From: Minisyncoccia bacterium
Lineage (GTDB): Bacteria > Patescibacteriota > Minisyncoccia > Phycocordibacterales > PALSA-1337
Direction of reading: 5' to 3'
Assembly (NCBI GenBank): GCA_049997795.1
Contig: JBEKVT010000002.1
Span: forward strand, 1,664-65,663
Length of the DNA stretch: 64,000 nt
The notes beneath the pieces were generated by a model, which saw nothing but the letters and a program-made list of their open reading frames with translations, ran no database searches and was not told the DNA's origin. Positions 1 through 64,000 of the stretch are shown here, piece by piece. The stretch's first letter is position 1, and each line of letters begins with the position of its first letter. The position numbers were made by a program, and so were the translations under genes.

Positions 1-1182
1 GAACGCCTGAGGAAGGCCGGCACGGCGCCCCAATCGTCATCATCGTCCGGCTTCGCCTCCTTCTTCGCCTCCGAACGTTCGGTTTTGTTTGTTCCGGCCT
101 CGCGCTTGCCGTCGCCGATGGCATTGTAGATCTTGCCTTTCTCGGCCGCGCCCCTCATCAACGAAGCGACGGACGGCTCGCTCCCCGAGGCCAGGGACCT
201 CGGCGGCTTGTCGGAGGCCGGATGGCCCTCCGGGAAGCCCGTGGCTATGACGGTGACCTTGACCTCGTTCTTCCGGAGCTTATCGTTCCTGACCGTGCCG
301 AAGATGATCTTGGCCTCCGGATCGATGGATTCGGTGATGACCTTGGCGGCGTCCTGGATCTCGAACATGGTCAGGTCCTCGCCGCCGGCTATCGAGAACA
401 AGACGCCCTTGGCGCCGGCGATGGAGACGTCGAGGAGAGGAGAATTGATGGCGGCCCTGGCGGCCTCGGTGGCGCGGTTCTCGCCGGTCGCCATGCCGAT
501 GCCCATCAGAGCCGAGCCGGCGTTCTCCATGACCGTCCTGATGTCGGCGAAGTCGATGTTGACGAGCCCCGGAGTGGTGATGAGGTCGGCGATGCCCTCG
601 ACGGCGTGCCGTAGGATGTCGTCGCACATGGCGAAGGCGTTCTTGACGGTGGTGGTCTTGTCGATATTCGAGAGCAGGCGGTCATTCGGGATGACGATGA
701 TGGCGTCCACTTCCTTGCGGAGCTCTTCAAGGCCGGCTTCGGCGATCCTCGAGCGTTGGCGGCCTTCGAAGAAGAACGGCTTGGTGACTACGGCTACCGT
801 AAGGCAGCCGAGCTCTTTGGCGATCCTCGCCACTATGGGGCTTGCCGAAGAGCCGGTGCCGCCGCCTTCGCCGCAGGTCAGGAAGACCATATCGGCGCCC
901 TTGACCGCCTCCTGGATCTCGTCGCGGGCTTCCTCGGCGGCCCGGCGGCCGAGGTCCGGATTCATGCCCGTGCCGAGGCCGCGAGTGATGTTTTTGCCCA
1001 TGTGGACGCACTTCTTGGTGAGAGAGCGGTGCAGGTCTTGGGAGTCCGTGTTGAGGGCGATGAAGTCCACGCCTCTCACCTTACAGTTGATCATGTGGTT
1101 CACGGCATTATTGCCGGAACCGCCTATGCCGAGGACTTTGATGCGGGCAAAAGCTTCGATGTCTGGCGAGATCTTTGGCATG
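1..1182 (-). CDS. ftsZ: Cell division GTPase FtsZ (partial; C-terminal codons run off window start)
   Basis: Reverse-strand translation from ATG at 1182: MPKISPDIEAFARIKVLGIGGSGNNAVNHM...GEGGGTGSSASP (tubulin signature GGGTGSG variant)...C-terminal DWGAVPAFLRR typical FtsZ tail; not in ORF track because it runs off the edge. Confidence 0.95.
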
Positions 1183-1249
1183 GATGGGAGATTAGCTCTG
1201 GGTAGATTGTATGCGGTGTATCATAGCAAGTTATCGTCCCGGCGCAAGC

Positions 1250-1795
1250 CTAGTGGAGCGCTACCCAGACGGCGACGAGGATTATCGCTATCTCGAAGTA
1301 GAAAGTGATCTGTCCCGGATACGTCGTGGTGACGAGCGCCCAATAATATGACAAAGTGCCGCTCGGTTTATCGGTCACGAACTCAGGCACTTCCTTCAGG
1401 CAGAAGCGCTTGTTCGTGAACGGCCACAGCCAGCGGATGCCGTATTCCATGGAATCCAGGACGAAATGAGACCAGGAGCCGGCCAGGATAGTCCAGCCGA
1501 CGAGCGCTATAAAGGACGAGCCGGCGATATGGCCGCCAAGGACGATCGCAAGGCAGGCGAGGAGCCAGGCAAAAGGCGCGTGAGTCGGGTAAGAGCGATG
1601 GCTGTCCATCTTCTTCGAGGTCGCGGACCTCTGATTGAAATAGAAGAATATAAGGTCGATGTCCGGTGCTTCGCCGGCGAGCGTCCCTATGGCGAGAAGG
1701 CTAGCTGTTTGAACGGGCGAAAGGACCGCGTTGGCGAAAAACAGCACTGCCCGTGCCGCCAAATAACCTCCAGCCAGATGTCCGGGTAAGACCAT
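1250..1795 (-). CDS. Membrane-bound metal-dependent hydrolase-like protein (YdjM/DUF457-like), multi-TM
   Basis: 181-aa ORF, several hydrophobic helices, conserved His residues; family assignment by pattern memory only. Confidence 0.4.
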   Translation of the reverse strand: MVLPGHLAGGYLAARAVLFFANAVLSPVQTASLLAIGTLAGEAPDIDLIFFYFNQRSATSKKMDSHRSYPTHAPFAWLLACLAIVLGGHIAGSSFIALVGWTILAGSWSHFVLDSMEYGIRWLWPFTNKRFCLKEVPEFVTDKPSGTLSYYWALVTTTYPGQITFYFEIAIILVAVWVALH

Positions 1796-1807
1796 ATCGG
1801 GATATAT

Positions 1808-2989
1808 CTAAGGCAGGAACTGCTTGAACCAGCGGCCGATGGCCCGCCACGACTTCCTCAGGAATTCGACCGACGTGTCGATCTCCGGCCCTTCTTCGGT
1901 ATGATGGCCCCAGATGCACAGGCCGTAGGCCACCGCCCAGGTGGCGTCTTTGAAGGACGATTTGCTGTCCAGGGCTCCGATCGAGCCGATCCTGGAAGGC
2001 AGCTTCAGAGCCGCCTTGGCCAGGGCATCTATCGAATTCAGGCTGGAGCCGCCGCCCGTTATGACGATGCCAGCCGGTAGGAGGCCATTGCGGCCGATCT
2101 TTCGGAGATGCGTCTCGATGAGCTCGAAGATGTCATACAGGCGCGCGGCCACTATCTCCTCCAGCTTCTTCCTCGGGAAGGATGCTCCGGTGATGGCGCC
2201 GATCTTTATCTGCTCGGCCTCTTCCAGGGGCACCTTGAGGCCCAGGGCGATGTCGTTCGTTATGTCGGTCGAGCCGATGGGGAAGACCTCTAGCGAGGTC
2301 GGGACGTTATTCTCGAAGACAGCGATGGAAACGGTCTCGGCGCCGACGTTGGCCAAGATGCAGCCGGCGACTTTCTGGGCCTTGGACAGGGTCACGAAGC
2401 CGGCGGCGATCGGCGCCACCATGACGTCCTCGACTTCGATGCCGGCCTCGTTCACGGCGGCGATCAAGTCCGCCACGTGGTGGTCTAGGCAGGTGATGAA
2501 GAGCGTCTTCTGTTCGATCTTATTGCCGCTCTGGCCCAGAGGATTCCCGAGAGACGGCTCGCCGTCTATCCTATATTCGAGGGGAATGTCGTATATGATC
2601 CGCCGGTTGGCTATGGCGCTACGGGGGATGTCCTTCTCGCACTGTTCCCGGAGCTTTTCCAGATCGAGCCTGGTGATCACGGCGTCGGCCCTGGAAGTCA
2701 TGACGGAGCTCACGACGGTCGTGCTGCCCAGACCGATGCCGCCGACGCCGACGAAGGCCTTCTTGACCTTGAGGCCCGATTTCTCCTCGGCGCCCCGGAC
2801 GGCCCGGCGGATGCTGTCGGCGACGTCGCGGACGTTGGTGACGTAGCCGTGGCGCACGCCGCGGGATTCGGCGATGCCGGCTCCCACGACCCTCGGTAGG
2901 CCCTTCTCGTTCCTTTCCCTGGCATCAGATGTGACGACCTTGACGAAGTCGGTGCCGACGTCGATGCCTGTGATGATGTTTCGGGCCAT
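1808..2989 (-). CDS. ftsA: Cell division protein FtsA
   Basis: 393 aa, actin-like ATPase; ITGIDVGT start motif, VITGGGS phosphate-2 motif; immediately upstream of ftsZ (classic ftsA-ftsZ order). Confidence 0.9.
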   Translation of the reverse strand: MARNIITGIDVGTDFVKVVTSDARERNEKGLPRVVGAGIAESRGVRHGYVTNVRDVADSIRRAVRGAEEKSGLKVKKAFVGVGGIGLGSTTVVSSVMTSRADAVITRLDLEKLREQCEKDIPRSAIANRRIIYDIPLEYRIDGEPSLGNPLGQSGNKIEQKTLFITCLDHHVADLIAAVNEAGIEVEDVMVAPIAAGFVTLSKAQKVAGCILANVGAETVSIAVFENNVPTSLEVFPIGSTDITNDIALGLKVPLEEAEQIKIGAITGASFPRKKLEEIVAARLYDIFELIETHLRKIGRNGLLPAGIVITGGGSSLNSIDALAKAALKLPSRIGSIGALDSKSSFKDATWAVAYGLCIWGHHTEEGPEIDTSVEFLRKSWRAIGRWFKQFLP

Positions 2990-2995
2990 TTGGGC

Positions 2996-3379
2996 TTAGA
3001 CCTTGAATGCCCTGCGGATCCGGGCTTCCATGCGTTCCATTGTAGCGCCATGGGCGTATCCTTTCAAATGGACGCAGCCGTGGATAAAGAGGAGGGCGAC
3101 GAAATTCTCGTATGACCGCCCGAACCTCCTTGCTTCCTTCCGGGCCTCGGTCGGAGAGATGCATATCTCTCCTTCGGTCCTGGATATCGGGAAAGAGAGG
3201 ACGTCCGTCGCTTCGTCCTTGTTCCGGTATGTCAGGTTCAGCTTTCGGATGTCTCCAGAGCCGATGAAAGCGAGATCGAGCCTGTAATCGGAGCCGAGGA
3301 CGGAATCCTTGATGGCGCGAAAGCGCGCCCGAGGGATGCTCGCGCGCGTTCGATTGATGATGTCGAAATGAGCGGACAT
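2996..3379 (-). CDS. ybeY: Endoribonuclease YbeY (rRNA maturation factor)
   Basis: 127 aa, HGCVHLKGYAHG matches YbeY H3xH5xH zinc motif. Confidence 0.85.
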   Translation of the reverse strand: MSAHFDIINRTRASIPRARFRAIKDSVLGSDYRLDLAFIGSGDIRKLNLTYRNKDEATDVLSFPISRTEGEICISPTEARKEARRFGRSYENFVALLFIHGCVHLKGYAHGATMERMEARIRRAFKV

Positions 3380-3385
3380 CTCCGC

Positions 3386-3625
3386 TTACCTCCGCTCCGG
3401 TTTTGCCGGAGCCTTGCCCTGCTTGACCAATTCAGCCATGGCCTTGCGCCTCGAGATCTGCTTCAGAGCCTTCTGTTTGACCTTGTATGGAGACTGCTTG
3501 CGGCTCGAGAAGCGGATGCTCCTCATGCGCGGGATGACCCCGGCCGACTGGACCTTTCGGCTGAAGCGGCGGATGGTGCTGAGGGCGCTCTCGCCGGGAG
3601 CGCGAGTTATCTCCACGTTTATCAT
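3386..3625 (-). CDS. rpsU: 30S ribosomal protein S21
   Basis: MINVEITRAPGESALSTIRRFSRKVQSAGV... typical S21 N-terminus; basic C-terminus; start moved to internal Met of the 91-aa track ORF. Confidence 0.8.
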   Translation of the reverse strand: MINVEITRAPGESALSTIRRFSRKVQSAGVIPRMRSIRFSSRKQSPYKVKQKALKQISRRKAMAELVKQGKAPAKPERR

Positions 3626-3669
3626 GCGGGGAAGATTAACACATGCCGGCGGGACGCGCAACGGACGGC

Positions 3670-4923
3670 CTATTTCTTCCAGTAAGCCCTCTCCGCTCTT
3701 TTCATGTATGACGGCAGGTCTGAGAGAGGAACGATGTCTTGCGAATAGGTGTCGGTGCGCCGGACGATGGCCGTCTTGTCCATGGCCTCTTTTTTGCCCA
3801 TGACGATGACGTAAGGAGTGTGGTACTTCTCGACGGTCGAAACCTGGGCGCCGAGCCGGTCTTTGGAAAGCGACAGATAGAGCGGGATCTTGGCCTGGTG
3901 CAGGCTCTCCACCACCCGAAGGGAGATGAGCTTGGATTCCGTGCCGAGCTGGACGAACGAGGCGATCGGGCGCTTTATCTTCCTCATGTTGTCGCGCAAT
4001 CTCGCGGCCCGGCCCTTGATGAGTAGCGACAGGCCGATCCCCTGGATGTCTTTTTTCATCTCGAGCCGTTTGGCCAGGCCGTTGTAGCGCACGCCGACGC
4101 CGAGGATGTGCTGGCGATCCTTGGCCCGGCCCTTGTCGGCGTCTATCAGGGTGAAGATGGTCTCCGTGCAGTACGAACGGTTGCCTATGAGGCCGTTATT
4201 CAGGACGTAGGGCACCGCCAAGGCTTCCAGGTATTCTAGGACCTCTTCGAGATGCCGCCGGCTGCCTTCGGAGAGGAAATCTATAGAATGCGGGGCGCCG
4301 GCGTTCAGTTCCTTGCACGATCCGTCGTGCGACGATAAGAGCTCGAAGGGATCGCGCTTCAGGATCTGGCGGCACTCCGGCGTCATACCGTTTATATTCT
4401 TCCGGTAGTAGTCGACGAGTTCTCTCGTGAAGCGGGCCAGGGAATCGCGGTCGCCGATCGAGCTTATCTCGACGGCGATGTCTTTGTAACCTTCCTCGGC
4501 GAGCATGGCCCGTCCGGCTTGGATCAGGGTGGCCTCGGCGATCGGCCCGGAATTGCCGAGGATCTCCAAATCGGCGTAGCGGTGGCAGCCGCTCTTCTTC
4601 CCGGCCGCCGGGGCTCCGGCGGCGCGGCGGCAGCGGTCTTTCAGGTAGATCTGGACCGGCTGCGGCCGGTCGCTCCAACCGTCTTCAAGATACGTGCGGA
4701 TCAAGGCGATCTTCTCTTCGACCCGGAGCGGCAGCCTGGCGTGGCGCTCGGTCTCGTCGTCCACGAAATCCGCCCCGGTTATGCTGCGCGCGGCGTCCAA
4801 ATCGGCCTTGGTTATGGCCGGGCTCTTCACCGGGGTGAAGCCGTAATAGACGGCCGTTTCGCCTATCCTGTCGAGATGCTCGACCGGCATGAATTTCGTG
4901 ATCTTATTTGGCGCTTGTCTCAT
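3670..4923 (-). CDS. hisS: Histidine--tRNA ligase (class II aaRS with C-terminal anticodon-binding domain)
   Basis: 417 aa; GVGVRYNGLAKRL...GIGLSL matches HisRS motif 3 region (GGRYDGL...GFAMGLERL); C-terminal YVIVMGKKE anticodon-binding-like; motif 2 looks divergent. Confidence 0.7.
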   Translation of the reverse strand: MRQAPNKITKFMPVEHLDRIGETAVYYGFTPVKSPAITKADLDAARSITGADFVDDETERHARLPLRVEEKIALIRTYLEDGWSDRPQPVQIYLKDRCRRAAGAPAAGKKSGCHRYADLEILGNSGPIAEATLIQAGRAMLAEEGYKDIAVEISSIGDRDSLARFTRELVDYYRKNINGMTPECRQILKRDPFELLSSHDGSCKELNAGAPHSIDFLSEGSRRHLEEVLEYLEALAVPYVLNNGLIGNRSYCTETIFTLIDADKGRAKDRQHILGVGVRYNGLAKRLEMKKDIQGIGLSLLIKGRAARLRDNMRKIKRPIASFVQLGTESKLISLRVVESLHQAKIPLYLSLSKDRLGAQVSTVEKYHTPYVIVMGKKEAMDKTAIVRRTDTYSQDIVPLSDLPSYMKRAERAYWKK

Positions 4924-5485
4924 CGATTTGTCCTGGCATGACGGCGATCTCCGTAAGCGGCATCAGGCGGATGACCGGCCGGCCGATGATGAGATCGGCG
5001 GGAAGCGGCCCCCAGACGCGGGAATCAGAACTCTGGGCGCGGTTGTCTCCCATGACGAAATATTGTGTCGAACCCAAGATGACGGCCGGAGCGGTGTCGT
5101 GCGAGGCGTGAGCGGCTTCGACGTACGGCTCGTCGAGAAAGACGGCCGTCGACGTCCCGGCCGGAGCGATGCCGACCCTGCCGTCCTTCAAGGACACTTT
5201 CTCGCCCGGCAGGCCGACGATGCGCTTGATATAGTAGACCGAGGGGTCGTCCGGATATTCGAAGACGATGACGTCGCCCCTTTTGGGCGGTTCGAAGCGG
5301 TAGGTCAGGCGGTCGACGAGCAGGAATTGGCCGGAAGAGAAGGTCGGATCCATCGAGGCGCCGTTCACCACGAACGGCTCGACGACGAAGAAACGGATGG
5401 GCAGAGCGATGACGAGGGCGATGACGATGATCCTAGCCCATTCACGGACCCCGTTCCAGAATCCGCTTCTTTTCTCGCCATCCAT
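4904..5485 (-). CDS. lepB: Signal peptidase I
   Basis: N-terminal TM, GASMDPTF (Ser box), YIKRIVGLPGE, GDNRAQSSDSR boxes; overlaps hisS start by 20 nt. Confidence 0.9.
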   Translation of the reverse strand: MDGEKRSGFWNGVREWARIIVIALVIALPIRFFVVEPFVVNGASMDPTFSSGQFLLVDRLTYRFEPPKRGDVIVFEYPDDPSVYYIKRIVGLPGEKVSLKDGRVGIAPAGTSTAVFLDEPYVEAAHASHDTAPAVILGSTQYFVMGDNRAQSSDSRVWGPLPADLIIGRPVIRLMPLTEIAVMPGQIDETSAK

Positions 5486-5551
5486 AGTGCGGCCATTCTA
5501 ATACGGCTGGCCGATTGACGCAAGTTTTTCACCCGTTTATAATCATGCGGC

Positions 5552-6145
5552 ATGATGTTCACGATCGCCGGCCTCGGCAATCCCGGAAAGGAATACGAAG
5601 GCACCCGCCACAACAGCGGGCGGATCATCCTCGACCACATCCGCAAAGAGTGGGACGGCGAGTTCGAACCAGATAAGAAGCTGAATGCGCTAGTCTCGGA
5701 AGTAAAGATCGGCAAGGAGAAAGCGACGCTCGTGGCCCCGGACACCTTCATGAACAATTCCGGCAAGGCCATCGGGAAGCTCATCAAGAATGAGAAGGCC
5801 GCCGAGAAGCTCGTCGTCATCTACGATGATTTCCAGTTGCCGCTAGGCCGCATGAAGATATCTTTCAATAAGAGCGCCGGCGGCCATCGCGGCCTCGATT
5901 CGGTCATCAAGGCCGTGAAGACCGAAGCCTTCACGCGCATCCGGATCGGCACGGCTCCCGCGAATTCGAAAGGCGAAGCCAAAGTGCCGCACGGCGACGA
6001 AAAGATCAATAAGTTCATACTGGGTAAGTTCAAGCCGGATGAATTAAAAACCATCAAGAAAGTCGCCAAGAGAGCCGCCGAAGCCGTCGAAATGATCGTC
6101 AAAGAGGGCAGGGAAAAGGCTATGAGCGTGTTCAATCAAGCGTAG
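5552..6145 (+). CDS. pth: Peptidyl-tRNA hydrolase
   Basis: GLGNPGKEYEGTRHNSG N-terminal signature of Pth. Confidence 0.9.
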   Translation: MMFTIAGLGNPGKEYEGTRHNSGRIILDHIRKEWDGEFEPDKKLNALVSEVKIGKEKATLVAPDTFMNNSGKAIGKLIKNEKAAEKLVVIYDDFQLPLGRMKISFNKSAGGHRGLDSVIKAVKTEAFTRIRIGTAPANSKGEAKVPHGDEKINKFILGKFKPDELKTIKKVAKRAAEAVEMIVKEGREKAMSVFNQA

Positions 6146-6153
6146 TCTGATAA

Positions 6154-6264
6154 GAAAACAAACACATACCTAAAAGAACATTCCCAGCGGGAGCCCACTG
6201 GGAATGTTTTTCTTCAGCTAGAACTCTCGCTTAAGTGGGGTTCTTTTAGGTATGTGTTTGTTTC
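6154..6264. repeat. Palindromic intergenic element, family copy a (reverse orientation); probable bidirectional terminator between convergent pth and rpsA
   Basis: Arms GAAAACAAACACATACCTAAAAGAAC / GTTCTTTTAGGTATGTGTTTGTTTCC (about 23 bp perfect); core CCACTTAAGCG...CCCGCTGGGAATGTTC in reverse complement; right arm ends 1 nt from rpsA stop. Confidence 0.7.
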
Positions 6265-7533
6265 CTAGCTCTTCTCCCCAGCGTACGCCAGGGCCATCTT
6301 CTGCTCTTTCGGGTCGAAAAGGGCGATCTTGAAGGGATAGGTCTTGCCGAGCTCCAGGACCTTTCGGAGCTTCTCTTCGGAGCCGAATTCGGAGACGTGC
6401 ACCAGGCCGGCCACGCCCTCCTCGATCGAGGCCAGGGCGCCGTGCTTGTTGAACTTGATGATCACGCCGGAGACAGGCATGTCCTTCTTGTACTTCTTGC
6501 CGGCCTCGATCCAGGGATTGGGCCGGAGCTGCTTGATGGAGAGGGACACCTTGCCGTCCTTGATCTCGATGATCTTGGCCTTGATCTTCTGACCGGTCTT
6601 GACGAAGTTGCGCGGATCGTCCACCAGACCCCAGTCGATCTCCGAGATGTGGACCAGGCCCTCGAGGCCCTCTTCCAGCTTGACGAAGACGCCGAAATCG
6701 ACCGCGCCCGTGACCACGCCCTCGACTTCGTCGCCGATCTCGTATTTGCTGACGATCTTCTCCTTCTCTTTGTGCTCCAGGCCCTTCTCGGAGAAGATGA
6801 GCTTGCCTTCCTTCGGGTCGGCGGTGATGATCGAGACCTGGAGGCGCTCCCCGACCAGTTTCCGGAGCTCTTCCAGGATTTTATCCTTGTCGCCGTCGGA
6901 GACCCGCGGATAATGGTCGGTCTTCAGCTGGGAAGCCGGCAGGAAGCCGACGATGCCCTGCCATTCCATGAGCAGGCCGCCCTTGTTCGCTTCTTTGACG
7001 AGGAGGTCGAGGACGCGCTTCTCCTTGATGGCCGCTTCGGCCTCGCTCCAGATCAGGGCTTGCCTGGCCTCTTTCAAGGACAGCTCGTAATAGCCGTCTT
7101 TGTGGGCGTCATCGACGATCTTGGCGGCCACGACGTCGCCGACATTCACCTTCTTGATGACGTCGCGGGCCACGATGTATTCGCGGCCGTATATGATGCC
7201 GGTGCCGAAAGGCGCGAGGTCCACGTAGACCGAGGCCTTGTCCACCGCGATGACCGGCCCCTCGACGAGGTCGCCCACTTGAGGCGGATTCTTCATGGCC
7301 GTGATGAAAGGCGCCATGGCGCTGGCTTTTTGGGCGTCGGAGAGCTCAAGCTCGCCGTTCTTCTTGCCGATCGTTCCGGCGGCCTTCCCGGCCTTCTTCT
7401 CGGCCTTTTTATTCGTTTGTTCTCCGGCTGTCTCTTCGGGATGCTTCCCGGTCTGTTTCTTCGGGACCAGGCCTTCCGTGTCGGGACCCGGGCTCTTGGT
7501 CCCGGTCAAAGTCTCTTTTAATCTTTTGAACAT
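6265..7533 (-). CDS. rpsA: 30S ribosomal protein S1 (4 S1 domains, short form) with Lys/Ala-rich N-terminal region
   Basis: Repeated S1-domain patterns (GDVVAAKIVD, GDEVEGVVTGAVDFGVFVKL, GQKIKAKIIEI, VSGVIIKFNKHGALASI). Confidence 0.85.
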   Translation of the reverse strand: MFKRLKETLTGTKSPGPDTEGLVPKKQTGKHPEETAGEQTNKKAEKKAGKAAGTIGKKNGELELSDAQKASAMAPFITAMKNPPQVGDLVEGPVIAVDKASVYVDLAPFGTGIIYGREYIVARDVIKKVNVGDVVAAKIVDDAHKDGYYELSLKEARQALIWSEAEAAIKEKRVLDLLVKEANKGGLLMEWQGIVGFLPASQLKTDHYPRVSDGDKDKILEELRKLVGERLQVSIITADPKEGKLIFSEKGLEHKEKEKIVSKYEIGDEVEGVVTGAVDFGVFVKLEEGLEGLVHISEIDWGLVDDPRNFVKTGQKIKAKIIEIKDGKVSLSIKQLRPNPWIEAGKKYKKDMPVSGVIIKFNKHGALASIEEGVAGLVHVSEFGSEEKLRKVLELGKTYPFKIALFDPKEQKMALAYAGEKS

Positions 7534-7711
7534 GACTGGCCTCCGCGCCCCGCTTTTTAGTCTGTTAATGCTCGGCCAAGGGACGGCCCCGGAGCCGGAA
7601 GATTGCGGGATGACGCGGACTTGTTAATCTCACGCTTGGAACTGACTAAAAACGGCCCATGCCGCAGGTTGGTAATATAGCACGCGGTGTGATAAATTAC
7701 CAGCCAAGAGC

Positions 7712-8344
7712 ATGATCATCACTTACCTCGGCGGCGAATTCATGAAGGTCCAATTCGGCGAGATCACGCTGGCCTTCAATCCGATCTCCAAAGACTCGAA
7801 GCTCCCGACGTCCAAGTTCGGCGCGGACATCGTCCTCTCGAGCTTGAATCACCCGGACATGAACGGCATCGACCAGGTCTCGTTCGGGGACAAGAAGGCC
7901 TTCGCCGTGACCGGTCCAGGCGAGTACGAGATAAGGGGAGTGTTCATCAAAGGCCTACCGTCCGAGTCAGGATATGACGGCGAGAAGCGCGTCAATACCG
8001 TCTACACGGTGGCGCTCGAAGGCATGAACATCTGCTATCTCGGCGCTGTCGATCAATCGGAGTTGCCGAAGGAGACCGACGAAGCCATCGACGAGGTGGA
8101 TATCCTATTCGTGCCGATCGGAGGCGGCGGCGTCTTGGACCCGGCCCGGGCTTACAAGCTGGCGGTCTCGATCGGGCCGAAGGTCATGATCCCCATGCAT
8201 TACGGGGATCTGGGTGGCAGGGATTCACTCAAGGCTTTCCTCAAGGAAGCCGGCGAGAGCCCCAAGCCCGAGACCAGGCTGACCCTCAAAAAGAAAGACC
8301 TGGAAGGGAAGGAGGCCGAGGTGGTCGTATTGCAGAAAGAATGA
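7712..8344 (+). CDS. MBL-fold metal-dependent hydrolase (UPF0173-like)
   Basis: 210 aa; DIVLSSLNHPDMNG, HYGDLGG metal-binding-like motifs. Confidence 0.55.
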   Translation: MIITYLGGEFMKVQFGEITLAFNPISKDSKLPTSKFGADIVLSSLNHPDMNGIDQVSFGDKKAFAVTGPGEYEIRGVFIKGLPSESGYDGEKRVNTVYTVALEGMNICYLGAVDQSELPKETDEAIDEVDILFVPIGGGGVLDPARAYKLAVSIGPKVMIPMHYGDLGGRDSLKAFLKEAGESPKPETRLTLKKKDLEGKEAEVVVLQKE

Positions 8345-8397
8345 GAGCTGGCCCTTGCATATATATCATTTGAGTGGTATGCTCCAGAATATCTACC

Positions 8398-8697
8398 ATG
8401 AATCTCCAAGCCTATCTGGAAGAGCTGCGCGCAAGGCCCGAGCATGAGCGCCGGAAGATCGCCCTTTGGTGGTCGGCCGGCCTGACGGCGGTCATATTCC
8501 TTTTCTGGATATCTTCGATGACCATAACCCAGATCTCGGCCAGACAGGCAGTCTCCGCCGCCATCCAAAAGACCAGTTCGCCGGCGCAGTCGCTGGTAGC
8601 CGGCGTCGGTGCCTTCACCGGCGACGTCTGGAACATGATCGTCGGACCGAAGAAGATAACCTATTCGACTGTCGAAGTCCTGCCGGGCAGCAGGTGA
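8398..8697 (+). CDS. Small membrane protein, hypothetical
   Basis: ~99 aa from internal Met, one TM helix (LWWSAGLTAVIFLFWISSM). Confidence 0.35.
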   Translation: MNLQAYLEELRARPEHERRKIALWWSAGLTAVIFLFWISSMTITQISARQAVSAAIQKTSSPAQSLVAGVGAFTGDVWNMIVGPKKITYSTVEVLPGSR

Positions 8698-8727
8698 TTT
8701 TTCCCTCAAATTCGGCCTCAGAAACGG

Positions 8728-8756
8728 TTGCGGAAAAGGCCGATTTTTGCTATACT
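8728..8756 (+). promoter_or_regulatory. Candidate sigma70-type promoter of gyrA: TTGCGG-17-TGcTATACT, about 10 nt before ATG
   Basis: Read from sequence; extended -10 (TGn) present. Confidence 0.4.
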
Positions 8757-8766
8757 ATAAGGACGA

Positions 8767-11235
8767 ATGGCGAAGAGATCCGACCATAACGAGCCCCAAA
8801 ACAAGCCGGTTCCAGCCGGCATTGTCGCTCGCAACATCTCGACCGAGATGCGCGAGTCTTTTCTCGACTACGCCATGTCGGTCATCACCGACCGCGCCCT
8901 GCCCGACGTCCGCGACGGCCTGAAGCCGGTCCATCGCCGCATCCTGTATGCCATGCACGAGAAGGGCCTCACATTCCAGGCCAAATTCCGCAAGTCGGCT
9001 GTCCCTGTCTCCGATACCATGGGCAATTACCACCCGCACGGCGATGCTGCCATATATGAATCCCTGGTCAAGATGGCCCAGGATTTCACCATGCGTTATC
9101 CCTTGATCCAGGGCCAGGGCAATTTCGGCACGGTAGACGGCGACCCGGCCGCGGCTATGCGCTACACCGAGGCTCGCATGTCGCGCCTGTCTTCCGAATT
9201 ACTGCGCGACATAGACAAGGATACCGTCGAATTCAGACCGAACTACGACGGTACCAAGAAGGAGCCGTCGGTCCTGCCGACTTCGGTGCCGAACCTCTTA
9301 TTGAACGGTACCTTAGGCATCGCCGTCGGCATGGCCACCAACATCGCTCCGCACAATTTACGCGAGGTCGTGGATGCCACTGTCCACCTGGTGGACAATA
9401 AGGATGCCGCTACTGAGGATCTACTCCAATTCATCAAAGGCCCCGATTTTCCTTTGGGCGCCGTCATCTATGGCGAGAAAGACATCCATCATGCCTATGC
9501 CACTGGCCGCGGCGGCATGATGGTGCGCGGCGAGGCCGAGATCACCGAAGACAAGAAAGGCCAGTATCAGATCGTCATCACTTCGATCCCGTTCCGGGTG
9601 AACAAGAGCGAGCTCATCATGAAGATCGCCGACCTGGTGCACGGGAAGGTGATCGAAGGCGTCAAAAGCCTGCGCGACGAGTCTGACAAGGAGATGCGCA
9701 TCGTGATCGACCTGAAACAGGGCTCATATCCGGAGAAGGTCCTGAATCTTCTCTACAAGCACACCCAGCTCGAAGAGACTTTCCATATGAACACTGTGGC
9801 CCTGGTCGGCGGCGTGCCGCAGACCCTGGGTCTCAAATCCATCCTCCAGGAATTCATCGCCCACAGGATCGAGGTCATCCGCCGCCGCACCAAGTTCGAT
9901 CTCGCCACGGCGGAAGCGCGCGAGCACATCCTAGTCGGCCTGAAGAAGGCTCTCGACCATATCGATGAGATCATAAAATTGATCCGCGCCGCCAAGGACG
10001 CGACCGAAGCCCACGCCGGGCTCGTGAAGAAGTTCAAATTCAGCGATTTGCAAGCCACGGCCATCCTGGAGATGAAGCTCGTCAAGCTCGCCGGCTTGGA
10101 GCGCAAGAAGGTCCTCGACGAGCTCAAGGAAGTCCAAACGCTGATCGAAGACCTGAAGAGCATCCTCGGCAGCGAAAAACGAGTTCGCACGATCATCAAA
10201 ACAGAGCTTGCCGAGATAAGAGGGAAGTACGGAGACGACCGCCGGACCAAGATAGTGAAGCACGGCGTCAAAGAGTTCAACCCCGAAGACCTGATCGCCG
10301 ACGAGGAATCGGTGCTGGTCCTTACGAAAGGCGGCTATATCAAGCGCACCGACCCTGGCGAATATCGCAAACAGAGGCGCGGCGGCGTCGGGGTGGTTGA
10401 TCTCGACACCAAGGAGGAGGACTTCATCTCGCATCTCATCTTCGCTACCACCCACAACGACTTGCTCTTCTTCACGGACAAAGGCAAGGCCTACCAGATC
10501 AAGATGTACGAGATCCCGGAAGGCAAGCGGGCGACCAAGGGCAAGTCGATCATGAATTTCCTGTCGCTCGCGGACGGTGAGCGCGTGACCTCCATCCTGC
10601 CCATGCCCAAGAACAAGAAAGAAGCCGAGGGACTATCTCTCATGATGGTGACCAAGAACGGCACCGGCAAGAAGACCGCCGCAGAGCATTTCAAGGACGT
10701 CCGCCGCTCGGGGCTCATCGCCATCACTCTCGACAAGGGCGACGAATTGATATCGGCCTCTTTCGTCTCCAAGCCTGACGAGGTCGTGATAGCGACCAAA
10801 GAAGGCCAATCCATCCATTTCAAAGAAAGCGACGTGCGCCAAATGGGCCGCAATGCCGCCGGCGTGCGCGTCGTCCGCCTGGGGAAGAGCGACCGCGTCA
10901 TCTCGGCAGACATCGTCGGGAAAGAAGCCAAGAACCCGTGCCTTTTCGTCATGGGGGCGAACGGCTACGGCAAGAAGACCAAGCTCTCTGAATACAAGGT
11001 CCAGAATCGCGGCGGCTCCGGCATTCTGACCATGAACGTGACGGGGAAGACCGGCTCTCTGATGGCCGCCAAGGTCGTGACCGATCTCGACCAGGAAATC
11101 GTGGCCATGTCCAAGAAGTCCCAAGTCATCCGCGTCGATCTAAAGGAGATACCCACTCTCTCTCGCGCCACCCAGGGTGTCCGGGTCATGAAGCTCCGCG
11201 AGGGCGATTCGCTGGCGAGCTTGATTTGCATATAA
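8767..11235 (+). CDS. gyrA: DNA gyrase subunit A
   Basis: 822 aa; [12 protein letters not shown], catalytic Tyr region [11 protein letters not shown]-terminal beta-pinwheel repeats. Confidence 0.95.
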
Positions 11236-11287
11236 ACGTTAGGCCGCGAGGGTGATTCAGTCCGAGTCCAAACCAGCCAGCTAGCAC

Positions 11288-11695
11288 ATGAATGCAGATG
11301 CGCTTAAAGGAGTAACCATTAAAGATGCCGGAGTGAAAGGCCGCGGAATCTTTGCTCTGCGAGATTTCAAGAAAGGAGAGCTGGTGTTAGGTTGGAATAA
11401 AGAAAATAGATTTCTTTCTGAAGAGGAAATTTCAGATCTGCCAGAGGGAGAAAAAAAGTATGTTGCCTTGTGCAACGGGAAATATCTTCTAATCTCAGAA
11501 CCAGAACGTTACATGAATCATTCTTGTGATCCTAATACTATAAATGAAAACGGTCTTGACTACGCTCTTAGAGATATCAAGAAAGGCGAGGAGATTACAG
11601 GAGATTATGATCGGGGAGGTTCATTGTTAGGATTTGAATGTAAATGCGACAGTAAAAATTGCAGAAAGGTAGTTCGTCCCAGGAAGCTTAATTGA
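11288..11695 (+). CDS. SET-domain protein (putative protein-lysine methyltransferase)
   Basis: 135 aa; NHSCDPN, GEEITGDY and post-SET Cys cluster CKCDSKNCRK; low-GC codon usage. Confidence 0.75.
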   Translation: MNADALKGVTIKDAGVKGRGIFALRDFKKGELVLGWNKENRFLSEEEISDLPEGEKKYVALCNGKYLLISEPERYMNHSCDPNTINENGLDYALRDIKKGEEITGDYDRGGSLLGFECKCDSKNCRKVVRPRKLN

Positions 11696-11715
11696 GTTGT
11701 TTCAGGTCAATTATA

Positions 11716-11746
11716 GTTCCGACATCGTACCACGCAGCCAGCCAAT
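11716..11746 (+). repeat. Direct-repeat motif S1: GTTCCGACATCGTACCACGCAGCCAGCCAAT
   Basis: Near-identical to S2 (12317-12348); related to S3/S4 at 30108/30602. Confidence 0.6.
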
Positions 11747-11749
11747 AAA

Positions 11750-12313
11750 ATGAACAATTATATCTTTGGTTATGGAAGTCTCGTGAACAAAGAAAGTCGC
11801 GGACTTACCGGTAAATCAGCACTGATCGGCCCAGTACGAGTGCGCGGAATAAGACGCGGGTGGAATGTCCAAGTCACTGATAAAACAGTACTTGGCGCCA
11901 CATAAGAGCCGGGCGCTATTTGTAATGGAGTAATCGTGTCTGTGCCAGAGCAGGAATTAGCAAGGTACGATGAAAGGGAGATCCCATCGAAATATAAAAG
12001 AATTGAATTACCAGTGGCGAATGTAAATCTTCTCAATAATAAAAGTTCGAGTGGAACCTTCTGGACATATGTCGCGATTGATCCAAAAGATCCTGACGCT
12101 GAACATCCCATCCCTCAGTCATATATAGATGTAGTACTCACCGGTTTTTTGGATTTTGGGACTGACTTTGCAAAAGAGTTCGTCGATTCTACGGAGGGAT
12201 GGAAATATATTGTGAATGATCGAGATAACCCACTGTACTCGAGAGCATTAAAGAATGTTGAACGTAGAGCTGAAATTGACACCCTCCTTTCCAAGGCAAG
12301 TCTAGTCTCCTAG
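11750..12313 (+). pseudogene. Gamma-glutamyl cyclotransferase-like (GGCT/AIG2/ChaC-like) gene interrupted by in-frame TAA at 11903-11905
   Basis: N-terminal MNNYIFGYGSLVNKESRGL (YGSL motif); downstream same-frame segment ELARYDEREIPSKYKRIELPV fits the LDxxE...YxRxxVxV GGCT pattern; ATG 11750 and track ORF 11936..12313 are in the same frame, separated by TAA. Confidence 0.6.
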
Positions 12314-12316
12314 CAA

Positions 12317-12348
12317 GGTTCCAACATCGTACCACGCAGCCAGCCGAT
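12317..12348 (+). repeat. Direct-repeat motif S2: GGTTCCAACATCGTACCACGCAGCCAGCCGAT
   Basis: Begins 4 nt after stop of the GGCT-like gene. Confidence 0.6.
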
Positions 12349-12413
12349 TGAAGCACAGCATTTTTGTCCCCACCGGCCGAGACAGGCCGGCCCTTCAAAC
12401 GTGGTAAAATGAT

Positions 12414-12938
12414 ATGGTCATGTTTTCGGATCCAGCCGCGAATCTGGCGAAATTAGGCCTTGCGGACGGCATGAAAGTCGTCGATCTGGGGGCCGGCTCC
12501 GGCTTCTATTCCATGGAGGCGGCCAAGATGGTCGGCGCGACCGGCCGGGTCTACGCCGTGGACGTTCAGAAAGAGCTCCTCGAGCGCCTGCGGGGGGTTG
12601 CGGCCTCGCACGGCATCCGCAACATCGAAGTCATCTGGGGCAACGCCGAGAAGATCGGCGGGCTCAGATTGAGGGATGGTCTGGCGGACCGGGTCATCGC
12701 CTCGAACATCCTCTTTCAGATAGCCAAGCCGGACGATTTCGTCTTGGAGATAAAGCGCGCTCTGAAGCCCGGCGGCAAGGTCCTCCTCATCGACTGGAGC
12801 GGGGCCAGCGCCTTGAGCCCCAAGACCATCGTGCCGGCTCAAAAGGCCCAGACGCTTTTCGAGAAGAACGGCTTCGGGCTCGAACAGTCTTTCGGAGCGG
12901 GAGACCACCATTACGGGCTCGTATTTGTCAGGAATTGA
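12414..12938 (+). CDS. Class I SAM-dependent methyltransferase
   Basis: VVDLGAGSGFYS motif I; ALKPGGKVLLID motif; possible alternative start at 12420 six to nine nt after TGgTAAAAT. Confidence 0.8.
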   Translation: MVMFSDPAANLAKLGLADGMKVVDLGAGSGFYSMEAAKMVGATGRVYAVDVQKELLERLRGVAASHGIRNIEVIWGNAEKIGGLRLRDGLADRVIASNILFQIAKPDDFVLEIKRALKPGGKVLLIDWSGASALSPKTIVPAQKAQTLFEKNGFGLEQSFGAGDHHYGLVFVRN

Positions 12939-12941
12939 CCG

Positions 12942-14243
12942 ATGAAAACCTCGAAATTCCAACTCATCATATTCATAGTCTTCATCCTCTTCATCGCGGC
13001 CGGGGTGGCGGCCTTCGCCACCTACAAAGGTTCCAGCTCCGGTAGCCAGCTGCCGACGATCACCGTCTGGGGCACGTTCCCGAAGGACGTCTTCGACCAG
13101 TATGTCATCCAAGTGGGCAACTCTCTATCCTCGCCGATCTCGGTCAAATACGTCCAGGAATCGCCGGACGCCTTCCTGCAGGATTTCATCTCGGCCCTGG
13201 CGCGGGGGGCCGGCCCGGATGCCGTCCTCATACCGGCCGACATGATCCTGCCGGCCGAAGACAAGCTCGTGCCCATCCCGTACTCGGCCCTGCCGCAGGC
13301 TTCGTTCAAGAGCGCCTACATCGACGAGAGCTTCGTCTATCTCGGTTCAAACGGCGTCATGGCCGTGCCGTTCGCCGTCGACCCGATAGTCATGTACTGG
13401 GATCGCGACATGTTCGACGCCGCCGGCATCGCCTCGCCGCCCAAGTACTGGGACGATTTCGCGAACGCCATCAAGAAGATCACCGTTAAGAACGAGAATG
13501 GCACGGTGACGAGGAGCGCCGTGGCCATGGGTGATTTCACCAACGTGGTGAACGCCCGTGAGCTCCTCGGCTCGCTCTTCCTCCAGCTCGGCAATCCCAT
13601 CACGGTCCAGGCGTCGGACGGCAGCGTCTCGAGCGCCCTTAAGACCTCCGCCAAGGCCGATCCGACCCCGGCTCTGCAATTCTTCGCCGGCTTCGTCGAT
13701 CCGACGAGCGATTATTACTCGTGGAATCGGAGCTGGCCGGATTCCAAGACGGCTTTCCTGGCCGGCAGTCTGGCCACTTATTTCGGCTTCGCTTCTGAGC
13801 TCGCGGACATCCGGTCCAAGAATCCCAATCTGAATTTCGACGTGACAGCCCTGCCCGAGGCCCGTTCAGGCGGCACGACGGCGGTCTACGGCAAGCTCTA
13901 CGGCTTCTCCTTGGTCAAGGCCTCGCCCAACAATAATGCCGCATACGAGATCATCTCGACCTTGACGATGCCGCAATATCTGGTCAAGGTCTCCGACGCC
14001 ATGTATCTGCCGTCGGTCTCTCGCGACGTGATCGCCAGCGGCTCGACCGATCAATACATCACCATTTTCAACCAAGCGGCGCTCATCTCGAGGACCTGGC
14101 TCGACGCCGACCCGGCGAAGTCCGGCCAGATCTTCGGCTCCATGGTCCAAGCCGTCGTCTCCGGCCAGAGATCGGCCAGTCAGGCGGTCTCGGACGCGGG
14201 GAACCAGTATGACGCCGTGCTGCGGCAAGCCACCGGACAATAA
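12942..14243 (+). CDS. Membrane-anchored extracellular solute-binding protein (SBP family 1-like), orphan (no permease nearby)
   Basis: 433 aa, N-terminal TM, ITVWGTFP, PKYWDDF, maltose-binding-like fold patterns. Confidence 0.6.
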   Translation: MKTSKFQLIIFIVFILFIAAGVAAFATYKGSSSGSQLPTITVWGTFPKDVFDQYVIQVGNSLSSPISVKYVQESPDAFLQDFISALARGAGPDAVLIPADMILPAEDKLVPIPYSALPQASFKSAYIDESFVYLGSNGVMAVPFAVDPIVMYWDRDMFDAAGIASPPKYWDDFANAIKKITVKNENGTVTRSAVAMGDFTNVVNARELLGSLFLQLGNPITVQASDGSVSSALKTSAKADPTPALQFFAGFVDPTSDYYSWNRSWPDSKTAFLAGSLATYFGFASELADIRSKNPNLNFDVTALPEARSGGTTAVYGKLYGFSLVKASPNNNAAYEIISTLTMPQYLVKVSDAMYLPSVSRDVIASGSTDQYITIFNQAALISRTWLDADPAKSGQIFGSMVQAVVSGQRSASQAVSDAGNQYDAVLRQATGQ

Positions 14244-14254
14244 CGCCTAAAATC

Positions 14255-14692
14255 ATGAAACACGCTCTCTTCATCGCATCGCTTCTCGTCCTTCTCGGTC
14301 CGTTCGCCGCGCCGACCGTCCTGGCCCAGGTGCCGGAAGCCAACATAAACAACGCCAGCTTCCGTCTCGTCATCTGCGATGGACCGGCTCTGCCGGCGAA
14401 CGTCCCGCCGCCGACAACTGACTACGTCCCTTGTGACTTCCAGCATCTCATGATAGAGGCCCAATACCTGATCAACGTCATGATAATCCTCGGCACACTC
14501 GGAGCCTTGATAGGCTTCGCTTACGCCGGCTATCTCTACATAACCGGCACCCAGCCGAATCTGGCCAAGGCCAAGGGCATATTTCCAAAGGTCTTCTGGG
14601 GGTTTATACTGATGCTGACCGCCTGGTTCATCGTCTATCAGATCCTCTCTTGGCTGACCGGGAACGCCGCGACGTATCTCGGCGGCTCGTAA
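14255..14692 (+). CDS. Pilin-like paralog P1: signal peptide + two C-terminal TM helices (VirB2/TrbC-like architecture); 2 Cys in exposed region
   Basis: SP MKHALFIASLLVLLGPFAAPTVLAQV; C-terminal FWGFILMLTAWFIVYQILSWL. Confidence 0.6.
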   Translation: MKHALFIASLLVLLGPFAAPTVLAQVPEANINNASFRLVICDGPALPANVPPPTTDYVPCDFQHLMIEAQYLINVMIILGTLGALIGFAYAGYLYITGTQPNLAKAKGIFPKVFWGFILMLTAWFIVYQILSWLTGNAATYLGGS

Positions 14693-14696
14693 TCAC

Positions 14697-15125
14697 ATGA
14701 AGAACATCCCGATGAAGAATCTCATTTATACCTTGGCTCTGGCCGTTTTGCTCGTCGGGGCTGCTCAATCCGCGAACGCCGATATCCAATCGGGGAACCC
14801 GAGCGGCACCTTCTCCCTTCAAAACCCTCTGCAATTCACGACCGTCGGCGACCTCATCAACGGCTTCCTGCAGATATTCTCATATGTGGCCGTCCTGTTC
14901 GCCGTCCTGATGCTAGTCTGGGTCGGCCTGCAATTCGTCCTGGCCAGGGGCAACCCCGAACGCATGAAAGTGCTGAAAAACTGGCTCCTGTGGATCGTCA
15001 TCGGGGCGGCCATCGTGATCGGCGCCAGGATCATCGTCTCGGTCGTCATAAACACCCTAGGCTCGACAGGCGCGGTCAACCAGAATATCCTGAATAGCGC
15101 CAATAACGCCCTCAATAAGCCGTGA
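14697..15125 (+). CDS. Pilin-like paralog P2 (SP + two TM helices)
   Basis: SP ...LALAVLLVGAAQSANA; helix pair FSYVAVLFAVLMLVWVGLQF / WLLWIVIGAAIVIGARIIV. Confidence 0.6.
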   Translation: MKNIPMKNLIYTLALAVLLVGAAQSANADIQSGNPSGTFSLQNPLQFTTVGDLINGFLQIFSYVAVLFAVLMLVWVGLQFVLARGNPERMKVLKNWLLWIVIGAAIVIGARIIVSVVINTLGSTGAVNQNILNSANNALNKP

Positions 15126-15164
15126 GACCTCTTGGCCGATTAACAGCCGTTTAAAAACATAACC

Positions 15165-15554
15165 ATGAAGAAAAAGCTCATCGTGTTTGCCTCCGTCCTC
15201 CCGTTCATCTTGCCGACCGTGGTTCAAGCTCAAACCCCCGTCGCTCTCAATTGTGATCCGAAGACATTATGCTATGTCGTGAGCCAGGTCATCGCGTACC
15301 TGAACCTGGCCTTGAGCTTGCTGATGGCGGTGGCCATCGTCATGTTCGTGTGGTACGTGATCAAGTATTACATCAGGCCCAACGAGGAGCGCAAACAAGC
15401 CGGACTATACGTCATGTACAGCATCATCGGCTTTTTCGTCATCCTGTCCATCTGGGGCATCATCAACATCCTCGGCAGCACCTTCGGTCTGGGGAACGCC
15501 GGCAACCAGCAAAAGAGCTGGAGCAGCTTCGTCAATCTCTTCCCGCAGCAATGA
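15165..15554 (+). CDS. Pilin-like paralog P3 (SP + two TM helices, Cys pair)
   Basis: C-terminal YSIIGFFVILSIWGIINILGSTFGLGNAGNQ shared with P4. Confidence 0.65.
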   Translation: MKKKLIVFASVLPFILPTVVQAQTPVALNCDPKTLCYVVSQVIAYLNLALSLLMAVAIVMFVWYVIKYYIRPNEERKQAGLYVMYSIIGFFVILSIWGIINILGSTFGLGNAGNQQKSWSSFVNLFPQQ

Positions 15555-15589
15555 AATATTATGATCGACCATAACCGATACACACTATC

Positions 15590-15913
15590 ATGATGCAAGT
15601 CACGGACGTCAATTCACTGTTCTACAAGCTGAATGGGATCGGCAACGCCGTGACCATTCTGCTCGTCTCGCTCGCGGTCATCTGGATAGTCGTCTCCGTC
15701 GTGCGTTTCATCATGGCGAGCGGGGAGAACCGGGCCGTTCACCGGGCTTCCGTCCTTTGGGGCATCGTCGGTCTAGCCGTCATCCTGTCCATCTGGGGCA
15801 TCATCAACATCTTCGGGCGCACTTTTGGACTGGGAAATGCCCAGAATCAATGGCGATCTTCGAGGGACGCGAACAGCCTGATCATGACGCCTCCGGTATC
15901 GCCATTCCAGTAA
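15590..15913 (+). CDS. Pilin-like paralog P4, no signal peptide (possible silent or truncated copy)
   Basis: Starts directly in mature-like region VTDVNSLFYKLNGIGNAV; shares 33-nt identical block gtcatcctgtccatctggggcatcatcaacatc with P3. Confidence 0.5.
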   Translation: MMQVTDVNSLFYKLNGIGNAVTILLVSLAVIWIVVSVVRFIMASGENRAVHRASVLWGIVGLAVILSIWGIINIFGRTFGLGNAQNQWRSSRDANSLIMTPPVSPFQ

Positions 15914-16015
15914 TCCACAGCCAGCGCTTCTTTTTAGAGGCGATATCGGCTATAATCCGGATGGCTACAAGTGATTTTAACAGTCGTCATTAACCAATCA
16001 TCCATCAGCATTATC

Positions 16016-16378
16016 ATGAAAAAGCTCATAGCATCGCTCGCGGTCCTGACCCCGTCGGTCGCCTTCGCCGCCCAGCCGATCACTGACGTCAACTCGCTGA
16101 CCCAGAAGCTGACCGGCATCGGCAATACCGTGATCGGCATCCTGATCTCGCTCGCGGTCATCTGGATCATCTGGAACGTCGTCTCTTTCATCATCCACGC
16201 CGACAATCCGGAGAAGCGCGGCGAGAGCGGCAAGGCCATCCTTTGGGGCGTCGTCGGCCTGTTCGTCATCCTGTCCATCTGGGGCCTGGTCAACATCCTG
16301 ACCGGCACGTTCAGCACCAATACCCAGGCGCCGGTCCAGAACTACCCGGTCAATCCCAATCCGCCGATAGTCCAGTGA
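16016..16378 (+). CDS. Pilin-like paralog P5 (SP + two TM helices)
   Basis: MKKLIASLAVLTPSVAFAAQPITDVNSLTQKLTGIGNTV...; TATAAT at about 15945. Confidence 0.65.
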   Translation: MKKLIASLAVLTPSVAFAAQPITDVNSLTQKLTGIGNTVIGILISLAVIWIIWNVVSFIIHADNPEKRGESGKAILWGVVGLFVILSIWGLVNILTGTFSTNTQAPVQNYPVNPNPPIVQ

Positions 16379-16391
16379 CCGAATAGCCAGC

Positions 16392-16643
16392 GTGGCTTCC
16401 CCGTTCTTCAAGGCCATAAACCCGATCATCACCAACGTGGTCAATCCGCTGGTGTGGCTGGCTTTCGCCGTGGCCTTCGTCGTCTTCGCCTACGGGGTCG
16501 TCCAGATGATCACTCACGAAACGGACGCGGAGGCCCACAAGCGGGGAAGATGGAGCATCTTGAGCGGCATAATCGGCATGTTCATCATGTTCTCGGCCTG
16601 GGGCATCATCAATATCGTCGCCAACACGGTCAAGTCGCTTTGA
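16392..16643 (+). CDS. Pilin-like paralog P6, minimal two-helix unit, GTG start, no signal peptide
   Basis: 83 aa; WSILSGIIGMFIMFSAWGIINIV matches family C-terminal consensus. Confidence 0.5.
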   Translation: MASPFFKAINPIITNVVNPLVWLAFAVAFVVFAYGVVQMITHETDAEAHKRGRWSILSGIIGMFIMFSAWGIINIVANTVKSL

Positions 16644-16671
16644 GCCCAGGCAAGCGAAAACCTGGGAAATA

Positions 16672-16712
16672 AAAAAAGGGCCGCAGGAGAGTTCGTCTCC
16701 GCGGCCCTTGGA
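16672..16712 (-). terminator. Intrinsic terminator for minus-strand SPFH operon (hairpin GGGCCGC...GCGGCCC followed by U-run on minus strand)
   Basis: Seen in sequence: AAAAAAAGGGCCGCAGGAGAGTTCGTCTCCGCGGCCC. Confidence 0.5.
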
Positions 16713-16727
16713 CGTCAAGCGCCGTCC

Positions 16728-17141
16728 TCAGGTGTCATCCTTCTTGAAGGTGCAAGTGACCTCGGCGTATCCGGTTTTTTCCCGGTTGAGCCGATATCCC
16801 TTTTTCCAGATCCCCTTGCCGCGATCCTGATAAGGCCGGGGCAGGATGTATTCGGTCGGAGGGAGCGATCTGTCCGTTCCCCTGTATACCCGAAGGTCGA
16901 CGGGAGCCGAACCCCAATCGTCGGTCATCGTCCAGCCGTCCTTGATCTCGACGTATACCCAAGGGTGATCCGGCATCTCCCTCACCCAGAAGGTCTTGGT
17001 ATAGGAGGTCCGGCCCCGGCTGCCGTCGTCTCCGGCCCTTGGGCCGGATCCGTGCAGCGTCGGTGGGTTGGCCAAGAAGTACAGAACGATGAGCGACCCG
17101 AAGCCTATCAATACAGTCAGCCATTTGCGCTTCTTGTTCAT
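16728..17141 (-). CDS. Membrane-anchored small protein, possible NfeD-like partner of SPFH protein
   Basis: 137 aa, one N-terminal TM then beta-rich domain; 4-nt overlap with upstream SPFH gene. Confidence 0.4.
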   Translation of the reverse strand: MNKKRKWLTVLIGFGSLIVLYFLANPPTLHGSGPRAGDDGSRGRTSYTKTFWVREMPDHPWVYVEIKDGWTMTDDWGSAPVDLRVYRGTDRSLPPTEYILPRPYQDRGKGIWKKGYRLNREKTGYAEVTCTFKKDDT

Positions 17142-18145
17142 GATTTGCCTCCTTTATTGCCCCCTTGGGCCATGTTCACGATGGTGTCGCGAAGGACGAT
17201 TCCGCTGACCGGGTGTTCGCCCTTGCTCTCGATCTGCAGACGGTTGACGTGCTCGTCCCTGACGAGGCGCGCTTCGACCGCGGCATTCCAGGCAGCCTGC
17301 TCGTCGAGGCCGAGCTCCGTCATGAAGAGCTTTGCCGTGGCGATATCGCCCTTGGATTCCGTCGCTCGCGCGTCGGTCTCGTAGACGATGCTGACGGCGT
17401 CGGTCATGCTCTGGTTTATCTTTTCGGGGATGGTGGCTTCGATCTGCACGCCCTGGCATTCGACCCCGAATGATCTTTCCTCGAGCACTCCCTTATGGTC
17501 GCCGTCGCCCTTCAGATGCTTCTCGAGCTCTCTCGAGATCAAGTCGCCGTGCTGGACCAGCTCGATGAAGTTCAGGCCGGCTTTATGGTCCGCGCCTTCC
17601 ATGGTCTTGACCAGCCTTTGGACCTCGCGGTAGGGGATGCCCCCCATGAGTTCCTTGATCTTGTCCAGATCGCGGCCGCTCTGAATGTATGAATTCAGAT
17701 GTTCCTTGTCAGGCCGGGCGGGGATATGGACTCTCACCGGCACCGCCACCGACCGTTGGTTGCCCCTGTCGTCGACCGTGTCCTCCACGGTCAGGATTAT
17801 CATGTTGAAGACCCATTCCTTGCTCGTCATGTCGATGGGCTTGACGCCGATGAAGAACGGGAAGTAATCCGCCAGGATGACCTTGCCGCGCAGGGCTATG
17901 GTCTTCCTGGTGTCTTCCTTCGGAGTCTTCCGGCCGGTCTTCACGGCTCTGCCCCAGCAGGTGAGCATGCCGAGCTCCAACGGATCGGGGGAGAGATTGG
18001 TCCAGCCCAAGGCGATGGCGACGAACCCCAGGCCGCCCACCACGATCCCCGCCCGCGAGTGCAGGACGACGATCATGAAGATGCCGGCCGAGATCAGGGA
18101 TCCGATCCACGACAATATCCCTAACATTATCAGCAGCTTTTTCAT
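17138..18145 (-). CDS. SPFH/band-7 (stomatin/flotillin-like) membrane protein
   Basis: 335 aa; two N-terminal TM helices followed by SPFH-like region; charged coiled C-terminus. Confidence 0.5.
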   Translation of the reverse strand: MKKLLIMLGILSWIGSLISAGIFMIVVLHSRAGIVVGGLGFVAIALGWTNLSPDPLELGMLTCWGRAVKTGRKTPKEDTRKTIALRGKVILADYFPFFIGVKPIDMTSKEWVFNMIILTVEDTVDDRGNQRSVAVPVRVHIPARPDKEHLNSYIQSGRDLDKIKELMGGIPYREVQRLVKTMEGADHKAGLNFIELVQHGDLISRELEKHLKGDGDHKGVLEERSFGVECQGVQIEATIPEKINQSMTDAVSIVYETDARATESKGDIATAKLFMTELGLDEQAAWNAAVEARLVRDEHVNRLQIESKGEHPVSGIVLRDTIVNMAQGGNKGGKS

Positions 18146-18352
18146 AAATCCTTTCAGTTGCGAACCGCCCCCGCAAGCAGGGAAGCTCTGGTTTCTGGTT
18201 AAATTGTCAACGTGCGTCCGAGCGGGCGCACAACAATTCCGCTGCCTGAAATGGTATCATTTTTTGACTGCAATGTCAAGCTAGCCGAGGCCTTCGCTCG
18301 GGTGTTATACTTCCGCCATTATTTGACCGGCAGAATCATCCCAAAAACGAAC

Positions 18353-19078
18353 ATGGACCAGCGCTCCGAGCAGCCGTCGAAATATTCCGTGCCGATCGCC
18401 ATCATCATCGGTTCGTTCGTCATAGCCGGCGCCATCATGCTCTCAGGAGGGAAATACTCGACCGCGCCGACGGCCGCACCGAACAACGCTGTCCAACAAA
18501 GAGTCCAGCCGCCGGTGGATTCTTCCAAGGTCAACGCCCAGGGCGAGCCGTTCATAGGAGAGAAGAGCGCCCCGGTCATCATAGCCTACTGGTACGATTA
18601 TCAGTGCCCGTTCTGCAAGCAGAATGAAGAGACATCCATGACCGAGCTCCTCAAGGATTACGTGGATACGGGCAAGGCCAGGATCATCTTCAAGGATTTC
18701 CAGTTCCTCGGTCCGGACTCACAGACTCTGGGCAAGGTCTCGCGCGCCGTCTGGGAAGCGGCCCCGGATAAGTTCTATGCCTGGCACAAGGCCATCTTCG
18801 ATAACCAAGGACAGGAGGGAAGCGGCTGGGCTACCCAAGCGAAGATCCAGTCGATCACAGTCTCGGTCCTGGGACAGGCCGACGCGGCCAAGGCTCTGGC
18901 CTTGGCGGATCAGAACGCTGCGACGTATCAGAAAGAGATGGATGCCGACAAGACCGAGGCCGCGAGCTTCGGCGTGAACGGCACGCCGGCCATGGTGATA
19001 GGGAAGCTCCTGGTCACGGGAGCGGCGCCGTATGCGGAGATAAAGTCCGACATCGAGACGACGCTCGCGGGGAAATAA
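18353..19078 (+). CDS. DsbA-family thiol:disulfide oxidoreductase, membrane-anchored
   Basis: CPFC active site (WYDYQCPFCKQ), thioredoxin fold, FGVNGTPA near C-terminus; start moved to internal Met after TM-less leader. Confidence 0.7.
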   Translation: MDQRSEQPSKYSVPIAIIIGSFVIAGAIMLSGGKYSTAPTAAPNNAVQQRVQPPVDSSKVNAQGEPFIGEKSAPVIIAYWYDYQCPFCKQNEETSMTELLKDYVDTGKARIIFKDFQFLGPDSQTLGKVSRAVWEAAPDKFYAWHKAIFDNQGQEGSGWATQAKIQSITVSVLGQADAAKALALADQNAATYQKEMDADKTEAASFGVNGTPAMVIGKLLVTGAAPYAEIKSDIETTLAGK

Positions 19079-19090
19079 AAAGGGCCCGGC

Positions 19091-19369
19091 CTAAGCGGGG
19101 CCCTGATGAGAGGTGAGCGGAAGAGAAAGCTGTTTGCCTTCAGACTTGCCGCTGATCGTGCCGGAGCGAAGGTAACGAGCGACCATCCTCCTCATGTCTT
19201 CTCCGAATCGGTTCTGATACCCTTCATTCGTCTTATCGAAAGCGGCATTGAATGGCTTGCCGCACCTCATCCACTGAGCCACCACTCCGCTCAGCCGACG
19301 GACCCTGACCTCCAAAGGGTCTCCGTCGTCGATCCTTACGTAGTCGATTCTTGCGTATGAAGTAGTCAT
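19091..19369 (-). CDS. Hypothetical small protein (92 aa)
   Basis: Strong SD AAGGAGGT 4 nt upstream of ATG at 19369 (reverse strand); track ORF start at 19417 is an upstream TTG. Confidence 0.5.
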   Translation of the reverse strand: MTTSYARIDYVRIDDGDPLEVRVRRLSGVVAQWMRCGKPFNAAFDKTNEGYQNRFGEDMRRMVARYLRSGTISGKSEGKQLSLPLTSHQGPA

Positions 19370-19410
19370 GGTACCTCCTTTGTCTGCGATTGTATCATAT
19401 TTAAAACTTA

Positions 19411-19455
19411 AAGTCAAATAAATAAAACCCCCGCAGGAACCTGGTTCCTGCGGGG
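19411..19455 (-). terminator. Intrinsic terminator for minus-strand gene 19487-20518 (CCCCGCAGGAACC/GGTTCCTGCGGGG hairpin + U-run)
   Basis: Seen in sequence. Confidence 0.6.
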
Positions 19456-19486
19456 TATTCGATCCGTGGCCTGGGTAGGCCTCGGA

Positions 19487-20518
19487 TCATCTGTGGCCTC
19501 GATCGGTCCCGCGACCGTGAGGCGCCTGGCCGGTGTCAGGTCTTCGGCCGATATGGCTTGGCGGCTGGCCGCCGCGATTGCCGTGGAATCCGTTCGGCGC
19601 GCCGTTGCCGCGCCGGACGTAGTGGTTGGACAGACGCCATACGTGGCCCCAGCCGTCCCACCACCAGCCGTATTCGACATATCCGTACGGATCTTCGTAG
19701 TAATAGACCTCCCGGTCTTGTTGCGGATATGACTCCACGTACCATACCGCTTCCGGCGCTTGTGCCGGAGGGTTTTCGGCGCTCGGGACCTTGGGCGACT
19801 CGTCGACGATCGTCACGTTCGTAGTCACTTTCGTCACGGAGGAGGAGGCCTCGGTCTTGGCTGCCGGCTCTTTGTCTCCCCATGTCTTCTTTTCAAGTCC
19901 CTGCTTCGACTGGTTCAGCGCGTCGACGAGCGCCGCCTGACTGGCTTTGTAAGCAGTCTGGATGGAGTTGAGCGTCTCCACGTAAGCCGCCTTGGCGTTA
20001 TCCGCGTCGGCAGCTGCCGATCGTTTGGCGGTCCAGACCTCCAGGCTCTGTTGGACAGGTTGGAACAGCGCTGGCATCTTCGAGGCCATGAAGACGAAGC
20101 CGTAGAGCAGCAGGCCGACTCCGCCGGCGAGGGCGATACGATGCAAGATGCCTTCGTATGTCATATTGTCCTTGAATAGGCTCCGGGTCTTATTGGCCTC
20201 CGGTCTGCCTTCAGGCTCGACCGGAGCAGGCCCCGGAACCACTGCCGCTCCCGCCGCGGCCGGCGTTGCCGCCGGCACTGCCGGTGCCGGAACGGGGGCC
20301 GTTGCTTGCGAGGCTTCCTCGAGCAAAGTCACCCTGCGATTGAGGAACGACCATCTCCAGAAAAGGCTTTTGCAGTCCCTTCCGAGCCTGGTGATCTTGA
20401 CACTGAGCCGGATCAGCCCTCTGGAAAGACTGCCGTCCCTCAGCTTGGACAAGCGCTGGAGGCTTCCCACCTTCCTGAAAAGGTCGCGTAGCGAGATTTT
20501 CTTGGGCGACGTCTGCAT
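19487..20518 (-). CDS. Hypothetical membrane protein: basic N-terminus, Pro/Ala-rich linker, one TM, coiled-coil, aromatic-rich C-terminus (YYYEDPYGYVEYGWWWDGWGHVW)
   Basis: 343 aa; SD AAAGGAGGGG upstream of ATG 20518. Confidence 0.5.
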   Translation of the reverse strand: MQTSPKKISLRDLFRKVGSLQRLSKLRDGSLSRGLIRLSVKITRLGRDCKSLFWRWSFLNRRVTLLEEASQATAPVPAPAVPAATPAAAGAAVVPGPAPVEPEGRPEANKTRSLFKDNMTYEGILHRIALAGGVGLLLYGFVFMASKMPALFQPVQQSLEVWTAKRSAAADADNAKAAYVETLNSIQTAYKASQAALVDALNQSKQGLEKKTWGDKEPAAKTEASSSVTKVTTNVTIVDESPKVPSAENPPAQAPEAVWYVESYPQQDREVYYYEDPYGYVEYGWWWDGWGHVWRLSNHYVRRGNGAPNGFHGNRGGQPPSHIGRRPDTGQAPHGRGTDRGHR

Positions 20519-20663
20519 GACGCCCCTCCTTTCTTGGTTGTGGCCTCCGTTCGGACGGTGGCCATTATTGTTGAGTTTATTCGGTTATCAAAAGGTTGTC
20601 TGACAAAAGACAGCCGAACTATATTTGTCGGGATTATATATCAAGAAGATTGATAAGTCAAGG

Positions 20664-20745
20664 TGCCGGGGAGAGGACTCGAACCTCCATAGATTGCTCC
20701 ACATGCTCCTAAGGCATGCGCGTCTACCAATTTCGCCACCCCGGC
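20664..20745 (-). tRNA. tRNA-Leu (anticodon TAG), long variable arm
   Basis: Cloverleaf by eye: GCCGGGGTGGCGAAATTGGTAGACGC...GGTTCGAGTCCTCTCCCCGGCA. Confidence 0.8.
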
Positions 20746-20779
20746 ATTGACGAAGGACCCAACGCTCGGAACTGCCTTG

Positions 20780-20852
20780 TCCGCCCAGTTGGATTCGAAC
20801 CAACGACCAATCGCTTAAGAGGCGAGTGCTCTACCAGCTGAGCTATGGGCGG
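20780..20852 (-). tRNA. tRNA-Lys (anticodon CTT)
   Basis: CCGCCCATAGCTCAGCTGGTAGAGCACTCGCCTCTTAAGCG...GGTTCGAATCCAACTGGGCGGA. Confidence 0.8.
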
Positions 20853-21262
20853 GCGTCTCAAACGGGGAAAATATATCAGATTTTGGCGATATCGGCAATA
20901 AAAAAGCCTTGCGATCACCGATCGCAAGGCTTCGAACAAAATGCGCGTTCCCGTCAAAATGCCAGACGGGCCCGGACCTTCTTCAGCGTTTCCTGAATGG
21001 ACATCCGGAGGCCCTTCGGGGGAGGGGATGGCTCCGGAGTGATGACCGGATACGCCTCATGGCTCCAATGCTTGAAGACGAATCCGATCCTTTTGAAGAA
21101 CGCGACAACGTCGCCGAAATTCAAACGACGACTGCCGCGAAAAGAAATGACCTCGCCGTTTCTCGTGATCATGGTGAAGGTGCTAGGGGTTCTAGGTTGA
21201 AAGGTGCCAGGCCACACCTTACCAGCTTGAACGGAAACGCGCAATATGGCATACTATCCCGC

Positions 21263-21508
21263 ATGGTGAACCGAATGCGCGCCACGCGCAGCCACCGCGG
21301 CAACAGACGCTCGCATCACGCCCTAGACCGGGCGCGTTTGTCGAAGTGTCAGAATTGCGGAGCGCCGCACAGGAGCCACGTTGTCTGCATGAATTGCGGA
21401 TGGTACAAGGGCCGGAAAGTCCTTGATCTGGCCGCCAAGGCGGCAGCCAAGGCCAAGAAGGCCGTGCCTGCCGGCAAGCAGGCTGGGGCCGCGAAAAGCG
21501 CCGATTAG
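21263..21508 (+). CDS. rpmF: 50S ribosomal protein L32 with Lys/Ala-rich C-terminal extension
   Basis: MVNRMRATRSHRGNRRSHHAL...CQNCGAPHRSHVVCMNCGWYKGRKV; only the last 81 codons of the 199-aa track ORF. Confidence 0.8.
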   Translation: MVNRMRATRSHRGNRRSHHALDRARLSKCQNCGAPHRSHVVCMNCGWYKGRKVLDLAAKAAAKAKKAVPAGKQAGAAKSAD

Positions 21509-21597
21509 GTTCGCCAGACGCGCTGATTTTTGATCAATCCGATCGACCAGTGTTCCAGTCGATCGCGTCGACGAGGAATCAATCACTGCACATTAGC

Positions 21598-22509
21598 ATG
21601 GCCAATCGACATCTCTCCCGTTCCGTCGTCCTGCAGTCCCTTTTTGAATGGGATTTCTGCGGTCAGAAGCCGAAGGCCGTCCCGGCCATCGTCGAGAGGA
21701 ACGTCAAGGAATTCGCTCCCGGCCTCTCCGACATCTCTTTCGTCGGGGACCTCTTGAAAGGCGTCATCGGCAAGAGAAAGGAGATCGACGCCATCATCGA
21801 GAAGGCCGCTCCAGAATGGCCTCTAGACAAGATCTCTCCGGTGGACCGGAACGTCCTTCGATTAGGCCTCTACGAGCTCCTGTTCGCCGACCGCTCCGAA
21901 GTGCCGGCCAAGGTGGCCATCAACGAAGCCATCGAGCTCGGCAAGACTTTCGGCGGCGAGGCTTCCGGTCGTTTCGTGAACGGCGTCCTCGGGGCCGTCT
22001 ACAAGGAGCTCGGCGAGCCGGGCAAGGACGCCACGCCGGCCAAAGACAAGAAGAAAAGGCCGGCCGAAGTGCCGTACGAGAAGATGCCGGTCCAGCATTT
22101 GGGCGGAGCGGTGGTCTACGCAAGGAGCGGCAAGGACATATATCTGGCCTTCGTCCACGACATCTTCGGACACTGGACCCTGTCGAAGGGCAAGATCGCC
22201 GAAGGCATAGATCCGGCCGAGGGCACGATAAGCAAGGTCAAGGAGGAGATTGGCCTTTCCGTCACGATCAAGGCCGACCTCGGCACGAACGAGTACATCG
22301 CCAACGACCCGGAGATCGGCAAGCTCAGGAAACAAGTGCATTATTATCTGGCCGAAGCGCCCTTCGGAGATCTCGCCCTGGCCAAGAAGCCGGGCCTCGA
22401 CGACGCCAAGTGGTTCAAGCTCGCCGATATCCTCGAACTGAATTTCTACAACGACATCCTGCCGATCGTCACCAAGGCCATAACTATCCTGTCCCAGAAG
22501 GAAAAATGA
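21598..22509 (+). CDS. nusB: Transcription antitermination factor NusB fused to a C-terminal Nudix-like domain
   Basis: N-terminal 145 aa canonical NusB (LFEWDF...VDRNVLRLGLYELLF); C-terminal ~150 aa with degenerate Nudix box G-x...SKVKEEIGL. Confidence 0.7.
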   Translation: MANRHLSRSVVLQSLFEWDFCGQKPKAVPAIVERNVKEFAPGLSDISFVGDLLKGVIGKRKEIDAIIEKAAPEWPLDKISPVDRNVLRLGLYELLFADRSEVPAKVAINEAIELGKTFGGEASGRFVNGVLGAVYKELGEPGKDATPAKDKKKRPAEVPYEKMPVQHLGGAVVYARSGKDIYLAFVHDIFGHWTLSKGKIAEGIDPAEGTISKVKEEIGLSVTIKADLGTNEYIANDPEIGKLRKQVHYYLAEAPFGDLALAKKPGLDDAKWFKLADILELNFYNDILPIVTKAITILSQKEK

Positions 22510-22510
22510 C

Positions 22511-23209
22511 ATGAGCGCGAACTTCGAATCATTGGCGGAACATATCGGCGTCGATTTCGACGATATCTCGCTCCTTAGAGCCGCCTGCACCCACCGCTCT
22601 TACTTGAACGAGAACAAAGGCGCCGGCCTGGAGCACAATGAGCGCTTGGAATTCCTGGGCGACGCGGTCCTCGAGCTTGTCACGACAAGCTTCCTCTTCC
22701 GCAAATACCCGAAAAAATCGGAAGGGGAGCTGACCGCCTTCCGCTCGGCCATCGTCAATACGGTCTCTCTTACCAAGGTGGCGGAGCGCATCGGCCTGGA
22801 CGGCTTCATCCTCTTGTCCAAAGGCGAGGCCAAAGACACCGGCCGGGCCCGTTCGGTCATCATCGCCAACGCCGTCGAAGCCGTTATCGGCGCCATATAC
22901 ATCGACAAAGGATACGACGCCGCGGCCAATTTCATCTCCGATCACGTCCTTTACGTCATCGACATCGAGAATATCGTCGAGAACAAGTCCTGGCTCGACG
23001 CCAAGAGCCATTTCCAGGAGGCGGCCCAAGAAAAAGCCGGGGCCACGCCGACCTACCGGACTCTGAAAGAGACCGGCCCTGACCACGACAAGCACTTCGT
23101 CTTGGGCGTGTTCCTCGGCGACGTCCAAATAGCGACGGGGAGCGGCGCTTCGAAGCAGGAAGCCGAGCAGATGGCGGCCAAGAAGGCGCTCGAGGTCAAG
23201 GGTTGGTAG
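22511..23209 (+). CDS. rnc: Ribonuclease III
   Basis: ERLEFLGDAVLELVTT signature, C-terminal dsRBD. Confidence 0.9.
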   Translation: MSANFESLAEHIGVDFDDISLLRAACTHRSYLNENKGAGLEHNERLEFLGDAVLELVTTSFLFRKYPKKSEGELTAFRSAIVNTVSLTKVAERIGLDGFILLSKGEAKDTGRARSVIIANAVEAVIGAIYIDKGYDAAANFISDHVLYVIDIENIVENKSWLDAKSHFQEAAQEKAGATPTYRTLKETGPDHDKHFVLGVFLGDVQIATGSGASKQEAEQMAAKKALEVKGW

Positions 23210-23211
23210 CG

Positions 23212-23324
23212 GAACGGGAGAACATGCCTCTGAATGACATTCCCAGCGGGAGTTCGTCTGGGATATTTTCCTTTAGCCTTGGATCCGAATAAGTGGAGTC
23301 ATTCGGGGGCATGTTCTCCCGTTC
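23212..23324. repeat. Palindromic intergenic element, family copy b (reverse orientation), between rnc and smc
   Basis: Arms GAACGGGAGAACATGCC / GGCATGTTCTCCCGTTC; core in reverse complement TCCACTTATTCGG...CCCGCTGGGAATGT. Confidence 0.7.
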
Positions 23325-23346
23325 TGCGATACGCTATAATTCACTC

Positions 23347-25611
23347 GTGAACCTAAAATCCCTGGAATTGTCTGGCTTCAAGTCGTTCGCCAAGAAGGCG
23401 ACGCTTCATTTTAGCTCGCCGATAACCGGCATCGTTGGGCCCAACGGCTCCGGCAAATCGAACGTGGCCGAAGCCTTCCAGTTCGTCCTGGGCGAGCAAT
23501 CCATCAAGTCCCTGCGGGGCAAGCGCGGCGAAGACCTCATCTGGAACGGCGGCGGGAATGCCCCGGCCGGCACAGGCCGGGCCAACCGGGCCGGGGTCAA
23601 GCTCACCTTCGACAATTCGCGGCGGATGTTCCCGGCCGTGGACTTCGACGAGGTGGCCGTCGAGCGCGTCGTCCACCGCGATAACCTGAACGAATACATA
23701 TTGAACGGCAGCCAGGTTCGCCTGAAAGACATCGTCGAGATCCTCTCCGGCGCCCACATCGGCGCGACGGGCCATCACATCATCTCCCAAGGCGAAGCCG
23801 ACCGCATCCTGTCCGCCTCCATAAGAGAGCGGCGCGAGATGATCGAGGACGCCTTGGGCCTCAAGATCTACCAATGGAAGAAGCTCGAGAGCCTCCGAAA
23901 GCTCGAGCGGACCGACGAGAACATGAAGCAGGTCGAGTCGTTGCGCCGGGAGATCGCTCCTCACCTCAAGTTCCTTAAGAAGCAAGTCGAAAAGATCGAA
24001 AAGGCCGAATCGATGCGCTCAGAGCTCATCTCCCTGTACAAAGAATATTTTGGGAGGGAAGAGCGCCGCCTGAAGGCGGAAAGGGAGAGGCTGGAGCGCG
24101 GCTTGGCTGGGCCGAAGAAGGAACTGGCTGAGCTCGACCACGGCCTGGAGAAAGCCAAAGAAACCTTGACGGCTTCGAAGAACAAGGATCATAAGAGCGA
24201 CGAGATAGTGGCTCTCGAAGGCAAGCTTGCCGGCATCCGCGCCGAGAAAGACGCAGTCACCCGAAAGCTGGGACGCCTCGAAGGCGAGATGAACGCCGAC
24301 AAGAGAGCCATCGAGAAGGAGAAAGAGAGGCAGAAGAGGGACGAGTTCAAGACGGTCTATCTGAAGGATCTCGAGGAAGTCGTGGCCAAGATCGAATCCT
24401 TTGAGTCCATCACCGAAGCCGGCAGATTATTCTCTGAAACCATCGGCCTGCTTAAGGCATTTATCGCCAAGCACCGCGGCGCGCCGGATTCTTCCTTGGT
24501 CGGCGAGGCGGAAAGGGAGATCGAGGCGCTCTCCAAAGAAAGGTCTGGTCACGAAGAGAGGCTCGAAGCTCTCAGCGCTTCCGAATCGGAGGTTTCGGCC
24601 GAGTACGACAGCCTGAAGAAAGCCATCGAGAAAGAGAAAGACACCGACCGGGACGCCGAGAAAGACGTCTTCAGGATCATCGCCAGGCAGAACGAGGTAC
24701 GGGCCGTCGTCTCGAGCCTTTCCACGGAGCTCGACGCCGTCGGACGCGACGAGGCGGCCATGAAACGCGAACTCGGCGAAGCCGGTTCGATAGCCGGGCG
24801 GCAAGCCCTGGATTACGCCGGCACGGCGGCGCCGGCCGGAGAAGCGAAGGAAGTCCAGGAAGAGAGGAAGAAGAGGATCGAGAAGCTCAAGATCCGCCTG
24901 GAGGACGCCGGCGGCGGCGATCTCGAGGTCATGAAGGAATACAAAGAAACCGAGGAGCGGGACGCCTTCCTCGGACGCGAGCTCGGAGATCTCGACAAGG
25001 CCGGCAAGGAATTGAGGCAGCTCGTCGCCGATCTCGAGACGCGGATAGATTCGGAATTCAAGAGCGGCGTATCGAAGATCAACGCCGAGTTCCAGAAGTT
25101 CTTCACGCTGATGTTCGGCGGAGGTAGGGCGGAGCTCTACGTCGTCAAGGAGCCGAAACGCCGCAAGAGGAGCGAGACGGAAGAGCTCGGGGAAGCCCTA
25201 TCCAGCGGCGAGGAGGAACTGGGAAAAGGCGAGGATGAAGACGAAGAAGAAGGCCCTGAAGGCCTGGAGATAGACGTCAGCCTCCCCAGGAAGAAAGTGA
25301 AAGGCCTGATGATGCTCTCCGGCGGCGAACGGGCCCTGACCTCGATCGCCCTTCTCTTCGCCGTCTCCCAAGTCAATCCGCCGCCTTTTATCGTCCTCGA
25401 CGAGACTGACGCGGCCCTCGACGAGGCCAACTCGAGGAAATACGGCGACATGATCAAGGACCTTTCCAAGCGCTCCCAGCTCATCTTGATCACCCACAAT
25501 CGGGAGACGATGTCTCGGGCCGGCGTCCTCTACGGCGTCACTATGGGAAGCGATGGGGCGTCGAAGCTCCTTTCGATCGCCTTCGAAGAGGCGGTACGAG
25601 TGGCGAAGTAA
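23347..25611 (+). CDS. smc: SMC-family ATPase, short (754 aa) hinge-less form in conserved rnc-smc position
   Basis: N-terminal VNLKSLELSGFKSF...GPNGSGKSN Walker A; C-terminal LSGGERALTSIALLFA signature, FIVLDETDAALD Walker B; GTG start 6 nt after TATAAT (23335-23340); start is my choice (the track's 23293 start lies in the palindrome). Confidence 0.8.
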   Translation: MNLKSLELSGFKSFAKKATLHFSSPITGIVGPNGSGKSNVAEAFQFVLGEQSIKSLRGKRGEDLIWNGGGNAPAGTGRANRAGVKLTFDNSRRMFPAVDFDEVAVERVVHRDNLNEYILNGSQVRLKDIVEILSGAHIGATGHHIISQGEADRILSASIRERREMIEDALGLKIYQWKKLESLRKLERTDENMKQVESLRREIAPHLKFLKKQVEKIEKAESMRSELISLYKEYFGREERRLKAERERLERGLAGPKKELAELDHGLEKAKETLTASKNKDHKSDEIVALEGKLAGIRAEKDAVTRKLGRLEGEMNADKRAIEKEKERQKRDEFKTVYLKDLEEVVAKIESFESITEAGRLFSETIGLLKAFIAKHRGAPDSSLVGEAEREIEALSKERSGHEERLEALSASESEVSAEYDSLKKAIEKEKDTDRDAEKDVFRIIARQNEVRAVVSSLSTELDAVGRDEAAMKRELGEAGSIAGRQALDYAGTAAPAGEAKEVQEERKKRIEKLKIRLEDAGGGDLEVMKEYKETEERDAFLGRELGDLDKAGKELRQLVADLETRIDSEFKSGVSKINAEFQKFFTLMFGGGRAELYVVKEPKRRKRSETEELGEALSSGEEELGKGEDEDEEEGPEGLEIDVSLPRKKVKGLMMLSGGERALTSIALLFAVSQVNPPPFIVLDETDAALDEANSRKYGDMIKDLSKRSQLILITHNRETMSRAGVLYGVTMGSDGASKLLSIAFEEAVRVAK

Positions 25612-25674
25612 GGAACGCTTCAAGAGCCGGAACGGCCTTTACATTTGGGCCGTTTCCTTTTAGACTGCAGATAT

Positions 25675-26433
25675 ATGGAGTCTCTCTCGAAACAGCAAAT
25701 GATACTCCTTGCCCTCTTGGTGTCTTTCGTGACCTCTCTCGCCACGGGCATCACCACGGTCTCGCTCATGGACCAGTCGCCCAATATGACGAGGACCATC
25801 ACCCAGGTCATACAGCAGACCGTTTCAGGGCTATCGACCGGCGGGGCATCTTCGACAGCCGCCGTGGCCATAGCCGTGAATGACGAAGTTGCTGACGCCA
25901 CTGCCTCGATCGAGCCTTCCATCGTCCGCTTGCGCGACGGAGACAGCGGTCCGGTCGTGGGCTTGGGCCTCATCGTCTCCGGATCGGGGGCCATCATGTC
26001 CGACAAGGATCTGACCGATACCCTCAATTCGCCGGAGGCGGTCTTCCCGAACGGTACTTCCGTGCCGATCGCCGTGGCCCGCTTCCAGATAAACGGCGAC
26101 GTGGCCTTCCTCGTCCCGACCAGGTCCATCTCGATCTCCATGAGGCCGATCGTCTTCGGCTCCGCGGCCCGTCTCGGCGCCTCGCTTTGGTCCTTGACCG
26201 GCACATCCACTTATACCTTGTCGCAAGGCATCGTGACCGAGCTCGTCCCGATCTCCGGATCCGAGCTTTCGTCGATACGCACCTCGATCGTCGCTCCCAA
26301 GATGCTTCCTGGCACGCCGCTCTTCGACGCCACGGGCGCAGTCATAGGCATGGCTACCACCGGTTCGCTTTCAGGCAGCCAAGGCGCTTCATTCTATCCG
26401 ATCCAGGAAGTTAGGACCGCCGTGCCGAGATGA
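25675..26433 (+). CDS. Membrane-anchored trypsin-like (HtrA/S1-family-like) protein, catalytic Ser apparently absent
   Basis: PGTPLFDATGAVIGMATTG aligns to HtrA NPGNSGGPLVNxxGEVIGINT but lacks GNSGG Ser. Confidence 0.5.
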   Translation: MESLSKQQMILLALLVSFVTSLATGITTVSLMDQSPNMTRTITQVIQQTVSGLSTGGASSTAAVAIAVNDEVADATASIEPSIVRLRDGDSGPVVGLGLIVSGSGAIMSDKDLTDTLNSPEAVFPNGTSVPIAVARFQINGDVAFLVPTRSISISMRPIVFGSAARLGASLWSLTGTSTYTLSQGIVTELVPISGSELSSIRTSIVAPKMLPGTPLFDATGAVIGMATTGSLSGSQGASFYPIQEVRTAVPR

Positions 26434-26440
26434 GCCGAAA

Positions 26441-26541
26441 AGGATATGTCTTGAAAGAACTCCACTTATTCGGCTTTTGTGCCTAAAGAAAGCGTCTCAA
26501 CCTACTGATCCCGCTGGGAATGTTCTTTCAAGGCATATCCT
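26441..26541. repeat. Palindromic intergenic element, family copy c (forward)
   Basis: Arms AGGATATGTCTTGAAAGAAC / GTTCTTTCAAGGCATATCCT (20 bp perfect); core TCCACTTATTCGG...ATCCCGCTGGGAATGTTC. Confidence 0.7.
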
Positions 26542-26580
26542 TGTCGGCTCTTCATTCACGGCCGTCCCGCACCGCCGGAT

Positions 26581-26609
26581 TTGATTCCGGCGTATTTTTG
26601 TAGTAATAT
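26581..26609 (+). promoter_or_regulatory. Candidate clpB promoter TTGATT-17-TAATAT, 13 nt before ATG
   Basis: Seen in sequence; no CIRCE element recognised. Confidence 0.4.
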
Positions 26610-26622
26610 ATGGCCGAAATCG

Positions 26623-29325
26623 ATGCCTCCTATCAATAAACTCACCACAAAGGCCAGGGAAGCCCTTAAAAAGGCCCACGAATTGGCCATAGAACGCGGC
26701 CAGAACCACGTCAACCCCGTGCACCTTTTATGCGCTCTCATCCTCCAGGAAGAGAGCATGGTGGCTTCGATCCTGGACAAGCTGGAAGTCGACACGCCGA
26801 TGCTCTCGGACATCGTCCTGGAGCACATCGAGGCGCCCGAAGGCTCGAGCGTCCTGTCGCCGTCATATCAGATCTACCTCACCCCGGACCTGGCTCAGAT
26901 CCTGGACAATTCGCTCCGAGTGGCCGGACTCTTGAAGGATGAGTTCATCTCCACCGAGCACCTCTTCCTGTCGATCTTCGACATCCCGTGCACGGCCCGT
27001 GACATCCTCGGCCGTTTCAAGATAGAGCGCGACGCCGTGACCAAGGTCATTGAAGAACTCAAGGCCAACCCGCCTTCCCGCGACACCGAGCCGAAGAAAT
27101 TCCGCACTCTCTACAAATACGCCAGATCGCTCACTAGGCTTGCCCGCGAGAACAAGCTCGATCCGGTCATAGGCCGCGATAACGAGATCATGCGCATCAT
27201 CCAAATCCTGTCGCGCCGGACCAAGAACAACCCGATCCTGATCGGCGAGGCCGGCGTGGGCAAGACCGCCATCGTGGAAGGCTTGGCTCTTCGCATGTCC
27301 CAAGGCGACGTGCCGGAATCGATCAAAGACAAGGAGCTGGTATCGCTCGACCTCGGCCAATTGATCGCCGGCACCAAGTACCGCGGCGAATTCGAAGAAC
27401 GCCTGAAGAACATCCTGAAGGAAGTCGAACGAGCCGAAGGCAAGATCATCCTCTTCGTCGACGAGATCCACACCCTGGTCGGCGCCGGCGCCTCCGAGGG
27501 TTCGATGGACGCCTCCAACATGCTGAAGCCGGCCCTCTCCCGGGGTGAACTCCGGGCCATCGGCGCCACCACCATAAAGGAATACCAGAAATACATCGAG
27601 CGCGACCCGGCCCTGACCCGCCGCTTCCAGCCAGTCTATGTCTCCGAGCCCTCCGTCGAAGATGCCATCTCCATCCTGCGCGGCCTCAAGGAGAAATACG
27701 AGATGTTCCACGGCGTACGGATCACCGACGACGCCATCGTGGCGGCCGTCAACCTGGCCAGCCGCTACATCACCGATCGCTTCCTGCCGGACAAAGTTGT
27801 CGACCTCGTGGATGAAGCCGCCTCCTCGCTCAGGATCTCGCTCGAGAACATGCCGCCCAAGCTGGAAGAGACCAGGAGGAAGATCATGCGGCTCGGGATA
27901 GAGCGCGAAGCCCTGAAGAAAGAGACGGAGAAAGCCGCCAGGATGCGCATGACGAAGATCGATCACGAAATAGCGGATCTCAAAGAATCGACTTCGGAGC
28001 TTGAGCTCAAATGGAAGAACGAGAAGGAGACCATCACCGACCTGAAGCGCATCAAGAGGGAACTAGAGGCCATGCGCATCGAGGCCGACATGGCCGAAGC
28101 CAGGTCCGACCTCTCGAAGGCCGCTGAATTGCGCTACGGACGCATCCCGGCTCTGGAAAAAGACCTCGAATCAAAGAATCGCCGCCTGAAGAAGCTGCAG
28201 TCCTCGAGGCGCATCCTGAAGGAAGAGATCACCGCCGAAGACATCGCCGGCGTGGTCTCTCGCTGGACCGGCATCCCGGTCTCGCGGATGCTGGAGTCCG
28301 AGGCCTCGAAGTTGACGCGCATGGAGATCGAATTGAAGAAGCGCATCGTGGGCCAGGACGAGGCCGTCACGAAGATATCCGACACGGTCAGGCGCTCCAG
28401 AGCCGGCATCGCCGACCCGGCCCGGCCGATCGGCTCGTTCATCTTCCTGGGCCCGACCGGCGTCGGCAAGACGGAGCTCACCAAGGCCCTGGCCGAATTC
28501 CTGTTCAACGACGAAAAGGCCCTGATCCGGGTGGACATGTCCGAATTCATGGAGAAGCACAGTGTCTCGAAGTTGATCGGCGCCCCTCCGGGCTACGTGG
28601 GCTACGACGAGGCCGGCAGCCTGACCGAGGCAGTCCGCCACCGTCCGTACGCGGTCATCCTCTTCGACGAGATAGAGAAAGCCCATCCGGAAGTCTTCAA
28701 CATCCTCTTGCAGGTCCTCGACAACGGCCGGCTGACCGACTCCAAGGGCCGGGTGGTCAACTTCAGGAACACGGTCATCATCATGACCTCGAACATCGGC
28801 GCCCAACACATCGAGCGCATGGAGAAGCTCGGCTTCTCGAAGGACCAAGGCAACCGCGACCGCGACAATTACGCCGAGGCCAAGGAGAAGATCAACGCCG
28901 CCCTCAAGGATTATTTCCGTCCCGAATTCCTGAACCGCATAGACGACATCATCATCTTCGACATCCTGTCGCCGGAAGCGGTCAGGGAGATAGTCAGGAT
29001 CCAAGTCGGGGAAGTGACGAAGCGCCTCGCCGAGAAGTCAGTCGAGCTCATCCTCTCGCCGGCCGCTCTGGATTATCTGGCCAAGGAGGGCTACAACCCG
29101 CAGTACGGCGCCCGGCCCTTGAAGCGCCTGATCCAATCGAGGATACTCACCCCGGTGGCGAACCTGCTTATCGGCCAGGAAGTGGCGAAGGGCGGTCAGG
29201 TCCTGGTCGGCGTGAAAGACGTCGCCGGCAAGGAGGGCGTCAAGGAATTCACTTTCGAAGTCAAGAAGAAGCACAAAGGCGAGAGCCCGATCATCGCGCG
29301 CGAAACGGCGGCAGAGAAACGCTAG
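26623..29325 (+). CDS. clpB: Chaperone ClpB (AAA+ disaggregase with long middle coiled-coil)
   Basis: 900 aa; two Walker A ([20 protein letters not shown]), N-domain repeats, M-domain coiled coil. Confidence 0.9.
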
Positions 29326-29374
29326 ATTGCGGATTCTCCGAAATCGTATTAAAATCAACGCGTTCCCTAAAAAC

Positions 29375-29458
29375 GCGCAGGTGGCAGAGTGGTCAATTGC
29401 AATGGACTGTAAATCCATCGCCCTATGGGCTACGGGGGTTCAAATCCCTCCCTGCGCA
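29375..29458 (+). tRNA. tRNA-Tyr (anticodon GTA), long variable arm
   Basis: GCGCAGGTGGCAGAGTGG...ACTGTAAATCC...GGGGGTTCAAATCCCTCCCTGCGCA. Confidence 0.85.
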
Positions 29459-29475
29459 CAAATCTTTTGTGATAT

Positions 29476-29507
29476 GGTAAAGAAAAAAGCCCGCGTCGAT
29501 GGCGCGG
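29476..29507 (-). terminator. Intrinsic terminator for minus-strand gene 29521-29937 (GCCCGCG...CGCGGGC hairpin + U-run)
   Basis: Seen in sequence. Confidence 0.5.
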
Positions 29508-29520
29508 GCTCACAAAACAT

Positions 29521-29937
29521 TCACGGATAGCCCAGTTGCTGGAAAGCCGCGTAGAAAGCGGCTGCGTCTCTGGCTGATTTATCTGCCGCTTCTTGGGTGG
29601 CTGTCCATCGCCTGTCGATCCTGACGACATCTCCGACCTTGATAACTGCGCTTAGGGGAGCATAGGTTGACATTGAATGAAGGCGGACACTGACCTCATC
29701 TCCTGTGGGGAAAGAAGTCTTACCGTCCTTGTCGCAGTCGAGGTAACGGATCATGATAAAGCTGTTGCCCACTACATTATTGTCGACCGCTACCACCTTG
29801 CCGTAGGACACAGGATTCAGTTGACCACGAGATCCTTTGTATATCACTACGCCGGCTAAGACAGCCAAGACAACAACCCCGAGATAGAGGAATACAAGGG
29901 GAGGATATTCCTTGAAAAATAGAAATAGTTTTTTCAT
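29521..29937 (-). CDS. Hypothetical membrane-anchored protein (138 aa), island cargo
   Basis: N-terminal TM LVFLYLGVVVLAVLAGVVI then ~100-aa domain; lower GC than flanks. Confidence 0.45.
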   Translation of the reverse strand: MKKLFLFFKEYPPLVFLYLGVVVLAVLAGVVIYKGSRGQLNPVSYGKVVAVDNNVVGNSFIMIRYLDCDKDGKTSFPTGDEVSVRLHSMSTYAPLSAVIKVGDVVRIDRRWTATQEAADKSARDAAAFYAAFQQLGYP

Positions 29938-30107
29938 AGCTGAAGTTTGGTTGAAAGACGCGACAGAATTGTCTCGCCTTCGTTCCCAAACTCCAACTCA
30001 TTTCAATGATCCTAACTACCTAACATTATATAGCATTTAATATCTATTTGTCAAGCTCTATTAATTCCATCGGAACGCTGTTTTAGTGACTTAAGTTCAT
30101 TAAAAAG

Positions 30108-30140
30108 GTTCTAACTTCGTCCCACGCAGCGCACAAATCC
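30108..30140 (+). repeat. Direct-repeat motif S3: GGTTCTAACTTCGTCCCACGCAGCGCACAAATC
   Basis: 17/20 nt identity to tRNA-Tyr 3' end plus trailer; T-loop-like GGTTC start. Confidence 0.6.
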
Positions 30141-30226
30141 TTCCAACAACAATCAGTAATACAAAAAGCCGCTCGGAATGGTACGAGCGGCCGATAACAC
30201 ATCATTGACGAGATTCGATCGTGACA

Positions 30227-30490
30227 TTATCCGCCGTCCTCGACAAGTTCTTCCGGCTTGACCGGTTCTCCATATCTGGGAGCTTTCCAGTCTGGCTGAC
30301 AGCTTGGACAATGCAGATGCCCAACTTGTATCACCTTGCCGCTCCCCGAAAGCGGAAATGGTCCATCGTGGAGTGAACGGCCTGTCTGGGTGCACAGAAT
30401 GTCGACTCCCGTCTTTTTGCAAGTCCAACCATTGGGTCCGTGAACAGCGTGTTCCTGGAGCCATTTTGCATCTGTTGCGAGAATAGTCAC
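30227..30490 (-). CDS. Small Cys-containing hypothetical protein (87 aa; CxxxxxxxxC ... CPSC), island cargo
   Basis: Flanked by S3 and S4; followed by hairpin GCCGCTCGGAATGGTACGAGCGGC. Confidence 0.4.
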   Translation of the reverse strand: MTILATDAKWLQEHAVHGPNGWTCKKTGVDILCTQTGRSLHDGPFPLSGSGKVIQVGHLHCPSCQPDWKAPRYGEPVKPEELVEDGG

Positions 30491-30601
30491 GGCTTACCTT
30501 TCTATATTTGAATGACCACCGAGATAAGTATCCGGGACTGACATTACTACTTAAACCACTACTGTCAAGATAATGATTTAACGGCTCAGACTCATCAAAG
30601 A

Positions 30602-30635
30602 GGTTTCAACTTCATCCTACGCAGCGCACGATTCA
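30602..30635 (+). repeat. Direct-repeat motif S4: GGTTTCAACTTCATCCTACGCAGCGCACGATTCA, abutting alr stop
   Basis: Near-identical to S3. Confidence 0.6.
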
Positions 30636-31781
30636 ATCGACCACGACCCGCTTGAGGTGTGCCGGGATCTTCACGGCGACTTCGTAAGTGATGGTGCCGC
30701 AGAGCTTGGCCACGGCCTTGATGGAATTGAGATCGACGACCTCGCGGCTGAAAACGACGGCTTGCATGCCTATCTTGGAGTCAGGGACCTTCGAGACGTC
30801 TATGGTGGCGATATTCATGCTGACCCGGCCGACGATGGGACAGAGGATGCGATCCGGACCGACCTGGATGAAGCCGCTCCCGGAAAGCCGGCGGTCGAGA
30901 CCTTCGAAATAGCCGACGGGGATGGTGGCTATCGTCATGTCCTTGTCGGCCCTGAAGGTATTACCGTAGCCGACGGTCTCTCCGGCCGTGAGCTTCTTGA
31001 CGCCGGTTATGATCGTCCTCATCTCCAATACTGGCCGGAGCTTCAGGCTTGAATACAGGGCGGAATTCTCGGACAAGCCGTATAGGCCGATGCCGAGCCG
31101 GATGACGTTGCCGTTTATGTCCTTGGAGAAGCGCGAGCCGTCGGTGGCGGCGGCGTGGAAGTATTTGAGGCGCGGAAATGAGGCCTTGAACTGATTGACT
31201 ATCCGATTCCAGGCGCTTATCTGGCTCTCGGTGAATGATCCATCGGGGTTATCGGCGCTCGAGAAGTGGGTGCAGATCCCTTCCAGGACGATGCAAGGAT
31301 TTGCTTTGATTACATCGATCGTTGTCGGGATCTCCTCGGGCAATATGCCTTGCCGGCGCATGCCCGTGTCGATCTTTAGATGGATAGGGATGTAATGCCG
31401 GGCGCCCATCAATCCCTCGAGAGTTTCCAAGCTGGTCACGGCGAAAGCCGTCTTCTTCAAGCTGGATTTTCTGATGGTCTCGGGCCTGGTGTAGCCGATG
31501 ACGAGCAGGGGAGCCCTGAATCGGCGGGCCCGCAGAGCCACGGCTTCGAAATACGAATCGACGATGAAGAAAGGCATATCGTCTCGAGATTTGAGGACGC
31601 TGGCGACTTCGGCTAGGCCGTGGCCGTAGGCGTTGGACTTCAAGACAGAGGCGATGCCCGCGCCGGGCGCCAGTTTCTTGAATTCATCCAGATTTTCGAG
31701 CAGGCGGCTCTTCGATATCTCGACCGTGATGAGCGGCTCGTAGGGGAACCGGCGGCGCGAAAGCCAGGTCAGGAGTCTCAT
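30633..31781 (-). CDS. alr: Alanine racemase
   Basis: 382 aa; VLKSNAYGHG PLP-lysine motif. Confidence 0.9.
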   Translation of the reverse strand: MRLLTWLSRRRFPYEPLITVEISKSRLLENLDEFKKLAPGAGIASVLKSNAYGHGLAEVASVLKSRDDMPFFIVDSYFEAVALRARRFRAPLLVIGYTRPETIRKSSLKKTAFAVTSLETLEGLMGARHYIPIHLKIDTGMRRQGILPEEIPTTIDVIKANPCIVLEGICTHFSSADNPDGSFTESQISAWNRIVNQFKASFPRLKYFHAAATDGSRFSKDINGNVIRLGIGLYGLSENSALYSSLKLRPVLEMRTIITGVKKLTAGETVGYGNTFRADKDMTIATIPVGYFEGLDRRLSGSGFIQVGPDRILCPIVGRVSMNIATIDVSKVPDSKIGMQAVVFSREVVDLNSIKAVAKLCGTITYEVAVKIPAHLKRVVVD

Positions 31782-31832
31782 GTTTGCATTATGTCTTAGC
31801 CTGGGTTATATTACAACCTCACTCGAATCATC

Positions 31833-31988
31833 ATGTCGCAGGACCAACTCATCCAATTGCGAAACAAGGAGACCGGCGAGGTCTATTGGACGCGCAAGAA
31901 CAAGAAGAAGGTGGAGCGCAAGATCGAGCTCAAGAAATATTCGGCCAGGCTCCGTAAGCACGTCGTCTTCAAAGAATCCAAGAAATAA
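31833..31988 (+). CDS. rpmG: 50S ribosomal protein L33
   Basis: MSQDQLIQLRNKETGEVYWTRKNKKKVERKIELKKYSARLRKHVVFKESKK; below track length cutoff. Confidence 0.8.
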   Translation: MSQDQLIQLRNKETGEVYWTRKNKKKVERKIELKKYSARLRKHVVFKESKK

Positions 31989-31990
31989 TC

Positions 31991-32105
31991 GCAGGAAAGG
32001 AAGTGCTTCTGAAGAACTCCTCTTTACATCCCGCTTTAGGCTGAAGGCAAGGGTCATCGGACGTATCCCGCTGGGAATGTTCTTCAGAAGCACTTCCTTT
32101 CCTGC
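31991..32105. repeat. Palindromic intergenic element, family copy d (forward), 27-bp perfect arms
   Basis: GCAGGAAAGGAAGTGCTTCTGAAGAAC ... GTTCTTCAGAAGCACTTCCTTTCCTGC; core ends ATCCCGCTGGGAATGTTC. Confidence 0.7.
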
Positions 32106-32128
32106 TATACTTCTCGTGTTCCTTAGAT

Positions 32129-32199
32129 GGGCGATTAGTTAAGTGGCATAACTGCGGTCTCCAAAACCGCTGTCGGGGGTTCGATTCCCTCATCGCCCG
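32129..32199 (+). tRNA. tRNA-Trp (anticodon CCA)
   Basis: GGGCGATTAGTTAAGTGGCATAACTGCGGTCTCCAAAACCGC...GGGGGTTCGATTCCCTCATCGCCCG. Confidence 0.8.
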
Positions 32200-32204
32200 C
32201 AATA

Positions 32205-32231
32205 AAAAGAGCGGACAGAAGTCCGCTCCAT
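32205..32231 (-). terminator. Terminator for minus-strand PRTase gene (GAGCGGAC...GTCCGCTC hairpin + U-run on minus strand)
   Basis: Seen in sequence. Confidence 0.45.
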
Positions 32232-32238
32232 AGTGACG

Positions 32239-32940
32239 CTATCCGGCGTCAGAAACCGGTTCTTTGCGCGACGTCAGAGCGTTTAGACCCCGTCGCTCCA
32301 GGAATTCGCGGCCCTTGCCGACATGCGGGTTGACGGGAATCCCTTGTTTGCACAGAGGGCACTCGGATTCAGGCCAGTGGGCGGAACTCAACTTGACGTT
32401 CGCCAGCGAGACCAGCTCCGGCACGTCGCCAATGTCTGCGGCCGTGATACCGCCGGAATTCACCAGAGCCGCGGCGCCGATGACATGGCCGCCCCTCCGT
32501 CTCACGGCTTCGACGACCGTTCTGACGATATTGCGGCCGTCGGACAGGATATCCTCGACCACCAACACCTGCTTATTCCGGATCAACTTGTCATAATCGA
32601 GCCCGGGAATGAACAGATCTTGATCGATTTTTTCGGTGTGCATGGCTAAAACCTGGTGCTTCGTAAGCTCGCTCAAGTGGAATGCTGTCCACTGCGCGAG
32701 GATAGAGCCGTCGGTGCCATGGCCGATGACTACCCAGACGTTATCGCCCATGAACTTCTTGGCGATCTCCATGCACAGGCTGGAGGTTTGGATGGGGTGC
32801 GAGTATATCGCATCCCTGTTAACGTAAGAGTTTTCATGCAGGCGAGGGGAACTGACGATGTGATCGTCGATGATCATGGCGTTGAGCCATTTGAGGGTAG
32901 CGATCACCCTCTGTTCCAATTCAGGATCGTGTAGCTTCAT
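32239..32940 (-). CDS. Type I phosphoribosyltransferase (OPRT/PyrE-like)
   Basis: VLVVEDILSDGRNIVRTV PRPP-binding motif; start taken at MKLHD. Confidence 0.6.
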   Translation of the reverse strand: MKLHDPELEQRVIATLKWLNAMIIDDHIVSSPRLHENSYVNRDAIYSHPIQTSSLCMEIAKKFMGDNVWVVIGHGTDGSILAQWTAFHLSELTKHQVLAMHTEKIDQDLFIPGLDYDKLIRNKQVLVVEDILSDGRNIVRTVVEAVRRRGGHVIGAAALVNSGGITAADIGDVPELVSLANVKLSSAHWPESECPLCKQGIPVNPHVGKGREFLERRGLNALTSRKEPVSDAG

Positions 32941-33181
32941 GATTCCGTCCCTTTCAAGGCAAATACTGACGTTGGACTGACAAAGTAGCTGTTCGGTTGC
33001 CATACTACCGCCCGGCGCCTGTTTGTCAACGCGTTGACTTTCGGCACGCCCGGAAATTGAAAGACACACAGACCAATCATCTTGCATTAGTCATAGATAT
33101 ATGTTATTATATGCGCCGGTTTCAGTCTTTGACAGAACAAACTCACACAGCAAACTCAGCCAAGAAAAAGAGAGGATACCC

Positions 33182-33751
33182 ATGAAAGCAGGCAATTTGT
33201 TGCTGGCTCTCGGTGCTCTGGTCACGGCGCTCATGCTGGTCGGATGCACGGAGGAACATCACGTGCGCCGTCATCACAAGAAGCATTATGGTCTCATCTA
33301 TCACGGGACCGACGGCCACTATTACACCAGGAGCCACGAAGGCAACCGGTTTCTTTGCTGGAGACTGGTCAACGACACCTTGTCCGGCCTGTCTCCCGAC
33401 ATGGCCGACTGGAGCAAGAGCTCGTCGATCTCCGGTAACTGGGTGCGGACGTCTACGCTCCCGACCGGGCTCGTGCCGACCTCCAAGGTCGTGGTCGAGG
33501 AAGAAGGCAAACCCACCTCGGAGATCGAAGAAGAGTCCCCGGCCACGGAGCAGGAAACGGTCACAGAATCGACCACCGAATCTCAAGCCGAAAGCGCCGA
33601 AGCCGGTTCGGATGATTCCGGAAGCGATTCATCGTCAAGCGGAGACGGCGACAGTTCCGGCGGAGACGCCGGGGGCGGTGGCGATAGCGGTGGCGGCGGA
33701 GACAGCGGCGGTGGCGACGGTGGTGGTGATGGCGGCGGAGGCGGGGATTGA
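33182..33751 (+). CDS. Lipoprotein with His-rich segment and extreme Gly/Asp/Ser-rich repetitive C-terminus
   Basis: Lipobox LMLVGC; SD AAGAGAGGA; tail ...GDSGGGGDSGGGDGGGDGGGGGD. Confidence 0.55.
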   Translation: MKAGNLLLALGALVTALMLVGCTEEHHVRRHHKKHYGLIYHGTDGHYYTRSHEGNRFLCWRLVNDTLSGLSPDMADWSKSSSISGNWVRTSTLPTGLVPTSKVVVEEEGKPTSEIEEESPATEQETVTESTTESQAESAEAGSDDSGSDSSSSGDGDSSGGDAGGGGDSGGGGDSGGGDGGGDGGGGGD

Positions 33752-33768
33752 TCCCGCGAGACGCTTAC

Positions 33769-33803
33769 AAGGGCAGGCAGTGATCACTCGCTTGCCCTTT
33801 TTT
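33769..33803 (+). terminator. Intrinsic terminator after lipoprotein gene
   Basis: AAGGGCAGGCAGTGATCACTCGCTTGCCCTTTTTTATT. Confidence 0.5.
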
Positions 33804-33872
33804 ATTGAACGGATAGTTATATCCTTGATAGAAGAGTGATGCCTCTGAACTATCTGAAACCTGATCTTCTTT

Positions 33873-33900
33873 TTGCTTATGAAATCAACAGGCGTATACT
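33873..33900 (+). promoter_or_regulatory. Candidate rarA promoter TTGCTT-16-TATACT, 6 nt before ATG (leaderless)
   Basis: Seen in sequence. Confidence 0.45.
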
Positions 33901-33906
33901 ACGCCT

Positions 33907-35067
33907 ATGGAACCTCTCGCCAACAAAATACGGCCGCAGAACCTGAAAGAGTTCATGGGCCAGGAGCACCTGGTGGGGCCGAAGGGGCCTTTGCGCCAGG
34001 CGATACGGGATAAGCATCTCTTCTCGTTCATCCTCTGGGGCCCGCCGGGCTCGGGCAAGACGACCCTAGCCCGAATCTACGCCAAAGCTCTCGACGTCAA
34101 GCTCTACGAGCTCTCGGCTGTGAACGCCGGCAAGGACGACATCAAGAGGATCATCGACGACCCGGCTCTCCTCGACCAGCGGCCCAAGCTCCTATTCCTC
34201 GATGAGATCCACAGGTTCAACAAGGCCCAGCAAGATTTCCTTCTGCCGTTCGTGGAGACCGGGACGCTCACCTTGATCGGCGCCACCACCGAGAACCCGA
34301 GCTTCGAGGTCATCTCGCCCTTACTCTCGCGCTGCCGCGTTTTCACCTTGAACGCCTTGTCGGAGAAAGATTTGAGGAAGATCATCGAGCGCACCAAGAT
34401 AAAAGTGCCCAAGGACGCCCTGGATTGGTTGGTGACTCTGGCGAACGGCGACGCCCGCATCGCCATCACCGCTCTCGAGAACACCAAGCGCGTCTACGGC
34501 TCCGTCACGGTGGGGACCTTGAAGAACGCCTTCGAGCACGCCTTTATCCGCTTTGACAAGAAAGGCGACGAACATTACGACACCATTTCCGCGTACATAA
34601 AGAGCCTGCGGGCCGGAGACGCCGATGCGGCGCTCTACTACCTGGCCCGCATGATAGAAGGCGGCGAAGACCCCAAGTTCATCGCCCGCCGGATGGTCAT
34701 ATTCGCCTCCGAAGATATCGGTTTGGCTCAACCTACCGCATTGGTCGTGGCTAATGCAGTTTTTGCCGCCGTTGATGTCATAGGCATGCCCGAGGCTCAG
34801 ATCAATCTGGCGCACGGCACCGCCTATCTAGCTCTGGCCGCAAAAGACCGCAGCGCCTACAATGCCTATTTTGAAGCTCTTGATGACGTCAAGAAGACGG
34901 GGAACTTGCCCATTCCGCTCAAGATCCGCAATGCGCCCACCAAGCTCATGAAAGAGCTCGGCTATCACGAAGGCTATGAGATGTACGACAAGACCGGCTA
35001 TTTGCCTGAAAAGCTGAAAGGGAAGAAGTATTTAAAAGCGAAGAAAGGGAGGAATGCAGGGAAATAA
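33907..35067 (+). CDS. rarA: Replication-associated recombination protein A (AAA+)
   Basis: WGPPGSGKTTLA Walker A, FLDEIHRFNK Walker B, MgsA C-terminal domain. Confidence 0.85.
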   Translation: MEPLANKIRPQNLKEFMGQEHLVGPKGPLRQAIRDKHLFSFILWGPPGSGKTTLARIYAKALDVKLYELSAVNAGKDDIKRIIDDPALLDQRPKLLFLDEIHRFNKAQQDFLLPFVETGTLTLIGATTENPSFEVISPLLSRCRVFTLNALSEKDLRKIIERTKIKVPKDALDWLVTLANGDARIAITALENTKRVYGSVTVGTLKNAFEHAFIRFDKKGDEHYDTISAYIKSLRAGDADAALYYLARMIEGGEDPKFIARRMVIFASEDIGLAQPTALVVANAVFAAVDVIGMPEAQINLAHGTAYLALAAKDRSAYNAYFEALDDVKKTGNLPIPLKIRNAPTKLMKELGYHEGYEMYDKTGYLPEKLKGKKYLKAKKGRNAGK

Positions 35068-35129
35068 AAACGGCTAGCGAGACCTCGGAGGTCTGCTAGC
35101 CGTGGAAGGAGAGGAGTCGGGAATGACCG

Positions 35130-35645
35130 TCAATCTGGCAGGAATTCCTTGGGAAACCTGCGTTTGAGCCAGTCGAGGATCAGAAGGTCGGTGGAACCCG
35201 AGGGGATCAGACGCGTTGGACATGATGGGCACTGGTCTGCGATCTCCAGCACGATGAACTCCAGATGGTTGGCGGCCATCTCTGACGCCGTCATCGTCTG
35301 GTAGATGCACACGTACCCCCTGACATTCCGATTGGTCCTGACCGTCTCCGCCAAGGGGATTCCCCGGGCGTACAGGCTGACGAGGATGACCCGTTGGCCG
35401 TAATTCTTCAGGAAGGCCGATGCATCCTTGCCGCCGACCTCGTAACATTCGAACCCGACGGAGCTCAAGGTCAGCATGACCCTGCGGAACGAATGGACGC
35501 CGTTCTCCGATTCGTCAACAAAGACGAGCGGATATGCGAAGCCATGCTTTGCAGGGACGGAGCGCTTGACGCTTCTCCCGCCGATCTCGACCGTCTCAAA
35601 GACTGCTGTGGTCAATGTATTCATTAGTGGATATGAAATTGTCAA
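35130..35645 (-). CDS. Hypothetical protein
   Basis: 171-aa ORF, no family recognised; terminator hairpin at 35076-35103. Confidence 0.35.
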   Translation of the reverse strand: MTISYPLMNTLTTAVFETVEIGGRSVKRSVPAKHGFAYPLVFVDESENGVHSFRRVMLTLSSVGFECYEVGGKDASAFLKNYGQRVILVSLYARGIPLAETVRTNRNVRGYVCIYQTMTASEMAANHLEFIVLEIADQCPSCPTRLIPSGSTDLLILDWLKRRFPKEFLPD

Positions 35646-35744
35646 ACTGCCATTTCACTGCCTGCATCCGGATCTCGTACGGCCGTCTGAAGACGGACAC
35701 CCCGGATGGTTCGGCCATAATTATAGTACTTTTGACAAGTTTTG

Positions 35745-36653
35745 TCAAATCCTGGTGTAGTGCAGGAGATCGGCTGTCAGGGCGCTTATTTCCGCCAGAT
35801 TCACAGGCTGTTCAAACCATCGTATCCTTGCGTCGCGCTTGAACCAGGTCTTCTGTCGACGCGCGTACTGCCAGATCCTCGTCAAAAGGAGCTCGATCAT
35901 CGGTTCTCTGGCGATCTTACCTTCCAGATATTGCGCCAGATAGCGGTATTCGAGGCCGAGCTCATCCATGCGTTCATATGAGAGGCCGTTCTCGTGCAAC
36001 TGTTCCACCTCTTTGATCATGCCGGCATCCAAGCGTTTAGTCAGGCGGTCACGGATGCGATCCCTTAACACATGGTCGGGGATGGCGACACCGATTATGA
36101 TGGCGTCATATTTCGGCTCCGCAGGCTGGGCGATCGGCGGCACGGCGCCCAATTCGCGGGCGATAAGGATGGCGCGGGCCATGCGACGCTTGTTCTTGAG
36201 ATCGATGGTGGCGGCGCGATTCGGGTCAAGTTTTTTCAATTCTTCGAATAGTTCCTCGGCAGTCTTCGATTCAAGGGCTTTCTGTTCCTCCGTATCAGCC
36301 TTGACATCCGGAAATCCAAGATCGTCTATCAGAGCGGAGATATAAAAACCAGTGCCGCCGCATATTATCGGTAATTTACCGCGAGACACGATATCGGCGA
36401 CAGCTGTTTCGGCGGCTTTCTTCCAATCCATGGCCGTGAAGCGCTCTTTCGGATCGGCGATGTCGAGGCACCAGTGCCGCACGCTCTTCATCTCGGCGGC
36501 AGTGATCTTACCAGTGCCGATGTCGAGGCCTTTGTAGACCTGTCTCGAGTCGGCGGATATGACCTCGCCGTTCAACTTCAATGCCAATTCTACGGCTAGA
36601 TCGCTCTTGCCGGACGCGGTAGGGCCTAGTATGACCAGGACTTTCGGTTTCAT
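35745..36653 (-). CDS. miaA: tRNA dimethylallyltransferase
   Basis: MKPKVLVILGPTASGKSDLA P-loop; the track ORF N-terminal extension (MAELVDAHDSKS) is the translated tRNA-Leu. Confidence 0.85.
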   Translation of the reverse strand: MKPKVLVILGPTASGKSDLAVELALKLNGEVISADSRQVYKGLDIGTGKITAAEMKSVRHWCLDIADPKERFTAMDWKKAAETAVADIVSRGKLPIICGGTGFYISALIDDLGFPDVKADTEEQKALESKTAEELFEELKKLDPNRAATIDLKNKRRMARAILIARELGAVPPIAQPAEPKYDAIIIGVAIPDHVLRDRIRDRLTKRLDAGMIKEVEQLHENGLSYERMDELGLEYRYLAQYLEGKIAREPMIELLLTRIWQYARRQKTWFKRDARIRWFEQPVNLAEISALTADLLHYTRI

Positions 36654-36655
36654 TG

Positions 36656-36737
36656 TGCCGGGAGGGAGAATCGAACTCCCATGGATTACTCCGCACGATT
36701 TTGAGTCGTGTGCGTCTACCAATTCCGCCATCCCGGC
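36656..36737 (-). tRNA. tRNA-Leu (anticodon CAA), long variable arm; 2 nt upstream of miaA start
   Basis: GCCGGGATGGCGGAATTGGTAGACGC...ACTCAAAATCGT...GGAGTTCGATTCTCCCTCCCGGCA. Confidence 0.8.
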
Positions 36738-36796
36738 GCGGTGCCCAAAGTGTACATCGCTTTTTCGGTAAATCAAAGAGGTGATACAATATCTCC

Positions 36797-37765
36797 ATGT
36801 CCTCGCCTTACGTCGACAACGCCGTCTTCCTGATAGAAGTCGGGAAGATCAGCTCGAACCCGTATCAGCCGCGGCGCGACTTCGACGAAGCTAAGATGAA
36901 GGACCTCTCGGAATCCATCCGCATGTACGGCATCCTCCAGCCATTGATCGTCACCAGGAAGGAAGTCTTCCGCGACGACGGCGGCATGAGCGTCGAATAT
37001 GAGCTCATCTCCGGCGAACGGCGCCTGCGGGCCGCCCGGCTTGCCGGCCTATCCCAAGTGCCGGTCCTCATCCGGAGCGGCGAAGAAAGCGCCCAATTGA
37101 AGCTCGAGATGGCCATCATCGAGAACCTCCAGCGCGAGGACCTGAATCCCGTCGACCGGGCCAGGTCGTTCGAACGGCTGACCAAGGAGTTCAAGCTGAA
37201 GCAGTCCGAGATCGCCGACAAGGTCGGCAAGAGCCGGGAATACGTCTCGAACTCCATGCGCATCCTGTCCTTGCCGGACGAGATGATAAACGCCCTTTCG
37301 GACGGCAAGATATCCGAAGGACATACCAGGCCCTTGCTCATGCTCGTCGACCGGCCGGAAGAGCAGGCCGTCCTCTTCAAGGAGATCATGACGAAGAAGC
37401 TGACGGTGCGCGAGGCCGAATCGCTCTCGAGACGGGTGGCAACTGAAAGGATCAGGAATAAGACCAAATACCTTGACCCGGCCATCATAGAGATGGAGAA
37501 GACTTTCACGGAATCGCTCGGCACCAGAGTGAGGATCGAAAAGAACAAGGATGGCGGCACGGTCGTCATCGATTTCTTCTCGCCGGACGACTTGCGCCAG
37601 ATATTCGAGAGATTGAACACCGGAGCCGCCGAGAAGCCGGCTACGATCGGAGATCCGAAACCATCATCGCCTAACACGTCTCCCATCGACGACCGCGCGC
37701 CGGCGGAAGCGGCGAAGGAAGAGAATGACGAAGGCTTGTATTCGCTGAAAGACTTCTCGATCTAA
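36797..37765 (+). CDS. parB: Chromosome partitioning protein ParB/Spo0J
   Basis: GERRLRAARLAG box, HTH region; extended -10 TGaTACAAT 6 nt before ATG. Confidence 0.85.
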   Translation: MSSPYVDNAVFLIEVGKISSNPYQPRRDFDEAKMKDLSESIRMYGILQPLIVTRKEVFRDDGGMSVEYELISGERRLRAARLAGLSQVPVLIRSGEESAQLKLEMAIIENLQREDLNPVDRARSFERLTKEFKLKQSEIADKVGKSREYVSNSMRILSLPDEMINALSDGKISEGHTRPLLMLVDRPEEQAVLFKEIMTKKLTVREAESLSRRVATERIRNKTKYLDPAIIEMEKTFTESLGTRVRIEKNKDGGTVVIDFFSPDDLRQIFERLNTGAAEKPATIGDPKPSSPNTSPIDDRAPAEAAKEENDEGLYSLKDFSI

Positions 37766-39987
37766 GCGGCCTTTTTCTTTGATCTGAATCCGCGTTTGGC
37801 TTTCGGCTGGGCCAGGAGCTCCAATGCCCGTTCCAAGGTGATGGCGTAGACGTCGTCCGGCGCTTTCAGAGAACGGAAGTCGCTGTCGCGGACTATATAT
37901 GGGCCGAAACGGCCGACGGAAGCGGTGACGACGAGGCCTGTCGCGGGATCGGTGCCTAGAGCTCGCGGAAGGCTCAAGTATTTGAGAGCGTCGGCCACGG
38001 TTATTTTCGCCGGATCCATCGCCTTGGGAATGGAAGCCATCCGAGGTTTTGCCGGCTTCGGTTCGCCCTTCTCGGGCTTTTCCGGCTTCATGCCGAGCTG
38101 GACATATGGCCCGAAGCGGCCGGTCAAGACGAAGATCGGCAGGCCAGTCGTCGGATCGGTCCCAATCGGCTCATCTTTCTTGAATTCATGGCCATCCATG
38201 GTCAAGGCGCCGTCGCAATCAGGATAGCGAGAGCAGGACAGGAATTTGCCGTTCCGGCCGAGCTTGACGTCCATCTTGCTGCCGCATTTCGGGCACTTGA
38301 ATCTCGAGTCGGCCGCGCCTAGGTTCGTGGCCTTGGCCAAAGTCTCTTTCGATTTCACGTCTTTGGCGAATGGCTTGTAGAAGTCGGATAAGGTCTTCAG
38401 GTAAGTACGATCGCCGTTCGCGATCTCGTCGAGCTCGTCCTCCATCTCGGCGGTGAACGAATCGCTGATGTAGGTCGGGAAATATTCCTCGAGGAAAGAC
38501 GAGACGACGTCGCCGGTGTCCGTCGGCCGGAGCGAGCGGTTCTCCTTCTCGACGTAGCCGCGGTCCTCGATGGTCTTCACTATGGAAGCATAGGTCGAGG
38601 GCCGGCCGATGCCGCGCTTCTCGAGCTCCTTGATGAGGCCGGCTTCGGTATAGCGCTGAGGCGGCTCGGTCTGTTTCTCCGTCGGCTCCATGGACAGGAG
38701 CTCCAGCTTCTCGCCCTTCCCGCATTTCGGCAGGGTCACTTCATCGCCGTTCGATTCCGGATCGGCCTTGAGCCAGCCGTCGAAGACGACGCGGGCGCCG
38801 TTGGCCTCGAAATCCGGTATCTTGGGCGTGACGGGCGCGATCACGTTCGCCGTGATCTTCGTCCGGCCTATGCGCGCGTCAGCCATCTGGGAAGCCACGG
38901 CTCTCTGCCATATCAGGCGATAAAGCCTCTTCTGCTCGTCGTTATGGCCGGCGTTCATCTTGTCGAAATGCGAGGGGCGGATGGCCTCGTGGGCTTCCTG
39001 GGCGTTCTTCGACTTCCCGGCGTACGTCCGGAACTGCAGATACTCCTTGCCGAACTCCTTTTCGACGGTCCCGGCGATCGCCCCGAGGGCCTGCTTGCCG
39101 AGGTTGGTCGAATCGGTGCGCATGTAGGTGATGTAGCCGGCTTCGTAGAGCTTCTGGGCGATACCCATGGTCCGGGCCGGCGTGAAGCCGTAGCGGGTGC
39201 TCGCCGCTTGCTGGAGGGTGGAGGTGATGAAGGGCGGCCGGGGCGAACGCTTGACTTCGGACTCTTCGACGCCGACCACGCGCCAGTTCTCTCTTTTGGC
39301 GGCCTCCAGTATCGAATCCACTTCCTTCTTGTCGCGCGGCTCTTTCGAAGAGACGAGGACGAGCGTCTCGCCCTTGGCGGTCTTCCATTTGCCGGAGATC
39401 GTCCAGTATGTCTCCGGCTTGAAGGCCCTTATCTCGCGTTCGCGCTCCATGATTATCCGGAGAGCCGGCGATTGGACGCGGCCGGCGGAGAGACCGTAGC
39501 GGACCTTCTTCCAGATGAGCCCGGACAAGTCGTAGCCCACGATGCGGTCGAGGACGCGCCGCGCTTCCTGGGCTTCGCGCAAATGCTGGTCGATCGGCCG
39601 CGGATGCTCCAGGGCCTCGTCCACGGCTTCCTTGGTTATCTCATGGAAAGCGATGCGCTCTATCTTCTTGTCTATGCCGGCGCCGAGGCGATCCTTCAGG
39701 ACTTCGGCGATGTGCCAGGCGATGGCTTCGCCTTCGCGGTCCGGGTCGGTGGCCAAGATGACCTCGTCCGCCTTGCCGGCCGCGCGCACGATATCGCTTA
39801 TGACGGCCTCTTTCTTCGGCACGATCTCGTAATGGGGGACGAAGCCGCCTTCGATGTCTACCGCCTTCTTGTTCGATTTCGGCAGGTCCCGGACGTGGCC
39901 GATCGAAGCGCGCACGACGAAACCGTCTCCGAGATACTTGGAGATGGTCTTCGATTTCGACGGAGATTCAACGATCACCAATTTCAT
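37762..39987 (-). CDS. topA: DNA topoisomerase I
   Basis: MKLVIVESPSKSKTISKYLG TOPRIM start; C-terminal zinc ribbons CPKCGSKM...CSRYPDC. Confidence 0.9.
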   Translation of the reverse strand: MKLVIVESPSKSKTISKYLGDGFVVRASIGHVRDLPKSNKKAVDIEGGFVPHYEIVPKKEAVISDIVRAAGKADEVILATDPDREGEAIAWHIAEVLKDRLGAGIDKKIERIAFHEITKEAVDEALEHPRPIDQHLREAQEARRVLDRIVGYDLSGLIWKKVRYGLSAGRVQSPALRIIMEREREIRAFKPETYWTISGKWKTAKGETLVLVSSKEPRDKKEVDSILEAAKRENWRVVGVEESEVKRSPRPPFITSTLQQAASTRYGFTPARTMGIAQKLYEAGYITYMRTDSTNLGKQALGAIAGTVEKEFGKEYLQFRTYAGKSKNAQEAHEAIRPSHFDKMNAGHNDEQKRLYRLIWQRAVASQMADARIGRTKITANVIAPVTPKIPDFEANGARVVFDGWLKADPESNGDEVTLPKCGKGEKLELLSMEPTEKQTEPPQRYTEAGLIKELEKRGIGRPSTYASIVKTIEDRGYVEKENRSLRPTDTGDVVSSFLEEYFPTYISDSFTAEMEDELDEIANGDRTYLKTLSDFYKPFAKDVKSKETLAKATNLGAADSRFKCPKCGSKMDVKLGRNGKFLSCSRYPDCDGALTMDGHEFKKDEPIGTDPTTGLPIFVLTGRFGPYVQLGMKPEKPEKGEPKPAKPRMASIPKAMDPAKITVADALKYLSLPRALGTDPATGLVVTASVGRFGPYIVRDSDFRSLKAPDDVYAITLERALELLAQPKAKRGFRSKKKAA

Positions 39988-40007
39988 TGCCGGTAAGTAT
40001 TACACTA

Positions 40008-40886
40008 TTACGGAGAAAGCCGCAACAAGGCGCAGTCTGCCTCGATCAATCCTTCGAGCTCGAGGGACGACAATCTGGCGCTCGCTTCCTGCGGTTCTAC
40101 GCCGAGGGTTTCGATGAGGGCGTCGGATGAGATCTCGCCGCGGCGAAGGACGTCTATGATCCGCCTAGAGAGCGGATCCAAGGCCTCCAAGCGGCGCTTT
40201 GCGATTGTCTCATGCGCGGGTGGGACGAAGCCGAGCGCCTCCAAAAGGTCGTCCGACGAGGCGACCAGTCCCGCCCCGCGGTGAAGGAGCATGTGCGCGC
40301 CGTACGAGTGATCGGCGAATATCGAACCCGGCACGGCCAGGACGTCGCGATCGAAATCCTCGGCATATCTGGCGGTCATGAGCGAGCCTGAGCCGTGGCC
40401 GGCTTCGACGATCAAGGTGGCGTGAGATATGCCGGCCATCAGGCGATTACGGGTAGGGAACATGAACTCAGCGGTCCGGCATTCAGGAGCGTATTCGGAA
40501 AGGAGCGCTCCGCCGGCCTCTATGATCTTCCGCGCAAGCGGCTCGTTCGAATATGGATACACGACATCCCAATCAAGGCCTGATCCGGGGAACGCGACGC
40601 AATGTAAACCAGCTTCTAGAGCTGCTTCATGGGCCATGCCGTCTATGCCGATCGCCAATCCCGAAACGATCGAGATAGGATAGCCCTTGAGGCCCAAGAC
40701 GAGCTTGGCCACGGCTTCTTCGCCGTACCGGCTCGGATGGCGGGAACCAACCACGCATAAAAATTTCAGGCCATCTGGATCTGGCCATTTACCCCGCATC
40801 CAGAGCTTCTTCGGCGGCCTGTGCATGTTCTGCATTGTTATAGGATAAGAATCCGGAAAGATCACTCTGATTTGATTATTTTCCAT
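40008..40886 (-). CDS. dprA: DNA processing protein DprA (Smf)
   Basis: Rossmann-like DprA core (VVGSRHPSRYGEEAV...GIDGMAHEAAL) + C-terminal winged helix; adjacent to topA. Confidence 0.8.
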   Translation of the reverse strand: MENNQIRVIFPDSYPITMQNMHRPPKKLWMRGKWPDPDGLKFLCVVGSRHPSRYGEEAVAKLVLGLKGYPISIVSGLAIGIDGMAHEAALEAGLHCVAFPGSGLDWDVVYPYSNEPLARKIIEAGGALLSEYAPECRTAEFMFPTRNRLMAGISHATLIVEAGHGSGSLMTARYAEDFDRDVLAVPGSIFADHSYGAHMLLHRGAGLVASSDDLLEALGFVPPAHETIAKRRLEALDPLSRRIIDVLRRGEISSDALIETLGVEPQEASARLSSLELEGLIEADCALLRLSP

Positions 40887-41014
40887 GGTTGTTCGACGAT
40901 TAAGCTTCATAAACTAGATGCGGCGTAATAAAAAAGGCGCCTCGCGGGCCTCGTGACGCGGCCATTATAACACTTTTTTCTTATGTCAAAGATTGCTATG
41001 ATGTAAGGGCTTCC

Positions 41015-42280
41015 ATGCTCGACATAAGATTCATCCGCGAGAACAGGGATATCGTCGCCGCGGCGGCCAAGAAGAAGCGCCTGCCATTCAAGGTGGACGA
41101 GCTCATCGCCGTGGACGACAAAAGGAAGAGCCTGCTCATGGGCGTCGAGAAGAAGCGGGCCGAACAAAATGCCGCTAACAATAAGATAGCGAGCGCTATC
41201 GCCGCGTCAGACCGGGCCGAGCTCATTGCCAGGATGAAGGTCGTCAAGGCCGATCTCGAGAAAGCCGAAGCCGAATTGAAGGACGTCATGAAGGCCTGGC
41301 AGGACCTGATGCTCCAAGTGCCGAACATCCCCGACATGGCCGTCCCAGACGGCGCTTCCGAGGCTGATAACAAGGAAGTCAAGGTCTGGGGGACCAAGCC
41401 GAAGTTCGCCTTCGAGCCCAAAGACCACGTCGAGCTCATGACTTCGCTCGGCATGGCTGATCTAGAGCGCGGCGCCAAGGTCCACGGCTTCCGCGGATAT
41501 TTCCTGACAGGCGACGGGGCCCGCCTTTCCTTTGCCATCTGGAATTTCGCCCTGGATTTCTTCTCAAGCAAGGGCTTCACGCCGGTTCTGCCGCCCGCAG
41601 TCGTCCGCAAACTGAATCTATACGGCACCGGCTATCTGCCGGGCGGCGAAGAGGACTTGTACAAGACCCAGGATGGCGATTATCTCGCCGGCACGGCTGA
41701 AGTGCCGCTCATGGGCTTCCATGGAGGCGAAGTCCTGGCTCTCGAAGACCTGCCGAAGCGGTATCTCGGCTTCTCGCCGTGTTATCGCCGGGAAGCGGGC
41801 GCCCATGGCAAGGATATGCGGGGCCTGGTCCGGGTCAACGAATTCTTCAAATTCGAACAGCTCATCCTCTGCGAGGCCGACCATCAGGTCTCCGTCAAGT
41901 TCCACGAGGAATTGAACCGCAACACCGAAGAGTTCATCGAAGCTCTCGGCATCCCGTACCACACTATAATCAATTGCGGAGCGGATCTCGGTTTGGGCCA
42001 GGTCAAGAAATACGACATCGAGCTCTGGGTGCCGAAAGAGAATAGATATCGGGAGATCGGCTCGGCATCTTATTTCCATGATTTCCAGTGCCGACGCCTC
42101 GACATCCGCTACAAGGACGCGGAAGGCAAGCTCAAGTATTGCCATTCGCTGAACGCCACGGCCATCCCCACGCCGCGCATCCTGGTCTCGCTCGTCGAGA
42201 ATCTCCAGCAGGCGGACGGCACGATCAGATTGCCTGAAACTCTGATCAAGTATTTCGGCAAAGGCACTATCGGGAAATGA
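41015..42280 (+). CDS. serS: Serine--tRNA ligase
   Basis: 421 aa; N-terminal coiled coil, class II motifs (FRRE-like YRREAGAHGKDMRGLVRVNEF). Confidence 0.9.
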   Translation: MLDIRFIRENRDIVAAAAKKKRLPFKVDELIAVDDKRKSLLMGVEKKRAEQNAANNKIASAIAASDRAELIARMKVVKADLEKAEAELKDVMKAWQDLMLQVPNIPDMAVPDGASEADNKEVKVWGTKPKFAFEPKDHVELMTSLGMADLERGAKVHGFRGYFLTGDGARLSFAIWNFALDFFSSKGFTPVLPPAVVRKLNLYGTGYLPGGEEDLYKTQDGDYLAGTAEVPLMGFHGGEVLALEDLPKRYLGFSPCYRREAGAHGKDMRGLVRVNEFFKFEQLILCEADHQVSVKFHEELNRNTEEFIEALGIPYHTIINCGADLGLGQVKKYDIELWVPKENRYREIGSASYFHDFQCRRLDIRYKDAEGKLKYCHSLNATAIPTPRILVSLVENLQQADGTIRLPETLIKYFGKGTIGK

Positions 42281-43189
42281 ATGCCAGGACAGCGCTCAAA
42301 ACTCCGCTCGCACCAATCGAGGCCGTTCAATGAGCGCCGGCGACGGCGCGTCGTCCTCGGCTACGCGGCCGCCATCACGGCCGCCGTCTCGTTTCTGTTC
42401 GTCTCCTCCCGCTTGAGTTTCCTGCCGGCTCTTTCCATCGAGACCGTGGAAGTGTACGGCGCTGACGCCAGCATCACTCCGGCCATGGAAACGGCCGCTT
42501 ACGGCGCCATCCAAGGCTCGTATCTCGGCCTTTTCTCCAAGTCGAACGCTCTCATATATCCGGGTTCGGCCGTGGCCGCGGCCGTGGCTTCGTTGTCGCC
42601 GAAAGTCGAGACGGTCAGCGTCGAGCTCTCCGGCATGCGCTCGCTCGCCGTGTCGGTCTCGGAAAAGGCGCCGGCGGCCGTCGTTTGCGCCGACCTGCCG
42701 AATTGGGACGAGAACGGCGCGCTTCTGCCGGAGAGCGGCTGCTATTTCGCCGACGAGGACGGCCTGATCTTCGACCAAGCGCCGGAAGACGCGGGAGATC
42801 TTTATAATCGCTATTACGTCCCGGGCCTCTCCGGCAGCGATCGCGTGATAGGCCTTTTCGCCACTTCGACGGCCGAATTCAAGAGCCTCCAGGGATTCAT
42901 GGACAGCGTCAAGGCCGCCGGCATCAGAACGGAAGCGATGCTCATGGAGGACGGCGGCGAGTACGAGCTTTACGCACATAATCCGCCGGCCGTCTCGACC
43001 ACGTCTTCCGAAGGGAGCGTCGTCGTCATCCATTTCAACGACGCGGCGGGCCTCAGGACGGAGCGCGACAACCTCGTGTTGTTCTGGAGCTCGATGACCG
43101 ATAAGGCCAAGGCCGCCGGCGCCGCGCCGGAATGGAGCGACATCAAGCTTCAATATCCGCCGAATATCGACTACACTGAAACGAAATGA
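42281..43189 (+). CDS. Hypothetical membrane-anchored protein (basic N-terminus + one TM + periplasmic domain)
   Basis: 302 aa; no family recognised. Confidence 0.35.
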   Translation: MPGQRSKLRSHQSRPFNERRRRRVVLGYAAAITAAVSFLFVSSRLSFLPALSIETVEVYGADASITPAMETAAYGAIQGSYLGLFSKSNALIYPGSAVAAAVASLSPKVETVSVELSGMRSLAVSVSEKAPAAVVCADLPNWDENGALLPESGCYFADEDGLIFDQAPEDAGDLYNRYYVPGLSGSDRVIGLFATSTAEFKSLQGFMDSVKAAGIRTEAMLMEDGGEYELYAHNPPAVSTTSSEGSVVVIHFNDAAGLRTERDNLVLFWSSMTDKAKAAGAAPEWSDIKLQYPPNIDYTETK

Positions 43190-44157
43190 GGGATTTCCTG
43201 TATATCGTCTTCGGCGGGCTAGTGGCCATCTTCTTCGGCGTAACCGTCGTCTGGGGCGCGATCCGCGCCGTCGTCTTCTTCTTGCCGCCTTCCTCGAGCC
43301 GCAATCCGTCCTCGGCTACCGATACGGCTCTTCCCCAGCCGGCCCAACTGGTTTCTTCGGACGAGACCGCCAGTTCGACTCCGATCATTCGATATACCGC
43401 TCTGGAGGAAGAAGACCTCATCAACGAGGCGGCGCAGGCCCTGCCGTCAGGCGCCGACAACAAGATATCGGCGAAGGCGTACCTCGTGAAAGACCTCGTG
43501 ACCGGCGCCATATCGGCCGAATACGCCGAGACCAGGCTCCTGCCCATCGCCTCGCTCACCAAGCTCGTCACGGCCGAGATTGCCCGCCGATTCATCCCGC
43601 CGGACATGAAGATCACGCTCACCAAGGAAGTCATGGCCACGTACGGCAATACCGCCGACTTCAAGGTAGGGGAGACCTTCACGGCTAGCGATCTCCTGTA
43701 TCCGCTCCTCATGGTCTCGTCGAATGACGCCGCCGAGGCTTACGCCAGAGCCTACGGCCGCGACCAATTCATCTCGGAGATGAACGCTTTCAGCCAGTCG
43801 ATCGGCGCTTATCGCACCTATTTTGCCGATCCGTCCGGCCTGTCGCCCTTGAATGAATCGACGGCCACCGACTTAGGCCTGATTATCGACTGGATCAGGA
43901 AGAACGATCCGGCGATCATAGACACGACCGCCCTCAAGATAAAGACCGTGCGCGACCACACCTGGGTCGATCCGACGCATTTCCTGTCGTGGTCTTACTA
44001 TCTCGGCGGCAAGGACGGCTACACCGACGAGGCCGACCGCACCGCCGTATCGCTCTTCGCCATGGGACCGCGCAAGGACGTCTATGCCGTGGTGGTCTTG
44101 GGAAGCGCGAGCCGGGACGCCGACATCGTCAAGCTCCTGAGGAAGATCAAGGATTAG
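43186..44157 (+). CDS. D-alanyl-D-alanine carboxypeptidase (S11 family, PBP5-like), membrane-anchored
   Basis: SLTKL (SxxK), SSND (SxN), KDG (KTG-like) active-site triad motifs. Confidence 0.75.
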   Translation: MRDFLYIVFGGLVAIFFGVTVVWGAIRAVVFFLPPSSSRNPSSATDTALPQPAQLVSSDETASSTPIIRYTALEEEDLINEAAQALPSGADNKISAKAYLVKDLVTGAISAEYAETRLLPIASLTKLVTAEIARRFIPPDMKITLTKEVMATYGNTADFKVGETFTASDLLYPLLMVSSNDAAEAYARAYGRDQFISEMNAFSQSIGAYRTYFADPSGLSPLNESTATDLGLIIDWIRKNDPAIIDTTALKIKTVRDHTWVDPTHFLSWSYYLGGKDGYTDEADRTAVSLFAMGPRKDVYAVVVLGSASRDADIVKLLRKIKD

Positions 44158-44159
44158 AC

Positions 44160-45188
44160 ATGACAAGATCGGCCAAAAACCGCATGTCCGGATCCGCCGG
44201 CAGAAGAGCCGCCGGTTTCTGGAGCCGCCTGCCACGGCCCATCTTCGCCATGGCACCGATGGCCAACGTCACCGACTGCGCCATGAGGAAGCTCATCGCG
44301 AAGTACGGCAAACCGGATGTCATGTGGACAGAATTCGTCTCGGCGGACGGCCTCGTATCTGTAGGCGGCAAGAAGTTGCTTGTCGATCTCGAATACTCGC
44401 CGAAAGAAAGGCCGATCGTGGCCCAGCTCTTCACCGGCCATCCCGAAGCCATGAAAAAAGCCGCCGCCATCGCCCGCAAGCTCGGCTTCGACGGATTGGA
44501 CGTCAACATGGGCTGTCCGGACCGCGCCGTTGAAAGGCAGGGCGGGGGAGCAGCCATGATGAAGGACCAGAAGGCAGCTATTGAAGTGCTGGCGGCGGCG
44601 CGCGAAGGATTCAAGACCGGCCCGGTCTCGGTCAAAACCCGCCTGGGATATAAAGCCATCGACTTGGATTGGATCAAATTACTTTTAGAACAAAAGTTGG
44701 CGGCCTTGACTGTTCATTTAAGGACACGCAAGGAGATGTCGGATGTTCCGGCCCATTGGGAATCGATGCCGGCCATTATCAAGCTTCGAAATCAAATCAG
44801 TCCAGAGACTTTGATCATCGGCAATGGCGATGTCGAGAATGTAAAAGACGGCCTGGCCAAGATCGAGAGATACGGCTGTGACGGCGTGATGATCGGGCGC
44901 GGCATCTTCGGCAAGCCGTGGCTGTTCGAGAACGTGAGAAAGGGCCGCGACGCCAAAGAGAGGACTCCGGAAGAGCGGCTTAAGATAATGCTCGAGCACG
45001 CCAAGCTATTCGAGAGAGAGTTCTGCGGCAGGAGACGTTTGAAAAATTTCGCCATCATGCGTAAGCATTTCAAGGCCTACGTCTCAGGATGGGACGGCGC
45101 CAAAGAGCTTCGGGTCAAGCTGATGAAGGCCGAGAACGCCAAGGAAGTGCAAAAAGTGATTAAGGATTATCTTAAGGGTCCATGCTAA
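44160..45188 (+). CDS. dus: tRNA-dihydrouridine synthase
   Basis: FAMAPMANVTD signature, TIM-barrel flavoenzyme pattern; ATG overlaps upstream stop. Confidence 0.8.
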   Translation: MTRSAKNRMSGSAGRRAAGFWSRLPRPIFAMAPMANVTDCAMRKLIAKYGKPDVMWTEFVSADGLVSVGGKKLLVDLEYSPKERPIVAQLFTGHPEAMKKAAAIARKLGFDGLDVNMGCPDRAVERQGGGAAMMKDQKAAIEVLAAAREGFKTGPVSVKTRLGYKAIDLDWIKLLLEQKLAALTVHLRTRKEMSDVPAHWESMPAIIKLRNQISPETLIIGNGDVENVKDGLAKIERYGCDGVMIGRGIFGKPWLFENVRKGRDAKERTPEERLKIMLEHAKLFEREFCGRRRLKNFAIMRKHFKAYVSGWDGAKELRVKLMKAENAKEVQKVIKDYLKGPC

Positions 45189-45199
45189 AATAACCAATC

Positions 45200-46216
45200 A
45201 TGCCCGTCCTCTACCGCACCTATCGCCCGCAGAAATGGTCCGAAGTCATGGGCCAGGACCACATCGTGGAAGCTCTGAAAGATGCCGTTGCGAATAAGCG
45301 GGTGTCTCACGCCTACCTTTTTTCCGGCTCGCGCGGCACCGGCAAGACCACGGTGGCCCGCATCCTGGCCAAATCGGTCGAGACGGCCGACGAGGACGTC
45401 TACGAGATAGACGCGGCCTCGAATCGCGGCATCGACGACATCCGCGAGCTCCGCGAGCATGTCTCGGTCCTGCCGTTCTCCTCGCCTTTCAAGGTCTATA
45501 TCATCGACGAGGTGCACATGCTCTCCAAGGACGCTTGGAACGCTCTCCTGAAGACCCTGGAAGAGCCGCCGAAGCACGTCATCTTCATCCTGGCCACTAC
45601 GGAGATAGAGAAGGTGCCGGAGACCATAGTCTCGCGCTGCCAGACATTCGCTTTCAGGAAACCCGGCAGAGAAATCATAAGGAAATTGGTGCTCGCGGTA
45701 GCCAAGAAAGAGGGTTGCGACCTCGACGCCGGCGCTTCCGATCTGATCGCGCTCCTCGGCGACGGCTCGTTCAGGGACGCCCTGGGCATGCTCGAGAAGG
45801 TCATGGCTGCCTCGGCGGATAAGAAGCTGACTCGGCAAGAAGTGGAATCCATCACCGGAGCGCCGAGGGCCGGCTTGGTCAATCGTTTCATCGAGGATCT
45901 GGCCGCCAAGAACGGGGACGCCGCTCTGGCGGTCATCGCGGAAACGGAGAAGGCCGGCATCTCCATGAATATCTTCGCCACCCTAGTCCTCGAGAAGATG
46001 CGCTTCATCCTGCTCGTGGAGCATTCGAAGGCCTCCGAAGCGGCCATACGCGAGCGCGTCTCGCCTGACGACTGGGAATTCATTTCAGCGGAAGCAGGGA
46101 AGAGGAGCATGGCTCCGGAGACGCTCATCGCCATGCTCGAAGCCGTCGAGGCCGTCCCTCGCGCCAGGATCGAGCAGCTGCCCCTCGAGTTGGCTGTCGT
46201 CAAGATCTGTGGTTAA
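45200..46216 (+). CDS. dnaX: DNA polymerase III gamma subunit, short form without tau C-terminal domains
   Basis: 338 aa; GSRGTGKTT Walker A, DEVHML Walker B, SRC motif. Confidence 0.8.
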   Translation: MPVLYRTYRPQKWSEVMGQDHIVEALKDAVANKRVSHAYLFSGSRGTGKTTVARILAKSVETADEDVYEIDAASNRGIDDIRELREHVSVLPFSSPFKVYIIDEVHMLSKDAWNALLKTLEEPPKHVIFILATTEIEKVPETIVSRCQTFAFRKPGREIIRKLVLAVAKKEGCDLDAGASDLIALLGDGSFRDALGMLEKVMAASADKKLTRQEVESITGAPRAGLVNRFIEDLAAKNGDAALAVIAETEKAGISMNIFATLVLEKMRFILLVEHSKASEAAIRERVSPDDWEFISAEAGKRSMAPETLIAMLEAVEAVPRARIEQLPLELAVVKICG

Positions 46217-46230
46217 ATGACGGTGCCATT

Positions 46231-46301
46231 TGCGGGATCGTCTAATGGTAGGACACGAGCCTTTGAAGCTCGCTATCTTGGTTCGACTCCAAGTCCCGCA
46301 G
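46231..46301 (+). tRNA. tRNA-Gln (anticodon TTG)
   Basis: TGCGGGATCGTCTAATGGTAGGACACGAGCCTTTGAAGCTCG...GGTTCGACTCCAAGTCCCGCAG. Confidence 0.8.
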
Positions 46302-46405
46302 CAGACAAAAAATTGTTTATCCTAGACAAGCCAAACGTTCCGTGGTAGATTCTCCACGATTTCGAACGTTCTTTTCCCAACCATCCAACCAACCCAGTCC
46401 GAATC

Positions 46406-46693
46406 ATGAAAAAGGTAGTCAGCCCGGAAGTCGCTAAGGCAGAACGCAGAGGTAATAAAGATACGAATCATCCGTGGAAGATCGTTTATCTCTCCGCGGA
46501 TGGCGTTCCCATCAAAAAGAAGGAGGATGCCTGCTGTGGGTTCTCGTGCGCCCTGAAGAAGGCCCGCCACGCTCTCAACGGCAAGAGTTCGCCGCCGGTC
46601 AAGGAAGTCCGCATCTACGGGGACAGCAATAAAGCTCCGGCGAAATTCCGGGACGGATTCAAGAACGGGTATTTCACTGTCATCGCCGCCTGA
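46406..46693 (+). CDS. Hypothetical small protein (95 aa, CCGFSC motif)
   Basis: Followed by a strong terminator; near-palindrome with two GAACGTTC cores 35-70 nt upstream. Confidence 0.45.
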   Translation: MKKVVSPEVAKAERRGNKDTNHPWKIVYLSADGVPIKKKEDACCGFSCALKKARHALNGKSSPPVKEVRIYGDSNKAPAKFRDGFKNGYFTVIAA

Positions 46694-46716
46694 ATCGATT
46701 GTGAGCTAGCTATTTC

Positions 46717-46742
46717 GGCCGCAGGATTCCCTGCGGTTTTTT
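46717..46742 (+). terminator. Intrinsic terminator (CCGCAGGATTCCCTGCGG + TTTTTTATT)
   Basis: Seen in sequence. Confidence 0.6.
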
Positions 46743-46777
46743 ATTGAAGAACGGGCGCGTATGTTAGACTATACCCC

Positions 46778-47890
46778 ATGCTCGCCATCAGTTTGTTCCT
46801 GATCATAGGGACCCTCATCATCGGTCTGATCCACGCGGTCATATACAAGGCCGTGGTAGTGGCTTTCGCCGTTTCATCCTCTGTCTGGCTCCTGGCTCTT
46901 AGGATCGTCTTCGCGATCCTCACCGTCAGTTTCGTGCTGGCCCTGTTCCTCGTCCGTTCTTTTGACACTGCCGTTGTCCAGATGTTCTACAAAGCTGCTG
47001 CCGTCTGGATGGGCTTCGCCGTATACCTATTCTTCGCCGCCTGCCTGTACGGCCTTGCCGTCGGCATCTTGGCGATAGTCCGACCAGGGACAAATCTCAT
47101 GTGGCTCGCCGTCGTCCTCTTCGCCGTCGCCATCGGCACCGGTATCTATGGCCTCATCCACGCCGCTGATCTGAAAACCAAGGAAGTGACCGTATCGTTG
47201 TCGAATCTGCCTACGGCTTGGCAAGGCAGGCGCGCCGTCTGGGTGAGTGACATGCACTTGGGTGCCATTTACGGAGCCGACTTCAGCCGCGAGGTGACCG
47301 ACGCCGTTAATGCTCTCCATCCAGACATCGTCTGGATCGGCGGCGACCTGTACGATGGCGTCAAGGTTGACGATGATGCCATCATCGCTCCGCTCGCTGG
47401 TTTGAAAGCGCCTCTCGGTATATATTTCGTCACCGGCAATCATGAGGAGTTCGGGGATTCCGGGCCCTTCATCACGGCCATAAAGAAGATCGGCATCCGC
47501 GTTCTCAATAACGAATCCGTGGGCATCAATGGATTGCAGCTCGTCGGCGTCGACGACCGCGATTCAACAGATCAGGTCAAGTTCGCCGCCATATTGTCCG
47601 GGCTCAACATCGACAAGAGTCGGCCGTCGATCCTTCTCAAACATCAGCCATCACAGCTAGATATGGCCGAGAAGGCCGGCATATCGCTCCAGATCTCCGG
47701 CCATACCCACCGCGCCCAGATATGGCCCTTTTCTCTGATCACTCATTGGATATTCCACGGCTACGATTACGGCCTGAATGAATGGGGGACCATGAAAGTC
47801 TTGTCTTCGAGCGGAGCCGGCACCTGGGGACCGCCCATGCGCGTCGGCACCGATGCCGAGATCGTCGTTATCACCTTCGATTTACGCTGA
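46778..47890 (+). CDS. Membrane-bound metallophosphoesterase (calcineurin-like)
   Basis: N-terminal multi-TM region, then GGDLYDG, GNHE, SGHTH phosphoesterase motifs. Confidence 0.75.
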   Translation: MLAISLFLIIGTLIIGLIHAVIYKAVVVAFAVSSSVWLLALRIVFAILTVSFVLALFLVRSFDTAVVQMFYKAAAVWMGFAVYLFFAACLYGLAVGILAIVRPGTNLMWLAVVLFAVAIGTGIYGLIHAADLKTKEVTVSLSNLPTAWQGRRAVWVSDMHLGAIYGADFSREVTDAVNALHPDIVWIGGDLYDGVKVDDDAIIAPLAGLKAPLGIYFVTGNHEEFGDSGPFITAIKKIGIRVLNNESVGINGLQLVGVDDRDSTDQVKFAAILSGLNIDKSRPSILLKHQPSQLDMAEKAGISLQISGHTHRAQIWPFSLITHWIFHGYDYGLNEWGTMKVLSSSGAGTWGPPMRVGTDAEIVVITFDLR

Positions 47891-47927
47891 AAGCCTTTCT
47901 TCTGGTATAATATCCGCTCCAGAGGCC

Positions 47928-48605
47928 ATGCAATTCATCCAAGCGAAAGATCCGAGCGGGGGCGCCGCGGCCGTGGCGGACCGCATCGCCCGAACGCTCC
48001 GACAGGGAAAAAAGGTCCTGTGGTTCGTCTGTGGCGGTTCCAACATCCCGATCTCAGTAGAGATCCTGGCGGTGATCCGGCGGGAGGTCTCCAAGAGATC
48101 GATAAGCAATCTGACGGTAGCCCAGACCGACGAGCGCTACGACCATGTCGGCCATCCCGAATCAAACTGGCAGATGCTCATCGACGCCGGCTTCAATCAG
48201 GCGAACCTCAGCGTCTTGCCGATCCTGACCGGCAAATCAGTCAAAGACACCGTGACCGACTACTCCAGGAAAGTGGAGGCGGCGATGATGACCTCGGCAG
48301 GCGAAGGAGATCTCGTCATCGGCCAATTCGGCATGGGTGAGGATGGGCATATCGCCGGCATCATGCCGCATTCGCCGGCCATTTCAGATCCGGGACCGAT
48401 ATCGGCTTACGAGGCCGGCCCGTTAGTCCGGATAACTGTGTCGCCAGCCATGATCGAGAGGATCCCCGTCGCTTACGCTTTCGTTTTCGGCTCCCCCAAG
48501 AAAGAAGCCGTGCGGCGCCTGCGCGAAGAGAATCTCTCCATCCAAGACCAGCCTGCCCAGGTATTGAAAAGGCTGAAAGAAGCCTATGTATACAGCGACC
48601 AATGA
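47928..48605 (+). CDS. pgl: 6-phosphogluconolactonase (NagB/Pgl/DevB family)
   Basis: GMGEDGHIAG signature; start taken at MQFIQ. Confidence 0.7.
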   Translation: MQFIQAKDPSGGAAAVADRIARTLRQGKKVLWFVCGGSNIPISVEILAVIRREVSKRSISNLTVAQTDERYDHVGHPESNWQMLIDAGFNQANLSVLPILTGKSVKDTVTDYSRKVEAAMMTSAGEGDLVIGQFGMGEDGHIAGIMPHSPAISDPGPISAYEAGPLVRITVSPAMIERIPVAYAFVFGSPKKEAVRRLREENLSIQDQPAQVLKRLKEAYVYSDQ

Positions 48606-48689
48606 AGGCTGCAGGCACCACCATTCATCCATCCGTCGTATGTGTAGTATAATGATGTCCATCTCATTATCAGCCATAATCATCAGTGC

Positions 48690-49010
48690 ATGCATCAAAA
48701 ACATATGTCAAGCATGACTAAAACGGCTATCGCCCTTATCGTCCTGATCGTGGTCATCCTTGTCGGCTGGCTCTGGTACGTTAATTCTTCCGGCGGCATG
48801 CCGACAGCGGGACAATCTGCGCCGATCACGCCGATCCCTCCGACGCCGAACGGCCAAGGGGCGACTCCCATCGGCGGCGTGACCGCTCCTTCCGACTCGT
48901 CGGACGCGGCCATAGACCAAGACATGACGTCAATCGGCGGCCAGGTGAACGGCCTTAACGCCGATTCGGCCAATGCCGGTCAGAACTCAGCGGTTCCGCA
49001 GCTGCAGTGA
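48690..49010 (+). CDS. Hypothetical membrane-anchored Pro/Gly-rich small protein
   Basis: TM AIALIVLIVVILVGWLWYV then low-complexity tail. Confidence 0.4.
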   Translation: MHQKHMSSMTKTAIALIVLIVVILVGWLWYVNSSGGMPTAGQSAPITPIPPTPNGQGATPIGGVTAPSDSSDAAIDQDMTSIGGQVNGLNADSANAGQNSAVPQLQ

Positions 49011-49044
49011 GGCGGCCAGTCTATCTATCAGAACTTAATCGCAC

Positions 49045-49890
49045 ATGCATCACATCATGAAATCACGCATCATATACACAGCCGCCTCTCTGGCATTATG
49101 CGCTTCGTTTGCGGCGGTTCTGCCGGCCTTCGCCCAAACGGGCGAGAATGCGGCGACGGCCGGTCCGACGAACCCTCCTGGCGCGCCGGCGATAACGGCT
49201 AGGAGCGCCGCCTTGGCAGGACGGATAGACAGCCTAGAGAACCGCGCCGAACAGGCTGTCACTGATCGCATCGACAGCCTGAACATGATGGTAGGCCGGA
49301 TCACAGGCATGAAGAACCTCTCCGACAGTCAGAAGACGGCGCTCTCGACGACCATCCAAGCCGAGATCGCGGACATGAACGCCCTCAAGACGAAGCTCCA
49401 AGCCGACGCTTCCACCACCAGCCTGAGGACCGATATCAAATCGATCACTTCGGACTATCGCATATATATGGTGGTCGAACCGCAGATCTCCATCTTGGCG
49501 GCGGCCGACAGGACAAGCACGATCGTTGGCTTGCTCACCACGCTTTCCGGCAAACTCGAGACGCGGTTGTCCCAGGCTGCCAACGCGTCTAACCTTGCCT
49601 CTCTCCAGGCAGACCTCGCCGACATGAGCGCCAAGCTGACCGACGCTGCGGCGCAAGCCACGGCCGCCGCAAGCGAAGTGGCAGGCCTGCAGCCTGATAA
49701 AGGCGATCAGACGGTCATGCAGTCGAACAACGCCGCCCTTAAAGACGCCCGCTCGAAGATCCAGGCTGCCAATAAGGACATCCAAGCCGCCTACAAGGAC
49801 GCCCAAGCGATCGTCGCCGGCATGAGAGGCAATAAGCCGCCGGCAGCCTCGGTAGTGCCTACGACGACGCCTCCTACGACTAACCAATAA
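49045..49890 (+). CDS. Secreted coiled-coil protein, hypothetical
   Basis: Signal peptide ...LALCASFAAVLPAFAQ; Ala/Gln-rich heptad-like repeats. Confidence 0.45.
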   Translation: MHHIMKSRIIYTAASLALCASFAAVLPAFAQTGENAATAGPTNPPGAPAITARSAALAGRIDSLENRAEQAVTDRIDSLNMMVGRITGMKNLSDSQKTALSTTIQAEIADMNALKTKLQADASTTSLRTDIKSITSDYRIYMVVEPQISILAAADRTSTIVGLLTTLSGKLETRLSQAANASNLASLQADLADMSAKLTDAAAQATAAASEVAGLQPDKGDQTVMQSNNAALKDARSKIQAANKDIQAAYKDAQAIVAGMRGNKPPAASVVPTTTPPTTNQ

Positions 49891-49919
49891 GCCCTATCAC
49901 CGTTCCCATGAAGACCGCC

Positions 49920-50624
49920 CTATTTCTGGGGCGGTTTTCTCTTCATGAAGATCTGTTTGAAGAAATGCAGGATGTATCTGCTTTCAAGCCTAATGATGCC
50001 TTCCTTTTTGAACCGGCGGGCCGATGTCTTCATGACCAGACCGGAATCGAAGACGACTTTGCCGTGGCGGGCCAGGCGCTTGGCGGTATCCGTGTCGTCG
50101 CCGTAGAAGGTCAGGGCGGTATCGAAGCCGCCTTCGGCCGCGAGAGCCGAGGCACGCATGAAGCTATTGCCGCCGATCATGACCGCGCCGCTGCCGAGCG
50201 CTTGGGCAAGCCGATTGAACCGATGATACAACGAGCTTTGAAAGACTAGGGCGAACCATCGGAAGGCCGCGTGGCTATCATGGTAGTCATACGGGCCGCT
50301 CGCGCCGGAAACGTCCGGGTCGCTGAAATGCGCCAGACCGCGAGAGAGCCAGCTTCTGTCCGGCAGACAATCGGCGTCCATCCTGACGATGATCTGGCCC
50401 GACGCCTCGAGGCGGCCGCGCTCGCAGGCCCACATCGTACCCCTGCGCTCCTCGCGCACGATCTTCACCGGGAATCCGCCGGCGACCGCGGCGGTCCGGT
50501 CGGTGCTCCCGTTGTCGACGATGATGACTTCGAAGTCCGGGTGGTCCTGGTCCAGGACCGCCCGCAGGGCCTCGGCCAAGAGGGCCTCTTCATTGCGAGC
50601 CGGTATTATGATCGACGCTCTCAT
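49920..50624 (-). CDS. Glycosyltransferase family 2
   Basis: IIIPARNEE...DNGSTD...DAD GT-A fold motifs. Confidence 0.75.
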   Translation of the reverse strand: MRASIIIPARNEEALLAEALRAVLDQDHPDFEVIIVDNGSTDRTAAVAGGFPVKIVREERRGTMWACERGRLEASGQIIVRMDADCLPDRSWLSRGLAHFSDPDVSGASGPYDYHDSHAAFRWFALVFQSSLYHRFNRLAQALGSGAVMIGGNSFMRASALAAEGGFDTALTFYGDDTDTAKRLARHGKVVFDSGLVMKTSARRFKKEGIIRLESRYILHFFKQIFMKRKPPQK

Positions 50625-50630
50625 CGCGGA

Positions 50631-51353
50631 TCACCTTATGGGTTCCCACTCCTTGACGAAAGCTCTGCCTTTCACGACCATGAAGACCGAATTCAGGAAC
50701 CAGAGCGATAAGAGGCGGAGCCAGCCGATCTTATGGGCTCGGCGGCCGGTATGATATATCACAAGGCCTTTCTCGTAGCGGACGTGGCCGGCCTTGGCGA
50801 GCCTGGAGAACAACTCAATGTCTTCGCTCGCCGCCAGCCGCCCGTTATAGCCCCCGAGCCGGTCGAAGGCGTCCTTGCGGATCATCTGGAATTCTCCGGC
50901 GGACATGCCGAAATGGAGGATATCGTTCACGAACCAGAGGTAATCATTGAACAGGTTGAAGATGACCCAATCGGTCAGCGTCTCGAACTCCGGCAGGACC
51001 CGGATGGCGACGTTCACGGCCACGAGCTTCGGGTCTCTCCCGAAATGCTTCATGATCTTGTTGAAGAAAGAATCCGGCTCTTTGATGGTGCAATCAGCGT
51101 CCATAAATACCAGGAATTCTCCCCGGGCGGCTTTGGCGCCGTCGTTCCGGCCTTCGGCGATGGTCTGGCGCTTCTTCCCGGAGTAGACGATGACTTTGTC
51201 TGCGTATCTTCCGGCGATCTCCGCCGTGCGATCCGAGCTCCGGCCGTCGGAGATGATGATCTCGTAAGGGATCGAGAGCTTTGATTTCAAAGACGTCAGC
51301 GTCTTCTCGATGACGCTCTCCTCATTCAAGGTTGGGATGATGATCGAAAGCAT
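50631..51353 (-). CDS. Glycosyltransferase family 2 (polyprenol-phosphate sugar transferase-like)
   Basis: IIIPTLNEE...SDGRSSDRT...FMDADC motifs. Confidence 0.75.
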   Translation of the reverse strand: MLSIIIPTLNEESVIEKTLTSLKSKLSIPYEIIISDGRSSDRTAEIAGRYADKVIVYSGKKRQTIAEGRNDGAKAARGEFLVFMDADCTIKEPDSFFNKIMKHFGRDPKLVAVNVAIRVLPEFETLTDWVIFNLFNDYLWFVNDILHFGMSAGEFQMIRKDAFDRLGGYNGRLAASEDIELFSRLAKAGHVRYEKGLVIYHTGRRAHKIGWLRLLSLWFLNSVFMVVKGRAFVKEWEPIR

Positions 51354-51363
51354 GGCAGTCGCG

Positions 51364-51987
51364 TCATATCTCTATCTCCTCGGCCCGCTTGCGCAGGTAT
51401 TGGACATATCGGAAAAGGGCGAAACATACGAGGACGATGCCGACTATCAAGGAGATCCGGCCGGCCCAGTTGTTGACCTGGATGTAGGCGCTCGAGAAGA
51501 AATAGCCGACGGCGAGCAGAATGCCAGTCCAGACGAATTGCCCGAGCAGGTTGACAGAGAGGTATTCGCCGAAGGGGATGCGGACCACGCCGGCAGTCAT
51601 CAAGGTGACGAGCGAGAAGCCGAAGCCGTTCGAGATCTTGGAGATGAACAGTACGGCGTGCTTGTATTTGTGGAACAATCTGGTCATCTTCCCGACCTTC
51701 TCTTCGGTGACGCCGAAATATTTGCCCCAGCGCGCGATGAAGCCGTGGCCGTAGACCCGGCCGATCCGATACCAGATGCCGTCTCCGATCAAGTCGCCGA
51801 GCATGAGACAGGCATAAATCGGGATGAAGTGCAGATAGCCGAGGCGGAGCAGGACGCCGAAGACGACGGAAAGGATCGGGCCCTCGGCGCAGGCCAGGAT
51901 GATGATCAGAAAATATATGAGCAGATTGTGGTCGAGGGCGAAGCCGATAGTCCACTGCAGCATAAGCCATATTCTACACGCTTTCAT
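51364..51987 (-). CDS. DedA/SNARE-associated (VTT domain) membrane protein
   Basis: Multi-TM with G-x-x-x-G rich DedA core; start may be internal Met at 51963. Confidence 0.65.
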   Translation of the reverse strand: MKACRIWLMLQWTIGFALDHNLLIYFLIIILACAEGPILSVVFGVLLRLGYLHFIPIYACLMLGDLIGDGIWYRIGRVYGHGFIARWGKYFGVTEEKVGKMTRLFHKYKHAVLFISKISNGFGFSLVTLMTAGVVRIPFGEYLSVNLLGQFVWTGILLAVGYFFSSAYIQVNNWAGRISLIVGIVLVCFALFRYVQYLRKRAEEIEI

Positions 51988-52001
51988 GTTATATTGAAAT
52001 C

Positions 52002-53048
52002 ATGTTTTACGAAAAGGTCCTGAAACCGATACTGTTCCGCCGCGATCCGGAGTCGGTCCACGATCTCTTCACGCGCATAGGTGAATCCCTGGGCAAGCGC
52101 GGCCTTGGCCGCGGCGCCGTTGAAGCCGTGTACGGCTATCATGGCGCCGACATCTCCAAGACCTTGGACGGCATAAGATATCGTACGCCGTTCCTTCTGG
52201 CGGCCGGCTTCGATTACAACGCTAGGCTGACGAGGATATTGCCGCACATCGGCCTCGGCGGGGAAGAGATCGGCTCGATCACCGCTCGAGCCTGCGAAGG
52301 CAATCCCAAGCCGCGCCTCTCGCGCCTGTCGAGATCCAAGAGTATCTTGGTAAATAAAGGGCTTAGAAACGACGGCGTAGAGGCTATTATCGAACGGCTG
52401 AAAGCCGCGCCGCGCGAGAAAGATTTCGTCCTCGGCGTCTCTATCGCCAGGACCAACGATCGGACGTCGGCGCCGATCCAGGCCGGCATAGACGATTACG
52501 TCCAGTCGTTCAGGCGCTTGAATGAAGAGAAGATCGGCGATTATTACACCATCAACATATCCTGTCCAAACGCTTTCGGCGGCGAAGCCTTCACCACGCC
52601 GGAGCTCCTGGACCGTTTGCTCCAAGCCATAAGGGCCGTGCCGTCGAAGAAGCCGGCTTACGTCAAGATGCCCATCAACTTGCCCTGGGACCGCTTCGAC
52701 GCCTTGCTCAAGGTGATCGACCGTCGGAATCTTAACGGCGTGGTCATCGGCAATCTGAACAAAGATTACGATTCTCTCGATTTCCGCGACGAGGCCCCGG
52801 CCGTCTATAAGGGCGGCTTATCCGGAAAGCCATGCATGCATCCGTCGACCGACCTCATATACAAGACCCGCGAGCTCTACGGCCGCCGTTTCACCATCTT
52901 CGGCGTAGGGGGAGTGATGTCGCCGGAGACCGCCAAGGAAAAATTCGACGCCGGCGCCGATCTAATCCAGCTCATCACTGGGCTCATCTTCAAAGGGCCC
53001 GGCCTCGTCAGGAGGATGTGCGCGGCCCGCGCCCTGCCGCTCAAATAA
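52002..53048 (+). CDS. pyrD: Dihydroorotate dehydrogenase (class 2, quinone-dependent type)
   Basis: GLGGEEIGSITA (FMN-binding region), N-terminal amphipathic segment; extended -10 TGtTATATT 6 nt before ATG. Confidence 0.85.
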   Translation: MFYEKVLKPILFRRDPESVHDLFTRIGESLGKRGLGRGAVEAVYGYHGADISKTLDGIRYRTPFLLAAGFDYNARLTRILPHIGLGGEEIGSITARACEGNPKPRLSRLSRSKSILVNKGLRNDGVEAIIERLKAAPREKDFVLGVSIARTNDRTSAPIQAGIDDYVQSFRRLNEEKIGDYYTINISCPNAFGGEAFTTPELLDRLLQAIRAVPSKKPAYVKMPINLPWDRFDALLKVIDRRNLNGVVIGNLNKDYDSLDFRDEAPAVYKGGLSGKPCMHPSTDLIYKTRELYGRRFTIFGVGGVMSPETAKEKFDAGADLIQLITGLIFKGPGLVRRMCAARALPLK

Positions 53049-53104
53049 AAAGCGGCCCCGCGAGCGGGCCGCCGAAAGTAAAGAACAGTGGACGAAGAGT
53101 CCGA

Positions 53105-53476
53105 TCAGACGCACGCGGCGCTTGCCGCAGATCGCAAGCAGCCGAGACGATGATTCCTGTCCAGGCCGAGCTTGAGGCATTCCGCGACCTTGCGCTTCAC
53201 GGTATGGAACGTGTCGCGAATGTAGAGGAGGAGGGTCAAGACGCCATTGTCTCGCAGCAGTCTTTTGAACTCGCTCTTCTTCGGCCGCGACGGCAGGACC
53301 ACGATGCGCAACCTGAATCCCAAGCTCCTTCTGCCGGTGCCTTGGACGACCGTCCGGAAATCAGCGAGCTGCTCGGGGGTACGCTTCACTCGACAGAAGC
53401 GCACTACGGGGTATCTGAGGCCGTATGCCGGCTTCTCGGTCAAGGCAAGGAGAGCTAATTCGACTTTCGTCATCAT
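53105..53476 (-). CDS. Hypothetical protein (124 aa)
   Basis: Balanced composition; terminator-like hairpin GCGGCCCCGCGAGCGGGCCGC at 53055-53075 with U-run on minus strand. Confidence 0.35.
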   Translation of the reverse strand: MMTKVELALLALTEKPAYGLRYPVVRFCRVKRTPEQLADFRTVVQGTGRRSLGFRLRIVVLPSRPKKSEFKRLLRDNGVLTLLLYIRDTFHTVKRKVAECLKLGLDRNHRLGCLRSAASAACV

Positions 53477-53634
53477 CTCTCCGATGACATTGCGGTGACA
53501 AGCGAATGATTCAGTGGACATACTGCCCATCAATATAACATGCTTATCCAGGCCGGCTATTCACATGCCGGAGCGCCACTCCCGTATGATACAATGTAAG
53601 CGCTATCTTTAACCGTCCTCGGACGGAAAACACC

Positions 53635-54666
53635 ATGAAAAAAATCCGCGTCGCCATCAACGGTTTCGGCAGGATCGGCCGGGCCTTCCTCCGGGTCGCC
53701 AAGGAGCGCCAGGAGATAGAGGTCGTGGCCGTGAACGACCTCGGCGACATCGAGAATTTCGCCTATCTCCTGAAGCACGACAGCGTCTACGGCACGAGCC
53801 CATTCGACGTCTCCGTGAACGAGAAGAACGGCTCGCTCATGGTCGACGGCCAGGAGATCCTGTTCGTAAGCGAGAAGGACCCGACCATGCTGCCGTGGAA
53901 GAAATTGGATATCGACGTAGTCGTCGAGTCCACTGGGCTGTTCACCTCCGCAGAGAAGGCTAACCATCACATCGATGCCGGCGCCAAGCGGGTGGTCATC
54001 TCCGCGCCGATTAAAGATGCTCCGGATGCCGCAGTAAAAGGCGAGACCGTCCTCATGGCCATGAACGAGGTTAAGCTCGAATCATGCCCGATCTCTTCCA
54101 ACGCCTCCTGCACCACCAATGCCGGCTCGCCCCTGATCGCCATCCTCGACGAAGCTATCGGCATAGAGAAGGCGCTCCTCAACACCGTGCATGCCTACAC
54201 CGCGAGCCAATCGATAGTTGACGGACCATCCAAGAAAGACCTGCGTGAAGGCCGGGCCGGCGCCGAGAACATCGTGCCCTCATCGACCGGAGCGGCCATA
54301 GCAGTCACCAAGGTCATCACCCAATTGAGCGGCAAGTTCGACGGCATCTCCATCAGGGTGCCAGTCGTGGCGGGCTCGATCGTCGACGTCACTTTCGTCG
54401 GGAAGCGCGACACGACCGCCGAAGAGGTGAATTCCATCCTGAAGAAAGCCGCCGAGAGCCCGCGCTGGCGGGGTATCTTCGCTGTAACGGAGGAGCCGCT
54501 TGTCTCGCGAGACATCATCGGCAACCGCCACGCCTCCATCGCCGATCTCAATTTCACCCGCGTGGTAGGCGGCAATCTGGTCAAGGTCTTGGCTTGGTAT
54601 GACAATGAGATGGGATACACCTATACCCTGGTGGATCATGTGATCAAGGCCGGCAGGCTCGTATAA
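53635..54666 (+). CDS. gap: Glyceraldehyde-3-phosphate dehydrogenase
   Basis: INGFGRIGR NAD-binding, SNASCTTN catalytic Cys motif. Confidence 0.9.
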   Translation: MKKIRVAINGFGRIGRAFLRVAKERQEIEVVAVNDLGDIENFAYLLKHDSVYGTSPFDVSVNEKNGSLMVDGQEILFVSEKDPTMLPWKKLDIDVVVESTGLFTSAEKANHHIDAGAKRVVISAPIKDAPDAAVKGETVLMAMNEVKLESCPISSNASCTTNAGSPLIAILDEAIGIEKALLNTVHAYTASQSIVDGPSKKDLREGRAGAENIVPSSTGAAIAVTKVITQLSGKFDGISIRVPVVAGSIVDVTFVGKRDTTAEEVNSILKKAAESPRWRGIFAVTEEPLVSRDIIGNRHASIADLNFTRVVGGNLVKVLAWYDNEMGYTYTLVDHVIKAGRLV

Positions 54667-54672
54667 TCAAAG

Positions 54673-54975
54673 ATGGGAAGCTACAACAAATTGGTCAGGG
54701 ATAAAATCCCTGAAATCCTCGATAAGAAAGGCGTTGCATACGAGAAGAGGGCTGCTTCTCCTGAAGAATACAAGGCTGAGCTCGTAAAGAAGCTCGGTGA
54801 AGAGGCCGGGGAATTATCTGAGACTGGAGATCCGGAAGAATTAGCTGATATTGCGGAAGTCATCGAAGCCCTTAAGAAGCTCCCTGAATATAAAAATATC
54901 GAGGAACTAAGACGGAAAAAGCACGCGGAACGTGGGGGTTTTGACAAAAAGATCATCCTTAGGGGCGAGAAGTGA
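54673..54975 (+). CDS. MazG-like nucleotide pyrophosphohydrolase, small form
   Basis: 100 aa; EExxEL...DxEELxDxxDV pattern; AT-richer than neighbours. Confidence 0.55.
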   Translation: MGSYNKLVRDKIPEILDKKGVAYEKRAASPEEYKAELVKKLGEEAGELSETGDPEELADIAEVIEALKKLPEYKNIEELRRKKHAERGGFDKKIILRGEK

Positions 54976-54987
54976 TAATATGGCAAT

Positions 54988-55161
54988 ATGTCAGCATCCG
55001 GCAATTTTTTCCAAGTCATCGCCAAAACGGCTTTTGAATGGGCGTATGGGGGATTGAGAACTATAGCAGTCGCGCACGGCTTGGCGATATTGGAAGTGCT
55101 TGTCTTATTGGTCGTCATCGTCATCCTTATTAAAATATACCACCGCATAAAGATAAAATGA
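54988..55161 (+). CDS. Possible small hydrophobic protein (57 aa), low confidence
   Basis: ORF MSASGNFFQVIAKTAFEWAYGGLRTIAVAHGLAILEVLVLLVVIVILIKIYHRIKIK overlapping rpiB start by 4 nt. Confidence 0.25.
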   Translation: MSASGNFFQVIAKTAFEWAYGGLRTIAVAHGLAILEVLVLLVVIVILIKIYHRIKIK

Positions 55162-55625
55162 GCAAAGACGCAAAAACGATCATTCTCGCCGCCGACCATG
55201 CGGGCTTCAAGCTGAAGGAAGCAGTTAAATCGTTCTTGGAAGCGAAGAAGTTCCGGGTCCTGGACGTCGGCGCTCATGAATATACGGAAGACGACGATTA
55301 TCCGGTTTACATGACGGCTGCGGCCATGAAAGTGGCGGAAGATCTAAGCGGGGAGACGAAGGCGGTGATCTTCGGCGGCTCGGGGGCAGGGGAAGCCATC
55401 GTGGCCAATAGATTCCCAGGCGTCCGGGCTCTGGTCTGGTACGGCGGCAATAAGGAAATCTTGAAGCTGTCTCGCGAGCACAATAACGCAAATGTCCTGT
55501 CGATGGGCGCCAGATTCGTGGACGAAAGTACTGCCAAGGAAGCAATCGAATTGTGGTTTTCCACGCCATTCTCGAACGAAGAGCGGCACAAGCGCAGGAT
55601 CCAGGAGATAGACAACATCGAGTGA
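55158..55625 (+). CDS. rpiB: Ribose-5-phosphate isomerase B
   Basis: RpiB/LacA family patterns (AADHAGF..., GGSGAGEAIVANR). Confidence 0.85.
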   Translation: MSKDAKTIILAADHAGFKLKEAVKSFLEAKKFRVLDVGAHEYTEDDDYPVYMTAAAMKVAEDLSGETKAVIFGGSGAGEAIVANRFPGVRALVWYGGNKEILKLSREHNNANVLSMGARFVDESTAKEAIELWFSTPFSNEERHKRRIQEIDNIE

Positions 55626-56311
55626 TGAGCAAGATCGAGATAATCCCGGCGATCCTTCCCAAGGACTTCAAAGAGATTGAAGACAAGGCCGTCATGGTGA
55701 AGGGCCTGGTGAAGACCGTGCAGATCGACATCTGCGACGGTCATTTCGTGCCTTCATTCACTTGGCCCTACAAGAAGCATGACGATTCTTTCGAGAAGAT
55801 AGTCCATGAGGAAGAAGGCCTGCCGTGCTGGCAAGATCTTGATTACGAATTCGATCTGATGGTCGATAGTCCGGAGAAAGTCGTCGACGAATGGGTGGAG
55901 GCCGGCGGGAGCAGGATCATCGTCCACGCGGAGTCGAAGGGCAACGTCGGTAAAGCGATCGATATCTTGCAAGACCGCGTCGAGATCGGGTTGGCCCTGA
56001 ATGAAGACACGCCGCTCGACGCCATCAATCCCTACCGTGAGAAGATAAACTTCGTCCAGCTCATGGGCATAGATAAGATCGGCTTCCAAGGCCAGGCTTT
56101 TGACGAGAAGGTGGACGGCAGGATAAAGGAAGCCAGGATAAAGTTCCCGGGCTTACCGATCTCGATCGACGGCGGAGTCTCATTAGAGACAGCGCCGGAG
56201 CTCGTTGCCGCAGGCGCTGACAGGCTGGTGGCAGGATCAGCCATATTCAGTTCCGACAACGTGGTGGAAGCCTTGGAGAAGTTCAAACGGCTCTCTTCAC
56301 GGCCGAAGTGA
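55625..56311 (+). CDS. rpe: Ribulose-phosphate 3-epimerase
   Basis: MSKIEIIPAILPKDF...DICDGHFVP signature; ATG overlaps rpiB stop. Confidence 0.85.
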   Translation: MSKIEIIPAILPKDFKEIEDKAVMVKGLVKTVQIDICDGHFVPSFTWPYKKHDDSFEKIVHEEEGLPCWQDLDYEFDLMVDSPEKVVDEWVEAGGSRIIVHAESKGNVGKAIDILQDRVEIGLALNEDTPLDAINPYREKINFVQLMGIDKIGFQGQAFDEKVDGRIKEARIKFPGLPISIDGGVSLETAPELVAAGADRLVAGSAIFSSDNVVEALEKFKRLSSRPK

Positions 56312-56326
56312 TATAATAAAGGCGAG

Positions 56327-57208
56327 ATGCCTCTCACCGACGAAAAAGTCAAGTTCTTGGAAGGCAAGGCCGCGGACATCCGCCGATCTATCATCGAGTC
56401 ATTGATCGAGGCCAAGTCAGGCCACACCGCCGGACCGCTCGACATGGCGGATATCTTCACATATTTATATTTCCACGCCTTGAAGCACGATCCGAAGAAG
56501 CCAGACTGGGAGTATCGCGATCGCTTGGTATTGTCTAACGGCCATATATGTCCTGTCTTGTACGCTACCATGGCTCACGCTGGCTATTTCCCAGTGTCCG
56601 AATTGAAGACCTTGCGCAAGCTGGGAAGCCGCCTGCAGGGCCATCCGCATCGCGATTGGCTGCCCATGCTCGAGACCTCTTCAGGACCTCTCGGATCGGG
56701 CCTATCCCAGGCCGTTGGCATGGCTCTGGCCGACCGCATCGACAACGGCAGGTCCTCCGGCCGTCAGATCTATTGCCTGATGAGCGACGGCGAGCTGGAT
56801 GCCGGCAATTCATGGGAAGGGGCGATGTTGGGCGGCAAAGAAAGGCTCCAGAACCTGACCGCCATAGTGGACAGGAATAACATCCAGATCGACGGCTTCA
56901 CGGAGGACATCATGCCTTTGAACCCGCTCCTCGATAAATGGCGGGCCTGGAATTGGCACGTCCAGGAGATAAACGGCAATGATTTCCGCGACATAGACCG
57001 GGCGGTGGGTGAAGCTCATGCCGTCTTTGACAAACCTTCCGTCATCATCGCCAACACCATCCCTTCGAAAGGCATCCCTGAATTCGAGCGCAAATTCGAA
57101 TGGCACGGCAAGCCGCCGACCACGCCGGAGGAGATAGAGACGGCGCGCAAGGCCTTGAGGGAGGTGCGCACAATGGGCGGCAAGGTCGAAGCGCCGCACA
57201 ACGATTGA
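56327..57208 (+). CDS. tktA: Transketolase, N-terminal (TPP-binding) subunit
   Basis: SGHTAGPLDMADIF, GDGELDAGNSWEG TPP motif; separate ORF from C-terminal half. Confidence 0.85.
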   Translation: MPLTDEKVKFLEGKAADIRRSIIESLIEAKSGHTAGPLDMADIFTYLYFHALKHDPKKPDWEYRDRLVLSNGHICPVLYATMAHAGYFPVSELKTLRKLGSRLQGHPHRDWLPMLETSSGPLGSGLSQAVGMALADRIDNGRSSGRQIYCLMSDGELDAGNSWEGAMLGGKERLQNLTAIVDRNNIQIDGFTEDIMPLNPLLDKWRAWNWHVQEINGNDFRDIDRAVGEAHAVFDKPSVIIANTIPSKGIPEFERKFEWHGKPPTTPEEIETARKALREVRTMGGKVEAPHND

Positions 57209-57226
57209 TCCATACCGACGATCATC

Positions 57227-58228
57227 ATGCTCAATCCAGACCTAAAACTGAATCTTAAGCTCTTCGATGCCGATGTCGATCAGATACCTATCCGCCAGGG
57301 TTTCGGCGAGGGCTTGTTGAAAGCGGCCGAGATGGATAAGCGCGTCGTGGGGTTGTGCGCCGACCTGACTGAGTCCACGCATATGCTGGCTTTCAAACAG
57401 AAATTCCCGGACAGATTCGTAGAGATCGGGGTGGCAGAACAGAATCTGGCGACTGTGGCTTCCGGTATGGCGGCCATGGGCAAGATCCCGTTCATCTCCT
57501 CGTACGCCATGTTCAGCCCGGGCAGGAATTGGGAGCAGATCCGGACTACCGTCGCCTACAACAACCGGCCGGTGAAGATAGCCGGTTCGCACGCCGGTGT
57601 GTCGGTTGGACCGGACGGCGGTACACATCAGGCCATAGAAGACCTGGCCATCACCCGAGTCATCCCGCGTATGGTCGTCATTTCGCCATGCGATGCCATT
57701 GAAGCCAGGAAAGCTACCTTGGCGGCGGCTAAGACCGACTCACCGACCTACATCCGTCTAGCCCGCGAGAAGACGCCGATAATGACAACGGATGACACGC
57801 CATTTTCCATAGGCAAGGCTGCCATCTTCTTCATGCCTGAAAATGGCAAGAAGGCCGACGTGGCTATCATCGCTACAGGCGCTCTCCTCCATAGGGCTTT
57901 GAAGACCGCCAAAGAATTGGAAGGGAACGGCAAAAACGTCACAGTGATGAACCTTTCGACCATAAAGCCCCTGGACGCCGACGCCGTCATCAATCTAGCT
58001 CATGAAGCCGGGGCCGTCGTCACGGTAGAAGAACATCAGGTCGCCGGGGGCATGGGTTCGGCCGTGGCGGAATGCCTGGCGGCGCATTATCCCGTTCCCA
58101 TCGAATTCATAGGCATCAAGGACAGATTCGGCCAGTCTGGAAGACCGGATGAGCTGATCGAACTCTATGGCATGGGAGAGAAAGATATATTGGATGCGGC
58201 CAGGAAGGCCATGGTCAGGAAGAAATAA
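57227..58228 (+). CDS. tktB: Transketolase, C-terminal (pyrimidine-binding + C-domain) subunit
   Basis: FVEIGVAEQNLATVASGMA, GPDGGTHQAIEDLA motifs. Confidence 0.85.
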   Translation: MLNPDLKLNLKLFDADVDQIPIRQGFGEGLLKAAEMDKRVVGLCADLTESTHMLAFKQKFPDRFVEIGVAEQNLATVASGMAAMGKIPFISSYAMFSPGRNWEQIRTTVAYNNRPVKIAGSHAGVSVGPDGGTHQAIEDLAITRVIPRMVVISPCDAIEARKATLAAAKTDSPTYIRLAREKTPIMTTDDTPFSIGKAAIFFMPENGKKADVAIIATGALLHRALKTAKELEGNGKNVTVMNLSTIKPLDADAVINLAHEAGAVVTVEEHQVAGGMGSAVAECLAAHYPVPIEFIGIKDRFGQSGRPDELIELYGMGEKDILDAARKAMVRKK

Positions 58229-58406
58229 GCCCTTAAGCGCTCTCCACATCCTGCCTTTACAGGATGCGTCAGGGTGATAAAATATCGCCATCATGGATTT
58301 CCGAGTTATCGAGGCCGTCAAGCTCGCCTGCCTTAGCGTCGTCATCGACGCCTTGGTTGGAAGCCGGCCTTTGTAACGAATCTCCCAAAATTGGTTACAG
58401 GAACGG

Positions 58407-58442
58407 GCTTCCAACCGGAAGCCCGTTTTGTTCATCCTGCCG
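58407..58442 (+). terminator. Intrinsic terminator (11-bp stem AACGGGCTTCC/GGAAGCCCGTT + TTTTGTT)
   Basis: Seen in sequence, ~180 nt after tkt stop. Confidence 0.5.
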
Positions 58443-58700
58443 CAAGTGCGGACAGGAACGAGAACAGATTTGCACCTTAAACGATCGAAATATCACGCCT
58501 ATGAACGACGGAATTGATTACGACAAGATGTGCGATGAGATCGTGGAACAGATGAGAAGAGACAGCCAAACGACCATATTGATCACTCTTCCGCCGCCGA
58601 TATCAGTCACATTCCCGATCTCGGATCAACCGGCGCCGGCCGTAGCCGATGCCGGCATCGGCGGACATGAATTCATGGACTGATAATGGGAGATCGGTCC

Positions 58701-58732
58701 GCGAGCCGCTGCGAACACCAGCGGCTTTTTTA
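58701..58732 (+). terminator. Intrinsic terminator (AGCCGCTG...CAGCGGCT + TTTTTTA)
   Basis: Seen in sequence, 25 nt before uvrB -10. Confidence 0.6.
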
Positions 58733-58755
58733 TCCCCTTATGCTATAGTCTTGCC

Positions 58756-60795
58756 ATGCCGTTATTCAAGCTATCCACGAAGATGAAGCCGGCCGGCGAC
58801 CAGCCAGGGGCCATAGAGGCCCTGGTCGGCGGCCTCAAAAAAGGTCTCGACAGAGAGACGCTCTTCGGTGTGACCGGCTCGGGCAAGACCTTCACCATGG
58901 CCAACGTCATAGCCGCATACGGAAGGCCGACCCTGGTCATCGCCCACAACAAGACTCTAGCCGCCCAGTTGGCCCAGGAGTATCGCGAGTTCTTCCCAGA
59001 AAATGCCGTCCAATATTTCGTCTCTTACTATGATTACTATCAGCCTGAGGCTTACATACCGGCTTCCGATACTTACATCGAGAAAGAGGCCATGATCAAC
59101 GAGGAGATCGAGCGCCTGCGGCACGCTTCCACCCAGGCTCTTTTGACCAGGAAAGACGTGATAATCGTGGCTTCGGTCTCTTGCATCTACGGCTTGGGCA
59201 GTCCCGAAGAATACGAAAGGGTTAATCTGAAACTGTCGGCCGGTATGGAACTGTCCCGCGCCGAACTGATCCGCAAACTCATAAACATCCACTTTGAGCG
59301 AACCAACGCCGACATCAACCCGGGCCGATTCAGGGCCGTCGGCAACGTTCTGGAGATCATGCCGGTCAACGAGAAAACCGTCTATCGGATCGAATACGAT
59401 GCCGGCAAGATAAGCGATATCATCGAGCTCGACCCGGTGACTATGAGGATCAGAAAGCGCCACAAGACCGTCTTCGTCTTCCCGGCCAAGCATTTCATAT
59501 CGAGCGAAGATCAGGCGAAGAAAGCCCTGGAGACCATCCAGACCGAGCTTGCGGATCGTCTGAAGACCCTCGAGAAAGAGGGCAAGGCCCTCGAGGCGGA
59601 AAGGCTGAAGAGGCGCGTCAAATACGACCTGTCCATGATCCGCGAGATCGGCTACACGAACGGCATCGAGAACTATTCACGGCATTTCTCCGGAAAGATG
59701 CCCGGGGAGCCGCCGGATACGCTTTTGTCGTATTTCCCGCACAAAGCCGACGGCAGGGCGGATTTTCTGACTATTATCGACGAGTCGCACGTCACCGTGC
59801 CCCAATTGAACGGCATGTACGCCGGCGATGCTTCACGCAAGGAGACTCTGGTCGAGCACGGCTTCCGCCTGCCCTCGGCCAAGGATAACCGCCCGCTCAA
59901 GTTCCCGGAATTCCTAGAGAAGGTCGGGCCGATCGTCTACACGTCGGCCACGCCGGGCGATTACGAGAGGAAGACGAGTGGGCTCATAGTCGAACAGGTC
60001 ATCCGACCGACCGGCCTGGTCGACCCTGAGATCGACATCAAGCCTCTCGCGGAAAAAGGGAAGCATAAGGGCCAAGTCTTCGATTTCATAGACGAAGCCG
60101 CGGCCGTCATCAAGAAGGGCGACAGGGTCTTGGCTACGACCCTGACCAAGAAGATGGCCGAGGATCTGGCCGAATTCTTGAAGGAGAAGGGCACCAGGGC
60201 GAACTATCTACACAGCGGCGTGAAGACCATCGACCGGATAGGCGTCCTCACCGATTTCAGGAAGGGCAAGTTCGATTGCTTGGTGGGCGTCAACCTGCTC
60301 CGCGAAGGGCTAGACCTGCCGGAAGTCTCCCTGATCGGCATCCTCGACGCCGACAAAGAGGGTTTCCTCCGTTCCGAGACCGCTCTCATCCAGACCATCG
60401 GCCGAGCTGCCAGGAATGCCGCCGGCCGCGTCATCCTCTATGCCGATACCGTGACGGACTCGCTCCGGACAGCGGCAAGCGAGACGGAGCGCCGCCGCGC
60501 TATCCAGACCGCCTATAATGCCGAGCACGGCATCACCCCGGAGACCATCCAAAAGCACGTCCACGACATCACCGAGGGCCTCCGGACCGGGCATGATAAG
60601 GCCGTGGACGAACTCGTCAGGCTGGACGAAGAGCTCTTGCGCCTCGACCCGAAGCTCCTCGTCCGCCAAAAAGAGGCGCAGATGACGGAGGCAGCCAGAG
60701 ACCTGGATTTCGAGACCGCCGCTCTTCTCCGCGACGAGCTCATCGTCCTCAAGGAGAGGCTGGGGATTGTACGCCCTAGCAGACGCCGGAAATAG
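58756..60795 (+). CDS. uvrB: Excinuclease ABC subunit B
   Basis: GVTGSGKTFTMA Walker A, helicase motifs, C-terminal UVR domain; extended -10 TGcTATAGT 6 nt before ATG. Confidence 0.95.
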   Translation: MPLFKLSTKMKPAGDQPGAIEALVGGLKKGLDRETLFGVTGSGKTFTMANVIAAYGRPTLVIAHNKTLAAQLAQEYREFFPENAVQYFVSYYDYYQPEAYIPASDTYIEKEAMINEEIERLRHASTQALLTRKDVIIVASVSCIYGLGSPEEYERVNLKLSAGMELSRAELIRKLINIHFERTNADINPGRFRAVGNVLEIMPVNEKTVYRIEYDAGKISDIIELDPVTMRIRKRHKTVFVFPAKHFISSEDQAKKALETIQTELADRLKTLEKEGKALEAERLKRRVKYDLSMIREIGYTNGIENYSRHFSGKMPGEPPDTLLSYFPHKADGRADFLTIIDESHVTVPQLNGMYAGDASRKETLVEHGFRLPSAKDNRPLKFPEFLEKVGPIVYTSATPGDYERKTSGLIVEQVIRPTGLVDPEIDIKPLAEKGKHKGQVFDFIDEAAAVIKKGDRVLATTLTKKMAEDLAEFLKEKGTRANYLHSGVKTIDRIGVLTDFRKGKFDCLVGVNLLREGLDLPEVSLIGILDADKEGFLRSETALIQTIGRAARNAAGRVILYADTVTDSLRTAASETERRRAIQTAYNAEHGITPETIQKHVHDITEGLRTGHDKAVDELVRLDEELLRLDPKLLVRQKEAQMTEAARDLDFETAALLRDELIVLKERLGIVRPSRRRK

Positions 60796-60813
60796 TCTGG
60801 TATAATGTCTTCC

Positions 60814-61461
60814 ATGCCTTCCGACGCCGCCAAAGAAAAGGTCCTGATAATCGAGAGCAACGGGACTTTCTGCGAACAGATCGGGGACGCTCTTAGGAAG
60901 AGCGGCTACATGACCATCCTGGTCAAGAACGGCCAGGAAGGCCTGAAAAGCATATACGACCTGTCGCCGCAGCTGGTCCTTCTCGACGTCGTCACGACGG
61001 GCGCTGACAGCTACGAGATCCTGGAAAAGAAACAGGCCGACCAAAAGCTCGCGGCTATACCGGTCTTCCTGATGTCATCCGAGGGCGTGCCGATAAATAT
61101 GCGCCGGGTCCCGCCAGGCAGCGTGGCCGAATTCATGATGGCCCTGCATCTCGATCCGGCCGACATCGTCGAAAAGGTTGATCGGTATTTCGGGCACGAA
61201 GCCGCGCCGGCGGCCGTCAATCCGGCGGTTGAGGCGGCTAAAAAGAAGATACTGTGGGTCGAAGATGACAAGCTAATCGGCACGATCCTGTCAAAGAAGC
61301 TCATCGCTTCAGGCTTCGATCTGTTCCACGCCAAGAACGGGGAAGAGGCCATGGAAGCCCTGAAGCAGGTGATCCCGGACGCTACCCAGAAATTCCTTGT
61401 GAAAGCGGCAGTCTCCCTGGACCAGATCGTCGAGGAGATAAGGAGCCTTTGCAGACAATAG
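60814..61461 (+). CDS. Response regulator with receiver domain(s), no output domain
   Basis: KVLIIE...LVLLDVVTTGADSYE and second ILWVEDD receiver-like segment; extended -10 TGgTATAAT 7 nt before ATG. Confidence 0.6.
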   Translation: MPSDAAKEKVLIIESNGTFCEQIGDALRKSGYMTILVKNGQEGLKSIYDLSPQLVLLDVVTTGADSYEILEKKQADQKLAAIPVFLMSSEGVPINMRRVPPGSVAEFMMALHLDPADIVEKVDRYFGHEAAPAAVNPAVEAAKKKILWVEDDKLIGTILSKKLIASGFDLFHAKNGEEAMEALKQVIPDATQKFLVKAAVSLDQIVEEIRSLCRQ

Positions 61462-61521
61462 CCGGTAAATATAGGGGGTGATTTGCCCGAAAGCCGAAAA
61501 TATGCTAGTATCCGCGCCACT

Positions 61522-64000
61522 ATGGCCGGAATCGCTAAGAAGCCGACGCGCGACGGCGATAAGATCGTCGTCAAGGGCGCACGCACCCATAACTTGAAGA
61601 ACATAACGGTCGAGATGCCGCGGAACGCCATGATCGCCGTGACCGGCTTGTCCGGCTCCGGCAAATCGTCGCTCGCGTTCGACACCATCTTCGCCGAAGG
61701 CCAGCGCCGCTACGTGGAATCGCTGTCCGCTTACGCCCGCCAGTTCCTGCATAAGCTCCAGAAGCCGGACGTCGACGAGATCTCCGGCCTGTCGCCGGCC
61801 ATCTCCATAGACCAGAAGTCCCGGTCGAACAACCCGCGCTCGACCGTGGCCACCATCACGGAGATCTACGATTACCTGCGAGTCCTTTTCGCCAGGGTCG
61901 GCAAGCCTCACTGCCTCGTCTGCGGCAGAGAGATCCACCGGATCTCGAAGGAAGAGATACTCGAGACGGTCCTCCATACGGTCACGGCCCAATCCACGCG
62001 GGCCAAGAAAGTCTTCGGGGTCGGCATCGACAGCGCTAAGGTCAGAGTCTACGCGCCCGTGGTGGTCGGCCGGAAAGGGGAGTATTACCAGCTGCTCTAC
62101 GACCTTCTCGGCAAGGGCTACGACCGGGTGCGCATAGACGGCAAGATCCACCGCCTGCGCGACCGGATAATCCTCGAGAAGAACAAGAAACACTCGATAG
62201 ATGTCCTGGTCGACGAGCTTTTTATAAGCGAGTTCAACGACAAGAAGCAGTCCGACAACGCCCGCGAGCGCCTGTCCGAGGCCTTGGAGCAGGCCATTCA
62301 TGAGGCCGACGGCCTGATTCGGCTGGAATACCCCGGGGAAGAGAAGCTTCTGTCTGTCAGATTCATGTGCCCTTACGACGGCTTCTCCTATCCGGACGTC
62401 GAACCGCGCCTATTCTCGTTCAATTCCCCTTACGGGGCCTGTCCGGCCTGCAACGGCCTAGGCACGGAGAGCATATGGAGCGACAAGCCGTGCCCGGTCT
62501 GCAAGGGCGGGCGCCTGCGCGAAGAGGCTCTGCACGTCATCGTGGACGGCAAGAACATCGTCGACGTGGCAGCCCTGTCCATAGAACGCGCCGTCGATTT
62601 CTTCAAGGACATCAAGCTCTCCGACGCAGAGAAGGAAATAGCCAAAGTGGTCTTGAAGGAGATCGACGCCCGCCTCTCGTTCATGGTCAACGTCGGCATA
62701 GAATACCTGACCCTGGACCGCCGGGCCGGCACTCTCTCGGGCGGGGAAGCCCAGCGCATCAGGCTGGCTTCCCAATTGGGTTCCGGCCTGGTCGGCGCTC
62801 TTTACGTCCTGGACGAGCCGACCATCGGCCTCCATCAGAAGGACAACAGCAGGTTGATCGGGACGTTGCTCCATCTCAGGGATCTCGGTAACACCATCCT
62901 CATCGTCGAGCACGACGAAGACACCATGTTCTCGTCCGATTATATCGTTGACATCGGGCCTGGAGCCGGCATCCATGGCGGCAGAGTGGTCGTCTCCGGC
63001 TGGCTCGACGAATTGCTGACGGCCAAGAAGAATCCGTCGGGCTCGCTCACCCTGGCCTATCTGCGCGGCGAGAAGAAGATAGATATGCCGGAGAAGCGCC
63101 GCGAGCCGAAAGGTAAGCTTATGATCCGCGGCGGCCGAGTCTTCAACATCAAAGATATGGACGTGGACGTGCCGCTCGGGTCGTTCAACGTCATCACCGG
63201 CGTCTCCGGCTCCGGCAAATCGTCTCTCATGCATGAGATCATATACCGGAACCTTGAAGCCAGGTTGGGCTTGCGGTACCGCTCGGCCGAGACGGTCAAT
63301 TGCCGGTCCTTCACCGGCAGCGAATATCTCGGCCGGGCCGTTTTCATAGACCAATCGCCGATCGGCCGGACCCCGCGCTCCAATCCAGTGACTTACACCG
63401 GCGCCTGGACGCATATCCGGGACCTCTTCGCGGCCGAACCGGAAGCTCGCGCCAGGGGCTGGGGTCCCGGCCGTTTCTCTTTCAACCGCCCCGGCGGCCG
63501 CTGCGAGGCCTGCGAGGGGAACGGCGAGATAGCCGTGGAGATGCATTTCCTGCCGACCGTCTACGTGACCTGCGACGTCTGCGGCGGCAAGCGCTTCACC
63601 AAGGAGACGCTCGACATACGGTACCGCAAGAAGAGCATCCATGACGTCCTGGAGATGACCATCGAGGAGGCCCTCGGCTTCTTCGAGGACATCCCGGCGG
63701 TCTATGACCGCCTACGGACGCTCTACGAGGTCGGCCTCGGCTACCTGAAGCTCAGCCAATCGGCCACCACTCTCTCCGGCGGCGAAGCCCAGCGCGTCAA
63801 GATCTCGGCGGAACTCTATCGGGCCCACGTCCAGAAGACCATATACCTCCTCGACGAGCCGACGGTCGGCCTGCATTACGAGGACGTCAAGAAGCTCCTC
63901 GACATCCTGCAGAGGCTCGTCGACAAGGGCAACACCGTTGTGGTCATCGAGCACAACCTGGACGTCATCAAGAACGCCGACCACGTCATCGACGTCGGAC
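61522..64000 (+). CDS. uvrA: Excinuclease ABC subunit A (partial; runs off window end)
   Basis: MAGIAKKP...GLSGSGKSSLAFDTIFAEGQRRYVESLSAYARQFL; zinc-finger CxxC pairs; second ABC module GVSGSGKSSL. Confidence 0.9.
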   Translation, partial: MAGIAKKPTRDGDKIVVKGARTHNLKNITVEMPRNAMIAVTGLSGSGKSSLAFDTIFAEGQRRYVESLSAYARQFLHKLQKPDVDEISGLSPAISIDQKSRSNNPRSTVATITEIYDYLRVLFARVGKPHCLVCGREIHRISKEEILETVLHTVTAQSTRAKKVFGVGIDSAKVRVYAPVVVGRKGEYYQLLYDLLGKGYDRVRIDGKIHRLRDRIILEKNKKHSIDVLVDELFISEFNDKKQSDNARERLSEALEQAIHEADGLIRLEYPGEEKLLSVRFMCPYDGFSYPDVEPRLFSFNSPYGACPACNGLGTESIWSDKPCPVCKGGRLREEALHVIVDGKNIVDVAALSIERAVDFFKDIKLSDAEKEIAKVVLKEIDARLSFMVNVGIEYLTLDRRAGTLSGGEAQRIRLASQLGSGLVGALYVLDEPTIGLHQKDNSRLIGTLLHLRDLGNTILIVEHDEDTMFSSDYIVDIGPGAGIHGGRVVVSGWLDELLTAKKNPSGSLTLAYLRGEKKIDMPEKRREPKGKLMIRGGRVFNIKDMDVDVPLGSFNVITGVSGSGKSSLMHEIIYRNLEARLGLRYRSAETVNCRSFTGSEYLGRAVFIDQSPIGRTPRSNPVTYTGAWTHIRDLFAAEPEARARGWGPGRFSFNRPGGRCEACEGNGEIAVEMHFLPTVYVTCDVCGGKRFTKETLDIRYRKKSIHDVLEMTIEEALGFFEDIPAVYDRLRTLYEVGLGYLKLSQSATTLSGGEAQRVKISAELYRAHVQKTIYLLDEPTVGLHYEDVKKLLDILQRLVDKGNTVVVIEHNLDVIKNADHVIDVG

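What the first reader, a model, noticed from the sequence alone, without database searches (positions are those of the whole stretch)
31991..32105. Four-member family of 100-115 bp intergenic palindromic elements with conserved core and covarying perfect arms
Copies sit at 6154-6264 (between convergent pth and rpsA), 23212-23324 (rnc|smc), 26441-26541 (protease-like|clpB) and 31991-32105 (rpmG|tRNA-Trp). Each has outer inverted-repeat arms of 17-27 bp that are perfectly complementary within a copy but differ in sequence between copies (27/27 bp in copy d). Only the arm ends are shared: ...AGAAC on the left, GTTCT... on the right. The ~60-nt core is conserved. It starts TCCACTTATTCGG (13/13 identical in b and c, CCACTTAAGCG in a) and ends ATCCCGCTGGGAATGTTC (16-18 nt identical in all four). 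Copies a and b are in reverse orientation, c and d forward. All are strictly intergenic and begin 3-10 nt after a stop codon. Arms that stay perfectly complementary while diverging between copies argue for selection on the hairpin itself. Candidate roles are a structured RNA, a REP/BIME-like terminator or mRNA-stabilising element, or a small mobile palindrome. Conventional MITEs conserve the terminal repeats instead, so this looks distinct.
Basis: seen in the sequence. Interest (0 to 1): 0.8.

Follow-up and report, generated by a model that had tools for sequence, protein, structure and literature searches.

The report
Hairpin repeat element in a Patescibacteria genome
Four diverged copies of a roughly 120-base hairpin-forming repeat sit just after genes in a tiny-genome (Candidate Phyla Radiation) bacterium and are missing from the same sites in relatives, so it is most likely a small non-coding mobile element of a broadly familiar kind, though not a member of any described family.

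Summary
The window contains exactly four copies: a 6153-6266 (-), b 23209-23327 (-), c 26429-26553 (+) and d 31988-32108 (+). Each has 27-32 nt inverted arms around a 59-61 nt asymmetric core. These are the four best inverted repeats in the window. A fifth copy lies in a Candidatus Taylorbacteria MAG (L001).

The arms are not unrelated between copies. Where they align they are about 65-76% identical, yet 90-97% complementary within a copy. Twenty of 29 stem pairs show changes on both sides.

The core keeps three boxes, including an invariant 15-mer, TCCCGCTGGGAATGT. No Rfam family matches.

The host is a Patescibacteria/Paceibacterota bacterium. Four of the five sites could be compared with relatives, and the element is absent from all four. 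The fifth, site a, was not compared.

Copy c lies between a stop codon and a conserved canonical terminator, so the element is not itself the terminator. I found no target-site duplication, no transposase in about 93 kb of the genome, no GTAG tag and no attC features.

Best reading (confidence about 0.55): a low-copy, non-autonomous mobile hairpin element, similar in kind to Correia elements and REPINs. It is probably co-transcribed into 3' UTRs or operon junctions, where its stem would be a plausible RNase III substrate.

The closeness to stop codons is explained by the very short spacers. Interest is moderate.

The parts
6153..6266 (-). Copy a. On the + strand the arms are 6153-6179 and 6240-6266 and the core is 6180-6239. 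The invariant 15-mer lies at 6178-6192 on the - strand. The copy fills the gap between the convergent genes pth (stop 6143-6145) and rpsA (stop 6265-6267, overlapped by the arm).
   Evidence: Model R1 scores 104.9 bits. The arms pair at 26 of 27 positions, with one G:T on the rpsA-sense strand. An extra internal hairpin lies at 6174-6211 (I10).
23209..23327 (-). Copy b, in reverse orientation between rnc (stop 23207-23209) and smc. The arms are 23209-23238 and 23298-23327 and the core is 23239-23297. The invariant 15-mer lies at 23237-23251 on the - strand.
   Evidence: R1 scores 117.6 bits. The arms pair at 27 of 30 positions, and all three exceptions are G:T on the + strand, which is the rnc/smc sense strand. 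A TATAAT box at 23335-23340 and the likely true smc start, GTG at 23347, follow the element.
26429..26553 (+). Copy c, between the Trypsin_2-like protease gene (stop 26431-26433, overlapped by the arm) and clpB. The arms are 26429-26460 and 26522-26553 and the core is 26461-26521. The invariant 15-mer lies at 26509-26523.
   Evidence: R1 scores 123.4 bits. The arms pair at 29 of 32 positions. The site is empty in L017, L018, L029 and L030.
31988..32108 (+). Copy d, the flagged copy, between rpmG (stop 31986-31988) and tRNA-Trp (32129-32200). The perfect 27-bp arms are 31991-32017 and 32079-32105 and the core is 32018-32078. The invariant 15-mer lies at 32066-32080.
   Evidence: R1 scores 127.5 bits and the fold is -64.1 kcal/mol. 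The site is empty in L018, which has only a 13-bp hairpin there.
26573..26592 (+). A canonical intrinsic terminator (CGCCGG-loop-CCGGCG followed by TATTTTTG), downstream of copy c and upstream of clpB. It is context rather than part of the element. It shows that copy c sits inside the 3' UTR.
   Evidence: The same stem and T-tract are conserved in L018.
32083..32111 (+). A predicted promoter for tRNA-Trp (TTCAGA, 17 nt, TGcTATACT). The -35-like hexamer and the TG of the extended -10 lie inside the right arm of copy d.
   Evidence: The TGCTATACT box is conserved at the empty site in L018. This is a consensus match only, and function is inferred.
22511..23209 (+). rnc (RNase III), the enzyme I infer would cut the 27-34 bp RNA stems. 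It is a candidate partner only and has not been shown to act on the element.
   Evidence: Pfam Ribonuclease_3 plus dsrm domains. The inference rests on the RNase III-substrate hairpins of Correia elements (PMC2649163).

Best explanation
This is a low-copy, non-autonomous, hairpin-forming mobile element of Paceibacterota (Patescibacteria). It has an asymmetric core of about 60 nt carrying three conserved boxes: CYCCWCTT, GCYNAARGR and the invariant TCCCGCTGGGAATGT. The core is enclosed by inverted arms of about 30 nt.

Copies land in the very short non-essential spacers between a stop codon and the next promoter, terminator or convergent stop codon.

I infer that propagation depends on the hairpin, probably as single-stranded DNA or RNA, together with a trans-acting protein that reads the conserved box at the base of the loop. 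Only lineages whose arms stay complementary would then keep spreading, which would produce arms that covary between copies. Replication template-switching may also repair imperfect palindromes.

Once inserted, the element is probably co-transcribed with the upstream gene as a 27-34 bp double-stranded RNA stem. That stem would be a plausible RNase III substrate, so it could uncouple or destabilise neighbouring cistrons.

Shown: the family exists, the arms covary, the site is empty in relatives at four of the five loci, and the position relative to genes and signals is as described.

Inferred: mobility, its mechanism, the protein that reads the box, co-transcription and RNase III processing.
For: 1. 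There are four copies in the window and a fifth in another genus, from a different habitat. That fifth copy is L001, from a Candidatus Taylorbacteria MAG from Lac Pavin.
2. Four of the five insertion sites could be compared with relatives, and all four are empty.
   - Sites b, c and d are empty in L017 and L018, which keep the gene order nusB-rnc-smc-protease-clpB-alr(-L33).
   - Site c is also empty in L029 and L030. The protease-clpB gap there is 83-94 nt or 11 nt, against 189 nt in the window.
   - The L001 site is empty in the window's own genome (L107, 22 nt gap) and in the closest relative of L001 (L109, 41 nt gap).
   - Native stop codons and C-termini are kept on both sides of these comparisons.
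3. Arm covariation is strong. Twenty of 29 pairs show changes on both sides, and 88% of cells are paired against 44-54% for slid controls, with 0 of 500 shuffles reaching the observed value. Arms are 90-97% complementary within a copy but only about 65-76% identical between copies where they align.
4. The arms of b resemble those of L001, while the core of L001 resembles that of c, with which it shares a 16-mer. The arms are therefore part of the element and not host hairpins.
5. Both orientations occur relative to the host genes.
6. Copy c lies between a stop codon and a conserved canonical terminator, so it would be transcribed as 3' UTR.
7. The genome encodes RNase III.
8. Precedents exist. 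Correia elements have inverted repeats around a characteristic core, make promoters at their ends and form RNase III hairpins (PMC2649163). REPIN hairpins show compensatory changes (PMC3116915). Quasipalindromes are converted to perfect repeats by template switching (PMC7202029).
Against: - No target-site duplication is visible at any of the five junctions.
- No transposase, RAYT or integrase was found in the Pfam scan of 30 ORFs at 32-64 kb or in the precomputed Pfam lists for gene calls covering window about 3-33 kb and the two extensions. About 93 kb of the genome was examined in this way. Several ORFs there have no Pfam hit, and ORFs at window 1-3 kb were not examined.
- No full-length parent element with the same arms was found.
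- Only five copies are known, so no excision or new insertion has actually been seen.
- The relatives used as empty sites are fairly distant: 85-89% ClpB identity, and 83-90% for the sigma-like protein next to L001. Absence there could also mean loss.
- The population sampled in 20 contigs is clonal, at 99.96-100% identity, with every element fixed and unchanged. There is therefore no polymorphism within the species.
- Stem transition mismatches lean toward G:U on the sense strand, 5 against 1. This hints at constraint at the RNA level rather than at the level of transposition, but the one-sided p is about 0.11.
Confidence: 0.55

Rival explanations
1. A cis-acting RNA hairpin selected by the host, not currently mobile. 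Each copy would be a 3' UTR or operon-junction module, acting as a processing site, an insulator between convergent or tandem genes, or a stabiliser. RNA-level selection would maintain the stem, and the conserved boxes would bind a host RNA-binding protein.
For: - The arms covary.
- Five of the six transition mismatches are G:U on the sense strand of the upstream gene. These include all three in copy b, which is inverted relative to the other copies.
- The 15-mer is invariant across two genera.
- The copies lie where they would be transcribed, and copy a sits between convergent genes that have no other terminator.
Against: - The element is absent from the same gene junctions in all six relatives examined, although gene order, stop codons, promoters and a terminator are conserved there.
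- The flanking genes are functionally unrelated.
- Both orientations of the asymmetric core occur.
- The core has no consistent fold or covariation.
- The G:U bias is not significant (p about 0.11).
Confidence: 0.2
2. A DNA-level recognition site rather than an RNA or a transposon. It could be a folded recombination site of the integron attC type, or a binding site for a site-specific recombinase or a nucleoid or segregation protein. In that case the protein would recognise the structure and the short boxes.
For: - Like attC, the stem sequence varies while the structure is kept, short AAC...GTT motifs are conserved, and the element lies directly after ORFs.
- The box TCCC-GCT-GGGA is a small palindrome, as seen directly in the sequence.
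Against: - The conserved AAC/GTT motifs are at the inner ends of the stem, not the outer ends.
- The motifs are RRRAAC/GTTYYY, not RYYYAAC/GTTRRRY.
- The flanking genes are core housekeeping genes (rpsA, pth, rnc, smc, clpB, rpmG), not cassettes.
- No integrase was found in about 93 kb.
- The copies are scattered rather than arrayed.
Confidence: 0.08
3. A family of independently transcribed small RNA genes. Each would be a long-stem RNA of about 120 nt with a conserved loop, carrying out a trans function.
For: - The folds are very stable, with z about -9 to -11.
- The loop boxes are conserved across genera.
- Several diverged paralogues occur in one genome.
Against: - No promoter-like site precedes any copy. 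The only predicted promoter points out of copy d toward tRNA-Trp.
- The stems begin inside or next to the stop codon of the upstream gene.
- No Rfam family matches, apart from generic hairpin noise far below threshold.
- The element is absent from relatives.
- The core shows no covarying structure.
Confidence: 0.07
4. Transcription terminators made of unusually long hairpins.
For: - The copies lie directly after stop codons.
- The 3' arm is pyrimidine/U-rich on either strand.
- Copy a is the only structure between two convergent genes.
Against: - This genome uses ordinary terminators with a short GC stem and a T-tract, for example at 26573-26592, 32229-32208, 30192-30167 and 29511-29487.
- One of these lies downstream of copy c and is conserved at the empty site in L018.
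- No T-tract follows the stems.
- The empty sites for L001 have no terminator at all, with only 22-41 nt between the genes.
Confidence: 0.05

Closest known systems
Correia repeat enclosed elements (CREE/nemis) of Neisseria
   Same: - Both are about 105-155 bp, with inverted repeats of about 26 nt enclosing a characteristic asymmetric core.
- Both are intergenic, occur in either orientation and are present or absent between strains or species.
- In both, an end of the element can contribute promoter hexamers (here the -35-like TTCAGA in copy d).
- When transcribed, the repeats form hairpins that RNase III binds or cuts (PMC2649163).
   Different: - CREE repeats are conserved in sequence and the elements are abundant, at least about 90-100 per gonococcal genome in PMC2649163. 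They are flanked by a TA target duplication, and some carry an IHF site.
- Here the arms are only about 65-76% identical between copies but covary. No duplication is seen.
- Copy density is low, at four in about 93 kb.
- There is no sequence similarity, and the host phylum is unrelated.
REPINs (REP doublets forming hairpins) mobilised by RAYT/TnpA-REP
   Same: Both are non-autonomous hairpin units of about 70-110 nt. In both, hairpin-forming ability is preserved by compensatory changes, and the hairpin is thought to be needed for mobility. Neither has terminal duplications (PMC3116915, PMC8266576).
   Different: - REPINs are symmetric. Their most conserved 16-mers sit at the two outer ends, and the REP units carry GTAG or CGTC tags (PMC3733652).
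- REPINs occur in tens to hundreds of copies alongside a RAYT gene.
- Here the conserved boxes are inside the loop and are asymmetric, and there is no consistent tag.
- No RAYT gene was found in the 93 kb examined.
ERIC/IRU elements of enterobacteria (comparison from my own knowledge, not tested here)
   Same: Both are imperfect palindromes of about 127 bp in transcribed intergenic regions. Both occur in either orientation, are low to moderate in copy number, are patchy between species and fold into long RNA hairpins.
   Different: The sequences are unrelated. In ERIC the conserved part is the central inverted repeat.
Integron attC sites
   Same: Both are 57-141 bp imperfect palindromes placed directly after ORFs. 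In both the structure is conserved while the sequence varies, with short AAC...GTT motifs.
   Different: The conserved motifs of attC are at the outer ends (RYYYAAC and GTTRRRY), and attC sites lie in cassette arrays next to intI. None of this applies here.

Membership tests
Classical MITE (DDE-transposon derivative; the Correia element is an example) | Terminal inverted repeats conserved in sequence among copies | tested here: not met
   Arms are only about 65-76% identical between copies where they align, although they are homologous.
Classical MITE (DDE-transposon derivative; the Correia element is an example) | Direct target-site duplication flanking each copy (TA for Correia elements) | tested here: not met
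   The flanks of all five copies were inspected, and no shared or per-copy direct repeat was seen. The comparison of L001 with its empty sites in L107 and L109 shows no duplication.
Classical MITE (DDE-transposon derivative; the Correia element is an example) | A parent IS with matching ends, or a transposase gene in the genome | tested here: inconclusive
   No transposase domain was found in the Pfam scan of 30 ORFs at 32-64 kb or in the precomputed Pfam lists for the other gene calls. About 93 kb was examined in total. The remaining roughly 560 kb of the contig could not be read.
Classical MITE (DDE-transposon derivative; the Correia element is an example) | Presence or absence at orthologous sites | tested here: met
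   Sites b, c and d and the L001 site are empty in relatives. Site a was not compared.
REP / REPIN | GTAG or CGTC tetranucleotide tag at one end of the palindrome | tested here: not met
   Only copy b is preceded by GTAG, and that is the rnc stop-codon context. Copies a, c, d and L001 lack the tag. The feature is defined in PMC3733652.
REP / REPIN | Symmetric doublet whose most conserved sequence is at the outer ends, present in high copy number | tested here: not met
   The conserved boxes are inside the loop and are asymmetric. There are four copies in about 93 kb.
REP / REPIN | Cognate RAYT (TnpA-REP) gene in the genome | tested here: inconclusive
   None was seen in the 93 kb examined.
Integron attC | R''/R' boxes (RYYYAAC and GTTRRRY) at the outer boundaries, within a cassette array next to intI | tested here: not met
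   The AAC/GTT motifs lie at the inner stem ends, with purines and pyrimidines reversed. The neighbours are housekeeping genes, and no integrase was found.
Intrinsic (Rho-independent) terminator | Short GC-rich stem followed directly by a T-tract | tested here: not met
   The terminator scan does not call any of the four elements. It does call a canonical terminator downstream of copy c.
Any Rfam RNA family | Score at or above the family's gathering threshold | tested here: not met
   Only tRNAs reach threshold in the window. In the permissive search of copies b, c and d, the best matches are miRNA-precursor models at 20-30 bits against thresholds of 63-118.
RNase III-processed hairpin (functional analogy with Correia elements) | Cleavage of the transcribed stem by RNase III | not testable with these tools
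   The stems have 27-34 bp and an rnc gene is present. No transcript data were available.

The most novel reading that the evidence does not exclude
The element could be a previously undescribed kind of hairpin mobile element specific to Candidate Phyla Radiation bacteria. It would spread without target duplication and without a conventional transposase. A conserved loop box would be read by an unknown protein, and the two arms would be kept complementary either by re-templating one arm from the other or by strict structural selection. The element could double as a mobile RNase III processing module that reshapes operon expression in these minimal genomes.
Probability: 0.15. Interest if true: 0.7.

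Novelty: new variant of a known kind. Interest (0 to 1): 0.42.

Why it matters
Patescibacteria have very small, tightly packed genomes, and two full-text literature searches found no description of a repeat element of this kind in them.

A low-copy hairpin element that slips into spacers of 3-30 nt between genes would show that even these genomes tolerate selfish or regulatory DNA. The covarying arms would be a clean natural example of selection for, or repair of, palindromic structure.

If the stems are cut by RNase III, each insertion would rewire the coupling between neighbouring genes, including rnc itself. The practical benefit is small: a covariance model for annotating these elements, and a marker of recent genome change in Paceibacterota.

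It does not open a long-standing question.

Tried and rejected
- **Rfam.** The gathering scan of the whole window and permissive scans of copies b, c and d gave only tRNAs and generic miRNA-hairpin noise.
- **Pattern scans of public collections.**
  - The genome-contig scan gave one real copy (L001) and four chance hits.
  - Two metagenome-contig scans gave 0 and 71 hits. All 71 were chance matches to the 19-mer, with no arms.
  - Two viral scans gave only chance hits.
  - blastn against phages found nothing.
- **Insertion into pre-existing host hairpins.** Rejected. The arms of b and L001 are homologous across genera. Site c has no hairpin between the stop codon and the terminator in relatives. 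The L001 empty sites are 22-41 nt with no hairpin. Only site d has a small 13-bp hairpin in L018.
- **Inverted duplication of target DNA to make the arms.** There is one weak A-rich resemblance between L109 and L001, and nothing at the other sites.
- **Stop-codon targeting.** The distances from the stop are 0-4 nt, but the pre-insertion spacers are only about 3-20 nt. My hand-calculated combined test gives p of about 0.2.
- **Coding potential.** The short ORFs that start in the left arm are 2, 13 and 38 codons long and are not conserved.
- **tRNA-derived core, DNA-uptake sequence, group II intron domain V, an IHF site and single-strand origins.** I considered each by eye against remembered consensus sequences, and none fits.
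- **Within-population polymorphism.** Twenty contigs of the same species are 99.96-100% identical, and the elements are unchanged.
- **Solo cores or fragments.** None were found in 0.9 Mb of fetched DNA.
- **Failed look-up.** The look-up of the ORF at window 62458-63642 failed, so I obtained no sequence directly beyond the window's end. Separately, the P0140 look-up gave L107, 21 kb starting about 7 kb past the window's end.

Full report
**1. What is in the sequence**

Reading the four stated places and scanning the window for inverted repeats shows that the four best inverted repeats in the 64 kb are exactly the four claimed copies:
- a: 6153-6179 / 6240-6266
- b: 23209-23238 / 23298-23327
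- c: 26429-26460 / 26522-26553
- d: 31988-32017 / 32079-32108

The arms are 27-32 nt long and 90-97% complementary, with 59-61 nt between them. Copy d has a perfect 27-bp stem.

When all copies are put in one orientation (a and b reverse-complemented), the loop aligns well. It starts GAAC-YCCWCTT, has a central GCYNAARGR box, and ends with TCCCGCTGGGAATGT followed by GTTC. That 15-mer is invariant in all copies.

Each copy folds at -58 to -64 kcal/mol, with z-scores of -8.8 to -10.8. A covariance model built from the copies, an HMM of the core and short-word blastn find no further copy or fragment in the window.

**2. Host and the search for more copies**

The window is part of JGI contig Ga0427927_000007 (657 kb) from peat metagenomes. 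Its ClpB and a sigma-like protein place it in Patescibacteria/Paceibacterota, near Candidatus Taylorbacteria. One source labels it Minisyncoccia.

A pattern scan of one genome per GTDB species returned one real extra copy. It is L001 5604-5733, in a Candidatus Taylorbacteria MAG from Lac Pavin, and it has 34-nt arms. Two scans of JGI metagenome contigs and two of viral contigs gave only chance matches to the short box.

Extending the genome by 8 kb upstream (L035) and by a further 21 kb stretch (L107) added no copy. That makes four copies in about 93 kb. Twenty contigs of the same population from other samples are 99.96-100% identical, with the elements unchanged.

A hairpin in a relative (L015 19053-19167, among tRNA genes) has similar arms but an unrelated core. 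It may be a distant cousin.

**3. The arms**

In fact most arm pairs align over 25-30 nt at about 65-76% identity, although a/b and one arm each of a/d and b/c did not align. The termini are similar (GCAGRAA...). The arms of b resemble those of L001, while the core of L001 resembles that of c. The arms therefore belong to the element.

Within a copy the arms are 90-97% complementary. On the five-sequence alignment, 20 of 29 stem pairs have changes on both sides. Paired cells make up 88%, against 44-54% when the partners are slid by 1-3 columns, and 0 of 500 shuffles reach the observed covariation.

If the two arms of each copy had evolved independently, that much divergence between copies would leave only about 70-75% complementarity (my estimate). 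Something therefore keeps the arms matched.

There are six transition mismatches. Five read as G:U on the sense strand of the upstream gene, including all three in the inverted copy b, and one reads as A:C. This hints at RNA-level tolerance but is not significant (one-sided p about 0.11).

**4. Position relative to genes and signals**

- *Stop codons.* The left end of each copy lies from 2 nt inside to 4 nt after the stop codon of the adjoining gene, and 7 nt after the pth stop on the far side of copy a.
  - Relatives end these proteins at the same residue, so the stop codons are native.
- *Downstream signals.* The other end of each copy is 0-19 nt from the next signal:
  - a TATAAT box 6 nt before the likely true smc start;
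  - an extended -10 box in front of tRNA-Trp;
  - a TATAAT box before the DUF8128 gene in L001;
  - the pth stop codon;
  - for copy c, a canonical intrinsic terminator at 26573-26592 that is conserved in L018.
- *What this implies.* The genome has ordinary terminators, and copy c sits upstream of one, inside a 3' UTR.
  - The pre-insertion spacers were only about 3-30 nt, so closeness to stop codons needs no targeting. A rough hand-calculated combined test gives p of about 0.2.

**5. Presence or absence in relatives**

- L017 and L018 (ClpB 85% identical) keep the gene order nusB-rnc-smc-protease-clpB-alr, and L018 also has L33. Neither has an element.
- Their protease-clpB gaps are 93-94 nt, against 189 nt in the window.
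- The gap from L33 to tRNA-Trp in L018 is about 50 nt and holds only a 13-bp hairpin.
- The rnc-smc junction holds a different small gene in each of the two relatives.
- L029 (89%) and L030 (88%) also lack copy c.
- The L001 site is empty in the window's own genome (22 nt between the genes, L107) and in L001's closest relative (41 nt, L109).
- Site a could not be compared.
- Thus four of five copies are lineage-specific insertions between otherwise conserved features. These relatives are not very close, so loss cannot be strictly excluded.

**6. What it is not**

- No Rfam family matches.
- It is not an attC site. The conserved AAC/GTT motifs lie at the inner ends of the stem, the neighbours are housekeeping genes, and no integrase was found.
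- It is not a GTAG- or CGTC-tagged REP (PMC3733652).
- It is not a classical MITE, because it has no target duplication and its terminal repeats are not conserved in sequence.
- It is not a terminator.
- It is not coding.
- No transposase-like domain appears in the 30 ORFs scanned at 32-64 kb or in the precomputed Pfam lists for the other gene calls examined.

**7. Most likely explanation**

The combination below fits a non-autonomous mobile hairpin element:
- several diverged copies in one genome;
- a copy in another genus;
- empty orthologous sites;
- both orientations;
- an asymmetric core with invariant boxes;
- arms that covary.

The nearest analogues are Correia elements and REPINs. Correia elements have inverted repeats enclosing a characteristic core, contribute promoters at their ends and form RNase III hairpins (PMC2649163). 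In REPINs, hairpin-forming ability is preserved by compensatory changes and is thought to be needed for mobilisation (PMC3116915).

I infer that the invariant box at the base of the loop is the recognition site of an unidentified protein, and that only lineages with intact hairpins propagate. Template switching at quasipalindromes, which makes imperfect repeats perfect (PMC7202029), could add to arm matching without any selection.

Once inserted, the element would be co-transcribed as a 27-34 bp double-stranded stem. The genome encodes RNase III, and copy b lies right after rnc. Cleavage and uncoupling of neighbouring cistrons is therefore a reasonable but untested consequence.

The right arm of copy d also supplies a -35-like hexamer and the TG of the extended -10 for tRNA-Trp. 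This is a consensus match only.

**8. Rivals**

The main rival is a host-selected cis-acting RNA hairpin. The G:U trend and the invariant box favour it. The empty orthologous sites, the unrelated flanking genes, the two orientations and the lack of a consistent core fold count against it. A DNA recombination or binding site, an independent small RNA gene and a long-hairpin terminator are less likely, for the reasons given above.

**9. Novelty and score**

The general kind, a short palindromic intergenic repeat, has long been known. This family matches none of the described families, and it fails the defining tests for MITEs, REPs and attC.

Two full-text searches found no description of such elements in Patescibacteria.

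I rate it a new variant of a known kind, of moderate interest (0.42). A more novel reading is a hairpin mobile element with an unknown, transposase-independent mechanism that doubles as a mobile RNase III module. The data do not exclude it, but I give it only about 15%.

Noticed in passing
window 23335-23349; L107 11051-11064; L109 2922-2935; L001 5744-5757: TATAAT boxes lie only 6 nt upstream of start codons. One precedes the likely true smc start, GTG at 23347. Another precedes the DUF8128 gene and is conserved in three genera. This suggests leaderless mRNAs driven by (extended) -10 promoters in this lineage. In the window TATAAT-N5-7-RTG occurs 3 times, against 0.64 expected.
   Followed up: partly
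window 23293-23349: The public gene call for smc starts at 23311, inside the right arm of element b. The conserved SMC N-terminus (VNLKSLELSGFKSF) starts at GTG 23347, so the annotated start is probably 12 codons too early.
   Followed up: partly
window about 14255-16643 (L006 1745-4133): There is a tandem array of small genes with T4SS_pilin/TrbC-like Pfam hits (four consecutive, plus one with a weak hit), preceded by one small gene with no hit.
   Followed up: no
L017 6466-6831 and L018 6245-6562 (rnc-smc junction in relatives): The rnc-smc junction is variable. One relative carries a 23S_rRNA_IVP-family gene there, another carries an HTH_3 gene, and the window genome carries element b. It looks like a hot spot for insertions.
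   Followed up: no
L016 20646-20731: A different palindromic element occurs in a relative. It has 28-nt arms, TTGTCATCCCCGCGAAGGCGGGGATCCA / TGGATTCCCGCCTTCGCGGGAATGACAA. From memory, the ATTCCC-N8-GGGAAT pattern recalls neisserial dRS3/REP-type repeats.
   Followed up: no
L017 5585-5702: A 48-nt inverted repeat built from TAAACCC/TAAATCC heptamer-like units lies between nusB and rnc in a relative.
   Followed up: no
L015 19053-19167: A hairpin with 30-nt arms and a 55-nt core lies between tRNA-Ala(cgc) and tRNA-Pro genes in a relative. Its arms resemble the family (R1 29.9 bits) but its core is unrelated. It may be a sister family that shares the arms.
   Followed up: partly
L023, L027, L028 (contig ends near window 31987-32383): Several short assemblies of this population end at or shortly after rpmG and element d. 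This is consistent with the repeat or hairpin breaking assemblies.
   Followed up: no
window 6174-6211: Copy a carries an extra internal 18-nt inverted repeat, AAGAACATTCCCAGCGGG / CCCACTGGGAATGTTTTT. In other words, a mirror image of the conserved box replaces part of the core. Copies b and d keep weaker versions (ATATCCCAG and ACATCCC). The ancestral element may have been more symmetric.
   Followed up: partly
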